Origin: Candidatus Kuenenia stuttgartensis | GTDB lineage: Bacteria > Planctomycetota > Brocadiia > Brocadiales > Brocadiaceae | Assembly: GCF_900232105.1 (NCBI RefSeq) | Contig: NZ_LT934425.1 | Coordinates: 1,380,001-1,412,000 of the forward strand | Length of the DNA: 32,000 bases | Direction: 5' to 3' | In this document: positions 1 to 32,000 of the stretch, piece after piece | Numbering within the stretch: the first letter of the stretch is position 1 | How the letters are laid out: each line of letters begins with the position of its first letter | Notes under the pieces: generated by a model | Told to the model about the DNA's origin: nothing | Databases searched by the model: none | The model's input: only the letters and a program-made list of their open reading frames with translations | Made by a program: the position numbers and the translations under genes

Positions 1-294
1 GTTGTTGCGGAAACAAATTATGATCTGACCAGCCTTATAGGGATCAGGTCGAATTCTTTGCCGGGCTTTATGCTTGGCGGGTTAGTGTTGTTTGGTTATT
101 TTTATTTGGGGATATCCTTCCCCTACCGGTTTTTAAAACGCAGAAAAAGTTTGGCTATAGAGAAGCTCGGGTTCATTAGATATACAATCGTTGCCTTCCT
201 CTTTCTCTGCATGATGGCGCTTCCGATAAAAGTATGCCTGCGATTGGTGTTTCACATAAAATATATCTGGGTGACCCCCTGGTTTAACATATAA
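1..294 (+). CDS. 3' end of an integral-membrane protein gene (5' part outside the window)
   Basis: Frame +1 is open from nt 1 to TAA 292-294; the ORF track shows only the Met-started part from 58. The translation (VVAETNYDLTSLIGIRSNSLPGFMLGGLVLFGYFYLGISF...TIVAFLFLCMMALPI...WVTPWFNI) has two helix-length hydrophobic segments. It ends 17 nt before the cytochrome gene on the same strand, so it is probably the same operon. The family is not recognisable from this fragment. Confidence 0.55.
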   Translation, partial: VVAETNYDLTSLIGIRSNSLPGFMLGGLVLFGYFYLGISFPYRFLKRRKSLAIEKLGFIRYTIVAFLFLCMMALPIKVCLRLVFHIKYIWVTPWFNI

Positions 295-311
295 TTTTCT
301 ATTATTTACGT

Positions 312-3158
312 GTGATTATGGAAACCGGAAAAGTACGAAAAAAAGAAAAGAGAGAAGAGGAAAAGTCCTATTCGGCGGCGTTTGCGGTTGTAAGCTTTAT
401 CCTTGCTGCAGTTGCCTTGTGGGCAGTAGTGAATGAAGTAGTTGACAGACGGCCATGGAAAAAATATCAAAAGAAATTTTATCAGTTGGAATATGAAAAA
501 GCAGGGGAAGAATACACAAAGTCAGTCGCCATTTTCGAGAGTCCCGAAGTACAAAAAAAATATACGGAGGCAAAAGAAAACCTGAAACATGCACAGGATG
601 CCTTCATTGCTCCAGCAGTACAGAAGGAGTATCAAAACCTGTTAACCGAAGAAAAGCGCGCCGGACAGGAAGTCGAGTCATTGAAATTTCTGTCCGTGGT
701 GGCACGAAATAAAATCTCTGAGAAAGAATACCTTTATGGGAAAACGCAGAATGAACAATTGAAAGAAGAAATAGCTGCGCTGGAAAAAGAAAATGAAGAA
801 CGTGCCATGAAACGGAAGGTGGCTGAAAACCGGCTTGCATTAATCAGGACAAGGCAGGGAGAATTGAAAAAAGATGTTATAACTTATACAAATGAATTAG
901 ATTCATACACTTCGGGAGTAGCGTATAGCAAAAACAAATTAAATAAATTCAAAACAGCACGTACAGGTCTCCAGGTATACCAAACCTATCTGGAAGATAT
1001 AAATATAGTTGATCGATGCATGTCCTGCCACCCCGGCATAGATAAACCTGAAAGTGTTTCAGAAGAACAGCCATATGCAAGCCATCCCGACAGACAATTA
1101 TATCTGGGAAATCACCCGCCTGAAAAATTTGGCTGCGTTTTATGCCACGAAGGACAATCAAGCGCAACATCAGGGGTGAAAAAAGCGCACGGAGAGGTTG
1201 AATACTGGCTTACTCCAATATACCGCGGTGTCGTTGCGCAGGCCTCATGCATCAGATGCCATAATGGTGTAAGGGAAGTAAAGGGGGCAGAGGTACTTTG
1301 GGAAGGGAAAAAGTTATTCGGGGAACTTGGTTGTTATGGTTGCCATGATACAGAAGGTTTTGGAGAGTATAAGGACAGAATTATAGGTCCCGGTTTGCGT
1401 AATATTAAAAACAAGGTAAAACCCGGATGGTTAACTGACTGGATAAGAGATCCAAAGGCTTTCAGGCCAACCACCCGAATGCCGGACTTTAAATTGTCCG
1501 AAGAAGAATCCCGTGCAATAGCAGCATATCTATGGCAACACGCTGACAATGCGGAAGACGATAATGACGAAATAATCCGGCTTACCGGGGAAGAGTACGA
1601 ACGTGGCGATTTCCTTTTTGAACAAACAGGCTGTTTGGCATGCCATAGTTATGAAGAAGGGGCGGAAAGAACGTTTGCCCCCAATCTGGCAAAGACTGGC
1701 GCAAAGATGCGCGATATGTATCTGGTTGAATGGATACTCAATCCAAAAAGTAAAGAACCACTTACAAGGATGCCAAATTTCAGGATAGACGACGTAAATG
1801 CCCGCCTCATCGCCGGATATTTAATAGGCAAAACAAAACAACCTTCTGACGATGATGAAACTAAGAATATTGAATGGTTAACAGACAAAAACAAGGCGCG
1901 CACGGGCGAGGCTTTAATCAAAAGATATGGCTGTTTTGGATGCCATGAAATTAAGGGCATGGAAGGACTTGGCAAAATTGGCGCAGAATTGTCCGATATC
2001 GGATCGAAACACATACCCTTATTCGATTTCGGGCTTTTGGAAAAAAAGATACTTGGCGAGGCAGGGCTGAAACATTATACGGAAAACATTGGCGAGGCAA
2101 GAAGGGCATGGTTGCAGGCAAAATTGCAGCACCCAAGACAGTTTGACGAAGGGAAGTATAAAAAGCCGGAAGACCGGCTGAAGATGCCAGACTTTAGATT
2201 GTCCGTGGAACAGATAAAAGCGTTGGTCATCTTTCTTTCAGGATTAAGGGATGAAAAATTGCCGGAGAAATATGTTGCGTCGTTATCTGAGAGACAAAAG
2301 GTAATTGCGGAAGGCAGGATGATTATAAACAAATACAATTGCTCCGGATGCCATCAGTTTGATTTGGACAGAATATATCTTAACGATGGTATAGAACTTT
2401 CGGGAATGGTAAAAATAGAAGAGGATGACGGCGTTTATTTTCAATTAATGGAAGATAACGAGCGCTACGGGCACAAAGCCGGTGAGGTGGTATTTATTGC
2501 AGCAGAAGATGTTGTAAAACAGGACAGAGTAACGGAAATTGAACTGGCGAACCGGATTATAGCATATCATGTGGAAGAAATAGGCATCATGCCTGAAGAG
2601 GCACGGGTCTTTGTGCCACCATTATTATACGGCGAAGGGAAGAAAGTACAATGCGAGTGGACATTTGCGTTTTTAAAAGAACCCTTTGATCTCAGACCCT
2701 GGCTTGACGTAAAAATGCCATCGTTTGACATGTCTACCGAAGATGCAACGAAGCTGGCTATATTTCTTGCCGCAAAAGATGGGGAACAATACCCTTATGA
2801 GTATATCGAAGAAACAAAAAAGGGATATATAGAAAAAAAAGAACTGGCATTTCCCGGGTATCTCGAAGCTGCGAAAAAGCTATTCGAATCTGAAAATGTT
2901 CATTGCCTGCAATGCCATATCAGAGGCAGTAAAATGCCGGAAGGGGAGCCCGCAGACTGGGCGCCTGATCTAATGCTTGCAAAGACACGGCTCAAGCCGG
3001 AGTGGATTAAGAAATGGCTTTTAGACCCGCAATCGATTCAGCCGGGAACAAAAATGCCTAAATTTTTCAGAGAAGGAGAATTTCAGGAATATATTCCCGG
3101 AACACCTGAAGAACAGGTAGAGGTTATGAAGGATTTTTTGATGAACCTTTGGGAATAG
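312..3158 (+). CDS. Membrane-anchored octahaem c-type cytochrome (948 aa)
   Basis: Eight CxxCH motifs are read directly: CMSCH, CVLCH, CIRCH, CYGCH, CLACH, CFGCH, CSGCH, CLQCH. The last five are each followed by an (R/K)MP(D/N/S/K)F Met-ligand-type motif, as in class-I cytochrome c modules. The N-terminus has a TM helix (SYSAAFAVVSFILAAVALWAVV) followed by about 190 aa of charged, coiled-coil-like sequence. The start is GTG 312 or ATG 318. Confidence 0.9.
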   Translation: MIMETGKVRKKEKREEEKSYSAAFAVVSFILAAVALWAVVNEVVDRRPWKKYQKKFYQLEYEKAGEEYTKSVAIFESPEVQKKYTEAKENLKHAQDAFIAPAVQKEYQNLLTEEKRAGQEVESLKFLSVVARNKISEKEYLYGKTQNEQLKEEIAALEKENEERAMKRKVAENRLALIRTRQGELKKDVITYTNELDSYTSGVAYSKNKLNKFKTARTGLQVYQTYLEDINIVDRCMSCHPGIDKPESVSEEQPYASHPDRQLYLGNHPPEKFGCVLCHEGQSSATSGVKKAHGEVEYWLTPIYRGVVAQASCIRCHNGVREVKGAEVLWEGKKLFGELGCYGCHDTEGFGEYKDRIIGPGLRNIKNKVKPGWLTDWIRDPKAFRPTTRMPDFKLSEEESRAIAAYLWQHADNAEDDNDEIIRLTGEEYERGDFLFEQTGCLACHSYEEGAERTFAPNLAKTGAKMRDMYLVEWILNPKSKEPLTRMPNFRIDDVNARLIAGYLIGKTKQPSDDDETKNIEWLTDKNKARTGEALIKRYGCFGCHEIKGMEGLGKIGAELSDIGSKHIPLFDFGLLEKKILGEAGLKHYTENIGEARRAWLQAKLQHPRQFDEGKYKKPEDRLKMPDFRLSVEQIKALVIFLSGLRDEKLPEKYVASLSERQKVIAEGRMIINKYNCSGCHQFDLDRIYLNDGIELSGMVKIEEDDGVYFQLMEDNERYGHKAGEVVFIAAEDVVKQDRVTEIELANRIIAYHVEEIGIMPEEARVFVPPLLYGEGKKVQCEWTFAFLKEPFDLRPWLDVKMPSFDMSTEDATKLAIFLAAKDGEQYPYEYIEETKKGYIEKKELAFPGYLEAAKKLFESENVHCLQCHIRGSKMPEGEPADWAPDLMLAKTRLKPEWIKKWLLDPQSIQPGTKMPKFFREGEFQEYIPGTPEEQVEVMKDFLMNLWE

Positions 3159-3444
3159 CACTACAAAGAAACAACCATGACAGGGTTAATGCACTGCCAA
3201 TTTTTGTGCTGGACGTAAGAATAAAATGTCGCTTTAGGTAACACTTTAGTTTTTTGGAAAACGTATCACCTAATAGAGCGCAAAATATTGCATCTCTCTA
3301 CCGTAGGAGCAAGCTGTCTCCCTGTCAATCATTCATTTTACAGGTTGCTCCTGACGGAGCTATTTATCCTAAGCTAGCATAGCCAGAACTAAACAAGCAC
3401 GAAATACGAAAGATGCTCTCGTTTAGCATTTCAAATAATACTCT

Positions 3445-3470
3445 CGTTCCCAAGCTCTGGCTTGGGAACG
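3445..3470. repeat. REP palindrome CGTTCCCAAGC-TCTG-GCTTGGGAACG
   Basis: Perfect 11-bp arms with a 4-nt loop, with the same arms as the palindromes next to the RAYT genes. Confidence 0.85.
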
Positions 3471-3636
3471 CAATTGTTTGAGAAGCTCCAGCTTCGCCTG
3501 GAAAAAAAGAATGAAAAATGCTACCGATGATATTTAAAAATATCTTTCGGTGCTTCATCTTACCCATTTAGTCCACATACAAAGTTTAAACCGAATAATT
3601 ATGACGAAAGGGAAGCGGGAGCTTCCAATGCATTTA

Positions 3637-3662
3637 CGTTCCCAAACCGGAGCTTGGGAACG
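3637..3662. repeat. REP palindrome CGTTCCCAAAC-CGGA-GCTTGGGAACG
   Basis: One arm mismatch; otherwise identical to 13329-13354 and 30864-30889. Confidence 0.8.
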
Positions 3663-3730
3663 AGCGCTTTTACTTTTTAAAGAATATAAACTGTTAGCGC
3701 TTTAGTTATTATTCAAGGTTAACGCAAGGG

Positions 3731-4933
3731 TTATTTCGCCTCCAGTTTTTTAATTGCCTCTAATACTTTCGACCTGTCGGTTGGGTTTGTCGCATATTTA
3801 ACACAATTCCGGTATTGTTCGAGGGCCTTTGCCGTGTTCTTTTTTGCTTCATAGAGGGCAGCTATGGTAAAATTGGATTCAAAATCCGCCGGGTCGATAT
3901 TCAGCACTTTTTTAAAAGCATCCATGGATGCCTCTCCTTTGTCCTCCAGTAGATACAACACTCCCAACTGTTTGAAATATTTAGCCTGGTTCATAGGGTA
4001 TATTGTTAATGCATGATTGTAGACTGTTATTGCTTTTGAAAAGCTACCGGCAATAACATAGGCATTGGCAAGTTCGTGAAAGAGGTCTAACCCTAAAAAG
4101 GACATGTACCTTATATGTTCTTCATTGCCTGAATCAAATAAATGTATTGCCTTTTCTCCCGTTTTTATTAAACGGTCGATTTTTTCAGGATTCTCCAGAT
4201 AATGGGAAAATAACGTATATTGCAGAACAAACTCTTCCGGCATATCAGAAACAAGTTCCAGTAATTTGTTTTCCGTTTCCTGATATGTGAATTTTCCCTG
4301 ATAGTAACTTTCTATGATATCTTCGGCAGTTTCCATTACTTTGTCTGAAAGGCAAAGTCTTGTGATTTGCTGCACAAGTTTTTCAAACATTTCCGGAATT
4401 TTCTCCGCTGACTCGCATTCCCCCACCAATGCACCCACCGTTTTATCCTTCATCTCCTGCAGTCTTACTGTTTCTATTTCCTTTGCATTTATCACTTCGA
4501 TATCTGCCCGGTATCCTTCGCCAAATTGGGAAAGACTGCCTTTTATCCCGAAATCTGCATTTAATTGCTTTGTCATTTTTACTACTTTTTCCCACTCAAA
4601 ACTAAAAAAAAGGTCTATAATATCTTTATTACTAAAGTTTGAACCTTTTTCCACGTTGTCAATCTTGTAGAAATTATGCAAAACAGTTTTTCTCACATAA
4701 TGGTAAGTACGTTTCTGGTCTATTACGCTAAAAAGACCAGACCGGATTAACTCGCTTTGTATAATACGTTCCACCCCTGCAATTTGACTCTCTGATCCAA
4801 GGTTATACACAAAGGGAAAGATAACAACCTTATATTTTTGTTCCTGCGCAGGCAAGGTTTGCGCTGAAAAGATAAAAAAAGTAATAGTGAATATTAATGA
4901 TGTATAAGTTTTTTTTAACATTTTTAAGGGCAT
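3731..4933 (-). CDS. Secreted TPR-repeat protein (400 aa), function unknown
   Basis: N-terminal signal-like segment (LIFTITFFIFSAQTLPAQE). The C-terminal third has TPR-like helical repeats (AITVYNHALTIYPMNQAKYFKQLGVLYLLEDKGEASMDAFKKVLNIDPADFESNFTIAALYEAKKNTAKALEQYRNCVKY). Confidence 0.7.
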   Translation of the reverse strand: MPLKMLKKTYTSLIFTITFFIFSAQTLPAQEQKYKVVIFPFVYNLGSESQIAGVERIIQSELIRSGLFSVIDQKRTYHYVRKTVLHNFYKIDNVEKGSNFSNKDIIDLFFSFEWEKVVKMTKQLNADFGIKGSLSQFGEGYRADIEVINAKEIETVRLQEMKDKTVGALVGECESAEKIPEMFEKLVQQITRLCLSDKVMETAEDIIESYYQGKFTYQETENKLLELVSDMPEEFVLQYTLFSHYLENPEKIDRLIKTGEKAIHLFDSGNEEHIRYMSFLGLDLFHELANAYVIAGSFSKAITVYNHALTIYPMNQAKYFKQLGVLYLLEDKGEASMDAFKKVLNIDPADFESNFTIAALYEAKKNTAKALEQYRNCVKYATNPTDRSKVLEAIKKLEAK

Positions 4934-4977
4934 CTTTTTATTAAAGGGATTATCGGTATTGAGTTTATTTTAAAATA

Positions 4978-5023
4978 AATAAAAAAAGCCCGATCATTTG
5001 TAGTTAATACAAATTAGCAGGCT
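4978..5023 (-). terminator. Rho-independent terminator downstream of the FlgM-like gene
   Basis: The minus strand reads AGCCTGCTAATTTGTA-ttaac-TACAAATGATCGGGCT followed by TTTTTTT. The 16-bp stem has 2 mismatches and 1 G-U pair. Confidence 0.6.
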
Positions 5024-5130
5024 CTTATTACCACTCCGGGATTTACGAGAAAGTAAAAACATGTTTAAAATGGATTCGGAAGGGTGCCGGGAGATGACTA
5101 CCGCAGTTTTTGTATTTGGCAAAAAGTTTT

Positions 5131-5475
5131 TTATGCCTTGTTTTTGAATGCAGCTATTATTTTATCCGCCACTTCTTCTGATATTTCCTCTTTTTCATAA
5201 AACCCTGTTTCCAGTTTTTCTTTTACTTCCACTAATTTTGCAGACCTTGTATCCGATACTTCGTTTTTAACGATTGCTTTCAGATTTTCAATTTTTTCGC
5301 TAAAAATCCTGGACTCCTGAGAAATGCTAACGGCGTCTTGTTTTTCGGAACTGGTATTCCCCTCTTTCTCTCTGTTTTTTACCGGCTTATTCGCTTCGTA
5401 ACGCTTCAAGCCAATACTTTTCAGCATGGAGGGGTCGCTCGTTATTCTATCCATAGTACCTTCCTTAATATTCAA
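5131..5475 (-). CDS. flgM: Anti-sigma-28 factor FlgM-like protein (114 aa)
   Basis: A small acidic/Lys-rich protein whose C-terminal half follows the FlgM pattern (DAVSISQESR ... VSDTRSAKLVEVKEKLETGFYEKEEISEEVADKII). Recognition is by pattern only. Confidence 0.55.
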   Translation of the reverse strand: MNIKEGTMDRITSDPSMLKSIGLKRYEANKPVKNREKEGNTSSEKQDAVSISQESRIFSEKIENLKAIVKNEVSDTRSAKLVEVKEKLETGFYEKEEISEEVADKIIAAFKNKA

Positions 5476-5735
5476 AAATGTTTTTTTAAGTTTGTAGATT
5501 TAAATTTCGCACTGTACAGAACAAATAAAAGGCGCGTTTAATATCATTTTTAGTTAAATTTTGCCGCCATTAAAAATTATATCTTCATTGTATCGTTATT
5601 CAAAACTTTATTCTCTCAGAACCGTATACGTTTATTGTGGTGCAACGCTAGTTTTGATATCGGCAAAAATGGGCACTGATTTAGGTTTTTATCAAAGTAT
5701 TTTTGTTTCTCTCTGATAGCAGGTTTTTTGAAACC

Positions 5736-5807
5736 GTAGGGACGAAGCATTTGCTATAACGGGCAGACATGCGTTCATGCTCAAACGGCCAAATGCTTCA
5801 CCCCTAC
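5736..5807. repeat. Long inverted repeat GTAGGGACGAAGCATTTG ... CAAATGCTTCACCCCTAC
   Basis: 18-nt arms with 2 mismatches and a 36-nt spacer, in the flgM-like/eno divergent intergenic region. It shares the GTAGGGAC core with the palindrome at 21432-21467. Confidence 0.7.
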
Positions 5808-5931
5808 ACCGTGCGGCAAATATCGTTATTATTGGAATTTTTCAAAAAACGAAATTGATACAATTTAGCGCATGTTTTCCACGTATAAGATATATATAAA
5901 ATGATTAGAACAGCAGTCTAACAGAATATAT

Positions 5932-5960
5932 TTGACATCAGCCAAAAAATGTGCTATAGA
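5932..5960 (+). promoter_or_regulatory. Candidate sigma-70-type promoter for eno
   Basis: TTGACA (5932-5937), 17-nt spacer, TATAGA (5955-5960) preceded by TGc (extended -10), about 72 nt upstream of the eno start. Confidence 0.4.
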
Positions 5961-6017
5961 GGAATTCATGTTTTTTTAAAGTTCGTAACTTACATTCTAT
6001 CAATGATATACATATAA

Positions 6018-7840
<1,823 letters not shown>

Positions 7841-9063
7841 AGATGCGAAAAGCGCTTCGCGGCGTATTGCTACGGCAAGCACAGCGTTAAAAAATACTGC
7901 ACTTGATTATATTGCGGAAGGCATAAATTCCTCTGCGGATTTCATTCTAACGGAAAATAAAAAAGATGTGCTCGCCGCAAAACAAGCCGGACTGTCAGAA
8001 GCGATGATTGACCGCCTATCCCTGACCGATAAACGTATCAACGCAATGGCTGACGGTGTAAGGCAAATCATTCATCTTGCCGACCCTGTAGGAGAAATTA
8101 TTCATGGGCATACACGGCCAAATGGTTTGCAGATAAAAAAAATACGCACACCAATCGGCGTAATTGTTATTATTTATGAATCACGGCCTAATGTGACCGC
8201 CGATGCTGCGGCATTGTGTCTGAAAGCAGGAAATGCCGTTATATTAAGGGGTGGGAAAGAGGCGATTCATTCTAATATTGCGCTGTATAAAATACTTACT
8301 GCCGCTTTGGAAAAGGCAGGACTCGATAAAAACGGCATACAGCTTGTCGAAATTACAGAGAGGGAGGCGATTGATTATTTACTTACGTCTGACAAATATG
8401 TTGACGTCGTCATTCCTCGTGGCGGAGAAGCACTCATCCGTACCGTCGTTGAAAAATCGACCATCCCTGTTATAAAACACTATAAAGGCGTTTGCCATAC
8501 CTACGTGGATGAATTTGCCGATCTGAAAATTGCCGAAGAGGTTTGTTTCAATGCCAAGGTTCAGCGGCCTGCAACCTGTAATGCAATGGAGACGATGCTG
8601 GTGCATGAAAATATCGCTCCCGTTTTTTTGCCAAAAATAGCGAAAAGATTAGTTGATTCCGGCGTGCAATTGCTGGGTTGCAAAAAAACATGTACCTTTT
8701 TAGATACGATAAAACCGGCAACGGACGAAGATTATCATAATGAATACCTGGATATGGTGTTAAACATAAAAGTAGTGGATTCAATAGATGACGCTATTTC
8801 TCATATAACAAAATACGGTTCAGGTCATTCAGAGGCAATCATCACTACCAATTATAGTAATGCCCTGCAATTTACCGGCGAGGTAGACGCCGCAGCGGTA
8901 TACGTCAACGCCTCTACCCGTTTTACCGATGGCTATGAGTTTGGCATGGGGGCTGAAATTGGCATTAGCACGGATAAACTCCACGCCAGAGGGCCAATGG
9001 GACTTGCAGAACTTACCTCCTATAAATTTGTGGTTTTTGGAAACGGCCAATTGCGGGAATAAC

Positions 9064-9140
9064 TACGAAGTACGATTTGGAATTTGGGACTTGGGATTTT
9101 AAATCATACCTCGTAATTCGTAATTCGTAATTCGCTTTTT
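9064..9140 (+). terminator. Long imperfect hairpin plus T-run after proA
   Basis: TACGAAGTACGA (9064-9075) can pair with the (TCGTAAT)n tract at 9111-9134 (11/12). Inner GATTT/AAATC pairing is also possible. The hairpin is followed by CTTTTT (9135-9140). The loop is unusually long, so the call is tentative. Confidence 0.4.
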
Positions 9141-9196
9141 GCGGCAAATTAACTTCCAAAGAAATACCTTCCCTGCCGTAAGGGCATTCATAAAAC

Positions 9197-9224
9197 TTGC
9201 TTCACCAGAAAAAAATGATATAAA
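9197..9224 (+). promoter_or_regulatory. Candidate sigma-70-type promoter for accA
   Basis: TTGCTT (9197-9202), 16-nt spacer, TGa-TATAAA (9219-9224), about 90 nt upstream of the accA start. Confidence 0.35.
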
Positions 9225-9314
9225 TTATTGTTTGTTTTGCGGAAATAGGACTTTTAAATAATTTCAAACGAATCAGGGAAACCTTTCATTATTTTTTTAT
9301 TTGGTGTAAATATT

Positions 9315-10292
9315 ATGGGAAAAGCAGCTTTTGGTGAAAGATCAATAGCAGAACTCGAGAATATGATTCTGGAACTTGAACATCGTATAGAAGATTTAGA
9401 AAATGCCTCTTTAAAAGGCGAATCAGAGCATGACGATGAATTACGCTACTTAAGGGAAGAGCAAGAACAGATACAAAAGGAAATCTTTGCTAAATTAACC
9501 CCTTATGATATCGTTAAAATCGCACGGCATCCCTTACGCCCACTGTCAACAGACTATATAAATTTTATCGTGGAAGACTTTGTTGAACTCCATGGGGATA
9601 AACGATTTGGCGATGATAAGGCAATGGTTTGCGGTTTTGGCAAGATTGATGAGGAAAAGGTGTTAATCGTAGGACACCGAAAGGGGAAAAGCACAAAGGA
9701 ACGTATTGCGTGTAATTTTGGCATGCCAAATCCTGAAGGATACCGGAAGTCATTGCAAAAGATGAAGCTTGCGGAAAAGTTTAAATTACCTGTTATTACT
9801 TTAATAGATACCCCGGGGGCAAATCCTGATATTGGAGCGGAAGAAAGGGGGCAGGCACATGCTATTGCAGAGAGTATTTATGAGATGTCCCGGCTGAGAA
9901 CGCCTATAATAAATATCGTTATCGGCGAAGGCGGCAGCGGAGGGGCATTAGGAATCGGAATTGGCGATATATTTGCAATTCTCGAATATGCCTACTATTC
10001 CGTTATTTCCCCAGAGGGATGTGCCGCAATATTATGGAAAAATGGAGAAATGGCGCCGGAAGCTGCTAAAAAACTACACTTAACTGCCAAGGATTTATTG
10101 AATTTGTGCATTGCGGATGAAATCATACCTGAACCATCCGGCGCTGCCCATAAAGACCCCGAAAAGACTGCCTCGACAATGAAATCGTTTCTGCTTAAAT
10201 ATCTGCATCAGTTAAAAACTATCCCTACCGACAAACTTATAGAAGACAGATACAACAGATACCGTAAAATAGGGAAATATCTGGAGGTTTAA
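9315..10292 (+). CDS. accA: Acetyl-CoA carboxylase carboxyltransferase subunit alpha
   Basis: AccA-type sequence (HPLRPLSTDYI, FGMPNPEGYRKSLQKMKLAEKFKLPVITLIDTPGANPDIGAEERGQAHAIA). Confidence 0.93.
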   Translation: MGKAAFGERSIAELENMILELEHRIEDLENASLKGESEHDDELRYLREEQEQIQKEIFAKLTPYDIVKIARHPLRPLSTDYINFIVEDFVELHGDKRFGDDKAMVCGFGKIDEEKVLIVGHRKGKSTKERIACNFGMPNPEGYRKSLQKMKLAEKFKLPVITLIDTPGANPDIGAEERGQAHAIAESIYEMSRLRTPIINIVIGEGGSGGALGIGIGDIFAILEYAYYSVISPEGCAAILWKNGEMAPEAAKKLHLTAKDLLNLCIADEIIPEPSGAAHKDPEKTASTMKSFLLKYLHQLKTIPTDKLIEDRYNRYRKIGKYLEV

Positions 10293-10297
10293 ACCAG

Positions 10298-10459
10298 AAT
10301 ACGAAGTACGATTTTACGATTTTTTTAATCTGTGCAATCGTTCTACAGAGCTCACGACGAAGTCTGTGTAATCGGTGGCTTCCTTTTTTATTAATTTACG
10401 ACTTGGGACTTGTGATTTTTAAATCGTACTTTGTAGCTCATAACTCGTACTTCGTATTC
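10298..10459. repeat. Inverted-repeat-bounded spacer between convergent genes
   Basis: GAATACGAAGTACGA (10298-10312) is the perfect reverse complement of TCGTACTTCGTATTC (10445-10459). The arms start 5 nt after the accA stop and end directly at the stop of the minus-strand gene. There is a second register, AAGTACGATTT / AAATCGTACTT (10421-10431). Confidence 0.8.
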
Positions 10460-13003
10460 CTACCTGTTTTCAATCATTTCCAGGTATTTTTTTATTTTTA
10501 AATGCCCCGGGCTAATCGCAATCGCTTCTTTCAACAACGTTTCTGCCCTATCTTTATTGCCTTGTTCGTAATGTATAACCCCTGCACGGAAAAGTGCTTC
10601 TGTGTGAGAAGGTTTAATACGAATGGTTTCTTCAAATGCTTGTAATGCGAGGGCATTATTTCCCATCCTGAGAAATACGTACCCAAGATTAAAACGAAAA
10701 TCGGGATTATCGGGAAGTAAATGAACTGCCTCCTGAAACTCTGACAGCGCACTATCCATGTCGCCTTTTTTTGCGAGGGAGGCGCCAAGGTTGTTGTGGG
10801 CATAAGGATACAAGGGGTCATATTTTATTGCCTGACGATATTCTTCTATCGCCTTATCAAGGATACCTTTTTTGTCATAAAGAGCACCAAGATTGTTGTG
10901 GGCATATGCCAGCGCCTGGTCAATCGCCAGTGCGGATTGATATGCCTCCACGGCAAGTTCGAATTGGTTTTTTGATTCATAAACATTGCCCAGATTGTAA
11001 TATGCGTCACTGTTTAATGGGTCTGCGGCAACCGCCTTCTTGTACGCGGCAATCGCATCTTCATCCATGCCTCTTTTGTTATACAATACGCCTAAATTAT
11101 TATGTGCATCGGCAAAACCGGGGTCGATTGCCAAAGCCGTATTGTATTCCTCAAACGCATCGTCATATTGTTCCATCTCAAAATAAATCTTCCCAAGGTT
11201 GTTATGCGCTTGTTTGTAATCCTGTTTTATTTGGAGTGCTTTTTTGTAAGAAGAAATTGCCTGGGGCAACTGATTCTTTTTTTTGTAAGCATTCCCCATA
11301 TTGTAGTGCACCGTAGCATAACGGGTAAATCCGGTTTCCTGTGATTTTTCTATTGCTTTGCGGTAATACATAAGGGCGGTATCCGGGTCATCTTTTTTAT
11401 TATACTGCGTGCCAAGATTATTATAGGTAGTAAAGCTGCAGAGTGGATTTTGAGCGGAATTGTACCACAGTGTAAATTCATTTTCCCAATGTCTGTTCCG
11501 GGTGATTGTGATGATCGCACAAACTATTAAAACCGGAATGATGAAAGAGTATTTAATCGCTTTCTTTTGATGTGTAATTGCCGTTGAAAAAACTATACAA
11601 CATCCTATGAATGGCAAATAAAGATAGCGGTCTGCCATAAGATTGCTTAACGGAATAATGTTTATGACAGGAAGGAGGGAAATAAAAAACCACAATATCC
11701 CAAACAATATGAAATAAAATCTTTCCTGTCGAAATGTTGCGCTATTTTTATCACATTGCTGCGGTTTGAAGGTTTGAAATATGCATTTTCTTTTTAAACG
11801 GAGAATGATAACAATAAGAGTTGTTAAAAATAAAAATGGCACAATAAAGGCAACCGACAGAGGCGATTTAATGGGTAAGACATGGTAGTCCACATTAAGA
11901 TTAAAAGGTATAAAGATATTGGAAATGTATCTGCCTGTTACTTTTGTTGATGTAAACAAGGCCGTCAGGAAACTATTACCGGGATATTCGATATTCTCAT
12001 GGATATTACGAAATACGATAAATCTGAGGATGAGATACATAATGCTGATCCCTATATAGCTTATGAAATAAGGAGATACGGCTATTTTTGCAAAAGCCCT
12101 GAAGAAAAGGCACGCCCTGTTTTTCCAATACCCGGGTTTTGAGGAGTTGTTTTGGGCATCTTCGGTGGGACCTGCACAGCGGTTGATATGGAAAGCGCCT
12201 GGTTCTTTTTCCAGGGATGGAGAGGGGATGTTTACCGTGCGTTCTTTGAAAAGGAAGCAAAAGGAAAAGATTAATCCCGGCAGCACAATGGCAGATTCCT
12301 TGGAAAGCAATGCCAGGAAATAGGTTGTCATTGCCGCAATATAAACAGGAATACAATGTTTGATTGCAGGCATTGGCGCCATTTCAGTAAAGAATATCCG
12401 GCGACGGTCTTTTGTTTTCTCAGGGTATGCGAGAGAAGACGTTTTTTTGTCAGAGAGCAGAAAAAGCAAAAAGGAGAGCAGTGCAAAATTGGTTGCAAGC
12501 AGGTCTTCTCTATAACTTATTGCGTTAACCGTTTCGTTTACAATGGGGTGCATTATGAACAACAGGGCAGCTAAAAATGCATGATTGATGTATGATGCAC
12601 TGCCCTCTATATACTGAGAAGCGGGGTATTTGACGGGGAAAAAGCATCTGCCCAAACAGCATATAAGAAAATACACCAGCACCGAATTTATTGTGTGTGA
12701 TACTACGTTTGTGATGTGATAACCCATTGGGCGGGATTGCCAGAGTGAATAGTCCACAAAATAAGAAAGAGTCACTACCGGCCTGTATGTCAGCTCTCCG
12801 GAGCGGGCAAAATAATCGTGGGTAAATAAGGCGGAAAGATTCCGCCAGTCTTCAATAAAATGGTTATCTATAATGGTAGAATTGTCATCGTAAACAAACT
12901 GGTTTGGCAGACAATTTAAATACGTGAGAATTGAAACGGTGGAAAGAATGACGATTGATAGAATATGTAATGATTTTTTGTTGCTATATATAGTCAAAAG
13001 CAT
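10460..13003 (-). CDS. Polytopic membrane protein with C-terminal TPR array (TMTC/PMT-like putative GT-C glycosyltransferase), 847 aa
   Basis: The N-terminal ~500 aa contain many hydrophobic helices and the block FVYDDNSTIIDNHFI...ELTYRPVVTLSYFVDY. The C-terminal ~330 aa contain about 9 TPRs (repeated AHNNLG..Y......A...Y..A). It is a paralogue of 19134-21263. Confidence 0.7.
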   Translation of the reverse strand: MLLTIYSNKKSLHILSIVILSTVSILTYLNCLPNQFVYDDNSTIIDNHFIEDWRNLSALFTHDYFARSGELTYRPVVTLSYFVDYSLWQSRPMGYHITNVVSHTINSVLVYFLICCLGRCFFPVKYPASQYIEGSASYINHAFLAALLFIMHPIVNETVNAISYREDLLATNFALLSFLLFLLSDKKTSSLAYPEKTKDRRRIFFTEMAPMPAIKHCIPVYIAAMTTYFLALLSKESAIVLPGLIFSFCFLFKERTVNIPSPSLEKEPGAFHINRCAGPTEDAQNNSSKPGYWKNRACLFFRAFAKIAVSPYFISYIGISIMYLILRFIVFRNIHENIEYPGNSFLTALFTSTKVTGRYISNIFIPFNLNVDYHVLPIKSPLSVAFIVPFLFLTTLIVIILRLKRKCIFQTFKPQQCDKNSATFRQERFYFILFGILWFFISLLPVINIIPLSNLMADRYLYLPFIGCCIVFSTAITHQKKAIKYSFIIPVLIVCAIITITRNRHWENEFTLWYNSAQNPLCSFTTYNNLGTQYNKKDDPDTALMYYRKAIEKSQETGFTRYATVHYNMGNAYKKKNQLPQAISSYKKALQIKQDYKQAHNNLGKIYFEMEQYDDAFEEYNTALAIDPGFADAHNNLGVLYNKRGMDEDAIAAYKKAVAADPLNSDAYYNLGNVYESKNQFELAVEAYQSALAIDQALAYAHNNLGALYDKKGILDKAIEEYRQAIKYDPLYPYAHNNLGASLAKKGDMDSALSEFQEAVHLLPDNPDFRFNLGYVFLRMGNNALALQAFEETIRIKPSHTEALFRAGVIHYEQGNKDRAETLLKEAIAISPGHLKIKKYLEMIENR

Positions 13004-13045
13004 TTATTTTTTAAAAAAATGGTTTTTTTCTTGCATTTAAAAACG

Positions 13046-13079
13046 CTCGTTCCCAAGCACGAAACACGAAACACGAAAC
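13046..13079. repeat. REP half-site (CTCGTTCCCAAGC) fused to a (CACGAAA)3 heptamer tract
   Basis: Read directly; located 43 nt upstream of the start of the 10460-13003 gene. Confidence 0.75.
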
Positions 13080-13118
13080 AAATTCTAATGACAAAATGAT
13101 TTGAAATTCTAAACAAAT

Positions 13119-13385
13119 GTAACACTTTAGTTTTTTTAAAAAACAAAAATACTCGTTCCCAAACCTTGTACTGAACATAGTGAAGTATCTGTTTGGGAAT
13201 GCATTTGTTTGAGAAACTCCGGTTTCTCGCCTGTTTGCTGATAGATAGGGAATAAAATCACAGGGTTAAGACAGTTTGTAATTTGTCAAGTCAGACCCTC
13301 ACTGGAAACAAAGTTTCCAGTGCAATTGCGTTCCCAAGCCGGAGCTTGGGAACGAGCGTTTTTTTTCATAGAACTAAAGTGTTAC
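13119..13385. mobile_element. MITE-like element (267 bp) with 14-bp TIRs and an 8-bp target-site duplication
   Basis: GTAACACTTTAGTT (13119-13132) and AACTAAAGTGTTAC (13372-13385) are perfect reverse complements. They are flanked by the direct repeat AAACAAAT at 13111-13118 and 13386-13393. There is no ORF. The element contains a long-loop REP variant (13154-13200), the palindrome CACTGGAAAC-AA-GTTTCCAGTG and a canonical REP (13329-13354). Confidence 0.8.
13329..13354. repeat. REP palindrome CGTTCCCAAGC-CGGA-GCTTGGGAACG
   Basis: 26/26 identical to the palindromes 36 nt upstream of both RAYT genes (30864-30889, 31769-31794). Confidence 0.9.
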
Positions 13386-13522
13386 AAACAAATGCACCTT
13401 TAGTATTTTGCATTTCGTGCTTCTTATTGTTGTATGTTTTGGATTTGTTTTGAATTTTATGCTTTGTTATTCGGATTTGTTTCGTACTTCGTACTTCGTA
13501 TTTCGGATTTCACAATTACTGG

Positions 13523-14479
13523 TCAGATGGCTTTCTTTGCAATCCTTGTCCCGGAGCGGCCTTCAAATGCCTCGCGCACCTTGTCAAGCGAAGTAATAAG
13601 GGCAAATGATCCGCCCCATTCCAGGAAATGTATGGCTGCCTGGATTTTTGGACCCATACTTCCAGGCGGGAAATGCCCTTCGTCCAGATAGCGCTGCGCT
13701 TCATCTGCCGTTATGTTGTAAAGAGGCCGTTCGTTTGGTTTTTTATAATTGAGGAAAACGTTTTCCTCCCCGGTAAGCATAACCAAGGCACTGGCATTAA
13801 TATCTCTTGCCAGAACGCTTGAAGCAAGGTCTTTGTCTATGACAACGTCCACCCCTTCAAGGTCTCCGTTTTCCTTTATAATTACAGGAATACCTCCTCC
13901 CCCGGCGGCAATGACGATATTGCCAGCCCCTGAAAGGCATCTGATCGCCTGAATCTCTATAATCTTCAGAGGATTGGGCGATGCCACTACCCGACGATAC
14001 CCTCTGTGGCTGTCCTCCGCAATATCCCAGCCTTTTTCTCTTTGAAAACGTTCCGCCTCTTCTTTCCTGAAAAAAGGACCTATGGGTTTTGTCGGACACG
14101 AAAATGCCCGGTCGTGTTTGTCCACTACAACCTGCGTCAGAACCGTTACCACACAGGTATCTCTGTTTTCCCTTCGCAACGCATTGGTCAATGATTGCTG
14201 GATCATGTATCCGATTGCCCCTTCCGTATCGGCAACGCACATTCCAAGCGTAAGCTCCGGCGTCTGGTCACGGCAGGCCTCGGTCATAAGCAGCAAATTA
14301 CCCACTTGCGGGCCGTTTCCATGGGTGATTATTATATTATACCCCCTGTTTAAACAGTAAATGACTCCTTCCATACTTTTCCGTGTATTTTCGAATTGTT
14401 CCCCTACGGTTCCCTTTTGACCTTTCCGGATGAGAGCATTTCCCCCCAGCGCAATTACCATAGTATTTCTACCGTTCAT
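13523..14479 (-). CDS. arcC: Carbamate kinase
   Basis: Carbamate kinase motifs VIALGGNAL and ITHGNGPQVG, with length and overall pattern typical of ArcC. Confidence 0.9.
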   Translation of the reverse strand: MNGRNTMVIALGGNALIRKGQKGTVGEQFENTRKSMEGVIYCLNRGYNIIITHGNGPQVGNLLLMTEACRDQTPELTLGMCVADTEGAIGYMIQQSLTNALRRENRDTCVVTVLTQVVVDKHDRAFSCPTKPIGPFFRKEEAERFQREKGWDIAEDSHRGYRRVVASPNPLKIIEIQAIRCLSGAGNIVIAAGGGGIPVIIKENGDLEGVDVVIDKDLASSVLARDINASALVMLTGEENVFLNYKKPNERPLYNITADEAQRYLDEGHFPPGSMGPKIQAAIHFLEWGGSFALITSLDKVREAFEGRSGTRIAKKAI

Positions 14480-14555
14480 TGGAGTTTTTAACTTTTCAAT
14501 AAGTTGGGATTTTTATAATAATTTCTATCTTTCACTGTCCACAGTCCACAATCTG

Positions 14556-14604
14556 CAGTCGGCAATCCGCAATCCGCAATCCGCAATTTGCCGATTGCCG
14601 ACTG
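14556..14604. repeat. Hairpin CAGTCGGCAATC ... GATTGCCGACTG enclosing a (CCGCAAT)3 heptamer tract
   Basis: Perfect 12-bp arms, located between two minus-strand genes. No adjacent U-tract on either strand. Confidence 0.8.
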
Positions 14605-14648
14605 TATAGAATTCCCCATTAATAAAGGTGGCAAGCGGGTTGTTTATC

Positions 14649-15983
14649 TCAATTTATTGAGAAGTTACGGAGTTTTGCCCTGATAATCTTTTCGAGTTGA
14701 GGTTCGCCTGTTTCCTGCATGCCGTAACGTACTCGTTCTGCAGGTTTATCGATACGGATTATTTTTCTCAGATCTATGGGAGTTCCAATAAGTACGGTAT
14801 CGCACGGCGTGCGGTTGATGGATGCGCTTAATTCCTCAACCTGTTTCCGCCCGTATCCCATAGCAGGCAGCAGGTTTTCCATGTGGGGATATTTCCTGTA
14901 TGTTTCGTGAATCGACCCTACGGCGTAGGGTCTTGGATCAATAATTTCCAAAGCACCATATTGCCGGGCAGCAAGTACTCCCGCGCCAAAGGACATGCCT
15001 CCATGCGTAAGGGTAGGACCGTCTTCAATCACCAGCACACGTTTGCCTTTTATCAGGCTGATATCTTCAACCGTCACCGGCATTGCAGCGTCAATGATCG
15101 TTGCACCGGGATTCGACTTTTGTATATTTTCCCTTACCCTGCGTATATTTTCCGGTTTTGCGGTGTCCACCTTGCTGATAATAATAACCTCCGCAAGAAG
15201 GAGGTTTGTTTCACCCGGATAGTAAGAAAGTTCATGGCCTGGCCTGTGGGGGTCTGCAACAGTGATGTACAAATCCGGAAGGTAAAAAGGGGTATCATTA
15301 TTGCCTCCGTCCCATACAATGACGTCGGCTTCTTTTTCTGCCGCTTCCAGAATATCTTTGTAGTCAACTCCTGCATAAACAGTAGTGTTTTGTTCCACAT
15401 GGGGTTCATATTCTTCAATTTCTTCTATGGTACAGTCATACTTCCTGAAATCATCGTACGTGGTAAAGCGCTGTAAACGCTGTTTAAAAAGATCGCCGTA
15501 AGGCATGGGATGTCTTATTACCACAGGCTTCTTTCCCAGCCCCTTAACAATCTCACAAACTCTCCGGGAAACCGAACTTTTACCGCACCCCGTCCTCACC
15601 GCGCATATTGCAATAACAGGTTTATTGCTCTTCAACATGGTTTTTTGTGGGGCAAGGAGGGTGAAAGCAGCTCCCGCGGCATTCACCATACACGCCTTGT
15701 GCATAACATATTCATGCGAAACGTCGCTGTAAGAAAAGACAACTTCATCTATGGCATACGATTTTATCAGAAAGGACAATTTTTGTTCAGATTCAATGGG
15801 AATGCCGTTTGGATAGTGCTTTCCTGACAGTGAAGGGGGATATTGCCTCCCTTCAATATTAGGGATTTGTGCCGCAGTGAAGGCAACTACGTCATATGCA
15901 TGATTGTCGCGAAAGCAGACATTGAAGTTATGAAAATCCCTTCCCGCAGCACCCATAATAAGTATCTTTCTTCTGCCTTCCAT
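14649..15983 (-). CDS. COG2403-type P-loop protein (predicted GTPase / cyclic 2,3-diphosphoglycerate synthetase-like), 444 aa
   Basis: The N-terminus KILIMGAAGRDFHNFNVCFRDN...VVAFTAAQIP, the Walker-A-like AVRTGCGKSS and RHPMPYGDL match my memory of this family. The family name is recalled, not searched. Confidence 0.6.
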   Translation of the reverse strand: MEGRRKILIMGAAGRDFHNFNVCFRDNHAYDVVAFTAAQIPNIEGRQYPPSLSGKHYPNGIPIESEQKLSFLIKSYAIDEVVFSYSDVSHEYVMHKACMVNAAGAAFTLLAPQKTMLKSNKPVIAICAVRTGCGKSSVSRRVCEIVKGLGKKPVVIRHPMPYGDLFKQRLQRFTTYDDFRKYDCTIEEIEEYEPHVEQNTTVYAGVDYKDILEAAEKEADVIVWDGGNNDTPFYLPDLYITVADPHRPGHELSYYPGETNLLLAEVIIISKVDTAKPENIRRVRENIQKSNPGATIIDAAMPVTVEDISLIKGKRVLVIEDGPTLTHGGMSFGAGVLAARQYGALEIIDPRPYAVGSIHETYRKYPHMENLLPAMGYGRKQVEELSASINRTPCDTVLIGTPIDLRKIIRIDKPAERVRYGMQETGEPQLEKIIRAKLRNFSIN

Positions 15984-16033
15984 AGAAATTATTTCCCCCC
16001 GGCGCTGTCTTTGTATGCGCCATCAAAAACGCC

Positions 16034-16060
16034 CGTTCCCAAGCTGGCAGACTTTGAACG
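16034..16060. repeat. Degenerate REP (CGTTCCCAAGC-TGGC-AGACTTTGAACG)
   Basis: The left arm is intact and the right arm is decayed; located 51 nt upstream of the 14649-15983 gene start. Confidence 0.6.
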
Positions 16061-16090
16061 AGTGCAAATTTAGAATTTAAAATCTCATAC

Positions 16091-16128
16091 GGCTCATAGC
16101 TCATAGCTCATGGCTTATGGCTTATGGG
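16091..16128. repeat. Heptamer tandem repeat (GGCTCAT/AGCTCAT/GGCTTAT) x5
   Basis: Read directly. Confidence 0.9.
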
Positions 16129-16166
16129 TTTTTTCAACATTTACTGTACATCCACAATTATCACGT

Positions 16167-16553
16167 TTGTCATTGCGAGGGTCTTTTCCGAAGCAACCTC
16201 ATAAACCGTCATAGAGATCCTTCCATCCTGCATTCATTCCATTAATTAATTCTATTTTTTTAGCCCTTGAGCCACCTTTAATTTGCTTCTCCCGGAATAT
16301 GGCGTTTCTTACGTCACGAAATATCTCGTAGTATACTAACTTTGTAACATTGTACTTTTTTGTAAACCCCTCGACCCTCTTCTCTCTATGCTCATATACT
16401 CTTCTTTTAAGATTGTTCGTAACCCCTGTGTAGAGTACGGTATTATTTTTATTCGTCATTATGTAAACAGAGTATAATTTATCCATTACAATCACCTTGA
16501 TTGATCTGGCATTATAAAAAAGATTGCTTCGGAAAAGACCCTCGCAATGACAA
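16167..16553 (-). mobile_element. Compact GIY-YIG cassette bounded by perfect 30-bp inverted repeats
   Basis: TTGTCATTGCGAGGGTCTTTTCCGAAGCAA at 16167-16196 has its exact reverse complement at 16524-16553. The only content between them is the GIY-YIG ORF. Confidence 0.7.
16199..16495 (-). CDS. Small GIY-YIG nuclease-family protein (COG2827/UPF0213-like)
   Basis: YSVYIMTNKNNTVLYTGVTNNLKRRVYEHR forms the GIY...YxG...R core, with a downstream conserved Glu (FREKQIKG). The track start is GTG 16495; ATG 16486 (MDKLYSVYIM..., 95 aa) is the more likely start. Confidence 0.85.
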   Translation of the reverse strand: MIVMDKLYSVYIMTNKNNTVLYTGVTNNLKRRVYEHREKRVEGFTKKYNVTKLVYYEIFRDVRNAIFREKQIKGGSRAKKIELINGMNAGWKDLYDGL

Positions 16554-16768
16554 GTTTTGTAACATTGTACTTTTTTGTAAACCCCTCTACCCTCTTCTCT
16601 CTATGCTCATATACTCTTCTTTTAAGATTGTTCGTAACCCCTGTGTAGAGTACGGTATTATTTTTATTCGTCATTATGTAAACAGAGTATAATTTATCCA
16701 TTACAATCACCTTGATTGATCTGGCATTATAAAAAAGATTGCTTCGGAAAAGACCCTCGCAATGACAA
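16554..16768 (-). pseudogene. 3'-truncated GIY-YIG copy with its own right-hand repeat (215-bp tandem duplication)
   Basis: 16557-16768 repeats 16342-16553 almost exactly. The ORF (track 16492-16710) keeps the first ~53 aa and then reads into the 30-bp repeat (…VTKLVIARVFSEAIFFIM). Confidence 0.8.
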
Positions 16769-16774
16769 GCCGGG

Positions 16775-16795
16775 AGCCATCAGCCATCAGCCATC
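16775..16795. repeat. Heptamer tandem repeat (AGCCATC) x3
   Basis: Read directly. Confidence 0.85.
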
Positions 16796-17187
16796 TTAAA
16801 AATCGCTAAAATCCCCGTCCTCCATAGGAATTATATCTTCCGGCGCTGCCTTTGTCTGCACCATTTTACTGCCGTATCCTTATTATTCAACATATTATGC
16901 CATTATAAATATCTCTTCAGCTTAAAAAATGGCTGAAATGCGCTATGTATTCAGGTTTGGGTGAGGAAAAGAATAAAGGCAAATAATCAACTATTTGAGA
17001 TTTGAATATTGAACATTTTTCTTACTGCGTAACATGAGTTGCACGGTTTTGAAAATTGATGTTCAATGTAAACAACATGGTCTTTGCAAGCTTGGTATAC
17101 CTCCGGCGGGTTCAGGTTTCGTCGTGAGCTCAGCCGAACGGTTGCAAACCTGAACAGTATCAGATTGTCATTGCGAGGGGCGTCAGC

Positions 17188-17427
17188 TTGTCATTGCGAG
17201 GGTCTTTTCCGAAGCAACCTCATAATATCCGTCATAAGAGACCTCGACCCTCTTCTCTCTATGCCCATATACTCTTCTTTTAAGATTATTCGGAACCCAT
17301 GTGTAGAGCACTGTATTAATTTTATTCGTCATTATGTAAACGGAGTCTAATTTATCCATTACAATTACCTTGATTGAATCTGGCATTATAAAAAAGATTG
17401 CTTCGGAAAAGACCCTCGCAATGACAA
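17188..17427 (-). mobile_element. 240-bp internally deleted (non-autonomous) derivative of the GIY-YIG cassette
   Basis: It has the same perfect 30-bp inverted repeats (17188-17217 / 17398-17427). The interior keeps about 47 N-terminal codons (MDKLDSVYIMTNKINTVLYTWVPNNLKRRVYGHREKRVE) joined directly to the 3' end. Confidence 0.75.
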
Positions 17428-17755
17428 GTTGGGACATTTTGGAACCCGCAGGGCGCTGCTGAAGCCACTTGGCTACCCGTGCTACTTCGCGCAATGACAA
17501 AAGCTGAGAGTACCTTTAGGAACCCGCAGAGGTAGTAGTCTTTTTTGCATAACCATTTTTATGAAGGTATACTTCAACAAGGATGGGTTCCATGTTCAAC
17601 GGTTCAGGGGTTTTCATTAGTATACCTCCGGCGGGTTCAGTTTTCGTCGTAAGCTCAGCCGAACGGTTGCAAACCTGAACAGTATCAGATTGTCATTGCG
17701 AGGACATCAGCTTGTCTTTGAAGGGGCATCCGCTTGTCTTTGCGAAAGCATCCGC

Positions 17756-17995
17756 TTGTCATTGCGAGGGTCTTTTCCGAAGCAACCTCATAATATCCGT
17801 CATAAGAGACCTCGACCCTCTTCTCTCTATGCCCATATACTCTTCTTTTAAGATTATTCGGAACCCATGTGTAGAGTACTGTATTAATTTTATTCGCCAT
17901 TATGTAAACGGAGTATAATTTATCCATTACAATTACCTTGATTGAATCTGGCATTATAAAAAAGATTGCTTCGGAAAAGACCCTCGCAATGACAA
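17756..17995 (-). mobile_element. Second 240-bp internally deleted derivative of the GIY-YIG cassette
   Basis: Perfect 30-bp inverted repeats at 17756-17785 / 17966-17995; the interior is nearly identical to 17188-17427. Confidence 0.75.
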
Positions 17996-18259
17996 GCTGA
18001 TGCCCTCGCAATGACAAGTTGGGACATTTTGGAACCCGCAGGGCGCTGCTGAAGCCACTTGGCTACCCGTGCTACTTCGCAATGACAAGTTGATACCCTC
18101 ACAATGACAAGCTGGGAGTACCTTTTGCAACCAGCAGAGGTAGTTTTTTTTGCATAACCGTTTTTATGAAGGTATACTTCAACAAGGATAGGTTCCATGT
18201 TCAACGGTTCAGGGGTTTTCAGCCGTAAAACCCTTCATTTTATTTAAAAATATCCATTT

Positions 18260-19060
18260 ATGACTATCGACGACCCAATAGCAATATTTGATTCAGGGGT
18301 GGGGAGCCTTTCAATAATAAAGGAAATCAGAAATGCCTTGCCCGGCGAGAATTATATCTACCTCGCAGATAAAAAACATTTTCCTTATGGAAAAAAAACA
18401 CACGATGAATTGTTACGCATTATCCGGAACACCATAGAGTATCTTTCGAAAAATTTCACCCCAAAACTCATTGTGCTTGCCTCCAACACGCCTTCCATTC
18501 AGGTGCTTCATGAATTGAAAAAAGGGGCGGTTGACGTTATCGGCGTATTTCCTCCGGTCAATGAAGCTGTAAGTGTCTCCAAAACAGGACACATCGCCAT
18601 TTTGGCAACGCAAAACACGGTAATGAGTTCCGAACTGGACGAGTACATACACTCGCAGAAGATTCCGGCATCGGCAAAAATCATAAAGTGGAATGCCTCA
18701 CGGATGGTAGAGCTTGTGGAAACGGGAGATTTTTTGTCAAATAAGGATAAAAGCCTCAGAATAATCTCCGAAGAGCTTTCACTGTTGGAAGAGACGGATA
18801 ACATGGTCGACACAATTACACTTTCAAGCACACACCTTCCTTTTTTAAATGAATATTTTGCGCTGCTAAGGCCCTGCCTTCATTTAATTGACCCCGCAAA
18901 GATTGTTGCCAGAAAAGTAAAAAGTCTGCTGGAAAGAAATCTTCGTACTACGTCACAAAAAGGAACCCTGGAAATATTGGCCACGCAGGGAAAAGAATCA
19001 CTCGAAACAATCATAAAAAGGCTTGGCATCCAAGAGGAAATACACGAGGTACGGTTTTAG
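18260..19060 (+). CDS. murI: Glutamate racemase-like protein with Ser at both canonical catalytic Cys positions
   Basis: MurI-type N-terminus IAIFDSGVGSLS...YLADKKHFPYGKK. The motif expected as ACNTA reads ASNTP (Ser75, TCC 18482-18484). The motif expected as GCTH reads SSTH (Ser190, AGC 18827-18829). Confidence 0.7.
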   Translation: MTIDDPIAIFDSGVGSLSIIKEIRNALPGENYIYLADKKHFPYGKKTHDELLRIIRNTIEYLSKNFTPKLIVLASNTPSIQVLHELKKGAVDVIGVFPPVNEAVSVSKTGHIAILATQNTVMSSELDEYIHSQKIPASAKIIKWNASRMVELVETGDFLSNKDKSLRIISEELSLLEETDNMVDTITLSSTHLPFLNEYFALLRPCLHLIDPAKIVARKVKSLLERNLRTTSQKGTLEILATQGKESLETIIKRLGIQEEIHEVRF

Positions 19061-19100
19061 AGGTACGAAATACGATTTACAATTTGTACCATGAGCAATT

Positions 19101-19134
19101 AGCCATGAGCCACCAGCCATCAGCCATGAGCCAT
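19101..19134. repeat. Heptamer tandem repeat (AGCCATG/AGCCACC/AGCCATC) x~5
   Basis: Read directly; it abuts and overlaps by 1 nt the stop codon (19134-19136) of the minus-strand gene. Confidence 0.85.
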
Positions 19135-21263
19135 TAATCATCTTCACGTATCTTAACAAGCCCTAACTGCTCCGCTATGGAAAAAAAACCCGGCTCATTT
19201 ACATGGTTGATATCATCCTTCAGGACATGCAGGAGCTGTTCCCTTGCCTCCTGCTTTTTCCCCTGTTGAAAATAAATGATCCCCAGATTCTTACGTGCGC
19301 CAATATTCCGGGGATTTGCCCTTATCGAACTCAAAAATTCCATCTCTGCCAAATCCCATAACCCTTGCCGGCAATACAATGCCCCCAGATTATTGTGCGC
19401 ATTGGCGTGGTCGGGATTCAACCTCAAGGCTTTTTTTAATTCGCTCAGCGCCTCTTCAAAACGATTTGTCTCTGTATAAATGAAGCCTAAATTACTGTGC
19501 GCTTCAGCATACCCCGGGTAAATATATAATGCCTTCCGGTACTGCGCAATAGCGGCGTCAAGATTCCCCTTTTTCAGATAAGCGCTGCCAAGATTGTTAA
19601 ATACCTGCGGCTTATGCATGTTGAGCTGAATCGCCTTGTTAAAAAACACAATGCACTCATCCAGTGCATTTTTATCAAAATAGGCATTCCCCATATTATA
19701 GTAGGCATAGGAAGATGCCGGGTCATAGTGTATTGCCAGGGAAAACTCGGAAATCGCCTTGTCAGTAAGCCCTTTATCAATATACATGGTGCCCAGACTA
19801 TTGTGTCCCTCCGGATAATCATTCTTCAGGAGAACGGCCCTCTCCAACTCCCCGATTGCCCGGTCAAGGTCACCATGCTTGTAATAAAATACCCCAAGAT
19901 TGTTATGCGCATCATGATTATCCGGCTGCTCTTTCGCAATCTTTGTCCAGAAGGTGTATTCGTCCCGCCAGTCATTGTTCCTTAGCACTGTTCTTAGGGC
20001 AAACGAAATAACCACTACTGCTGCAATGGCAATGATACCGGCGCGTCTCTTCAATGCCTGCCTATCGGGCAAAAACAACCCCGTCCTGCTGCCTGCCGGG
20101 ATATTACCGGGAAACCAGCGGCCTATAACGCAGCCTGTCACTCCGCAAAACCCTGCAACCGGAAGATATAAATATCTCTCCGCCATAATATGCCCGATGG
20201 GAATAATATTCATCACGGGCAATAAGGCGGCAAAAAAACACAGTGCAAACAGTCCCTGTATGCGGGAGTGTTTTATTATCCTAAAAACAATCACGCCTAC
20301 CGCCACAAGAAAAAAAACGCTTATGAGAAATGACATGTCGGAGAGCGTGCGTACTGGAATTGCTTTATAATCGGCATTCAAGTGTATGGGTAAAAACATT
20401 TGTTTTACATAATATGCCACCACCTTGACCATCGTCATACCGCTTATCCAAAAACTCTTTTCATAATACGCAACCGAAACAAGCCTTGGGTTTTTCAACA
20501 GGGAGAAACGCACGAGAATGAAAAAAAACGACACGAACGCGTATCCCAAAAGTATTTTTACATAATACCTTTTCAGATATGGTATGCCGCACAGCAACCG
20601 GTACAAAATGATGAATACCGGCAGTACTATTGCGCTTTCCTTGGAAAACAAGGCAAGCATATAAAAGAGCAGTCCGATTATTAAAAAAACCCCCTTTCTC
20701 AAATGCGACCCGTCATCTGCCGGCAATGGCTTATCTTTTGAACATGTTTTTAGTGATTTTATAAGGAAAATGCATGACAGGAAAGAGAAGCCGGCAACAA
20801 GTAAATCTTCCCGGTAACTAATAGCGTTTACCGCTTCGGTTACGCACGGATGAATCGAAAATATTAGCGCGGCAAAGAATGCAATCGACCGCGACTTCAC
20901 CAGATTATTCACCAATATACAGAACATAAGGACGTTGAACGCATGTATCGCGACATTGGACAGGTGATAGCCGAAGGGATTGAGCCCCCATACCGCATAA
21001 TCCAGAAAATAACTTAAGGTAACAACGGGACGATAGCTCAACTCATTGGAAAGGGAGAAATACTCTTTGCTGAATATTTTTGGAAGATTCCCGGGTGATT
21101 TTATGAAATAATTCTCTTCGATAACGCTGATATCATCATAGACAAAACCATTTGGAATGGCATTGAGAAATACGCAGAATGTAATAACAACAAGCAGCAG
21201 CAGCAGCAGATAGAATGCCTTTGATTTTGACATGGTTATAGTAGTGGATGTCCCATGGCTCAT
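19134..21263 (-). CDS. Polytopic membrane protein with C-terminal TPR array (TMTC/PMT-like putative GT-C glycosyltransferase), paralogue 2
   Basis: FVYDDISVIEENYFI...ELSYRPVVTLSYFLDY aligns with the 847-aa paralogue. The C-terminus has about 8 TPRs. The track start 21263 lies inside a heptamer repeat; ATG 21233 (MSKSKAFYLLLLLLVVITF) is the more plausible start. Confidence 0.7.
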   Translation of the reverse strand: MSHGTSTTITMSKSKAFYLLLLLLVVITFCVFLNAIPNGFVYDDISVIEENYFIKSPGNLPKIFSKEYFSLSNELSYRPVVTLSYFLDYAVWGLNPFGYHLSNVAIHAFNVLMFCILVNNLVKSRSIAFFAALIFSIHPCVTEAVNAISYREDLLVAGFSFLSCIFLIKSLKTCSKDKPLPADDGSHLRKGVFLIIGLLFYMLALFSKESAIVLPVFIILYRLLCGIPYLKRYYVKILLGYAFVSFFFILVRFSLLKNPRLVSVAYYEKSFWISGMTMVKVVAYYVKQMFLPIHLNADYKAIPVRTLSDMSFLISVFFLVAVGVIVFRIIKHSRIQGLFALCFFAALLPVMNIIPIGHIMAERYLYLPVAGFCGVTGCVIGRWFPGNIPAGSRTGLFLPDRQALKRRAGIIAIAAVVVISFALRTVLRNNDWRDEYTFWTKIAKEQPDNHDAHNNLGVFYYKHGDLDRAIGELERAVLLKNDYPEGHNSLGTMYIDKGLTDKAISEFSLAIHYDPASSYAYYNMGNAYFDKNALDECIVFFNKAIQLNMHKPQVFNNLGSAYLKKGNLDAAIAQYRKALYIYPGYAEAHSNLGFIYTETNRFEEALSELKKALRLNPDHANAHNNLGALYCRQGLWDLAEMEFLSSIRANPRNIGARKNLGIIYFQQGKKQEAREQLLHVLKDDINHVNEPGFFSIAEQLGLVKIREDD

Positions 21264-21274
21264 GGCTCATGGCT
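21254..21274. repeat. Heptamer tandem repeat (CATGGCT) x3 at the 5' end of the gene
   Basis: On the coding strand each unit contains an ATG (at 21270, 21263, 21256), one in each reading frame. Confidence 0.85.
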
Positions 21275-21324
21275 ACAGTCCCGTAGTCCTTGAGGTTGTG
21301 TCGGGTAACGAAACCCAACGACTA

Positions 21325-21350
21325 GTAACACTTTAGATTTTTGAAAAAAC
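21325..21350. repeat. Solo MITE left end (GTAACACTTTAGATTTTTGAAAAAAC)
   Basis: Matches the left termini at 3238 and 13119. No matching right terminus was found downstream. Confidence 0.55.
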
Positions 21351-21431
21351 ACCGCGAAAAGCCCCGTTCGCACCTTTTTGAAAATTAATATTCAATGTTC
21401 AATGTAAAAGAATAGAGGCAAATGAGCAACA

Positions 21432-21467
21432 ATTTGTAGGGACACGCCATGACGTGTCCTTACAAAT
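21432..21467. repeat. Palindrome ATTTGTAGGGACACG-ccatga-CGTGTCCTTACAAAT
   Basis: 15-bp arms with one mismatch, 21 nt downstream of the nucleotidyltransferase stop. No U-tract. Confidence 0.75.
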
Positions 21468-21487
21468 CTGCGGGATCAAGTTCCTTA

Positions 21488-21778
21488 TCAAACATAGACG
21501 ACATCTCGCTCTATCCTGCGCCTCAATGTCTTGTTCATTTTATCCCGGAGACGAACAATATCAACCCTGTTGCCAAGAGATTCCTCGACAGCCTGCTTGA
21601 TGCCTATCAGACAAAACAGGTCGGGCTTTTTAAGTTCAACCACAATATCAATATCGCTCCCCTCCCGGCCCTCGTCTCTTGCGTAACTGCCAAAGAGACC
21701 TATCTTTTTAACGCCAAACCTTTGTTCAAATTCAGCTTTGTGTTCAGAAATAAAACTTATAATATCTTCCCTCTTCAT
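21488..21778 (-). CDS. MNT-type nucleotidyltransferase-domain protein (antitoxin-like), 96 aa
   Basis: GLFGSYARDEGREGSDIDIVVEL is the GS-x-R...SD-x-D minimal nucleotidyltransferase signature. Confidence 0.8.
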   Translation of the reverse strand: MKREDIISFISEHKAEFEQRFGVKKIGLFGSYARDEGREGSDIDIVVELKKPDLFCLIGIKQAVEESLGNRVDIVRLRDKMNKTLRRRIERDVVYV

Positions 21779-22011
21779 TCTATCGCTCTCACAAGAAACA
21801 ATCGGAATACAGATTTGAACGATAAATGCGAATAATTATTTTCTAAAATTATCAAACACCTATGTTTTTTAGCCCCAACTCATTCATGGCGGGTTCAGAT
21901 TGCAAGCCTGCCTGAGGTAGTAACATACTCCTCCTTTTGGTCTTTGGTCAATTGTAAACTTGTGACGATTTTTTTAGTCTGCGTAATCTGTGGTTCCCCT
22001 TTGCCTTGTTG

Positions 22012-22236
22012 TTACGTCTTTAGTGTTATTAAATCTTCGTCAAATTCAAGTGAGTAAGAGAGCACTGTCCTTAAATCTATTTTTTTAGAAGCATCCAGCA
22101 TTTCTATACCCACAATTTTTCCCTCCGAAGTTGTATCCACATTAACTCCTTCTGAAATTTCTATAACCCCATCCGGCGTTTCATCCCCCAGCCTCAAATA
22201 CAAAGCATCTGCTTCATTGTCGTAATACACTTTCAT
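22012..22236 (-). CDS. DUF2283-family small protein (74 aa)
   Basis: MKVYYDNEADALYLRLGD...VDTTSEGKIVGIEMLDASK matches the DUF2283 pattern as I recall it. It shares a 4-nt ATGA overlap with the upstream gene. Confidence 0.65.
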   Translation of the reverse strand: MKVYYDNEADALYLRLGDETPDGVIEISEGVNVDTTSEGKIVGIEMLDASKKIDLRTVLSYSLEFDEDLITLKT

Positions 22237-22460
22237 TTTTTCCTCCCATTCTTCAAAGGGTAGTTTGTTATTACTGTTATTATACTCTTCTCCACGACAA
22301 TTGTAATTTTCAGTGGATACTTAAATCCTTCTGCACTTTCTATAATCTCATGCCTTCCTTGAGATAATTCTTTACCTTCTAAAATCTTTATAATTGTTGA
22401 CTCTGATATTTTATATAATCTTGCCCTTCTTTTAGCGTGCCGTGAGAATTTTATTTCCAC
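22233..22460 (-). CDS. DUF4258-like small protein (75 aa), putative toxin partner
   Basis: FSRHAKRRARLYKISESTIIKILE resembles the N-terminal HA..R motif of DUF4258. It appears translationally coupled to the DUF2283 gene. Confidence 0.55.
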   Translation of the reverse strand: MEIKFSRHAKRRARLYKISESTIIKILEGKELSQGRHEIIESAEGFKYPLKITIVVEKSIITVITNYPLKNGRKK

Positions 22461-22497
22461 AAATCATTCCTCAATATTAGCGCCCATTCGCGGTTCA

Positions 22498-22528
22498 AAG
22501 GTTTTCAACCGTGAAACCTGAAAACCTC
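22498..22528 (-). terminator. Hairpin immediately after the phoU stop (member of a small repeat family)
   Basis: The minus strand reads GAGGTTTTCA-ggtttcacggt-TGAAAACCTT with 9/10 pairing, then only TTT. Related sequences (GGTTCAGGGGTTTTCAGCCGTAAAACCC) occur at 18205-18232 and 17600-17616. Confidence 0.35.
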
Positions 22529-23200
22529 TCATAACTCGCTTAACCTATGCTTCCGGTGTTTAACGACCGTTGCCCTTACAATATACACCACTTCTTCCGC
22601 TATATTGGTGGAATGGTCGGCGATTCTTTCCAAATGGCGCGAAATAAACATCAGGTGCACTGCCCGTATAATATTCCCAGGGTCTTCCATCATATATGTC
22701 AGTAATTCGCGAAATATCTGGTCATTGAGGGCATCAACCGTGGAATCGCGCTGGCAAACCGCCTGCGCAAGGGTGGTATCTTTATTCACAAACGCATCAA
22801 TGCTGTCTTTCACCATAGTTTGCGCAATAGTTGCCATCATTGGGATGTCTATTAGGGGTTTTAGCTGCGGTTCCTGATTCAGAGGAACAACCCGCTCCGC
22901 TATGTTTACCGCAAGATCACCCATCCTCTCGAGATTATTGGTAATCTTCATCGCTGAGGTTATAAACCGGAGGTCAACCGCCATTGGCTGTTGCAAAGCC
23001 AGCAGGTCAACGCACTGCTTATCTATCTCCAGTTCTAAATCATCCACCTGCTCATCGTGCATCACCACTGAGTGCGCCAGGTCGCTGTCTCTTTCTTTTA
23101 ATGACTTAACGGCGTTTGAAATAGCCATCTCAACGACAGAGGCCATCTGGATAAGATTCCTCCGGAGAACACCTAATTGTTGGTCAAAATGTCTTTCCAT
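22529..23200 (-). CDS. phoU: Phosphate-signalling regulator PhoU
   Basis: Two PhoU repeats with the signature helices LERMGDLAVNIAE and LERIADHSTNIAEE; 223 aa. Confidence 0.9.
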   Translation of the reverse strand: MERHFDQQLGVLRRNLIQMASVVEMAISNAVKSLKERDSDLAHSVVMHDEQVDDLELEIDKQCVDLLALQQPMAVDLRFITSAMKITNNLERMGDLAVNIAERVVPLNQEPQLKPLIDIPMMATIAQTMVKDSIDAFVNKDTTLAQAVCQRDSTVDALNDQIFRELLTYMMEDPGNIIRAVHLMFISRHLERIADHSTNIAEEVVYIVRATVVKHRKHRLSEL

Positions 23201-23220
23201 TTGTTATTTACGAATTACAA

Positions 23221-23248
23221 TTTTAGTTTTAGTTTTAGTTTTAGTTTT
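23221..23248. repeat. Hexamer tandem repeat (TTTTAG) x~4.5 in the phoU leader
   Basis: Located 21-48 nt upstream of the phoU ATG and flanked by the direct repeats TACGAATTACAA / TACGAATCACAA. Confidence 0.85.
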
Positions 23249-23308
23249 ACGAATCACAATAATTTCCCCTCCACTGGGTGGCAATGGGGGGCGTCTTACG
23301 CACACACT

Positions 23309-23355
23309 CGTTCCCAAACCTTTTACTGAACATAATGAAGTATCTGCATGGGAAC
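23309..23355. repeat. Long-loop REP variant (CGTTCCCAAACC...CATGGGAAC)
   Basis: Nearly identical to 13154-13200 (CTCGTTCCCAAACCTTkTACTGAACATArTGAAGTATCTG). Confidence 0.7.
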
Positions 23356-23530
23356 ACAATGGCACTGGAAACTATATTTGAGGGTTCAGATTTGTAACCG
23401 TTCGGCTAAGCTCACGACGAACCATTCTTATAGCTCATGGCTCATAGTAATTTGGCTCATGGCTATCAGCACACAAGGGCATCCGTTTGTCATTGCGAGC
23501 GCATCCGTTTGTCATCGCAAGCACATCCGC

Positions 23531-23681
23531 TTGTCATTGCGAGGGTCTTTTCCGAAGCAATCTCATAAACCGTCATAACGAGCCGTGTATCGTTTATGCT
23601 GAATAGTTACATTTTTTTAGCCCTTGAGCCACCCTTAATTTGCTTCTCCCGCGATATGGCGTTTCTTACGTCACGAAATAT
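23531..23681 (-). pseudogene. Solo 30-bp GIY-YIG repeat plus a 3' fragment of a GIY-YIG gene
   Basis: 23531-23560 is 30/30 identical to the left repeat of the cassette. 23611-23681 matches the master gene 3' region (encoding IFRDVRNAISREKQIKGGSRAKK). It is preceded by three 22-bp GCATCCGyTTGTCATTGCGAG sub-repeats (23478-23543). Confidence 0.75.
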
Positions 23682-23729
23682 CCTGAACCCGCCGGGAGTC
23701 GTGTAATGTTTACGCTGAATAATTACAAA

Positions 23730-23983
23730 GCCATCAGTCCTGCTTTCTAACTTTTTCCTCAATTTCTTAGCTACTTCTCCGGAATCAACTTCTGATAAAC
23801 GATCCGCCCATATTCCAAACGCAGGATGGCGCCTTTTTGTTATTTTTTCAGTTTTCAAATCAATATAAACTCTGACTTTTTTTTAGATATACGTTCTAAT
23901 CTTTTCCTGATCTTTTCAGGTATAGACAAATGGCCATCAGGTAGTACATCGGCTATGTATTCAACTAGTTCGTTGCTCATCAT
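23730..23983 (-). pseudogene. AbrB/SpoVT-type antitoxin-like gene interrupted by a frameshift in an A8 tract
   Basis: The 42-aa ORF 23855-23983 (MMSNELVEYIADVLPDGHLSIPEKIRKRLERISKKK...) and the ORF starting at 23858 (...TEKITKRRHPAFGIWADRLSEVDSGEVAKKLRKKLESR) become one continuous reading frame if the A8 run (plus-strand T8, 23877-23884) were A9. The C-terminus then runs into GIY-YIG-derived sequence. Confidence 0.55.
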
Positions 23984-24180
23984 ATCTTCCGTTCTAAAAG
24001 CAGTGGTTAGTGTTTGACAATTTTATTGTAGCAGCAATTATTTTACACATCCTGTGATTATTTATGTCGTTCAAAAAGCAGTGTTAATCAGCGTTTATCT
24101 GTGTCCAACTATTGGTCATTGGTTCATCATGATAGTTCATTATAGATGTGGGTAATGCTTTTTCAAGAACCATTTAGGGG

Positions 24181-24208
24181 ATTTTAAATTTTGGATTTTG
24201 GATTTTAG
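24181..24208. repeat. Heptamer tandem repeat (ATTTTRR) x4
   Basis: Read directly (attttaa attttgg attttgg attttag). Confidence 0.8.
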
Positions 24209-24423
24209 GTAATAGTTCACTGCAGTTCGTTATCCTCTTTTTATTTTTGCCGGCAACTTATGGTATTACCCTGTAAAAACCTCTTTTTTTTGTAAGATTT
24301 TCTTCGTGCCCCTTTGTGTTCTGTATTCTTTGTGCCCTTTGTGGTTAAACTCTTTTTAATTACGGCTTTATAGCAATATGTGATTTAAGGAATTGGGGAT
24401 TTTACCAACTTACTTAAAAACCA

Positions 24424-24465
24424 CAAAAAAAGGGGTGTTATATCTTTCGACATAACACCCCTTTT
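24424..24465 (-). terminator. Rho-independent terminator of the S-layer gene
   Basis: The minus strand reads AAGGGGTGTTAT-gtcgaaagat-ATAACACCCCTT followed by TTTTT. The 12-bp stem is perfect, and the hairpin lies 37 nt after the TAA stop. Confidence 0.9.
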
Positions 24466-24501
24466 AAACTACTTGACTACTAAACTAACATTATCACTAT
24501 T

Positions 24502-27500
24502 TTATTTTGCAAGAGTGACGTTTACTTTCGGTTTATCTTTCACACCTTTTACAGCAAACTTCACGTTAGCTTTTCCTTTGCTCTTCTTCGCCTTCACGGT
24601 AAACGTTGCCTGGCCACTTGTATCTGTTGTTTCGCTGGCAGGCGTTACCTTAATCTTCTTCTTGTTAGCCGAAGTAAGCTTCCTCTTTACCTTCACGCCT
24701 TGTGCAGGGCAACCATCTTCATCTGTTACCAGCACTATAACGTCTTCGCTGTCACCTTTTGTAAGACTCAGGCTATCCGGTGTTACAGTAGCGGCTGAAG
24801 CAACTGCCTCATCCGGTTCCGGACATGGTCCTTTCGGTTCCAAGGTTACTGGCAGGATCGTTACCGGAGGTGTCACTGTTACCGTTACAACCGATGTGAG
24901 ATAGTCAGTTGCACTTACAGAAACCTCGTAATCACCGGCTTCGAGGGTAAAGGTAGCTCCACCACTTGCATCCGTAACTCCGGATTGTCCATCAACAGTC
25001 ACCGTAGCTCCTGCGATTGGAATGCCATCTCCATCCGCAACCGCAACTACCAATGTCGCAGTTGGTGGAGGCGTCACAGTTGGCGTTGTTATTGGTGTTC
25101 CCTGAACAGAAGCAACCAACGCGAAGTCGAGGTTTGTTGTCCCGCCTGCCGTTACTACTATAGCAGTAGGGGCTGAGGGAACGTAACCGAGAGCCACAGC
25201 GGTAAAGGTACGAGTTCCAGCTTCAACATTCGCAATCGAGTAGAACCCATCCGCGTCAGTTGTATCAGTGTAAATCCCTGACTGATTACGCACCGTCGCT
25301 CCTTCAATGCCATCCCCTGTCGCCGCATCCGTTACAAACCCTTCTACCGAACCGAGTCCAGGTATCAGAGATGGTGTTGGCGTTAGCCCAGGGGTTGGAG
25401 TTATTCCAGGCGTTGGAGTTACCCCAGGCGTTGGTGTAGGCGAAGGTGTTACAGCAGCCGTTATAGCAGCCGTATCCGTCACAGTCCTGGTTGACGATGT
25501 TGTATTTATCGTGTCTGAATAAGTCACCGTCAGCGTTTCACCTTCTGCTCCCTGAATCTGGTTAAATTCAGTAGTAGCACCGCTAGAAGTTACCAGGATA
25601 GACCCTACAAATGTTCCTGTGTCATTACCCGTTTCCACCAGCCTCATCTTCGTGCTGTTTACTGAAGATGTTTGAATAAACACATCATCTAACAACGTTT
25701 CAGTGCCTGTATGAGACGTATTTCTTTCTGCATCAGCCAATGTGACAATAGCATATGTGCCTAAACCATAGGAATCTGCATTAAACTCTATAGTCGCATC
25801 ATAAGAGCCAAATGACAGCGTCTCTGTGACGGTAGTGTTGGAAGGGCTGGAATCCGTGTATGTTACAGTAACAACCCCGCCTTCCTGTGCTTTCACCTTA
25901 CCTAAATTAGCACTTGTTTCAACTGTTTCTGTACCAGTGGTAAAGGTGGCAAGGAATGTTCCGGAGGTATTTCCGCTTTCTACAAGATCTAGCGTAAGAG
26001 CGCCACCTGTAGAGTAATTGCTGCCCTCTATCTTAAGCTTATCAGTCAACGTATCTTGCCCGGAAGTGGTATTCTGATCATCATCAACTACGGATACCAC
26101 CACAGTATCACCGCTCAGGTAGGCTTTCGCTTTACTCAATAATAAAGATCCTATGCTAGTCTCGATACTTAACGGACCGACCACCCTATAATTTGTAGAG
26201 TTGTCCTCTGCAGTAGCGCTTGGAGAATCATTATAATGAACATAAATGCTATCTCCGCTGGATACCTGCAATCTGTCGGAGCTATTCAAGGTGGAACTCG
26301 AACTAGACAATTGGAACGAACCTTTAAATGTTCCAGAGTTAACCGCAGTTTCTTCTAACTTAAAATCGATAGTGTTACTACTCTGATCTACCGATGAACT
26401 TAACACATTGCTAAGTTTGCTTGCATATAAAACCTTTGCAGTAAAGCCATTTTTAAACAAGCCATCAGGTGCATTAGAAGTCGAAGAACCTACCGGATTA
26501 CCCAATCCGTTTTCATTGTAAAAAGTCACATATCTTGTGCCACTTTCGGTACGATCTGGTTCGCTGGTAGTCTGCTTGGACGATGTACTCGTATTTAAAT
26601 CCTCATCAACCAATGTCACCACTACGTATTGATTAGGCCCAATGGTTCCAGATACATTGGTAGACAACTCTCCATCATATGTTTGAAAACCTACATCTGA
26701 AGCAGTCGCAGCCAAAGTATCACCCGCCTTATAGTTACCATCTGCATCTTTGGCATCATTATAACGAATGCGATAGGTTGCGCCAAAAAATCCACCGATG
26801 CGGAATACTTTCGCACCGTTGGAAAGTGTGTCCTCACGAGCCGTAGTCATATCATTTCCTATCACCTGGATCCATGTCTTGTATGGTGTAAATGATGTAG
26901 AACTCGCCAGCTTAGTAACAACCATCGTAGAACCCGCGACTGAAACTACTTCCTGAAATTCCTGAGAAAAATCATCACGTACTCTTACCACTGACCCGGT
27001 ACCAATGAATGAATCCAATCGATTGGTAGAATTGAACTCAGAATTTGCAAACGTAATTGTCGTGTAATCCGTGGAATCTGAAAACGCTGTAGTCCTCGTA
27101 AGAGTTGTATCTGTCGTGACCCTAGCCGCTGTATAATCAAATCCAACCGTACCTACAAAAGTTGCCGAATTTGCCCCGGTTTCTGTCACTGGGATAGCAA
27201 TCCATCTCGTACCATCAGGCGATATTTCAACGGTATCACCCAACCCATCAAGAGTCGCAACAAAAGATGACGTGGTCGCAGAGCTCAGGAAACTCTTCGC
27301 AGCACTTGAAGCTCCTTTCATAAGGGCGTTAGTATCAACACTCTGAGTGCCCAATGTAAAGGTTGCGCTGCCGGCCGAACTGCTACGGGTACCTGGAGTA
27401 CCAATATAACCACTGCTTGGATCTTTTGGAATAATCCAAACCAGAGAATTATCGGTGTTAGATACACGTATAGCCGATGACGTTCCGACAGAAGTACCAT

Positions 27501-29277
27501 CCTTAAAACTCAACGAAAGCGCATTGCCAACCCCTTCTCCAGAGCCAGAGGAATACGCCGCCACCTTCAAACGATCGCCTCTCTCCGCCGTGGTGGTGCC
27601 ATTCCATGAATCCTCACCGACTGACTGCGAAGTAGAACTTGAAGTGTTAAGGTTATCATCAATCACAGTGACTGTTAAGAAATCATTTATATCAACAGTG
27701 GTTTTATCAACAGACAACTCCCCGGTTTTCCCGGCAATTCCAAATGAAATATTGGCCGAAACCGTCCCTGCTTGTCCGTTAGATTTCAACAAATCTAGAT
27801 AAGAAACCTTCAAGGTATCACCATCTCTCGGACCAACCAGCCTGAAGCCGTCAAAAACTACGCTAACGCTACCGTAGCCGCTATTGGCTATAATATCACC
27901 TTCAGTACCAAGTCCAGCCGAATCATTAGGTGTGCTAAACGAGCTCACTGCAATCAAACAATATGAACTTCCATCCATCAACTTAACAAGCTTAGAACCT
28001 GTTGCCGCATAATTAGAGGAACTACTCGGCAAGCCCCAAGCAGAAACCGCATATCCAGTACTGGTCTGTGTTCCATAACACACAACTTTGTGGCCGGTTT
28101 GAGTATCTCCGAGCGATAATGAACTTGTGCCAAAGGCTACAAGAGATGCTCCGACATCTGCCCTAGGGGCAGAAGTTGCGTCAAAAACAACACTGACTGT
28201 TCCATAAGTTTCGGTTGATGTACCATTATAAATAAGCGCAATACCGCCGTTTGCGTTCGCCTCGACAATCCGAAATGTACACGAAACAGTACCGGCCCCC
28301 AAGGTAATATCCTGCCCCTGATAGTAAGATTCAGAACTGCTTCCAACTTTCAGATTTCCTACCAAATCACTAGCCGCAACGGTAGTTGTAGTGCCGTACA
28401 CATAACCGCTTGCCGTAAAAACCCCGGTATTATTACCCGTCTCCACAAGCATTATATGCCTTGCGACAATAGATGTGCCGCCCAAGGATAACGTGTCGCC
28501 CGTATCAGAGGATTGATCAACTGCAGAAATCTGCACCATTGAAGATGCCGTACCCCTTGTGTCACCCGTTGTAAACCCGTCATAAAACCCAATAACATCC
28601 CTGACGACGGGATTAAGGTTTTCATCAGGATCTGAAATACTTAAAATAATATTCCCGTTTGATGGCAAGCCTTCAACCGAGGTAACGCTGGACGGTGAAG
28701 AACTAATGCTACCACTATTGAAACCTACCGTTGCGGTATCCAACGTTGATCCGCCATACAATAGCTCTAAAGTGGAACCCTCCGCAACTTTCAAATCCCC
28801 ACTAGTGGCAGACTGCGCATTTCCACCGATGTTCGCAGCATTCAGCCTCAAATCCAATCCAACAATGCTGTTTCCAAGGACTGAGTACCAATAACTCCCT
28901 GCAAGATCTTCCACATATCCGGAAGTAGTCCCCAAAGCCCTGTAATTGGGCTGTACTGTACCAGTAGTGGTAAATACCGTAGAAGTGTTACCCGTTTCGA
29001 GCAAAATAAACGAGGTAGCGTCGTCTACACCAGCTCTTACCGTTACCGTAATGGTATCCGGAGAACTTGTCGTATTACCTGAGCTGTCTGTCACAGAAAT
29101 CCACGCACGATCGTAATCGTTACCCCCAGCTTTTTCTGGCAGATAGCGATCACGGTCAAAACTCCCCGTGGCGGCCTTTGCGTTTGACGCTACGCCCATA
29201 ACCAGGGCCAGCATCAAAAACAAAACACCTGCCATGCTTAACCAATTGCCTTTTAAATTTAATCCAGGTCTTTTCAT
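24502..29277 (-). CDS. Giant secreted Thr/Ser-rich surface (S-layer-like) protein, 1591 aa
   Basis: Signal peptide (MAGVLFLMLALVMGVASNAKA/AT). Six repeats of a three-part signature: VxVxDxDxN, L-x-E-T/S-G-N-x-x-G-x-F, and G-x-x-h-x-V-x-Y-x-D. PT linker TPSPTPTPGVTPTPGITPTPGLTPTPS (about nt 25363-25452). Two carboxypeptidase-regulatory-like beta-sandwich modules and a Lys-rich Ig-like C-terminal module. GGAG lies 11 nt before the ATG and a strong terminator follows. The resemblance to Kuenenia Kustd1514 is from memory only. Confidence 0.8.
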   Translation of the reverse strand: MKRPGLNLKGNWLSMAGVLFLMLALVMGVASNAKAATGSFDRDRYLPEKAGGNDYDRAWISVTDSSGNTTSSPDTITVTVRAGVDDATSFILLETGNTSTVFTTTGTVQPNYRALGTTSGYVEDLAGSYWYSVLGNSIVGLDLRLNAANIGGNAQSATSGDLKVAEGSTLELLYGGSTLDTATVGFNSGSISSSPSSVTSVEGLPSNGNIILSISDPDENLNPVVRDVIGFYDGFTTGDTRGTASSMVQISAVDQSSDTGDTLSLGGTSIVARHIMLVETGNNTGVFTASGYVYGTTTTVAASDLVGNLKVGSSSESYYQGQDITLGAGTVSCTFRIVEANANGGIALIYNGTSTETYGTVSVVFDATSAPRADVGASLVAFGTSSLSLGDTQTGHKVVCYGTQTSTGYAVSAWGLPSSSSNYAATGSKLVKLMDGSSYCLIAVSSFSTPNDSAGLGTEGDIIANSGYGSVSVVFDGFRLVGPRDGDTLKVSYLDLLKSNGQAGTVSANISFGIAGKTGELSVDKTTVDINDFLTVTVIDDNLNTSSSTSQSVGEDSWNGTTTAERGDRLKVAAYSSGSGEGVGNALSLSFKDGTSVGTSSAIRVSNTDNSLVWIIPKDPSSGYIGTPGTRSSSAGSATFTLGTQSVDTNALMKGASSAAKSFLSSATTSSFVATLDGLGDTVEISPDGTRWIAIPVTETGANSATFVGTVGFDYTAARVTTDTTLTRTTAFSDSTDYTTITFANSEFNSTNRLDSFIGTGSVVRVRDDFSQEFQEVVSVAGSTMVVTKLASSTSFTPYKTWIQVIGNDMTTAREDTLSNGAKVFRIGGFFGATYRIRYNDAKDADGNYKAGDTLAATASDVGFQTYDGELSTNVSGTIGPNQYVVVTLVDEDLNTSTSSKQTTSEPDRTESGTRYVTFYNENGLGNPVGSSTSNAPDGLFKNGFTAKVLYASKLSNVLSSSVDQSSNTIDFKLEETAVNSGTFKGSFQLSSSSSTLNSSDRLQVSSGDSIYVHYNDSPSATAEDNSTNYRVVGPLSIETSIGSLLLSKAKAYLSGDTVVVSVVDDDQNTTSGQDTLTDKLKIEGSNYSTGGALTLDLVESGNTSGTFLATFTTGTETVETSANLGKVKAQEGGVVTVTYTDSSPSNTTVTETLSFGSYDATIEFNADSYGLGTYAIVTLADAERNTSHTGTETLLDDVFIQTSSVNSTKMRLVETGNDTGTFVGSILVTSSGATTEFNQIQGAEGETLTVTYSDTINTTSSTRTVTDTAAITAAVTPSPTPTPGVTPTPGITPTPGLTPTPSLIPGLGSVEGFVTDAATGDGIEGATVRNQSGIYTDTTDADGFYSIANVEAGTRTFTAVALGYVPSAPTAIVVTAGGTTNLDFALVASVQGTPITTPTVTPPPTATLVVAVADGDGIPIAGATVTVDGQSGVTDASGGATFTLEAGDYEVSVSATDYLTSVVTVTVTPPVTILPVTLEPKGPCPEPDEAVASAATVTPDSLSLTKGDSEDVIVLVTDEDGCPAQGVKVKRKLTSANKKKIKVTPASETTDTSGQATFTVKAKKSKGKANVKFAVKGVKDKPKVNVTLAK

Positions 29278-29734
29278 ATCCTACACATCTCCTTTTACTA
29301 AGACCAACATGAATATGCTTCCAATAAAATTCCGCCCATACATTGGCAGCCACAAGGGCTGCCCCAACATTACATCATGATAATTTTTTAACTCCCAATG
29401 TACTACGACCCCCTTCTGAAATCACACCACCTCCTTTTCAGGAATGCGAATTATGATAAGAGATGGGAAAACTGCACGTGCGTTTCTCTGCTCGTTACCT
29501 TGCCGCGATAGCGCAGGCCTTGGCAGAAAAACCAACTACTTTCTTCCTTATATTCACCCTCCTTTCCTAAATAATAACGCACGATTGTGTATTCAACTAT
29601 TAGACAAGCTAAGACATTTTAGATTTTTTTAATCTGTGTAATCTTTGGTTTCTTTGGTTTTTTTTATTAATTTATGATTTTTAAATCGTAATTCCTAACA
29701 ATATGCCCTGTATAGCTAAACCCCGGTGTCGCAG

Positions 29735-29763
29735 AATATAGCACGCAATCAGATGACAGTCAA
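29735..29763 (-). promoter_or_regulatory. Candidate sigma-70-type promoter for the S-layer gene (long leader)
   Basis: The minus strand reads TTGACT (29763-29758), a 17-nt spacer, and TGc-TATATT (29740-29735). This would give a leader of about 450 nt. Weaker alternatives exist nearer the gene. Confidence 0.35.
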
Positions 29764-29830
29764 CTAAAAAATCAATTTTTCCCAAACTTTACAAAAGAGT
29801 AACACACAGCGTTTTAAAGGGTTAACGTTG

Positions 29831-29914
29831 GAAGTCAGAAGTCAGAAGTCAGAAGCCAGAAGCCAGAAGTCAGAAGTCAGAAGTCAGAAGTCAGAAGCCA
29901 GAAGCCAGAGGTCA
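29831..29914. repeat. Heptamer tandem repeat (GAAGTCA/GAAGCCA) x12
   Basis: Read directly. The homologous position in the next two units has only about 3 units. Confidence 0.9.
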
Positions 29915-29960
29915 TAGGGCAGAAGTCGGCAGTCGGCAAATTACAGATTGAGGATTGCAG

Positions 29961-30016
29961 ACTGGGGACTGGGGACTGGGGACTGGGGACTGGGGACTGG
30001 GGACTGGGGACTGGGA
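29961..30016. repeat. Heptamer tandem repeat (ACTGGGG) x8
   Basis: Read directly. The homologous positions at 31011-31024 and 31930-31943 have 2 units. Confidence 0.9.
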
Positions 30017-30058
30017 ACATCTCTCGTTCCCAAGCATCTCTCGTTCCCAGTCTCTCTC

Positions 30059-30264
30059 GTTCCCAAGCTCCGGCGTACACCCTTGTTCCCAAGCTCCGGC
30101 GCACACCCTTGTTCCCAAGCTCCGGCGCACACCCTTGTTCCCAAGCTCCGGCGCACACCCTCGTTCCCAAGCTCCGGCGCACACCCTCGTTCCCAAGCTC
30201 CGGCGTACACCCTTGTTCCCAAGCTCCGGCGTACACCCTTGTTCCCAAGCTCCGGCTTGGGAAT
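30059..30264. repeat. 26-bp tandem array (7 units) of REP half-sites ending in a complete REP palindrome
   Basis: The unit GTTCCCAAGCTCCGGCGyACACCCTy starts at 30059, 30085, 30111, 30137, 30163, 30189 and 30215. The last unit (30241) is completed to GTTCCCAAGC-TCCG-GCTTGGGAA. Confidence 0.9.
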
Positions 30265-30293
30265 ACGCTTATACCAGAAGCTCCAGCTTCTTT

Positions 30294-30827
30294 TCATAAT
30301 TCAATTTGATCTATCTCGATACATCCTTTGCCATAAAGGTAATTCCCTGCGCTCGAATAAACCCAATGTCCGGCATCTTCTACCAGCCCCCTTCTTACAG
30401 GATTGCAATGTATATATGCAACCTTTTGTCTAAACACATCCTCCTGCGCAACCACCTGCGGGTGGAATCCTTCCTGCCATACCTGATATTCGCTGGTAGC
30501 CTTGTGTCCTTTTTTATAAAATTCAAACTGTTTCAGAAGCCGCTTCCTCTGATTCTCTTTTGCTATCCGTATAATTTCCCGCGCAGTATAGCTCTTAAAA
30601 TCTCTTATTATTCCAGACACCGCCTCTGACGAAACAAGAAGGTGTATATGGGTATCCATTACAACATAAGCAAACAATCGCAGCCCTTTTTTCTGTCTGC
30701 AATAAGTTAACGAATTGACTATGATGTCGCAAAATATCTTTTCTGTAAATACCGGTAGCCACCCGACAATTGTAGAGGTTATAAAATACAGGTTGCTGTT
30801 TTTTACTATTTTGTAACGTGATCTCAT
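30294..30827 (-). CDS. REP-associated tyrosine transposase (RAYT; IS200/IS605-like Y1 HUH protein), copy 1
   Basis: HUH motif VVMDTHIHLLV and C-terminal catalytic-Tyr region KVAYIHCNPVRRGLV; 177 aa; REP palindromes on both flanks. Confidence 0.8.
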   Translation of the reverse strand: MRSRYKIVKNSNLYFITSTIVGWLPVFTEKIFCDIIVNSLTYCRQKKGLRLFAYVVMDTHIHLLVSSEAVSGIIRDFKSYTAREIIRIAKENQRKRLLKQFEFYKKGHKATSEYQVWQEGFHPQVVAQEDVFRQKVAYIHCNPVRRGLVEDAGHWVYSSAGNYLYGKGCIEIDQIEL

Positions 30828-30863
30828 GATTTTCCGCGCAAAGCATCGCTTTTACCGCATGTA

Positions 30864-30923
30864 CGTTCCCAAGCCGGAGCTTGGGAACGAGGGTGTGCAC
30901 CGGAACTTGGGAACGAGGGTGAA
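30864..30923. repeat. REP palindrome plus an inverted 26-bp unit upstream of RAYT copy 1
   Basis: CGTTCCCAAGC-CGGA-GCTTGGGAACG followed by AGGGTGTGCACCGGAACTTGGGAACGAGGGTG. The latter is the reverse complement of the 26-bp unit found on the other side of the gene. Confidence 0.9.
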
Positions 30924-31067
30924 ACAGTCCTCAATCGGCAATCGGCAGTCAGAAGTCAGAGGTCTGAAGTCGGCAGTCGGCAGTCGGCAAATTACAGATT
31001 GAGGATTGCAGACTGGGGACTGGGAACACCTCTCGTTCCCAGGCATCTCTAGTTCCCAGTCTCTCTC

Positions 31068-31169
31068 GTTCCCAAGCTCCGGCGCACACCCTCGTTCCCA
31101 AGCTCCGGCGTACACCCTTGTTCCCAAGCTCCGGCGTACACCCTTGTTCCCAAGCTCCGGCTTGGGAAT
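31068..31169. repeat. 26-bp tandem array (3 units) plus terminal REP palindrome
   Basis: Units start at 31068, 31094 and 31120; the terminal palindrome is at 31146-31169. Confidence 0.9.
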
Positions 31170-31198
31170 ACGCTTATGCCAGAAGCTCCAGCTTCTTT

Positions 31199-31732
31199 TC
31201 ATAATTCAATTTGATCTATCTCGATACATCCTTTGCCATAAAGGTAATTCCCTGCGCTCGAATAAACCCAATGTCCGGCATCTTCTACCAGCCCCCTTCT
31301 TACAGGATTGCAATGTATATATGCAACCTTTTGTCTAAGCACATCCTCCTGCGCAACCATCTGCGGGTGGAATCCTTCCTGCCATACCTGATATTCGCTG
31401 GTCGCCTTGTGTCCTTTTTTGTAAAATTCAAACTGTTTCAGAAGCCGCTTCCTCTGATTCTCTTTTGCTATCCGTATAATTTCCCGCGCAGTATAGCTCT
31501 TAAAATCTCTTATTATTTCAGACGCCGCCTCTGACGAAACAAGGAGGTGTATATGGGTATCCATTACAACATAAGCAAACAATCGCAGCCCTTTTTTCTG
31601 TCTGCAATAAGTTAACGAATTGACTATGATGTCGCAAAATATCTTTTCTGTAAATACCGGTAGCCACCCGACAATTGTAGAGGTTATAAAATACAGGTTG
31701 CTGTTTTTTACTATTTTGTAACGTGACCTCAT
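31199..31732 (-). CDS. REP-associated tyrosine transposase (RAYT), copy 2
   Basis: 177 aa, differing from copy 1 at 4 residues (AVSGI/AASEI, QVVAQEDVF/QMVAQEDVL), with the same flanking palindromes. Confidence 0.8.
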   Translation of the reverse strand: MRSRYKIVKNSNLYFITSTIVGWLPVFTEKIFCDIIVNSLTYCRQKKGLRLFAYVVMDTHIHLLVSSEAASEIIRDFKSYTAREIIRIAKENQRKRLLKQFEFYKKGHKATSEYQVWQEGFHPQMVAQEDVLRQKVAYIHCNPVRRGLVEDAGHWVYSSAGNYLYGKGCIEIDQIEL

Positions 31733-31768
31733 GATTTTCCACGCAAAGCATCGCTTTTACCGCATGTA

Positions 31769-31828
31769 CGTTCCCAAGCCGGAGCTTGGGAACGAGGGTG
31801 TGCACCGGGGCTTGGGAACGAGGGTGAA
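31769..31828. repeat. REP palindrome plus an inverted 26-bp unit upstream of RAYT copy 2
   Basis: Same sequence as 30864-30923 except GGGG for GGAA in the second unit. Confidence 0.9.
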
Positions 31829-32000
31829 ACAGTCTTCAATCGGCAATCGGCAATCGGCAATCGGCAGTCAGAAGTCAGAGGTCTGAAGTCGGCAGTCGGC
31901 AGTCGGCAAATTACAGATTGAGGATTGCAGACTGGGGACTGGGAACACCTCTCGTTCCCAGGCATCTCTAGTTCCCAGTCTCTCTCGTTCCCAAGCTCCG

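Follow-up and report, generated by a model that had tools for sequence, protein, structure and literature searches.

What kind of genetic element is made up of one small nuclease gene and the two perfect inverted repeats that enclose it? The question is posed by the 32,000-nucleotide stretch of the Candidatus Kuenenia stuttgartiensis genome analyzed here (hereafter the window, meaning the whole stretch). The gene, ssn (16199-16486, minus strand, stop codon included), encodes a 95-aa GIY-YIG nuclease in which the Pfam GIY-YIG domain (E 1.4e-17) spans residues 5-77 and no second domain is present. It is flanked by two exact copies of the 30-mer TTGTCATTGCGAGGGTCTTTTCCGAAGCAA (hereafter the module). 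The module 3' of the gene (16167-16196) lies on the plus strand, which reads 5'-TTGTCATTGCGAGGGTCTTTTCCGAAGCAA with the GTCAT end outward; the one 5' of the gene (16524-16553) lies on the minus strand, and the two form an inverted-repeat pair with 33-nt arms. A first-pass annotation of the sequence had described this pair as enclosing an intact GIY-YIG ORF, with the stop codon 2 nt from the repeat at 16167-16196 and the ATG 37 nt from the repeat at 16524-16553, and had counted eight perfect 30-mers in the window. We found all of this exactly so, down to the positions and strands of the eight copies, none of which has a mismatch (0 copies expected from 100 shuffles). A 37-nt leader (16487-16523, minus strand) separates the ATG from the 5' module and contains, as read from the sequence, the motif AAGGTGA, which is likely a ribosome-binding site.

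The same annotation held that small GIY-YIG proteins have no established function. This is outdated, as such proteins include the Ssn family of site-specific single-stranded DNA nucleases (Chenal et al., Nat Commun 2025; PMC11893778), and with this family described already in 2025 the Kuenenia nuclease and its repeats are not a new kind of system. As shown for the Neisseria and Wolbachia homologues, Ssn proteins bind the hairpin repeat flanking their genes as single-stranded DNA and cleave at a site a few nucleotides to its 5' side (PMC11893778). Binding is restricted to the strand reading GTCAT...ATC, with sequence and hairpin both being recognized, and the proteins are inactive on the reverse strand, on double-stranded DNA and on RNA (PMC11893778). 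We regard the cassette at 16167-16553 as very probably (about 85%) an Ssn-family unit, i.e., a gene for a 95-aa GIY-YIG nuclease placed between inverted cognate hairpin repeats, here Ssn-related motifs (SRM).

Like the ~94-aa SsnA, the Kuenenia protein consists of a single GIY-YIG domain. It shares 48% identity (BLASTP, E 3e-32) with the N. gonorrhoeae SsnA orthologue, which was used in this comparison instead of meningococcal SsnA itself and whose gene is surrounded by NTS repeats. The corresponding tblastn E value of 6e-22 lies below the homology threshold used for the family (tblastn E < 1e-10; PMC11893778). Furthermore, mutating Y6, Y17 or E64 of SsnA abolishes cleavage (PMC11893778), and the residues of the Kuenenia protein that align with them (Y8, Y19 and E66) are the same in all 30 homologues compared. 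Among solved structures, that of the UPF0213 protein BH0048 (1ZG2; E 3.8e-7) comes nearest. PADLOC, PHROGs and NCBIfam returned weak generic GIY-YIG matches only, with no specific defence or phage family. Small GIY-YIG proteins of the COG2827/UPF0213 type form >8,000 protein clusters in Planctomycetota, Nitrospirota, Chloroflexota, Bacteroidota and others, and homologues with 72-80% identity are spread over many phyla. One distant homologue adjoins the neisserial repeat dRS3.

The repeats follow the Ssn design as well. In Kuenenia as in Neisseria, inverted hairpin repeats of 20-50 nt with a directional GTC...C design flank the gene, and repeat doublets and clusters are found elsewhere in the genome. 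The modules of the window are laid out as GTC-[ATTGC-GA-inner stem-loop-GAA-GCAAT]-C. The GTC before the palindrome and the C after it are critical for cleavage and binding by Ssn proteins (PMC11893778); in the sequence logo of 62-66 modules, the former positions carry 2.0 bits each and the latter 1.7-1.8 bits. The palindrome itself differs: in Neisseria it is ATTCCCGCG..CGCGGGAAT, whereas that of Kuenenia, ATTGC..GCAAT, has an internal GA/GAA loop and an inner stem-loop that varies freely. Tandem 22-nt arrays of the outer half-repeat also set Kuenenia apart from Neisseria, and the host, an anammox planctomycete, belongs to a phylum absent from the main text of PMC11893778. Inner-stem pairs 2, 4 and 5 covary, their Watson-Crick fraction of 0.59-0.73 exceeding the maximum of 0.38-0.50 among shuffles. 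The outer ATTGC/GCAAT stem hardly varies, with five compensatory cases only. As the nearest-neighbour folding energy of the window module is no better than that of shuffles (z -0.24 as DNA, -1.0 as RNA), it is covariation and analogy that argue for the hairpin.

The published degenerate SRM pattern, HGTCWYN(0-2)YYVSBRHN(0-5)WNVSBRGN(0-2)RNCYNB, is a search aid derived from 29 genomes and not a definition (PMC11893778). It detects the Neisseria and Rhizobium repeats, but nothing in the window and only 1 of 80 loci. The Kuenenia repeat shares the SRM design, yet its dialect lies outside this pattern. A whole Kuenenia-type dialect is missed in this way, which may explain part of the Ssn homologues that were reported to have no flanking motif (PMC11893778). 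With the simpler rule GTC-[AT..hairpin..AT]-C, one captures the repeats of anammox bacteria, cyanobacteria, Spirosoma, rhizobia and neisseriae alike. In biotechnology, every repeat dialect is a candidate for a new specificity with which to cut single-stranded DNA at defined sites.

Gene and repeat are associated far beyond the window. Among 85 related loci from many phyla, modules of the GTCATTGCGAG..CGAAGCAATC class are present upstream of the gene in 71, downstream in 71 and on both sides in 62, the last having the layout repeat(+)-gene-repeat(-). Repeat density is ~7 per kb beside the gene versus ~0.2 per kb further off (35-40x), with fixed orientation, and inverted repeat doublets without the gene are also found. 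In most lineages, the two cassette ends share only their GTCATTGCGAG and CGAAGCAATC parts and have different inner hairpins. In other phyla, the pairing recurs with quite different repeat sequences, and analogous GTCAT hairpins are located beside distant homologues in Planktothrix, Spirosoma, Rhizobium and Neisseria. The core idea of the first-pass annotation, a small and possibly selfish GIY-YIG nuclease with a cognate inverted repeat in the manner of REP/RAYT, is borne out by the layout, the density enrichment and the gene-less doublets. Small COG2827/UPF0213-type GIY-YIG genes and GTCATTGCGAG..GAAGCAATC hairpins, both abundant in environmental bacteria, can be labelled as Ssn nucleases with cognate repeats.

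Both the IS-like repeat-gene-repeat layout and the REP/RAYT analogy have been raised before, the IS analogy as a hypothesis only (PMC11893778). As in the REP/RAYT and REPIN systems (Nunvar 2010; Ton-Hoang 2012; both cited in PMC11893778), a nuclease gene, usually one copy per genome, is bracketed by inverted short hairpin repeats, the repeat is scattered as inverted doublets, and the hairpin is recognized in single-stranded form. However, the RAYT enzyme, an HUH Y1 transposase, passes through a covalent intermediate and is able to rejoin DNA; the gene accompanying the repeat in Kuenenia is not such an IS200-like gene but encodes a hydrolytic GIY-YIG enzyme. Two Y1_Tnp genes are present elsewhere in the window, and both kinds of system therefore coexist. 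The IS200/IS605 elements are similar in their end hairpins, the lack of a target-site duplication and the single-stranded DNA substrate, but they have both end hairpins on one strand, no inverted termini and a TnpA (Y1) transposase. The Kuenenia modules are inverted, and there is thus, unlike in IS200/IS605, one cleavable end per strand. With the GIY-YIG homing endonucleases (I-TevI, I-BmoI, phage Seg proteins), which are selfish through breaks repaired by the host, the Kuenenia protein has the catalytic fold in common. These endonucleases, however, possess a separate DNA-binding domain, cut duplex DNA and reside in introns or between phage genes, whereas the Kuenenia protein is a bare 95-aa catalytic domain. 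It scores 18 bits against the NCBIfam group I intron endonuclease (cut-off 56) and has no close homologue among 50,697 phage records; in viral contigs, five distant homologues only were found, mostly without modules.

By analogy with the Neisseria and Wolbachia homologues, the Kuenenia Ssn would bind and cut single-stranded DNA carrying TTGTCATTGCGAGGGTCTTTTCCGAAGCAATC, its predicted substrate. As both GTCAT ends point outward, the predicted cuts would fall just outside each end of the cassette, one per strand, when the region is single-stranded, for which the lagging-strand template, incoming transforming or conjugative DNA and repair may offer occasions. (Anammox bacteria are not known to undergo natural transformation.) A likely effect would be, as in Neisseria, that single strands bearing the repeat are restricted or trimmed. 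Furthermore, breaks at the repeats would likely feed local recombination, which would fit the tandem copies that vary among strains.

The window contains several such copies. The 215-bp tandem 'head' duplicate (16554-16768, minus strand) consists of a module (16739-16768), the leader and codons 1-64. Its description as a tandem duplication was correct (TRF: 16341-16769, period 215, 2.0 copies, 99% identical); its tblastn match covers residues 1-64, and the stretch identical to the master copy is the 215-bp repeat itself. Further on, there are two 240-bp mini copies, both on the minus strand. Mini copy 1 (17188-17427) retains both modules, the leader, ~40 codons and the last few codons, having lost 151 nt internally; mini copy 2 (17756-17995) is its tandem duplicate (98.3% identical). 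The first-pass annotation had recognized both, but assigned them 47 codons instead of ~40 (tblastn, residues 1-39). It had also seen in them the relation between an autonomous element and its MITEs. However, the two minis, being 98.3% identical and lying within a tandemly duplicated segment of some 525-605 bp, go back to one event plus duplication: a single deletion derivative arose in situ and was then tandemly duplicated, not transposed.

The divergence of the mini interiors (93.8-94.3% identity over 176 nt) from the master copy beside identical termini (0 mismatches in 60 nt) was noted correctly. Taken within the window alone, this contrast has only modest significance (P ~0.02, counting one independent mini). 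The occurrence of the exact 30-mer in four anammox lineages is stronger evidence for conserved termini.

An outer half-module (TTGTCATTGCGAGG plus 8 nt) precedes mini copy 1 (17166-17187, plus strand), three 22-nt half-modules form an array in front of mini copy 2 (17690-17755, plus strand; TRF 17684-17770, period 22), another half-module lies beyond its right end (17996-18017, minus strand), and two further degenerate ones follow at 18076-18108. A second array (23479-23560, plus strand; period 22, 3 copies) ends in a full exact module (23531-23560). The 22-nt sub-repeats had thus been identified properly (four at 17684-17770, three at 23479-23543). The 30-mer at 23531 does not stand alone: a truncated 3' third of the ssn gene follows (23561-23690, minus strand), decayed and cut off by another repeat, CCTGAACCCGCCGG. 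This remnant shows 79-83% identity (blastn) to the cassettes L016 and L014, and at the same locus the sister species has kept the opposite cassette end. The mini copies, the 215-bp head and the remnant at 23.5 kb all derive from ssn cassettes by decay and duplication. K. stuttgartiensis strains differ in the copy number, not the position, of the minis, the head and the 22-nt arrays: the head is present 0, 1 or 2 times depending on the assembly, mini copy 2 is missing in several strains, and in strain L146 the half-module array beside a mini comprises at least 8 units.

The cassette has a median length of 387 nt (range 0.34-0.51 kb) and sharp ends at the boundary between a T and GTCATTGCGAG. 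Homology between cassettes (80-96% identity) stops at the modules, and the flanks are unrelated. When K. stuttgartiensis is compared with Kuenenia sp. Bin_40, four loci are found to be filled, empty or decayed in varying combinations. Each of these two Kuenenia genomes has kept one intact copy; the intact copies of the sister species are at non-orthologous loci, the flanking DNA is 89-95% identical, and the counterparts are empty or decayed. The copies are syntenic and fixed, a situation that the first-pass annotation had named as refuting a selfish element, within the species but not between the sister species. This difference supports mobility on an evolutionary time scale. The behaviour is that of a discrete mobile unit of 0.39 kb, one that turns over by birth and decay. 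To the published work, the Kuenenia data add the dialect missed by the pattern, the sharp-ended unit of ~390 bp and the different loci of the intact copies in sister Kuenenia, and the two-species comparison is a concrete case for testing cassette movement.

Whether the cassette mobilizes itself is a separate matter. Ssn could break the outer edges of the terminal hairpins, with host replication and repair copying and joining the DNA; this is compatible with membership in the Ssn family but is a stronger claim about function, and we consider it possible, with the odds rather against it. The discreteness of the sharp-ended unit and its lack of a target-site duplication agree with such a mechanism: no duplication is visible in the window, as had been remarked, and 56 cassettes show no excess of direct repeats over shuffled pairings. 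So do the similar cassettes in unrelated flanks, the different loci of the intact copies with empty counterparts, the spread of 72-80% identical proteins across many phyla and the existence of frameshifted and deleted copies, which are expected of a selfish element. In Bin_40, moreover, remnants of further cassettes adjoin the intact one, which suggests insertion next to existing modules. However, GIY-YIG enzymes hydrolyse DNA, and we know of no covalent intermediate, joining or strand-transfer step for them; there is no evidence for the nuclease as a transposase. Each genome has one intact copy, which in K. stuttgartiensis is fixed in all assemblies. Among the strains of this species, only tandem copy number varies, with no insertion polymorphism, and no clean junction between empty and filled sites was found, as empty sites differ from filled ones by multi-element indels. 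In one uncultured Brocadiaceae genome, most exact 30-mers ride inside an ordinary ~195-nt MITE with its own terminal repeats, so that independent spread of the repeat was rejected for this genome. Simple homing of cassettes into pre-existing repeat doublets is not supported either, as neither of the two empty sites (locus C of K. stuttgartiensis, locus A of Bin_40) contains a module. A more specific proposal, that SRM-ssn-SRM is an autonomous mobile element of a new mechanistic class, whose bare 95-aa hydrolytic nuclease nicks single-stranded DNA just outside the hairpins and which is copied by the host and settles preferentially beside existing modules, appears doubtful to us. It would account for sharp-ended units that lack a target duplication, for the arrays of half-modules, for the inner-loop variant common to both cassette ends and for the position of the intact copy at different loci in the sister Kuenenia species.

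That the Ssn unit is instead purely domesticated, i.e., that ssn is a RAYT-like, vertically inherited housekeeping or defence gene in an immobile cassette whose repeats are kept for host reasons, is improbable. In its favour, every K. stuttgartiensis strain carries ssn once and in fixed position, SsnA controls transformation in Neisseria, a phenotype at the level of the host (PMC11893778), and a Planktothrix homologue belongs to a defence island, its neighbours being an MmeI-type restriction-modification gene and DISARM drmA. However, immobility is at odds with the non-orthologous loci of the intact copies in sister species and with the many locus pairs in which homology is confined to the cassette. 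Furthermore, anammox GIY-YIG proteins are far more alike (94% identity to a Jettenia homologue) than MurI (62-77% identity to MurI from other Kuenenia, Brocadia and relatives, Jettenia MurI not being included). Gene order around murI differs in more distant relatives.

The repeats might also act in the transcript, the hairpins being terminators, stabilizers or partners in long-range 5'/3' pairing unrelated to DNA cleavage. Since the 5' module lies within 2-40 nt of the start codon and the 3' one within 4-12 nt of the stop codon, both are probably transcribed, and folding of the module is predicted for RNA as well. Nevertheless, we consider this highly improbable. A known structured RNA was rejected, as Rfam gave no match for the whole window at gathering thresholds and only noise for 16000-18300 at E up to 10. 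Both modules and half-modules are found also where no gene end is near, and SsnA does not bind RNA (PMC11893778). The module loops point to DNA as well, as they are mostly GNA triloops closed by C-G (GCGAAGC, GCGTAGC, GCGCAGC). A GNA triloop closed in this way is a hallmark of stable DNA mini-hairpins.

Finally, it is scarcely credible that the 30-mers are terminal inverted repeats of a DDE-type transposase encoded elsewhere, with the GIY-YIG gene as cargo and the 240-bp copies as MITEs: perfect inverted repeats of 30-33 nt and short derivatives do exist and a genuine MITE carries a repeat doublet in one genome, but a target-site duplication is lacking in the window and at the 56 cassettes, cassette ends in most lineages agree only in their GTCATTGCGAG and CGAAGCAATC parts, the gene is paired with quite different repeats in other phyla, the Ssn protein family is known to bind such repeats (PMC11893778), and the two minis are tandem duplicates.

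There are eight perfect copies of the 30-mer TTGTCATTGCGAGGGTCTTTTCCGAAGCAA in the window (chance expectation, none), and our recount bore out the position and strand of every copy in the first-pass annotation. Two inverted copies (16167-16196, plus strand; 16524-16553, minus strand) enclose one ORF (16199..16486, minus strand) encoding a 95-aa protein with a Pfam GIY-YIG domain (E 1.4e-17). The ORF is intact, as that annotation had it, with its stop codon 2 nt from one repeat and its ATG 37 nt from the other; AAGGTGA sits between the ATG and the nearer repeat.

Judged from its sequence, this cassette is a member of the Ssn family of site-specific ssDNA nucleases, and its repeat is a dialect that the published pattern does not cover. 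SsnA, a single-domain GIY-YIG protein of 94 aa assigned to CDD family cd10448, binds its Neisseria repeat (NTS, CGTCATTCCCGCGMAVGCGGGAATCYRG) solely as single-stranded DNA and in one orientation only, and cuts a few nucleotides upstream of it, duplex DNA and RNA not being acted on (Chenal et al., Nat Commun 2025, PMC11893778). Binding depends most on the C right after the palindrome and cleavage on the three bases preceding it, and cleavage is abolished by Y6A, Y17A and E64A (PMC11893778). In N. meningitidis, SsnA lowers transformation by repeat-bearing DNA; furthermore, at least one Ssn-related motif (SRM) lies near 71% of homologue genes (on both sides in 42%), and the authors noted the resemblance of NTS-ssnA-NTS to an insertion sequence, compared it with REP/RAYT and suggested domestication (PMC11893778). 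The window protein and the gonococcal orthologue share 48% identity (E 3e-32), and Y8, Y19 and E66 of the former align with the three mutation-tested residues. The window repeat shares the design of the SRM (GTC before, C after, and a hairpin starting and ending with AT), and the flanking layout is that of Ssn systems. Analogous hairpins, likewise starting with GTCAT, flank more distant homologues on annotated replicons of Planktothrix (GTCATTCTGAGTGAAACGAAGAATC, with 23-nt arrays of half-modules, the outer units of the repeat), Spirosoma (GTCATCCCGAGGAACGAGGGATC), Rhizobium (GTCATCCCAGGGCTTGACCCTGGGATC, a perfect 30-nt inverted pair) and Neisseria gonorrhoeae (GTCATTCCCGCGCAGGCGGGAATC, recognisable as the dRS3 repeat). 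The published degenerate SRM pattern gave no hits in the window and matched 1 of 80 loci, whereas the Neisseria and Rhizobium repeats do match; as this pattern is a search aid assembled by hand from 29 genomes, we read the mismatch as a new repeat dialect rather than as exclusion from the family. The central intuition of a nuclease with its cognate repeat was correct, but such a system had already been described in 2025 (PMC11893778); new here are the dialect and useful comparative evidence on mobility. On Planktothrix agardhii plasmid p1 (NZ_LR882964.1 17656-20313, locus L155), an Ssn homologue (68% identical) has an MmeI-type restriction-modification gene on one side and drmA of DISARM on the other, and is accompanied by GTCATTCTGAG..GAAGAATC modules and half-module arrays (23 nt) of its own.

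Across genomes, the association runs mainly from the gene to the hairpin repeat (hereafter module) rather than from the 30-mer to the gene. Elsewhere among anammox genomes, most copies of the exact 30-mer have no GIY-YIG gene beside them and are an arm of a ~82-nt inverted doublet; the cassette was found at only 2 of 23 exact-30-mer loci (L014, L016), both matching the window across 16167-16554 only. The protein has >8,000 relatives, many of them 72-80% identical and in distant phyla, and in Nitrospirota, Bacteroidota and 80 metagenome loci a module GTCATTGCGAG-(variable stem-loop)-CGAAGCAATC precedes the gene and an inverted one follows it. Modules were present upstream in 71 and downstream in 71 of 85 loci (both sides, 62/85), at a density of ~7 per kb in the expected orientation within 100 nt of the gene and ~0.2 per kb beyond 500 nt; in this direction the association is very strong. 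Conservation ends abruptly (T/GTCATTGCGAG outside, CGAAGCAATCTC inside), the median unit length of 387 nt equals that of the window cassette, and a search for target-site duplications at the cassettes found none. An ordinary MITE of ~195 nt, bordered by TA or CTAG and ending in terminal inverted repeats of its own (TAGTACACTGTCAACATAATT ... AAATTATGTTGACAGTGTACTA), has an Ssn-repeat doublet at its centre (L003, L005 with 3 copies, L007-L009, L011, L013, L017, L019, L020, L023). It accounts for most exact 30-mers of the uncultured Brocadiaceae genome CAZPUD01, which counts against reading those copies as the repeat's own movement.

The variable part of the module covaries as a stem (e.g., GCGAAGC, GCCGAAGGC, CCTGCCGAAGGCAGG, GGGCTTTAGCCC), with a Watson-Crick fraction of 0.59-0.73 at inner-stem pairs 2, 4 and 5 versus a shuffle maximum of 0.38-0.50. 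In the outer ATTGC/GCAAT stem there is hardly any variation (five compensatory cases only), and nearest-neighbour folding energies of the module were not exceptional. Within any one anammox cassette, the two termini carry the same inner-loop variant (GGGTCTTTTCC at 16167-16196 and 16524-16553 in K. stuttgartiensis; GGGCTTTTTCC at L159:3929-3962 and 4289-4320 in the intact copy of Kuenenia sp. Bin_40), whereas the two ends differ in most other lineages; the shared variant suggests concerted evolution of a cassette's two termini. By analogy with its relatives, the protein would recognise the module as a single-stranded hairpin and nick a few nucleotides 5' of it. As both GTCAT ends face outward, cuts are predicted just outside each cassette end, one per strand. 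Speculatively, breaks at modules could drive module-bounded tandem changes between strains; the join of a 215-bp duplication (codon 64 to a module's outer edge) is no more than a few nucleotides away from the predicted cut.

This tandem duplication (16341-16769, 99% identical), recognised already in the first-pass annotation, adds a second head (repeat, leader, codons 1-64), codon 64 being joined directly to the module. Two internally deleted copies of 240 bp each, the minis (17188-17427 and 17756-17995), retain both repeats, the leader, ~40 codons (not ~47, as first estimated) and, as described, the joined 3' end with the last few codons; internally they lack 151 nt. They are 98.3% identical and both fall inside a larger tandem duplication (~525-605 bp), and are therefore not independent events, so that the proposed relationship of an autonomous element to its MITEs does not hold for them. 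Mini interiors are 93.8-94.3% identical to the intact cassette, the 60 nt of termini being unchanged; the reported contrast is thus real, but taken alone reaches only ~P = 0.02. After the eighth repeat (23531) comes the 3' third of the gene in decayed form. Outside several repeats lie the 22-nt tandem units noted earlier, each combining the repeat's outer 14 nt with 8 further nt (in Planktothrix the period is 23 nt). The junction of the larger, mini-carrying duplication (~570 bp) lies in a different repeat, GGTTCAGG, supplied by a second hairpin family; not every local rearrangement involves modules. This family, GGTTCAGGTTTCGTCGTGAGCTCAGCCGAACGGTTGCAAACCTGAACC, stands beside Ssn modules at 17108-17155, 17633-17680 and ~23385-23425 (inverted), occurs at L159:3488-3535 and adjoining a doublet in L013, and truncates the remnant at 23690.

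Candidatus Kuenenia stuttgartiensis assemblies, among them the complete genome CP049055.1, encode proteins identical to the window MurI and GIY-YIG protein, and all these assemblies have the intact cassette in one particular spacer, bordered by murI and a 444-446-aa gene. What varies from assembly to assembly is the number of extra 215-bp heads (0, 1 or 2), the number of minis (1 or 2) and the length of the 22-nt array (3 units in the window and 8 or more in L146), the lower counts to be read with caution because short-read assemblies may collapse such repeats. With the spacer fixed, within-species change is therefore in tandem copy number, not in new insertion sites. Some assemblies (L151, L153) have a 560-aa ORF between recD2 and a TPR gene that others (L152, L154) lack.

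When 86 cassettes with 700 nt of flank per side were compared all against all, many pairs showed 80-96% nucleotide identity, with homology limited to 300-430 nt, i.e., the cassette itself. The sister species K. stuttgartiensis and Bin_40, whose orthologous DNA is 89-95% identical, were compared directly at four loci. Between the 444-aa gene and murI (locus A), K. stuttgartiensis has the intact cassette and mini(s) and Bin_40 lacks a module at both sub-sites, with 13 nt in place of the 1.18-kb mini block. Between a 94-aa gene and the Kdo kinase gene (locus B), K. stuttgartiensis keeps only the last ~12 nt of the ORF and the 3' module, and Bin_40 a frameshifted cassette. Between a response regulator and a pilin-like gene (locus C), K. 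stuttgartiensis has no module and Bin_40 an intact cassette (97% amino acid and 94% nucleotide identity to the window) among further module remnants. Between PhoU and a 1591-aa gene (locus D; window 23479-23690), K. stuttgartiensis retains the 3' end of a cassette and Bin_40 the 5' end of a cassette. Each of the two genomes keeps a single intact copy, at different loci, in a pattern of birth and decay that supports mobility on an evolutionary time scale but does not reveal the mechanism. No clean insertions were seen at the Kuenenia loci, filled and empty sites differing by multi-element indels. The K. stuttgartiensis site of the Bin_40 cassette holds a 518-aa ORF (L152:12442-13998; also L151, L153, L154) without a match in a Pfam search. 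The spacer between the 444-aa gene and murI is a rearrangement hotspot; in Bin_40 it contains a gene for a 1026-aa methyl-accepting chemotaxis protein (L163:1352-4432), in K. stuttgartiensis only repeats.

Two 177-aa ORFs of the window (30294-30827 and 31199-31732, both minus strand) match Pfam Y1_Tnp (IS200-like, E ~2e-7), and each adjoins tandem arrays of 16-17 nt and 26 nt (30018-30256; 31030-31161; 31949-31998). Together they probably form a REP/RAYT-type system, in which case HUH-based and GIY-YIG-based nuclease-plus-repeat systems coexist within 32 kb. Heptamer tandem repeats occupy many intergenic spacers of the window (9074-9134; 13058-13080; 13480-13511; 14545-14587; 19089-19134; 29831-30015; 30935-30989; 31840-31908). 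Two further arrays in inverted orientation, GGCTCAT x5 (16091-16127) and AGCCATC x3 (16775-16795), bracket the cassette block, and in other Brocadiaceae the loop of some repeat doublets (L008, L019, L020) is occupied by inverted heptamer arrays.

Follow-up and report, generated by a model that had tools for sequence, protein, structure and literature searches.

What kind of protein is encoded by the 1591-codon open reading frame at this locus, and what occupies the long part of it that no Pfam domain describes? The frame was located in a window of 32,000 nucleotides from Candidatus Kuenenia stuttgartensis (contig NZ_LT934425.1, positions 1,380,001 to 1,412,000), to which all coordinates refer. 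The product was aligned with Q1PYU4_KUEST, Kustd1514 of Kuenenia stuttgartiensis, with 100% identity and 100% coverage over 1591 aa. The NCBIfam model NF052345, 'Kustd1514 family S-layer glycoprotein', matched residues 1–1591 at model positions 1–1596 with 2262.7 bits, against a curated cutoff of 1400. The identity was also supported by the calculated mass of the mature protein, 159.8 kDa, which equals the 160 kDa published for the unmodified form (PMC5088730). The initial annotation had noted a likeness to the Kuenenia S-layer protein; the product is that very protein, Kustd1514 (UniProt Q1PYU4, NCBI CAJ72259), and the gene is therefore already known and not merely S-layer-like. The 1591-aa frame and the Thr/Ser/Gly/Val-rich, nearly Cys-free composition were as annotated (T 14.5%, S 12.4%, G 10.4%, V 9.4%, 5 Cys).

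24502..29277, (-) strand: kustd1514, S-layer glycoprotein precursor gene; 1591 codons and stop (ORF, NF052345, Q1PYU4_KUEST identity)
29173..29277, (-) strand: signal peptide, aa 1–35 (MKRPGLNLKGNWLSMAGVLFLMLALVMGVASNAKA, then ATGSF); basic N-terminus, hydrophobic core and AKA site, with a predicted cleavage site

Published work describes Kustd1514 as an O-glycosylated protein that makes up the crystalline, outermost layer of the cell (PMC5088730). Its surface location, lattice formation and glycosylation are taken from the literature; the gene identity, repeat, fold and module-level homology described below come from the present analysis. Together they are best read as a secreted, acidic, O-glycosylated S-layer protein composed of a six-module lattice array and a tethering C-terminus, to which we assign a probability of about 0.85. 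In this architecture, the signal peptide would be followed by about 1240 residues in which a single Ig-like beta-sandwich module occurs six times. Within each module, a strand would run into a D-x-D-x-N turn, followed by the beta-hairpin hxE-TGxN(S/T)G-xF and, to close, by the strand GDxhxVxYxD. The last two modules, 5 and 6, would be compact (about 110 aa), and modules 1–4 would carry beta-rich insertions that range from 70 to 200 aa. The array, built from the same kind of module as the solved S-layer protein of Nitrosopumilus maritimus (NmSLP), would be the lattice-forming part. The C-terminal part, a flexible Pro/Thr linker followed by the two CarboxypepD_reg sandwiches and the Lys-rich Big_1-like domain, would extend toward the cell. 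It probably tethers the acidic sheet to the outer membrane, which is negatively charged; the N-terminus would face out and the C-terminus in.

The sequence around the gene contained a promoter-like site, a ribosome-binding site and a terminator, which are consistent with the high expression that has been reported (PMC7709395).

29735..29763, (-) strand: best sigma-70-like promoter match, TTGACT-17-TATATT with TG extension; a consensus match only, at 10/12 positions
29289..29295, (-) strand: Shine-Dalgarno AAAGGAG, 11 nt upstream of the ATG; read from sequence
24428..24465, (-) strand: intrinsic terminator, 17-pair stem with one G-T pair, GAAA loop and T-run; starts 37 nt past the stop codon

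The annotated strong ribosome-binding site and long upstream non-coding region (a gap of 1016 nt) were both found. The terminator was present as well, but its G-T pair makes it near-perfect and not perfect. The TTGACT-17-TATATT site was the top promoter match in the region and would give a leader of ~450 nt. When the promoter and terminator scans were taken as a whole, they gave no enrichment over shuffles, and use was confined to the best promoter site and to the terminator that follows the stop codon. The Rfam search over the window, including the long leader, gave no match.

No Pfam model covers the Kustd1514 module, and aa 36–1290 gave no Cadherin or Big match. Three motifs recur in this region, expressed as [VIL]x[VIL]xDx[DENS]xN (motif 1), E[TSNQ][GATN]xx[TS][GSAT]xF (motif 2) and G[DEGAS]x[VILY]x[VILA]x[YF]x[DNEG] (motif 3). 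Each expression matched exactly 6 times, in the strict order 1-2-3, once in each of the following modules (motif starts in parentheses).

28693..29172, (-) strand: module 1, aa 36–195; ISVTDSSGN (60), ETGNTSTVF (94), GSTLELLYGG (167); regex
27763..28692, (-) strand: module 2, aa 196–505; LSISDPDEN (212), ETGNNTGVF (279), GDTLKVSYLD (486); HMM, regex, AF2
26698..27762, (-) strand: module 3, aa 506–860; VTVIDDNLN (536), ETGANSATF (699), GATYRIRYND (832); HMM, regex, AF2
26173..26697, (-) strand: module 4, aa 861–1035; VTLVDEDLN (887), ETAVNSGTF (976), GDSIYVHYND (1008); HMM, regex
25822..26172, (-) strand: module 5, compact Ig-like beta-sandwich, aa 1036–1152; VSVVDDDQN (1061), ESGNTSGTF (1100), GGVVTVTYTD (1133)
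25462..25821, (-) strand: module 6, compact Ig-like beta-sandwich, aa 1153–1272; VTLADAERN (1178), ETGNDTGTF (1215), GETLTVTYSD (1246); AF2, Foldseek, profile

In 2000 shuffles of Kustd1514, the mean numbers of matches were 0.07, 0.02 and 0.05 for motifs 1, 2 and 3, and the observed number was not attained in any of them. The expressions were tuned on Kustd1514 itself, and an NmSLP orthologue served as an independent control, in which they matched 4, 6 and 3 times against 0.17, 0.03 and 0.04 expected. The motif residues were invariant columns of the family (32–48 homologues, 42–60% identity), as exemplified by Asp1065, Asp1067, Glu1100, Gly1106, Phe1108, Tyr1140, Glu1184, Asn1186, Glu1215, Gly1221, Phe1223 and Asp1255. 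In the AF2 secondary structure of all six modules, motif 1 was a strand with a 3-residue helical turn, motif 2 a hairpin with a 6-residue loop and motif 3 a strand; the predicted context of each motif was thus the same throughout. The six-fold ordered set proposed in the initial annotation was borne out, with corrections of detail. All 16 quoted motif strings were present and correctly placed, except ITVTVRAGVDDA, which starts at aa 76 and not 75. This string had been taken for motif 1 of module 1, but it is the next strand, and the true equivalent is ISVTDSSGN (aa 60–68). The third motif, ascribed to most modules, was found in all six, the additional copies being GSTLELLYGG and GATYRIRYND.

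The compact modules 4, 5 and 6 were mutually homologous, with hhalign probabilities of 97.6–98% and E values of about 1e-12 (98% for modules 5 and 6; 97.6%, E about 3–4e-12, for module 4 against either). An HMM built from modules 5 and 6 recovered its own segments, in register, within the expanded modules 1–4, which agrees with the earlier suggestion of insertions into an ancestral repeat. The insertions comprised ~200 beta-rich residues between motifs 2 and 3 in module 2, stretches flanking motif 2 on both sides in module 3, and ~70 residues after motif 1 in module 4. When modules 1–3 were compared with the compact modules by profile, the alignments were partial, with hhalign probabilities of 72–89% (module 2 with module 5, 89%; module 3 with module 4, 87%; module 1 with module 5, 72%), and the AF2 model of modules 1–3 had a mean pLDDT of only 69.8. 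The evidence for the repeat in modules 1–3 is thus partial, and these assignments relied on the in-register HMM fragments and secondary structure. Module 1 was the weakest, although the HMM aligned with its aa 56–109 (i-E 9e-6) in a strand and hairpin context of the AF2 model. The internal boundaries of module 3 are approximate, and this module may be more complex; an additional motif-3-like segment, GDRLKVAAY, was observed at aa 567–575.

The modular C-terminus was confirmed by Pfam, and the (TPTPG)n linker, the two carboxypeptidase-regulatory sandwiches and the Lys-rich Ig-like module of the initial annotation were all recovered.

25354..25461, (-) strand: Pro/Thr linker, aa 1273–1308 (TPSPTPTPGVTPTPGITPTPGLTPTPS...), from sequence; uncharged, net charge 0
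25114..25353, (-) strand: first CarboxypepD_reg beta-sandwich, aa 1309–1388; PF13620 E 2.4e-21 (residues 1310–1387), PDB 5aq0 E 3e-7
24853..25056, (-) strand: second CarboxypepD_reg/PEGA-like beta-sandwich, aa 1408–1475; second PF13620 stretch, PEGA at 1422–1470
24505..24777, (-) strand: basic Big_1-like Ig domain, aa 1501–1591; PF02369, 19 Lys, net charge +10, pI 9.9; putative cell-proximal anchor

The PF13620 match, in two stretches, scored 76.3 bits, above its gathering score of 32.3, and 5aq0 is a carboxypeptidase D domain. The PF02369 Big_1 match (residues 1506–1586, E 8.9e-7) reached 29.4 bits, under the cutoff of 34.9, for a domain with its 19 lysines in 91 aa. Kustd1514 as a whole had a pI of 4.3 and a net charge of -68, to which each module contributed -9 to -14 and the last domain +10. 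The basic Big_1-like domain probably anchors the protein at the cell. In NmSLP, the authors stressed a very high negative charge that rises from the N- to the C-terminus (PMC11153153); this rise was absent in Kustd1514, where the profile was flat and the C-terminal domain positive.

AlphaFold2 predicted confident beta-sandwiches (pLDDT 92.5, given for module 5). When the models were compared with known structures using Foldseek, NmSLP was the top match for both, with an E value of 2.6e-12 and a TM score of 0.71 (module 5 with 8c8k_A) and an E value of 1.5e-15. The module profile also retrieved NmSLP as the best match among PDB sequences (E 9.4e-14) and aligned the three motifs of both. Shuffle controls for the homology to NmSLP gave at most 8.1 bits, against 71.8 bits observed. 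When the two families were aligned by hhalign, Kustd1514 residues 1051–1257 matched residues 1395–1616 of the NmSLP orthologue with a probability of 95.7%. NF052345 matched this orthologue with an E value of 5e-11 and 40.7 bits, far under its cutoff of 1400. No collinear match over the full length of the two proteins was seen; hhalign gave only overlapping matches to the region of modules 4–6. Kustd1514 and NmSLP are related at the module level, within a large family. Modules 5–6 appear to correspond to NmSLP domains 8–9, of which domain 9 is the cell- or membrane-proximal base of the lattice (PMC11153153).

The full-length family profile did not retrieve NmSLP from PDB sequences at E<=0.01, and single-sequence and full-length-profile searches of PDB sequences gave only carboxypeptidase-type domains. 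Only the profile of the module brought up NmSLP, a probable reason for the link having been overlooked. The search made by the NmSLP authors was confined to archaeal sequences (PMC11153153), no paper linking Kustd1514 to NmSLP was found, and the homology is, as far as literature searches reach, unpublished.

An exhaustive HMM search with the module found 3626 protein clusters in several bacterial phyla and archaea. Proteins of Actinomycetota (one with SLH domains), Bacteroidota and others scored far above NmSLP. This search superseded a word-indexed homologue search with the module alignment, whose uninformative yield was five fragments, all C-terminal pieces of anammox proteins. The idea that anammox and AOA S-layers share a specific evolutionary link was rejected as unsupported, as proteins of organisms that do not oxidise ammonium match the module far better. 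Within the Brocadiales, 51 homologues with 42–56% identity had the six-module core and the CarboxypepD_reg C-terminus in common.

The function of the conserved residues and of the protein was considered in the light of these relationships. It is very improbable that the repeated motifs are O-glycosylation sequons of the published G-T/S-X type and not fold determinants. The hairpin motif does include G-T/S (TGTF, SGTF), and GT/SX is the proposed recognition sequence (PMC5088730; bioRxiv 10.1101/2020.12.03.409086). However, the motif is also conserved in the N-glycosylated archaeal NmSLP and in Actinomycetota proteins, and the 52 G-[ST] sites of the whole protein mean that it is not needed to supply them. 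The glycopeptide LGTQATSALPLIALTK, the sole published one whose sequence could be placed, maps to ~aa 627 in an allele of 1576 aa, outside the motifs and within the insertion of module 3; the sequon interpretation was rejected on these grounds. We also regard it as rather unlikely that Kustd1514 is mainly a shed extracellular matrix or adhesion polymer of anammox biofilms and not a cell-bound coat. The Brocadia sinica homologue Brosi_A1236 is reported to be abundant in the matrix, gel-forming and phase-separating, and was termed a 'public good' exopolymer (PMC7482068, PMC10202920), but Kustd1514 itself was described as the crystalline layer of the cell (PMC5088730). Furthermore, coat and matrix roles are not exclusive, and the 'disordered' regions of Brosi_A1236 correspond approximately to the folded CarboxypepD_reg domains of Kustd1514 and two other Brocadia homologues.

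Two further proposals concern ions. Besides forming a coat, the acidic lattice might act as a cation sieve like that of NmSLP and concentrate ammonium at the cell surface. The module-level homology with NmSLP as best structural match, the low pI with every lattice module negative, and the fact that both Kuenenia and Nitrosopumilus oxidise ammonium would favour such a role, which in NmSLP is backed by ITC, EGTA treatment and MD (PMC11153153). We consider it improbable for Kustd1514, as the module also occurs outside ammonium oxidisers, the charge density falls short of that of the NmSLP orthologue by a factor of ~3.5 (-68 against -234), the N-to-C increase in negative charge is absent, and a negative sheet would be expected to repel nitrite, an anion needed by anammox. 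A further point against the sieve is that none of the 61 NmSLP residues with high ammonium occupancy is a conserved motif acid. According to the other proposal, the conserved polar residues (Asp and Asn of DxDxN, Glu of ETG, Asp of YxD) may form Ca2+ sites at module junctions that stiffen the array, as in cadherins and the Ig-like extender domains of RTX adhesins; we hold this tentatively, at somewhat less than even odds, the alternative being that these residues simply shape the turn and hairpin. Positions D26, N30, E61 and D103 (alignment A4, pooled modules 5 and 6) were invariant or >90% conserved and recur in NmSLP, whose lattice falls apart with EGTA (PMC11153153). Judging from strand directions, the B–C turn and D–E hairpin would be placed near the end of the last strand of the previous module. 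The neighbouring residues Glu746, Glu748, Asp855, Asp857, Asp1263, Asp1308, Asp1394, Glu1590 and Glu1592 are on the NmSLP ammonium list while the motif-core acids are absent from it, a pattern that fits occupied or buried motif residues, and Ca2+-bound RTX adhesin repeats were among the weak Foldseek matches (6xi1, E 3.5e-3). On the other hand, the residues are degenerate in modules 1 and 6 (DSSGN and DAERN), no statement that the equivalent residues bind ions was found in the NmSLP paper (PMC11153153), and absence from the ammonium list counts for little (0.8^17, about 0.02, by our own crude estimate). A structural, possibly Ca2+-binding role is proposed for the D/N/E/D set. The combined proposal, in which anammox and AOA S-layers consist of one ancient unnamed Ig-like module, the Kuenenia sheet concentrates ammonium and D/N/E/D are Ca2+ sites that keep the array together, seems to us quite improbable, and an ammonium function shared by the Kuenenia and NmSLP layers is speculative.

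The gene itself is a textbook item of anammox biology, and finding it is not news. With Kustd1514 read as an S-layer protein of six lattice modules and a tethering C-terminus, the 1240 residues without Pfam domain matches resolve into six copies of a defined module. By sequence and fold, this module ties the protein to thousands of surface proteins that are uncharacterised, and to NmSLP, which is the only S-layer solved for an organism of the nitrogen cycle. The NmSLP cryo-EM structure may serve as a structural template for the anammox lattice, the conserved motif residues form a concrete set to mutate or inspect for ion binding, and the module alignment is a seed for a domain family so far without a Pfam model. 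Caution is needed with the published glycosite map, which was made on another allele, the 'kustd1514b' type of 1576 aa with 54% identity to that of the window.

Brosi_A1236 and other S-layer or matrix glycoproteins of the Brocadiales are homologues of Kustd1514 according to the literature (PMC7482068). Their C-termini vary, some with extra Big_5, SpaA-like or invasin-D3-like matches, and the Brocadia literature stresses matrix and phase-separation roles. The multi-repeat surface proteins of Actinomycetota and Bacteroidota MAGs (e.g. HEX9712695.1, with SLH domains) contain 5 to 51 tandem copies of the module and exceed the anammox proteins in module-profile score. They are uncharacterised and differ from Kustd1514 in SLH anchoring and overall architecture. 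Cadherin repeats and the Ig-like extenders of RTX adhesins (PDB 6XI1) are, like Kustd1514, tandem beta-sandwiches with conserved acids near the junctions, but they have no significant sequence similarity to it and offer an analogy for array stiffening only.

When Kustd1514 was compared with NmSLP (Nmar_1547; PDB codes 8C8K, 8C8L, 8C8M, 8C8O and 8C8R), the identity was about 19%, at the module level only. NmSLP is archaeal, whereas Kustd1514 is from a diderm bacterium; it carries N-glycans in place of O-glycans, its orthologue is far more charged (the -234 given above), and it lacks a CarboxypepD_reg or Big_1 end. Nevertheless, the two proteins have their Ig-like module and its three motifs in common, as in VVRVIDPDMN...TVTETNEATGIF...GDTVTAEYED of NmSLP, are similar in size (1734 and 1591 aa), and are acidic and glycosylated. 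NmSLP nests one domain inside another (PMC11153153), which is comparable to the insertions in modules 2–4 of Kustd1514, and in both proteins the C-terminal part was proposed as the anchor of the layer.

The open reading frame at 24502..29277 (-) is the previously known S-layer gene kustd1514. Its 1591-residue product was covered end to end by the NCBIfam model NF052345 ('Kustd1514 family S-layer glycoprotein') (2262.7 bits, cutoff 1400), and was identical (100%, whole length) to the UniRef entry Q1PYU4 of Kuenenia stuttgartiensis. The predicted mass of the mature protein, 159.8 kDa, equalled the published 160 kDa of the unmodified form, and the glycosylated form migrates at about 250 kDa (PMC5088730). 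According to the literature, the Kuenenia S-layer is built from Kustd1514, which bears a methylated O-hexasaccharide at no fewer than 13 sites (PMC5088730) and shows strong expression and unusual strain-to-strain variability (PMC7709395). The guess in the initial annotation of a Kuenenia S-layer protein was therefore right, and the gene was already known. The composition also agreed with the earlier description of a Thr/Ser/Gly/Val-rich, Cys-poor product (Thr 14.5%, Ser 12.4%, Gly 10.4%, Val 9.4%; five Cys). The published role, that of a glycosylated cell coat that assembles itself, has the best support.

Three regular expressions were fitted to Kustd1514 itself, for a D-x-D-x-N strand/turn (motif 1), an ETGxN hairpin (motif 2) and a G-x-x-h-x-V-x-Y-x-D strand (motif 3). 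Each matched exactly six times, in the order 1-2-3 without exception, in six modules (M1–M6, residues 36–1272).

Regular-expression matches in the modules of Kustd1514 (aa; motifs 1/2/3)
M1: 60/94/167
M2: 212/279/486
M3: 536/699/832
M4: 887/976/1008
M5: 1061/1100/1133
M6: 1178/1215/1246

In 2000 shuffles of Kustd1514 the mean numbers of matches were 0.07, 0.02 and 0.05, and the observed counts were never reached, which upheld the six-fold ordered set proposed earlier. Because the patterns were fitted to Kustd1514, an unrelated sequence was the fair control; a Nitrosopumilus S-layer protein gave 4, 6 and 3 matches, against 0.17, 0.03 and 0.04 expected. The motif strings of the initial annotation were all found at the residues it named, except for an off-by-one in ITVTVRAGVDDA, which begins at residue 76. 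This string, taken as the first motif of M1, was in fact the next strand, the true counterpart being ISVTDSSGN (residue 60). Motif 3, assigned only to most modules, was present in all six, with GSTLELLYGG (167) and GATYRIRYND (832) completing the set.

The family alignment of 32 members was split into six module pieces and compared by hhalign. The compact M4, M5 and M6 were clearly interrelated (probability 97.6–98%, E 1e-12 to 1e-13), and the other pairs gave 89% (M2–M5), 87% (M3–M4) and 72% (M1–M5). An HMM made from the M5 and M6 segments of every homologue, when run back on Kustd1514, recovered segments in register in M1 (residues 56–109), M2 (206–229, 264–301 and 485–499), M3 (518–559 and 681–745) and M4 (868–904 and 957–1022). 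The invariant or near-invariant columns were the motif residues (32–48 homologues, 42–60% identity). Beta-rich insertions in M1 to M4 account for the irregular distances of 152, 324, 351, 174 and 117 residues between successive first motifs; the suggested insertion into an ancestral repeat is supported. The internal boundaries of M3 were blurred, with an additional motif-3-like GDRLKVAAY at residues 567–575. AlphaFold2 predicted two beta-sandwiches for residues 1040–1265 (mean pLDDT 92.5) and gave a weaker model for residues 36–1041 (mean pLDDT 69.8). In all six modules of these models, motif 1 formed a strand that led into a three-residue helical turn, motif 2 ran from a strand end (Glu) through a six-residue loop to the next strand start (Phe), and motif 3 formed a strand, so that each motif kept the same local structure.

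The C-terminal part was composed of the following segments.

C-terminal segments of Kustd1514
aa 1273-1308: uncharged Pro/Thr linker
aa 1310-1387 and about 1408-1475: two CarboxypepD_reg sandwiches (Pfam E 2.4e-21)
aa 1506-1586: Big_1 match (Pfam, sub-threshold)

The linker, the two sandwiches and the Lys-rich end matched the modular C-terminus proposed initially; its Ig-like module corresponded to the sub-threshold match. The lattice modules were all acidic (net -9 to -14 each, pI 4.1–4.6), and the C-terminal 91 residues contained 19 Lys (net +10, pI 9.9). By analogy with the orientation of the solved Nitrosopumilus maritimus S-layer protein (NmSLP, Nmar_1547), the N-terminal array would form the sheet and the basic C-terminal end would touch the anionic outer membrane. 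For the Brocadia homologue, Ig-like folds were predicted in the C-terminal part, and two C-terminal repeats of ~85 residues in Brosi_A1236 (1254–1338 and 1354–1439) were called intrinsically disordered (PMC7482068). These repeats fall about where Kustd1514 has confident CarboxypepD_reg beta-sandwiches (residues 1309–1475, window 24853–25353); two other Brocadia homologues (P0041 and P0042) have two confident CarboxypepD_reg domains at about the same place.

This allele (residues about 620–640, window about 27360–27420) lacks LGTQATSALPLIALTK, the glycopeptide central to the 2016 glycosylation study. That peptide was found in four homologues of the family alignment A1 with 54–58% identity, one of which (P0008) has 1576 residues, the length quoted in that study. 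Hence the 13-site map in the literature is that of the 'kustd1514b' type allele and does not transfer directly onto this sequence.

Features flanking kustd1514
11 nt upstream of ATG (-): ribosome-binding site AAAGGAG
29763..29735 (-): best promoter-like site by consensus, TTGACT-17-TATATT; leader would be about 450 nt
3' of the stop codon (-): terminator-like hairpin, 17 pairs and T-run
30294-30827 and 31199-31732 (-): two Y1 transposase ORFs, identical at 174/178 aligned positions (177 residues and stop)
22529-23200, 19134-21263 and 10460-13003 (-): PhoU-family protein and two large TPR-repeat proteins

The ribosome-binding site agreed with the initial annotation. The putative 5' leader contained two strong Shine-Dalgarno-like AAAGGAGG boxes at 29430–29437 and 29558–29565 (-), ~150 and ~280 nt 5' of the start codon. 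No long ORF lay behind either, and a 15-codon ORF could follow the proximal box. In highly expressed genes, boxes of this kind can have a stabilising effect on long leaders. An Rfam scan of the window gave no match, and no glycosyltransferase or secretion genes adjoined the S-layer gene within the window. Directly upstream, 29831–32000 held a tandem unit of ~905 bp with 89% nucleotide identity between copies, each containing 7-nt, 16/17-nt and 26-nt repeat arrays and an IS200-like Y1 transposase ORF of 177 residues; a third unit begins near 31840. The arrangement looks like a REP/RAYT type and might bear on the hybrid alleles reported for kustd1514 (PMC7709395).

Pfam gave no match within residues 1–1309 even at E<=1, and PDB sequence searches by single sequence or full-length profile returned only carboxypeptidase-type domains. 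The best PDB structure match of the M5–M6 model was NmSLP (8c8k_A; E 2.6e-12, TM 0.71, ~240 columns, 19% identity), which led by a wide margin over the next unrelated one (E 8e-4), and NmSLP was again the top match of the model of residues 36–1041 (E 1.5e-15). A profile of 18 M5/M6 modules detected NmSLP among all PDB sequences at E 9.4e-14, its best single stretch scoring 36 bits (i-E 5e-8). In that stretch, the segments VVRVIDPDMN, LTVTETNEATGIF and EGDTVTAEYED of NmSLP lined up with motifs 1, 2 and 3, and additional partial copies were spread along NmSLP. Independent checks agreed. With a NmSLP orthologue, the curated NF052345 gave E 5e-11, family-versus-family hhalign paired residues 1051–1257 of Kustd1514 with 1395–1616 (probability 95.7%), and the module HMM scored 71.8 bits, whereas none of 480 composition-matched shuffles exceeded 8.1 bits. 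In the reverse test, NmSLP-domain HMMs scored 14.6 and 17.2 bits on Kustd1514, against shuffle maxima of 7.0 and 10.7. Chain 8c8k_A is 253 residues long, as is the segment 1364–1616, and from this count alone we infer that it covers NmSLP domains 8–9; domain 9 is the membrane-proximal lattice base (PMC11153153). Several single Nitrosopumilus-type genomes (Nitrosopumilaceae) had two separate NmSLP-like loci each (L007/L008, L044/L045 and L025/L060), in agreement with the paralogue pair Nmar_1547 and Nmar_1201 of PMC11153153.

Ammonium binding, and dissolution by EGTA, have been demonstrated for the very acidic NmSLP lattice (PMC11153153). Kustd1514 is likewise acidic, but its charge is about one third of that of the NmSLP orthologue and the N-to-C charge gradient stressed by the NmSLP authors is absent. 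A shared ammonium-sieving role is possible but, on current evidence, unlikely. That the conserved polar motif residues form Ca2+ sites is plausible but tentative. Four polar motif positions were the most conserved of the module, and strand directions in the predicted structures would set them near the module junctions. None of the 17 numberable motif-core residues of NmSLP was among its 61 high-occupancy ammonium residues, which include directly adjoining acids; this absence would fit, weakly, residues that are already engaged.

An exhaustive module-HMM search of 1.84 billion cluster representatives matched 3626 proteins at E<=1e-3, 1224 at E<=1e-10 and 262 at E<=1e-30, the highest-scoring of which are giant and carry as many as 51 copies of the module. 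Named carriers were Actinomycetota MAGs (one with S-layer-homology (SLH) domains), Bacteroidota, Nocardioidaceae, Candidatus Hecatella and some Rhodomonas transcriptome entries; neither Pfam nor NCBIfam held a dedicated model. This spread marks the module as a common surface-protein brick that is not specific to ammonium oxidisers. The NmSLP study drew on an archaea-only database and is silent on anammox, Kuenenia and Planctomycetes (PMC11153153), as is a 2025 S-layer review, and no paper combining anammox, S-layer, Ig-like and Kuenenia was found in the literature searchable here. Within that literature, neither the six-module grammar nor its ties to NmSLP and to a broad unnamed family seem to have been described. 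Within the module family, NmSLP is a remote member and not the nearest one, and the interest of this known gene rests on its module-level tie to a solved S-layer.

Follow-up and report, generated by a model that had tools for sequence, protein, structure and literature searches.

The DNA directly upstream of the S-layer gene kustd1514 in Candidatus Kuenenia stuttgartiensis contains two adjacent, nearly identical genes for predicted REP-associated tyrosine transposases (RAYTs), each bracketed by inverted copies of a cognate REP hairpin. We interpret the pair as a REPtron (a RAYT gene plus its cognate REPs) that has been duplicated in tandem as a whole unit by unequal homologous recombination, and we put the probability of this reading at roughly three in four. 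The window, the whole 32,000-nucleotide stretch of DNA that was analyzed, holds the upstream copy at 31199–31732 and the downstream copy at 30294–30827, both on the minus strand. The duplication is real, but it is local, rather ordinary and of an element of known kind; the locus is no long array of genes. The Kuenenia genome papers label the two genes ‘hypothetical protein’ or ‘transposase group 35’; they can now be named as RAYTs, and a REP family is now identified in an anammox genome known for heavy rearrangement. The gene duplication itself has no evident consequence.

Each gene encodes 177 amino acids, and the two proteins are identical at 173 of these, the downstream copy differing from the upstream by A70V, E72G, M125V and L132F. 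ORF comparison thus agrees with an earlier, sequence-only reading of this DNA, which had described two minus-strand ORFs four residues apart. At the DNA level there are eight nucleotide differences, four synonymous and four non-synonymous. The upstream protein is identical to KsCSTR_09930 of strain CSTR1 and is matched exactly in 12 contigs; its DNA is identical in the window and in four other assemblies (L001, L002, L003 and L004). Both proteins match the NCBIfam equivalog model for REP-associated tyrosine transposases, NF047646 (108.9 and 110.5 bits; cut-off 80 bits), and a search with Y1_Tnp/IS200-like profiles, the check proposed at the outset, places both above the cut-off for Pfam PF01797, Y1_Tnp (31 bits; cut-off 23). 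A 24-sequence alignment of the family shows no variation at H60, H62, W117, Q118, Y138 (within YIHCNP), N142 or P143, so that the HUH motif and tyrosine helix first singled out as Y1/HUH hallmarks lie in invariant columns. The sole sequence relative in the PDB is 4ER8, the E. coli RAYT bound to a REP hairpin. An AlphaFold2 model of the Kuenenia protein (pLDDT 78.5, pTM 0.79) finds the same structure as its best Foldseek match (4er8_A; E = 2.6e-6; TM-scores 0.59 and 0.62), followed by the IS200, IS608 and ISDra2 transposases. Judged by these sequence matches and the predicted fold, both genes encode a RAYT of the TnpA-REP type, that is, a Y1 HUH single-strand DNA endonuclease/transposase, as had been proposed.

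One REP lies on each side of each gene, in inverted orientation. Each comprises a CT-containing 5′ flank, a hairpin with an 11-bp stem (HP1) and a second, short hairpin (HP2), which faces the gene and is set approximately 12 nt inward. At the upstream copy, the 5′ HP1 (CGTTCCCAAGC-CGGA-GCTTGGGAACG) occupies 31769–31794, 36 nt from the ATG, and HP2 (AAAGC-ATC-GCTTT) occupies 31745–31757, between HP1 and the ATG; this HP2 is assigned from the identical sequence at the downstream copy, which was folded. The 3′ REP, at 31146–31195, consists of HP1 at 31146–31169 and HP2 (GAAGC-TCCA-GCTTC) at 31182–31195, ending 3 nt from the stop codon. At the downstream copy the corresponding features are the 5′ HP1 at 30864–30889, of the same sequence and again 36 nt upstream of the ATG, the 5′ HP2 at 30840–30852, and the 3′ REP at 30241–30290 (HP1 30241–30264; HP2 30277–30290; fold z = –5.5). 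The 3′ HP1 reads GTTCCCAAGC-TCCG-GCTTGGGAAT at both genes and lies 30 nt after each stop. All four palindromes therefore lie where they were first reported, 36 nt before the start codons and about 30 nt past the stops, and the arrangement is that of a RAYT with its cognate REPs.

The REP palindrome occurs seven times in the window and not once in 100 shuffles, and its 10-mer arm is found at 35 places, where 1.9 would be expected. Folded as single-stranded DNA, the two-hairpin REPs give z-scores of –4 to –8. The canonical 5′ GT[AG]G head is absent; the flank is instead CTC or CTT, followed by GTTCCCA. This head is also absent from the TnpA-Y1 subclasses 2.6 and 3 (PMC6006769), and so it defines the canonical type of REP (groups 2 and 3) rather than the protein family. 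Rfam searches with the REP, at gathering and at permissive thresholds, returned no family. The double hairpin in each REP, and the tandem arrays described next, had no place in the sequence-only reading.

Each palindrome forms the inner end of a longer structure, and 56-nt inverted repeats surround each gene. On the plus strand of the window, a tandem array of a 26-bp half-REP unit (CTYGTTCCCAAGCTCCGGC + GYACACC) lies to the left of each gene, and one more unit, inverted, lies to the right, outside the 5′ HP1; repeat analysis places these single units at 31795–31826 (upstream copy) and 30890–30921 (downstream copy). The upstream copy’s array, at 31065–31161, has 3.7 copies, and three to five units depending on the strain. 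That of the downstream copy, at 30059–30256, has 7.6 copies, ranges from one to nine units among strains, and does not fold on its own (z = –0.8). Between the genes, at 30925–31081, is a spacer module of (TCGGCAG)n heptamer microsatellites, a unique stretch, and REP arms truncated to 16 or 17 bp. The module is present three times, at 29916, 30925 and 31844. The distal spacer, at 29831–30068, contains (GAAGTCA)14 and (GACTGGG)8 together with 16/17-bp truncated arms, and the copy at 31844–32000, 98% identical to 30925–31081, opens a third unit that has no gene. In sister strains the spacer of this unit is followed by the 26-mer, once or twice, then by a 3′ REP and the final ~30 nt of a RAYT ORF, a remnant of 30–33 nt that is present in every strain examined. 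The third unit reported earlier thus does begin before the window ends, near 31844, but is gene-less in the sister strains; likewise, the exact 905-bp period holds for the spacing of the genes but not for the spacer module, which repeats at 1009 and 919 bp. What had been taken for a multi-copy array is two intact genes and a 30-nt remnant. The possibility that the repeat arrays are linked to variation of the neighboring S-layer gene was considered and rejected: the variable part lies inside that gene, away from the arrays.

The two-gene layout also occurs in four other assemblies, one of them a 4.33-Mb single-contig genome. The eight differences between the copies are fixed, being identical in the window and in three of the four other assemblies; L002 carries the upstream type twice. 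Since the layout is shared, the differences are fixed and the remnant is found in every strain, the duplication is old and predates the divergence of the strains sampled. The locus is stable within the species. According to the published transposase table (PMC7709395 Table S8), this transposase group has two copies in each of the closed genomes, MBR1 and CSTR1, and no remnants elsewhere. In the draft KUST genome only one copy, kustd1517, is present, with 98.87% identity to either CSTR1 copy; we read this as two differences from each, which is consistent with a hybrid or with a collapsed assembly.

Along with the gene, non-REP spacer and 30 nt of coding sequence have been duplicated. The duplicated unit comprises the gene, its REPs, the 26-bp half-REP array and the microsatellite spacer, and the locus as it now stands contains a 30-nt remnant of one copy and two intact copies. 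The anatomy suggests that the duplication arose, and may occasionally be reversed or homogenized, through unequal homologous recombination, with the flanking modules as the direct repeats that paired. We consider this the most likely origin.

REPs are not confined to the RAYT locus. Elsewhere in the 32-kb window, three intergenic regions contain five REPs and two half-sites in total, against an expectation of approximately none. An inverted pair of two-hairpin REPs at 3443–3665 (z = –5.7 and –4.2) encloses unrelated DNA; in a second inverted pair, at 13152–13358 (z = –4.4 and –8.0), the HP1 loop of the left member is enlarged by 26 nt of inserted sequence, and nearby, at 13045–13080, (ACGAAAC)3 comes after a truncated REP arm. 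A solitary REP of a long-loop variant lies between genes at 23307–23385. The two pairs are not copies of one MITE, as their interiors are unrelated. Ten 9-mer half-sites were counted in the window against 0.2 expected; these were used in place of a relaxed hairpin pattern, which matched shuffled sequences as often as the real one. No REP was found in 28 kb of other Kuenenia DNA, made up of positions 1–9600 of L001 and L222, an 18-kb locus from a ‘Kuenenia sp.’ assembly reached via the representative of a multi-copy IS4 transposase cluster (PMC7709395 supplement).

The hairpin is also widespread outside this organism. Among 82 homologous loci (41–100% amino-acid identity), it is present upstream of the gene at 61, downstream at 58 and on both sides at 52, at similar distances, and homologous genes in metagenomic contigs have it at their flanks. 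Conservation is seen at the foot, GTTCCCA/TGGGAAC, and compensatory change in the apical stem, which pairs along its whole length in 107 of 119 cases and uses over ten types of pair. The second hairpin co-varies with the first, and imitates the apex of HP1. Among the matches listed in a scan of the whole collection, the palindrome occurs in genomes of many phyla. By tblastn, a RAYT homologue adjoins the REP at 3 of 120 REP-bearing loci, which fits dispersed REPs and says little more. The closest relatives of the Kuenenia RAYT in other organisms (80% and 68%) are single-copy genes at different loci, one of them between the genes for the V-ATPase A and B subunits, and no tandem duplicate was found at some 80 metagenomic loci. 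Arrays analogous to those in Kuenenia, built of the loop and 3′ arm, occur beside the REP in unrelated genomes, with units of 25 nt (Desulfatirhabdium, L049 and L022), 17 nt (L045) and 27–48 nt (L149). Literature searches for RAYTs in anammox bacteria, Kuenenia REPs and the hairpin sequence found no relevant paper. REPs and RAYT-like transposases have nevertheless been reported from planctomycetes (PMC3733652; PMC6006769, class 3), where the sequence-only reading knew of none.

Of the 119 REPs, 101 have a CT dinucleotide just to the 5′ side of the hairpin foot, which matches the cleavage site of the characterized TnpA-REP enzymes (PMC3333891; PMC8266576). By homology to E. coli TnpA-REP, the Kuenenia protein would bind folded HP1 on single-stranded DNA, cleave at C^T beside the foot via a 5′-phosphotyrosine intermediate, and re-join the strands. 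Such reactions would mobilize or amplify REPs, which occur dispersed in other intergenic regions. It is possible, and we offer it only tentatively, that RAYTs of 177 amino acids with double-hairpin REPs that have the GTTCCCA foot and no GTAG form a distinct, undescribed class of REPtron, distributed across many phyla, in which half-REP arrays are the footprints of cleavage and strand transfer in vivo and the same activity gave rise to the gene duplication as a side effect. The family level is the more useful one for work on REPs and RAYTs, with its foot kept across phyla, its lack of a GTAG head and its co-varying second hairpin.

That the RAYT enzyme itself made the tandem structure seems to us unlikely. 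In this scheme, which follows the BIME-amplification models proposed for E. coli TnpA-REP, cleavage at CT, primer extension or rolling-circle copying, and strand transfer would have amplified the 26-bp units, and possibly the whole gene unit. All of the 26-, 16- and 17-bp units begin at the same CTYG point, the hairpin foot; unit number at a single position varies from one to nine among strains reported to exceed 99% ANI (PMC7709395); analogous arrays accompany the REP in unrelated genomes; and strand transfer by TnpA-REP can assemble tandem BIMEs in vitro (PMC3333891). However, replication slippage and unequal recombination alter the copy number of any tandem repeat, and need no dedicated enzyme to do so. 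The gene-scale duplication, moreover, includes non-REP spacer and has its left boundary inside coding sequence, not at a hairpin foot, and neither RAYT protein was detected in the CSTR1 proteome. To our knowledge, RAYT activity in vivo has never been observed directly, and should the enzyme be what makes the arrays of truncated REP units, which differ between closely related strains, such arrays would preserve a rare trace of it in nature.

The suggestion that neither gene is still active, both being relics, and that the REPs are fossils whose mobilization has ceased, strikes us as more doubtful again. The Kuenenia protein departs from consensus at 2 of 59 highly conserved columns, in both copies: N59T, which adjoins the HUH motif, and W96R, both at positions that 93% or more of relatives conserve. 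A search upstream of the genes found no promoter-like site beyond chance expectation, their products were not detected in the proteome, and the copies have come to differ by four non-synonymous as well as four synonymous changes. Yet the window and three other assemblies carry both ORFs in identical, intact form; none of the catalytic or invariant residues has been lost; and transposases are typically expressed too weakly for proteomes. Two deviations are also normal for the family (median 1; 22 of 117 sequences have two), and we reject the idea that the protein is degenerate. N59T is a lineage-specific change beside the HUH motif.

It is very improbable that an autonomous insertion sequence of IS200/IS605 type produced the pair by transposing into its own vicinity. 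Subterminal hairpins do bracket the gene, as at IS200/IS605 ends, and the presence of relatives at non-syntenic loci implies that the unit moves on evolutionary time scales. But the proteins score only 25.6–26.9 bits with the NCBIfam IS200/IS605 model, NF033573 (cut-off 55), and the two copies in the genome are both at this locus, without remnants elsewhere and with eight fixed differences between them. Nor does the repeat have clean element ends, containing as it does spacer DNA and a fragment of coding sequence, and the 905-bp unit holds no tnpB-like ORF or any other sizeable one. That the repeat is an artefact, a single copy expanded during assembly, can be dismissed: the draft Sanger KUST assembly does have one copy, and many short-read contigs break within the locus, but the shared layout and the eight recurring differences described above speak against it, as does MBR1, which was closed with SMRT reads (PMC5854607) and, like CSTR1, lists two copies.

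Several known systems resemble this one. The TIRYT/TIRtron elements (Di Nocera et al. 2013, PMC3733652) also combine RAYT-like genes with long flanking inverted repeats that have no relation to GTAG REPs; double-palindromic examples occur among these repeats, as do dispersed families of moderate abundance, and the hosts include Planctomycetes (R. baltica). Their shared TIR motif, GGGGWSAS, is absent at the Kuenenia locus, in a comparison made with the published description rather than with the sequences. TnpA-Y1 subclass 2.6 (Quentin et al. 2018), equivalent to RAYT group 5 (Bertels et al. 2017), has the signature NH[LIV]H / WQ / YIH[QN]NP with a median length of 179 amino acids. By these described motifs the consensus of the present family, DNHxH / WQEG / YIHxNP with 177, fits the subclass; the Kuenenia protein itself has THIH and YIHCNP. 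Subclass-2.6 genes are reported chiefly from Bacteroidetes, and are described as lying between atypical structures that lack GT[AG]G and have copies elsewhere in the genome. In the part of the published REP entries compared, those of subclass 2.6 (e.g. GCTAG-CGCGAGCG-TCC-CGCTCGTG) differ from the Kuenenia GTTCCCAAGC-N4-GCTTGGGAAC, and across the supplementary table of Quentin et al. 2018, TTCCCAA and TTGGGAA have one match each, to an unrelated entry of subclass 2.4.

The IS200/IS605 elements (e.g. IS608 and ISDra2) share the protein fold and the logic of subterminal hairpins, and by analogy their single-strand ‘peel and paste’ chemistry would be expected of the Kuenenia RAYT as well. The latter falls below the cut-off of the IS200 model, lacks tnpB, and does not occur as many scattered copies. 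A different transposase group of Kuenenia, of 141 amino acids, is a genuine IS200/IS605 one, with five complete copies in KUST, two in MBR1 and five in CSTR1 (PMC7709395 Table S8). With the REPtron of E. coli (TnpA-REP, 4ER8; Ton-Hoang 2012, PMC3333891; Messing 2012, PMC3479197), the Kuenenia locus shares a Y1 HUH protein with HUH, WQ and YIxxNP motifs, inverted cognate hairpins at the gene, dispersed intergenic copies of the hairpin, CT beside the hairpin, and tandem REP units. Identity to 4ER8 in the structural alignment is approximately 16%. Unlike the E. coli REP, that of Kuenenia has no GTAG head and no bulge, HP1 being a perfect 11-bp stem, and each end carries a second small hairpin. 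The gene, too, is tandemly duplicated: a typical RAYT is inherited vertically at a stable locus, as one copy per REP family per genome, and Kuenenia has two, side by side. The sequence-only reading called a tandem array of near-identical RAYTs atypical; near-identical duplicates on one replicon are indeed rare, but they are documented, and account for 0.8–6.3% of the members of RAYT groups 1–5 (PMC5581495).

The two genes for the REP-associated tyrosine transposase (RAYT, or TnpA-REP) lie on the minus strand, at 31199-31732 (the upstream copy) and 30294-30827 (the downstream copy). Each encodes a protein of 177 aa, and the near-identity noticed in the sequence-only reading is real: 173 of the 177 residues are the same, and 8 of the 534 nucleotide positions differ, four synonymously and four non-synonymously. 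The membership in the Y1/HUH transposases proposed in that reading is borne out by the Pfam Y1_Tnp profile (31 bits; cut-off 23) and, more specifically, by the NCBIfam equivalog ‘REP-associated tyrosine transposase’ (109-110 bits; cut-off 80). Searched against the PDB, the family profile finds one relative, 4ER8, a complex of the Escherichia coli RAYT with a REP hairpin. The same structure is the best Foldseek match of the AlphaFold2 model (pLDDT 78.5), followed by the ISDra2, IS200 and IS608 transposases. The family alignment shows no variation at H60, H62, W117, Q118, Y138, N142 and P143. At highly conserved columns the Kuenenia protein has only two deviations, N59T and W96R, an ordinary number in the family. 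Both proteins went undetected in the proteome of strain CSTR1, and upstream of the genes no promoter-like site scores above chance. The identification of the locus as a REPtron (a RAYT gene with cognate inverted REPs) is well supported.

The REPs have a main hairpin, HP1, of the general form CTYGTTCCCARC-N3-30-GYTTGGGAAY, and they stand where they had been placed: the palindrome CGTTCCCAAGC-CGGA-GCTTGGGAACG 36 nt upstream of each ATG, and GTTCCCAAGC-TCCG-GCTTGGGAAT 30 nt after each stop. The window has 7 occurrences of the 24-nt palindrome pattern, which none of 100 shuffles contains, and 35 of the 10-nt arm, versus 1.9 expected. The earlier description fell short in what surrounds the hairpins, namely 26-bp arrays, an inverted unit with its 56-nt repeats, and the spacer. 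To the left of each gene, on the plus strand, is a tandem array of a 26-bp unit, with 7.6 copies (30059-30256) and 3.7 copies (31065-31161). This half-REP unit, or 26-mer, is made up of the initial 19 nt of the REP, namely CTYG, the left arm, the loop and GC, with GYACACC after them. A single inverted unit lies to the right of each gene, which is therefore framed by inverted repeats of 56 nt with 91% complementarity. Units are separated by a spacer in which heptamer microsatellites occur together with truncated REP arms of 16/17 bp. The period of exactly 905 bp that had been claimed holds from gene to gene, but the spacer recurs at 1009 and 919 bp, and so the period of the whole is inexact. 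Among Kuenenia strains, the number of 26-bp units varies at all three positions (1-2, 3-5 and 1-9).

Proteins of exactly this sequence come from Candidatus Kuenenia stuttgartiensis (e.g. KsCSTR_09930), and four other assemblies encode them: the 4.33-Mb single contig CP049055.1, two more NCBI assemblies and a JGI metagenome contig. We refer to the four other Kuenenia loci as L001-L004. Every assembly examined has only two intact RAYT genes. In every strain, the first is preceded by an additional 3′ REP, one or two 26-mers, spacer, the last 30-33 nt of the RAYT frame, and then unrelated sequence. Since only this 3′ end lies further upstream, the array is a remnant plus two full units; the multi-copy array once envisaged shrinks to two genes and the 30-33-nt vestige of a third. 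The protein has been catalogued as ‘transposase group 35’, which is present complete once in the KUST draft and twice in each of the closed genomes, MBR1 and CSTR1, with no remnants (PMC7709395 Table S8). Each copy is unchanged in the window, L001, L003 and L004, and the duplication is therefore older than the divergence of these strains. L002 has the upstream type twice, a state consistent with gene conversion or collapse. The single copy of the KUST draft, kustd1517, is 98.87% identical to each CSTR1 copy (PMC7709395 supplement), which suggests two differences from each, as in a recombinant or a collapsed assembly.

Gene order is constant in all: four tandem paralogues encoding a small coiled-coil membrane protein, the two RAYT genes, and a gene for a protein of 1563-1593 aa. 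The last is the S-layer protein kustd1514/KSMBR1_1301/KsCSTR_09970 (PMC7709395), whose gene (24502-29277, minus strand) is directly downstream of the RAYT pair and diverges between strains in its central part (about 25384-29138). The best promoter-like site is at 29735-29763, minus strand (TTGACT-17-TATATT, with an extended -10), ~70 bp downstream of a (GAAGTCA)n array. The paralogues lie past the right end of the window (L003 6495-9228) and encode 165-193 aa: a hydrophobic segment at the N terminus, QFDRIDKQFDR-like heptad repeats that vary in number, and a membrane segment at the C terminus; heptamer arrays occur between them, and they have no Pfam hit on record. A relative of 68% identity, in ‘Planctomycetes bacterium RIFCSPHIGHO2’ (L218-L221, 7944-8587), is a single RAYT with two REPs between the V-type ATPase A and B subunit genes, oriented as the operon; several assemblies share this arrangement.

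Elsewhere in the window, REPs are intergenic: inverted pairs at 3443-3665 and 13152-13358, with members ~200 bp apart and interiors unrelated to each other, and a solitary REP at 23307-23385. Truncated arms occur at 13045 and 16031. These dispersed copies reveal a two-hairpin REP, in which HP1 is followed ~12 nt on by a short second hairpin, HP2 (GAAGC-N4-GCTTC, GAAAC/GTTTC or CACTGGAAAC/GTTTCCAGTG). At the RAYT genes, too, the same HP2 separates HP1 from either end of the gene. Folding of the two-hairpin REPs as single-stranded DNA gives z-scores of -4 to -8; the 26-mer array by itself shows no fold. A sub-family shares an identical 26-nt insertion in the HP1 loop, CTTKTACTGAACATARTGAAGTATCT (13155-13200, 23310-23355 and L001 18332-18377). 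No REP was found in 28 kb of other Kuenenia DNA sampled, and the enrichment in Kuenenia holds for the window.

Other repeats occur as well. Heptamer microsatellites of several sequences occupy many intergenic regions (13060-13080, 14538-14587, 16095-16125, 19089-19134, 23221-23249, 29831-30015, 30935-30989 and 31840-31908; L003 7123-7209 and 9271-9367). Some abut the truncated REP arm from which they start, as at 13045-13080 and at about 29960-30025, where the minus strand reads GTTCCCAGTC and then (CCCAGTC)n. The (GACTGGG)n array is presumably the same repeat as cyanobacterial STRR1, (CCCCAGT)n. A repeat family other than REP comprises 22-nt tandem repeats and single copies with TGTCATTGCGAG(G/C) (16170-16185, 17684-17770 and 23479-23543). 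A 215-bp unit forms two tandem copies of 99% identity at 16341-16769, and two near-identical segments of 36 nt stand 568 bp from each other (17261-17296 and 17829-17864).

REP sequences are usually described as lineage-specific. Here, the architecture extends across a family of 82 loci (80 metagenomic loci with RAYT homologues, the window and two close relatives; 41-100% aa identity). A hairpin lies upstream in 61 of these, downstream in 58 and on both sides in 52. The hairpins are inverted, and their distances from the gene are similar. Conservation of the foot, GTTCCCA...TGGGAAC, goes with compensatory variation in the four apical pairs (AAGC, ACGC, AGGC, AAAC, AAGT and others), which are fully paired in 107/119 hairpins; CT immediately precedes the foot in 101/119. 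HP2 (30277-30290, 30840-30852, 3482-3495 and 13211-13227, and in the 82 family loci) tends to reproduce the apical stem of HP1, and often the loop, and the two change together across the family (AAGC/GAAGC, ACGC/GACGC, AGGC/GAGGC, AAAC/GAAAC). Among 80 REPs with a detectable HP2, its apex equals that of its own HP1 exactly in 28 (shuffle mean 10.6, maximum 20); allowing a one-base register shift would add matches. Exact hairpin matches occur in at least 120 reference-genome stretches. Among the matches listed are Desulfobacterota, Planctomycetota (including Scalindua, Brocadiaceae and Anammoxibacter), Methylococcaceae, Verrucomicrobiota, Ignavibacteria, Geobacter relatives, large sulfur bacteria and a cyanobacterium. 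GTTCCCARC-N4-GYTTGGGAA with a CTC flank and HP2 is found in many phyla (reference-genome loci L014-L133 and metagenome contigs L135-L213), flanking homologues of the 177-aa RAYT down to about 41% aa identity. Arrays resembling the half-REP ones, of ‘loop plus 3′ arm’ units of 25, 17 and 27-48 nt, adjoin the REP in Desulfatirhabdium and metagenome contigs (L049, L022, L045 and L149).

TnpA-REP enzymes of E. coli, S. maltophilia and Marinomonas bind folded single-stranded REPs, cut at CT or CA beside the hairpin via a phosphotyrosine intermediate, and can join strands into tandem BIMEs (PMC3333891; PMC8266576). By analogy, the Kuenenia enzyme may well share this chemistry. For the gene duplication itself we favour unequal homologous recombination, which would have taken place between the directly repeated flanking modules. 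We do so because the repeat unit includes non-REP spacer, because its left boundary falls inside coding sequence, and because one state is homogenised (L002) and another apparently a hybrid (KUST). For the short half-REP arrays, amplification driven by the enzyme is a live alternative: all truncated units start at the same CT point, and analogous arrays flank the hairpin in unrelated genomes. An autonomous insertion sequence is unlikely, given a score of 26 bits against the IS200/IS605 equivalog (cut-off 55) and, in both MBR1 and CSTR1, two copies without remnants (PMC7709395 Table S8). An assembly artefact is also unlikely, each copy having the same sequence in the window, L001, L003 and L004.

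What the sequence-only reading had observed is thus a real REPtron, unusual in its tandem duplication to two copies, the origin of which is probably simple. The parts of specialist interest are the REP architecture at family level and the half-REP arrays that vary between strains. In the literature searched, we found no description of this REP and no link between RAYTs or REPs and anammox bacteria; TTCCCAA, TTGGGAA and GTTCCC, sought in the REP table of PMC6006769, gave only unrelated subclass-2.4 entries. RAYT-like genes with non-GTAG inverted repeats are known, including in the planctomycete R. baltica (PMC3733652), and non-GTAG flanking structures have been described for subclasses 2.6 and 3, class 3 being mainly from Planctomycetes (PMC6006769). 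Compared by signature description, the motifs of this RAYT family would fit subclass 2.6 best (PMC6006769).
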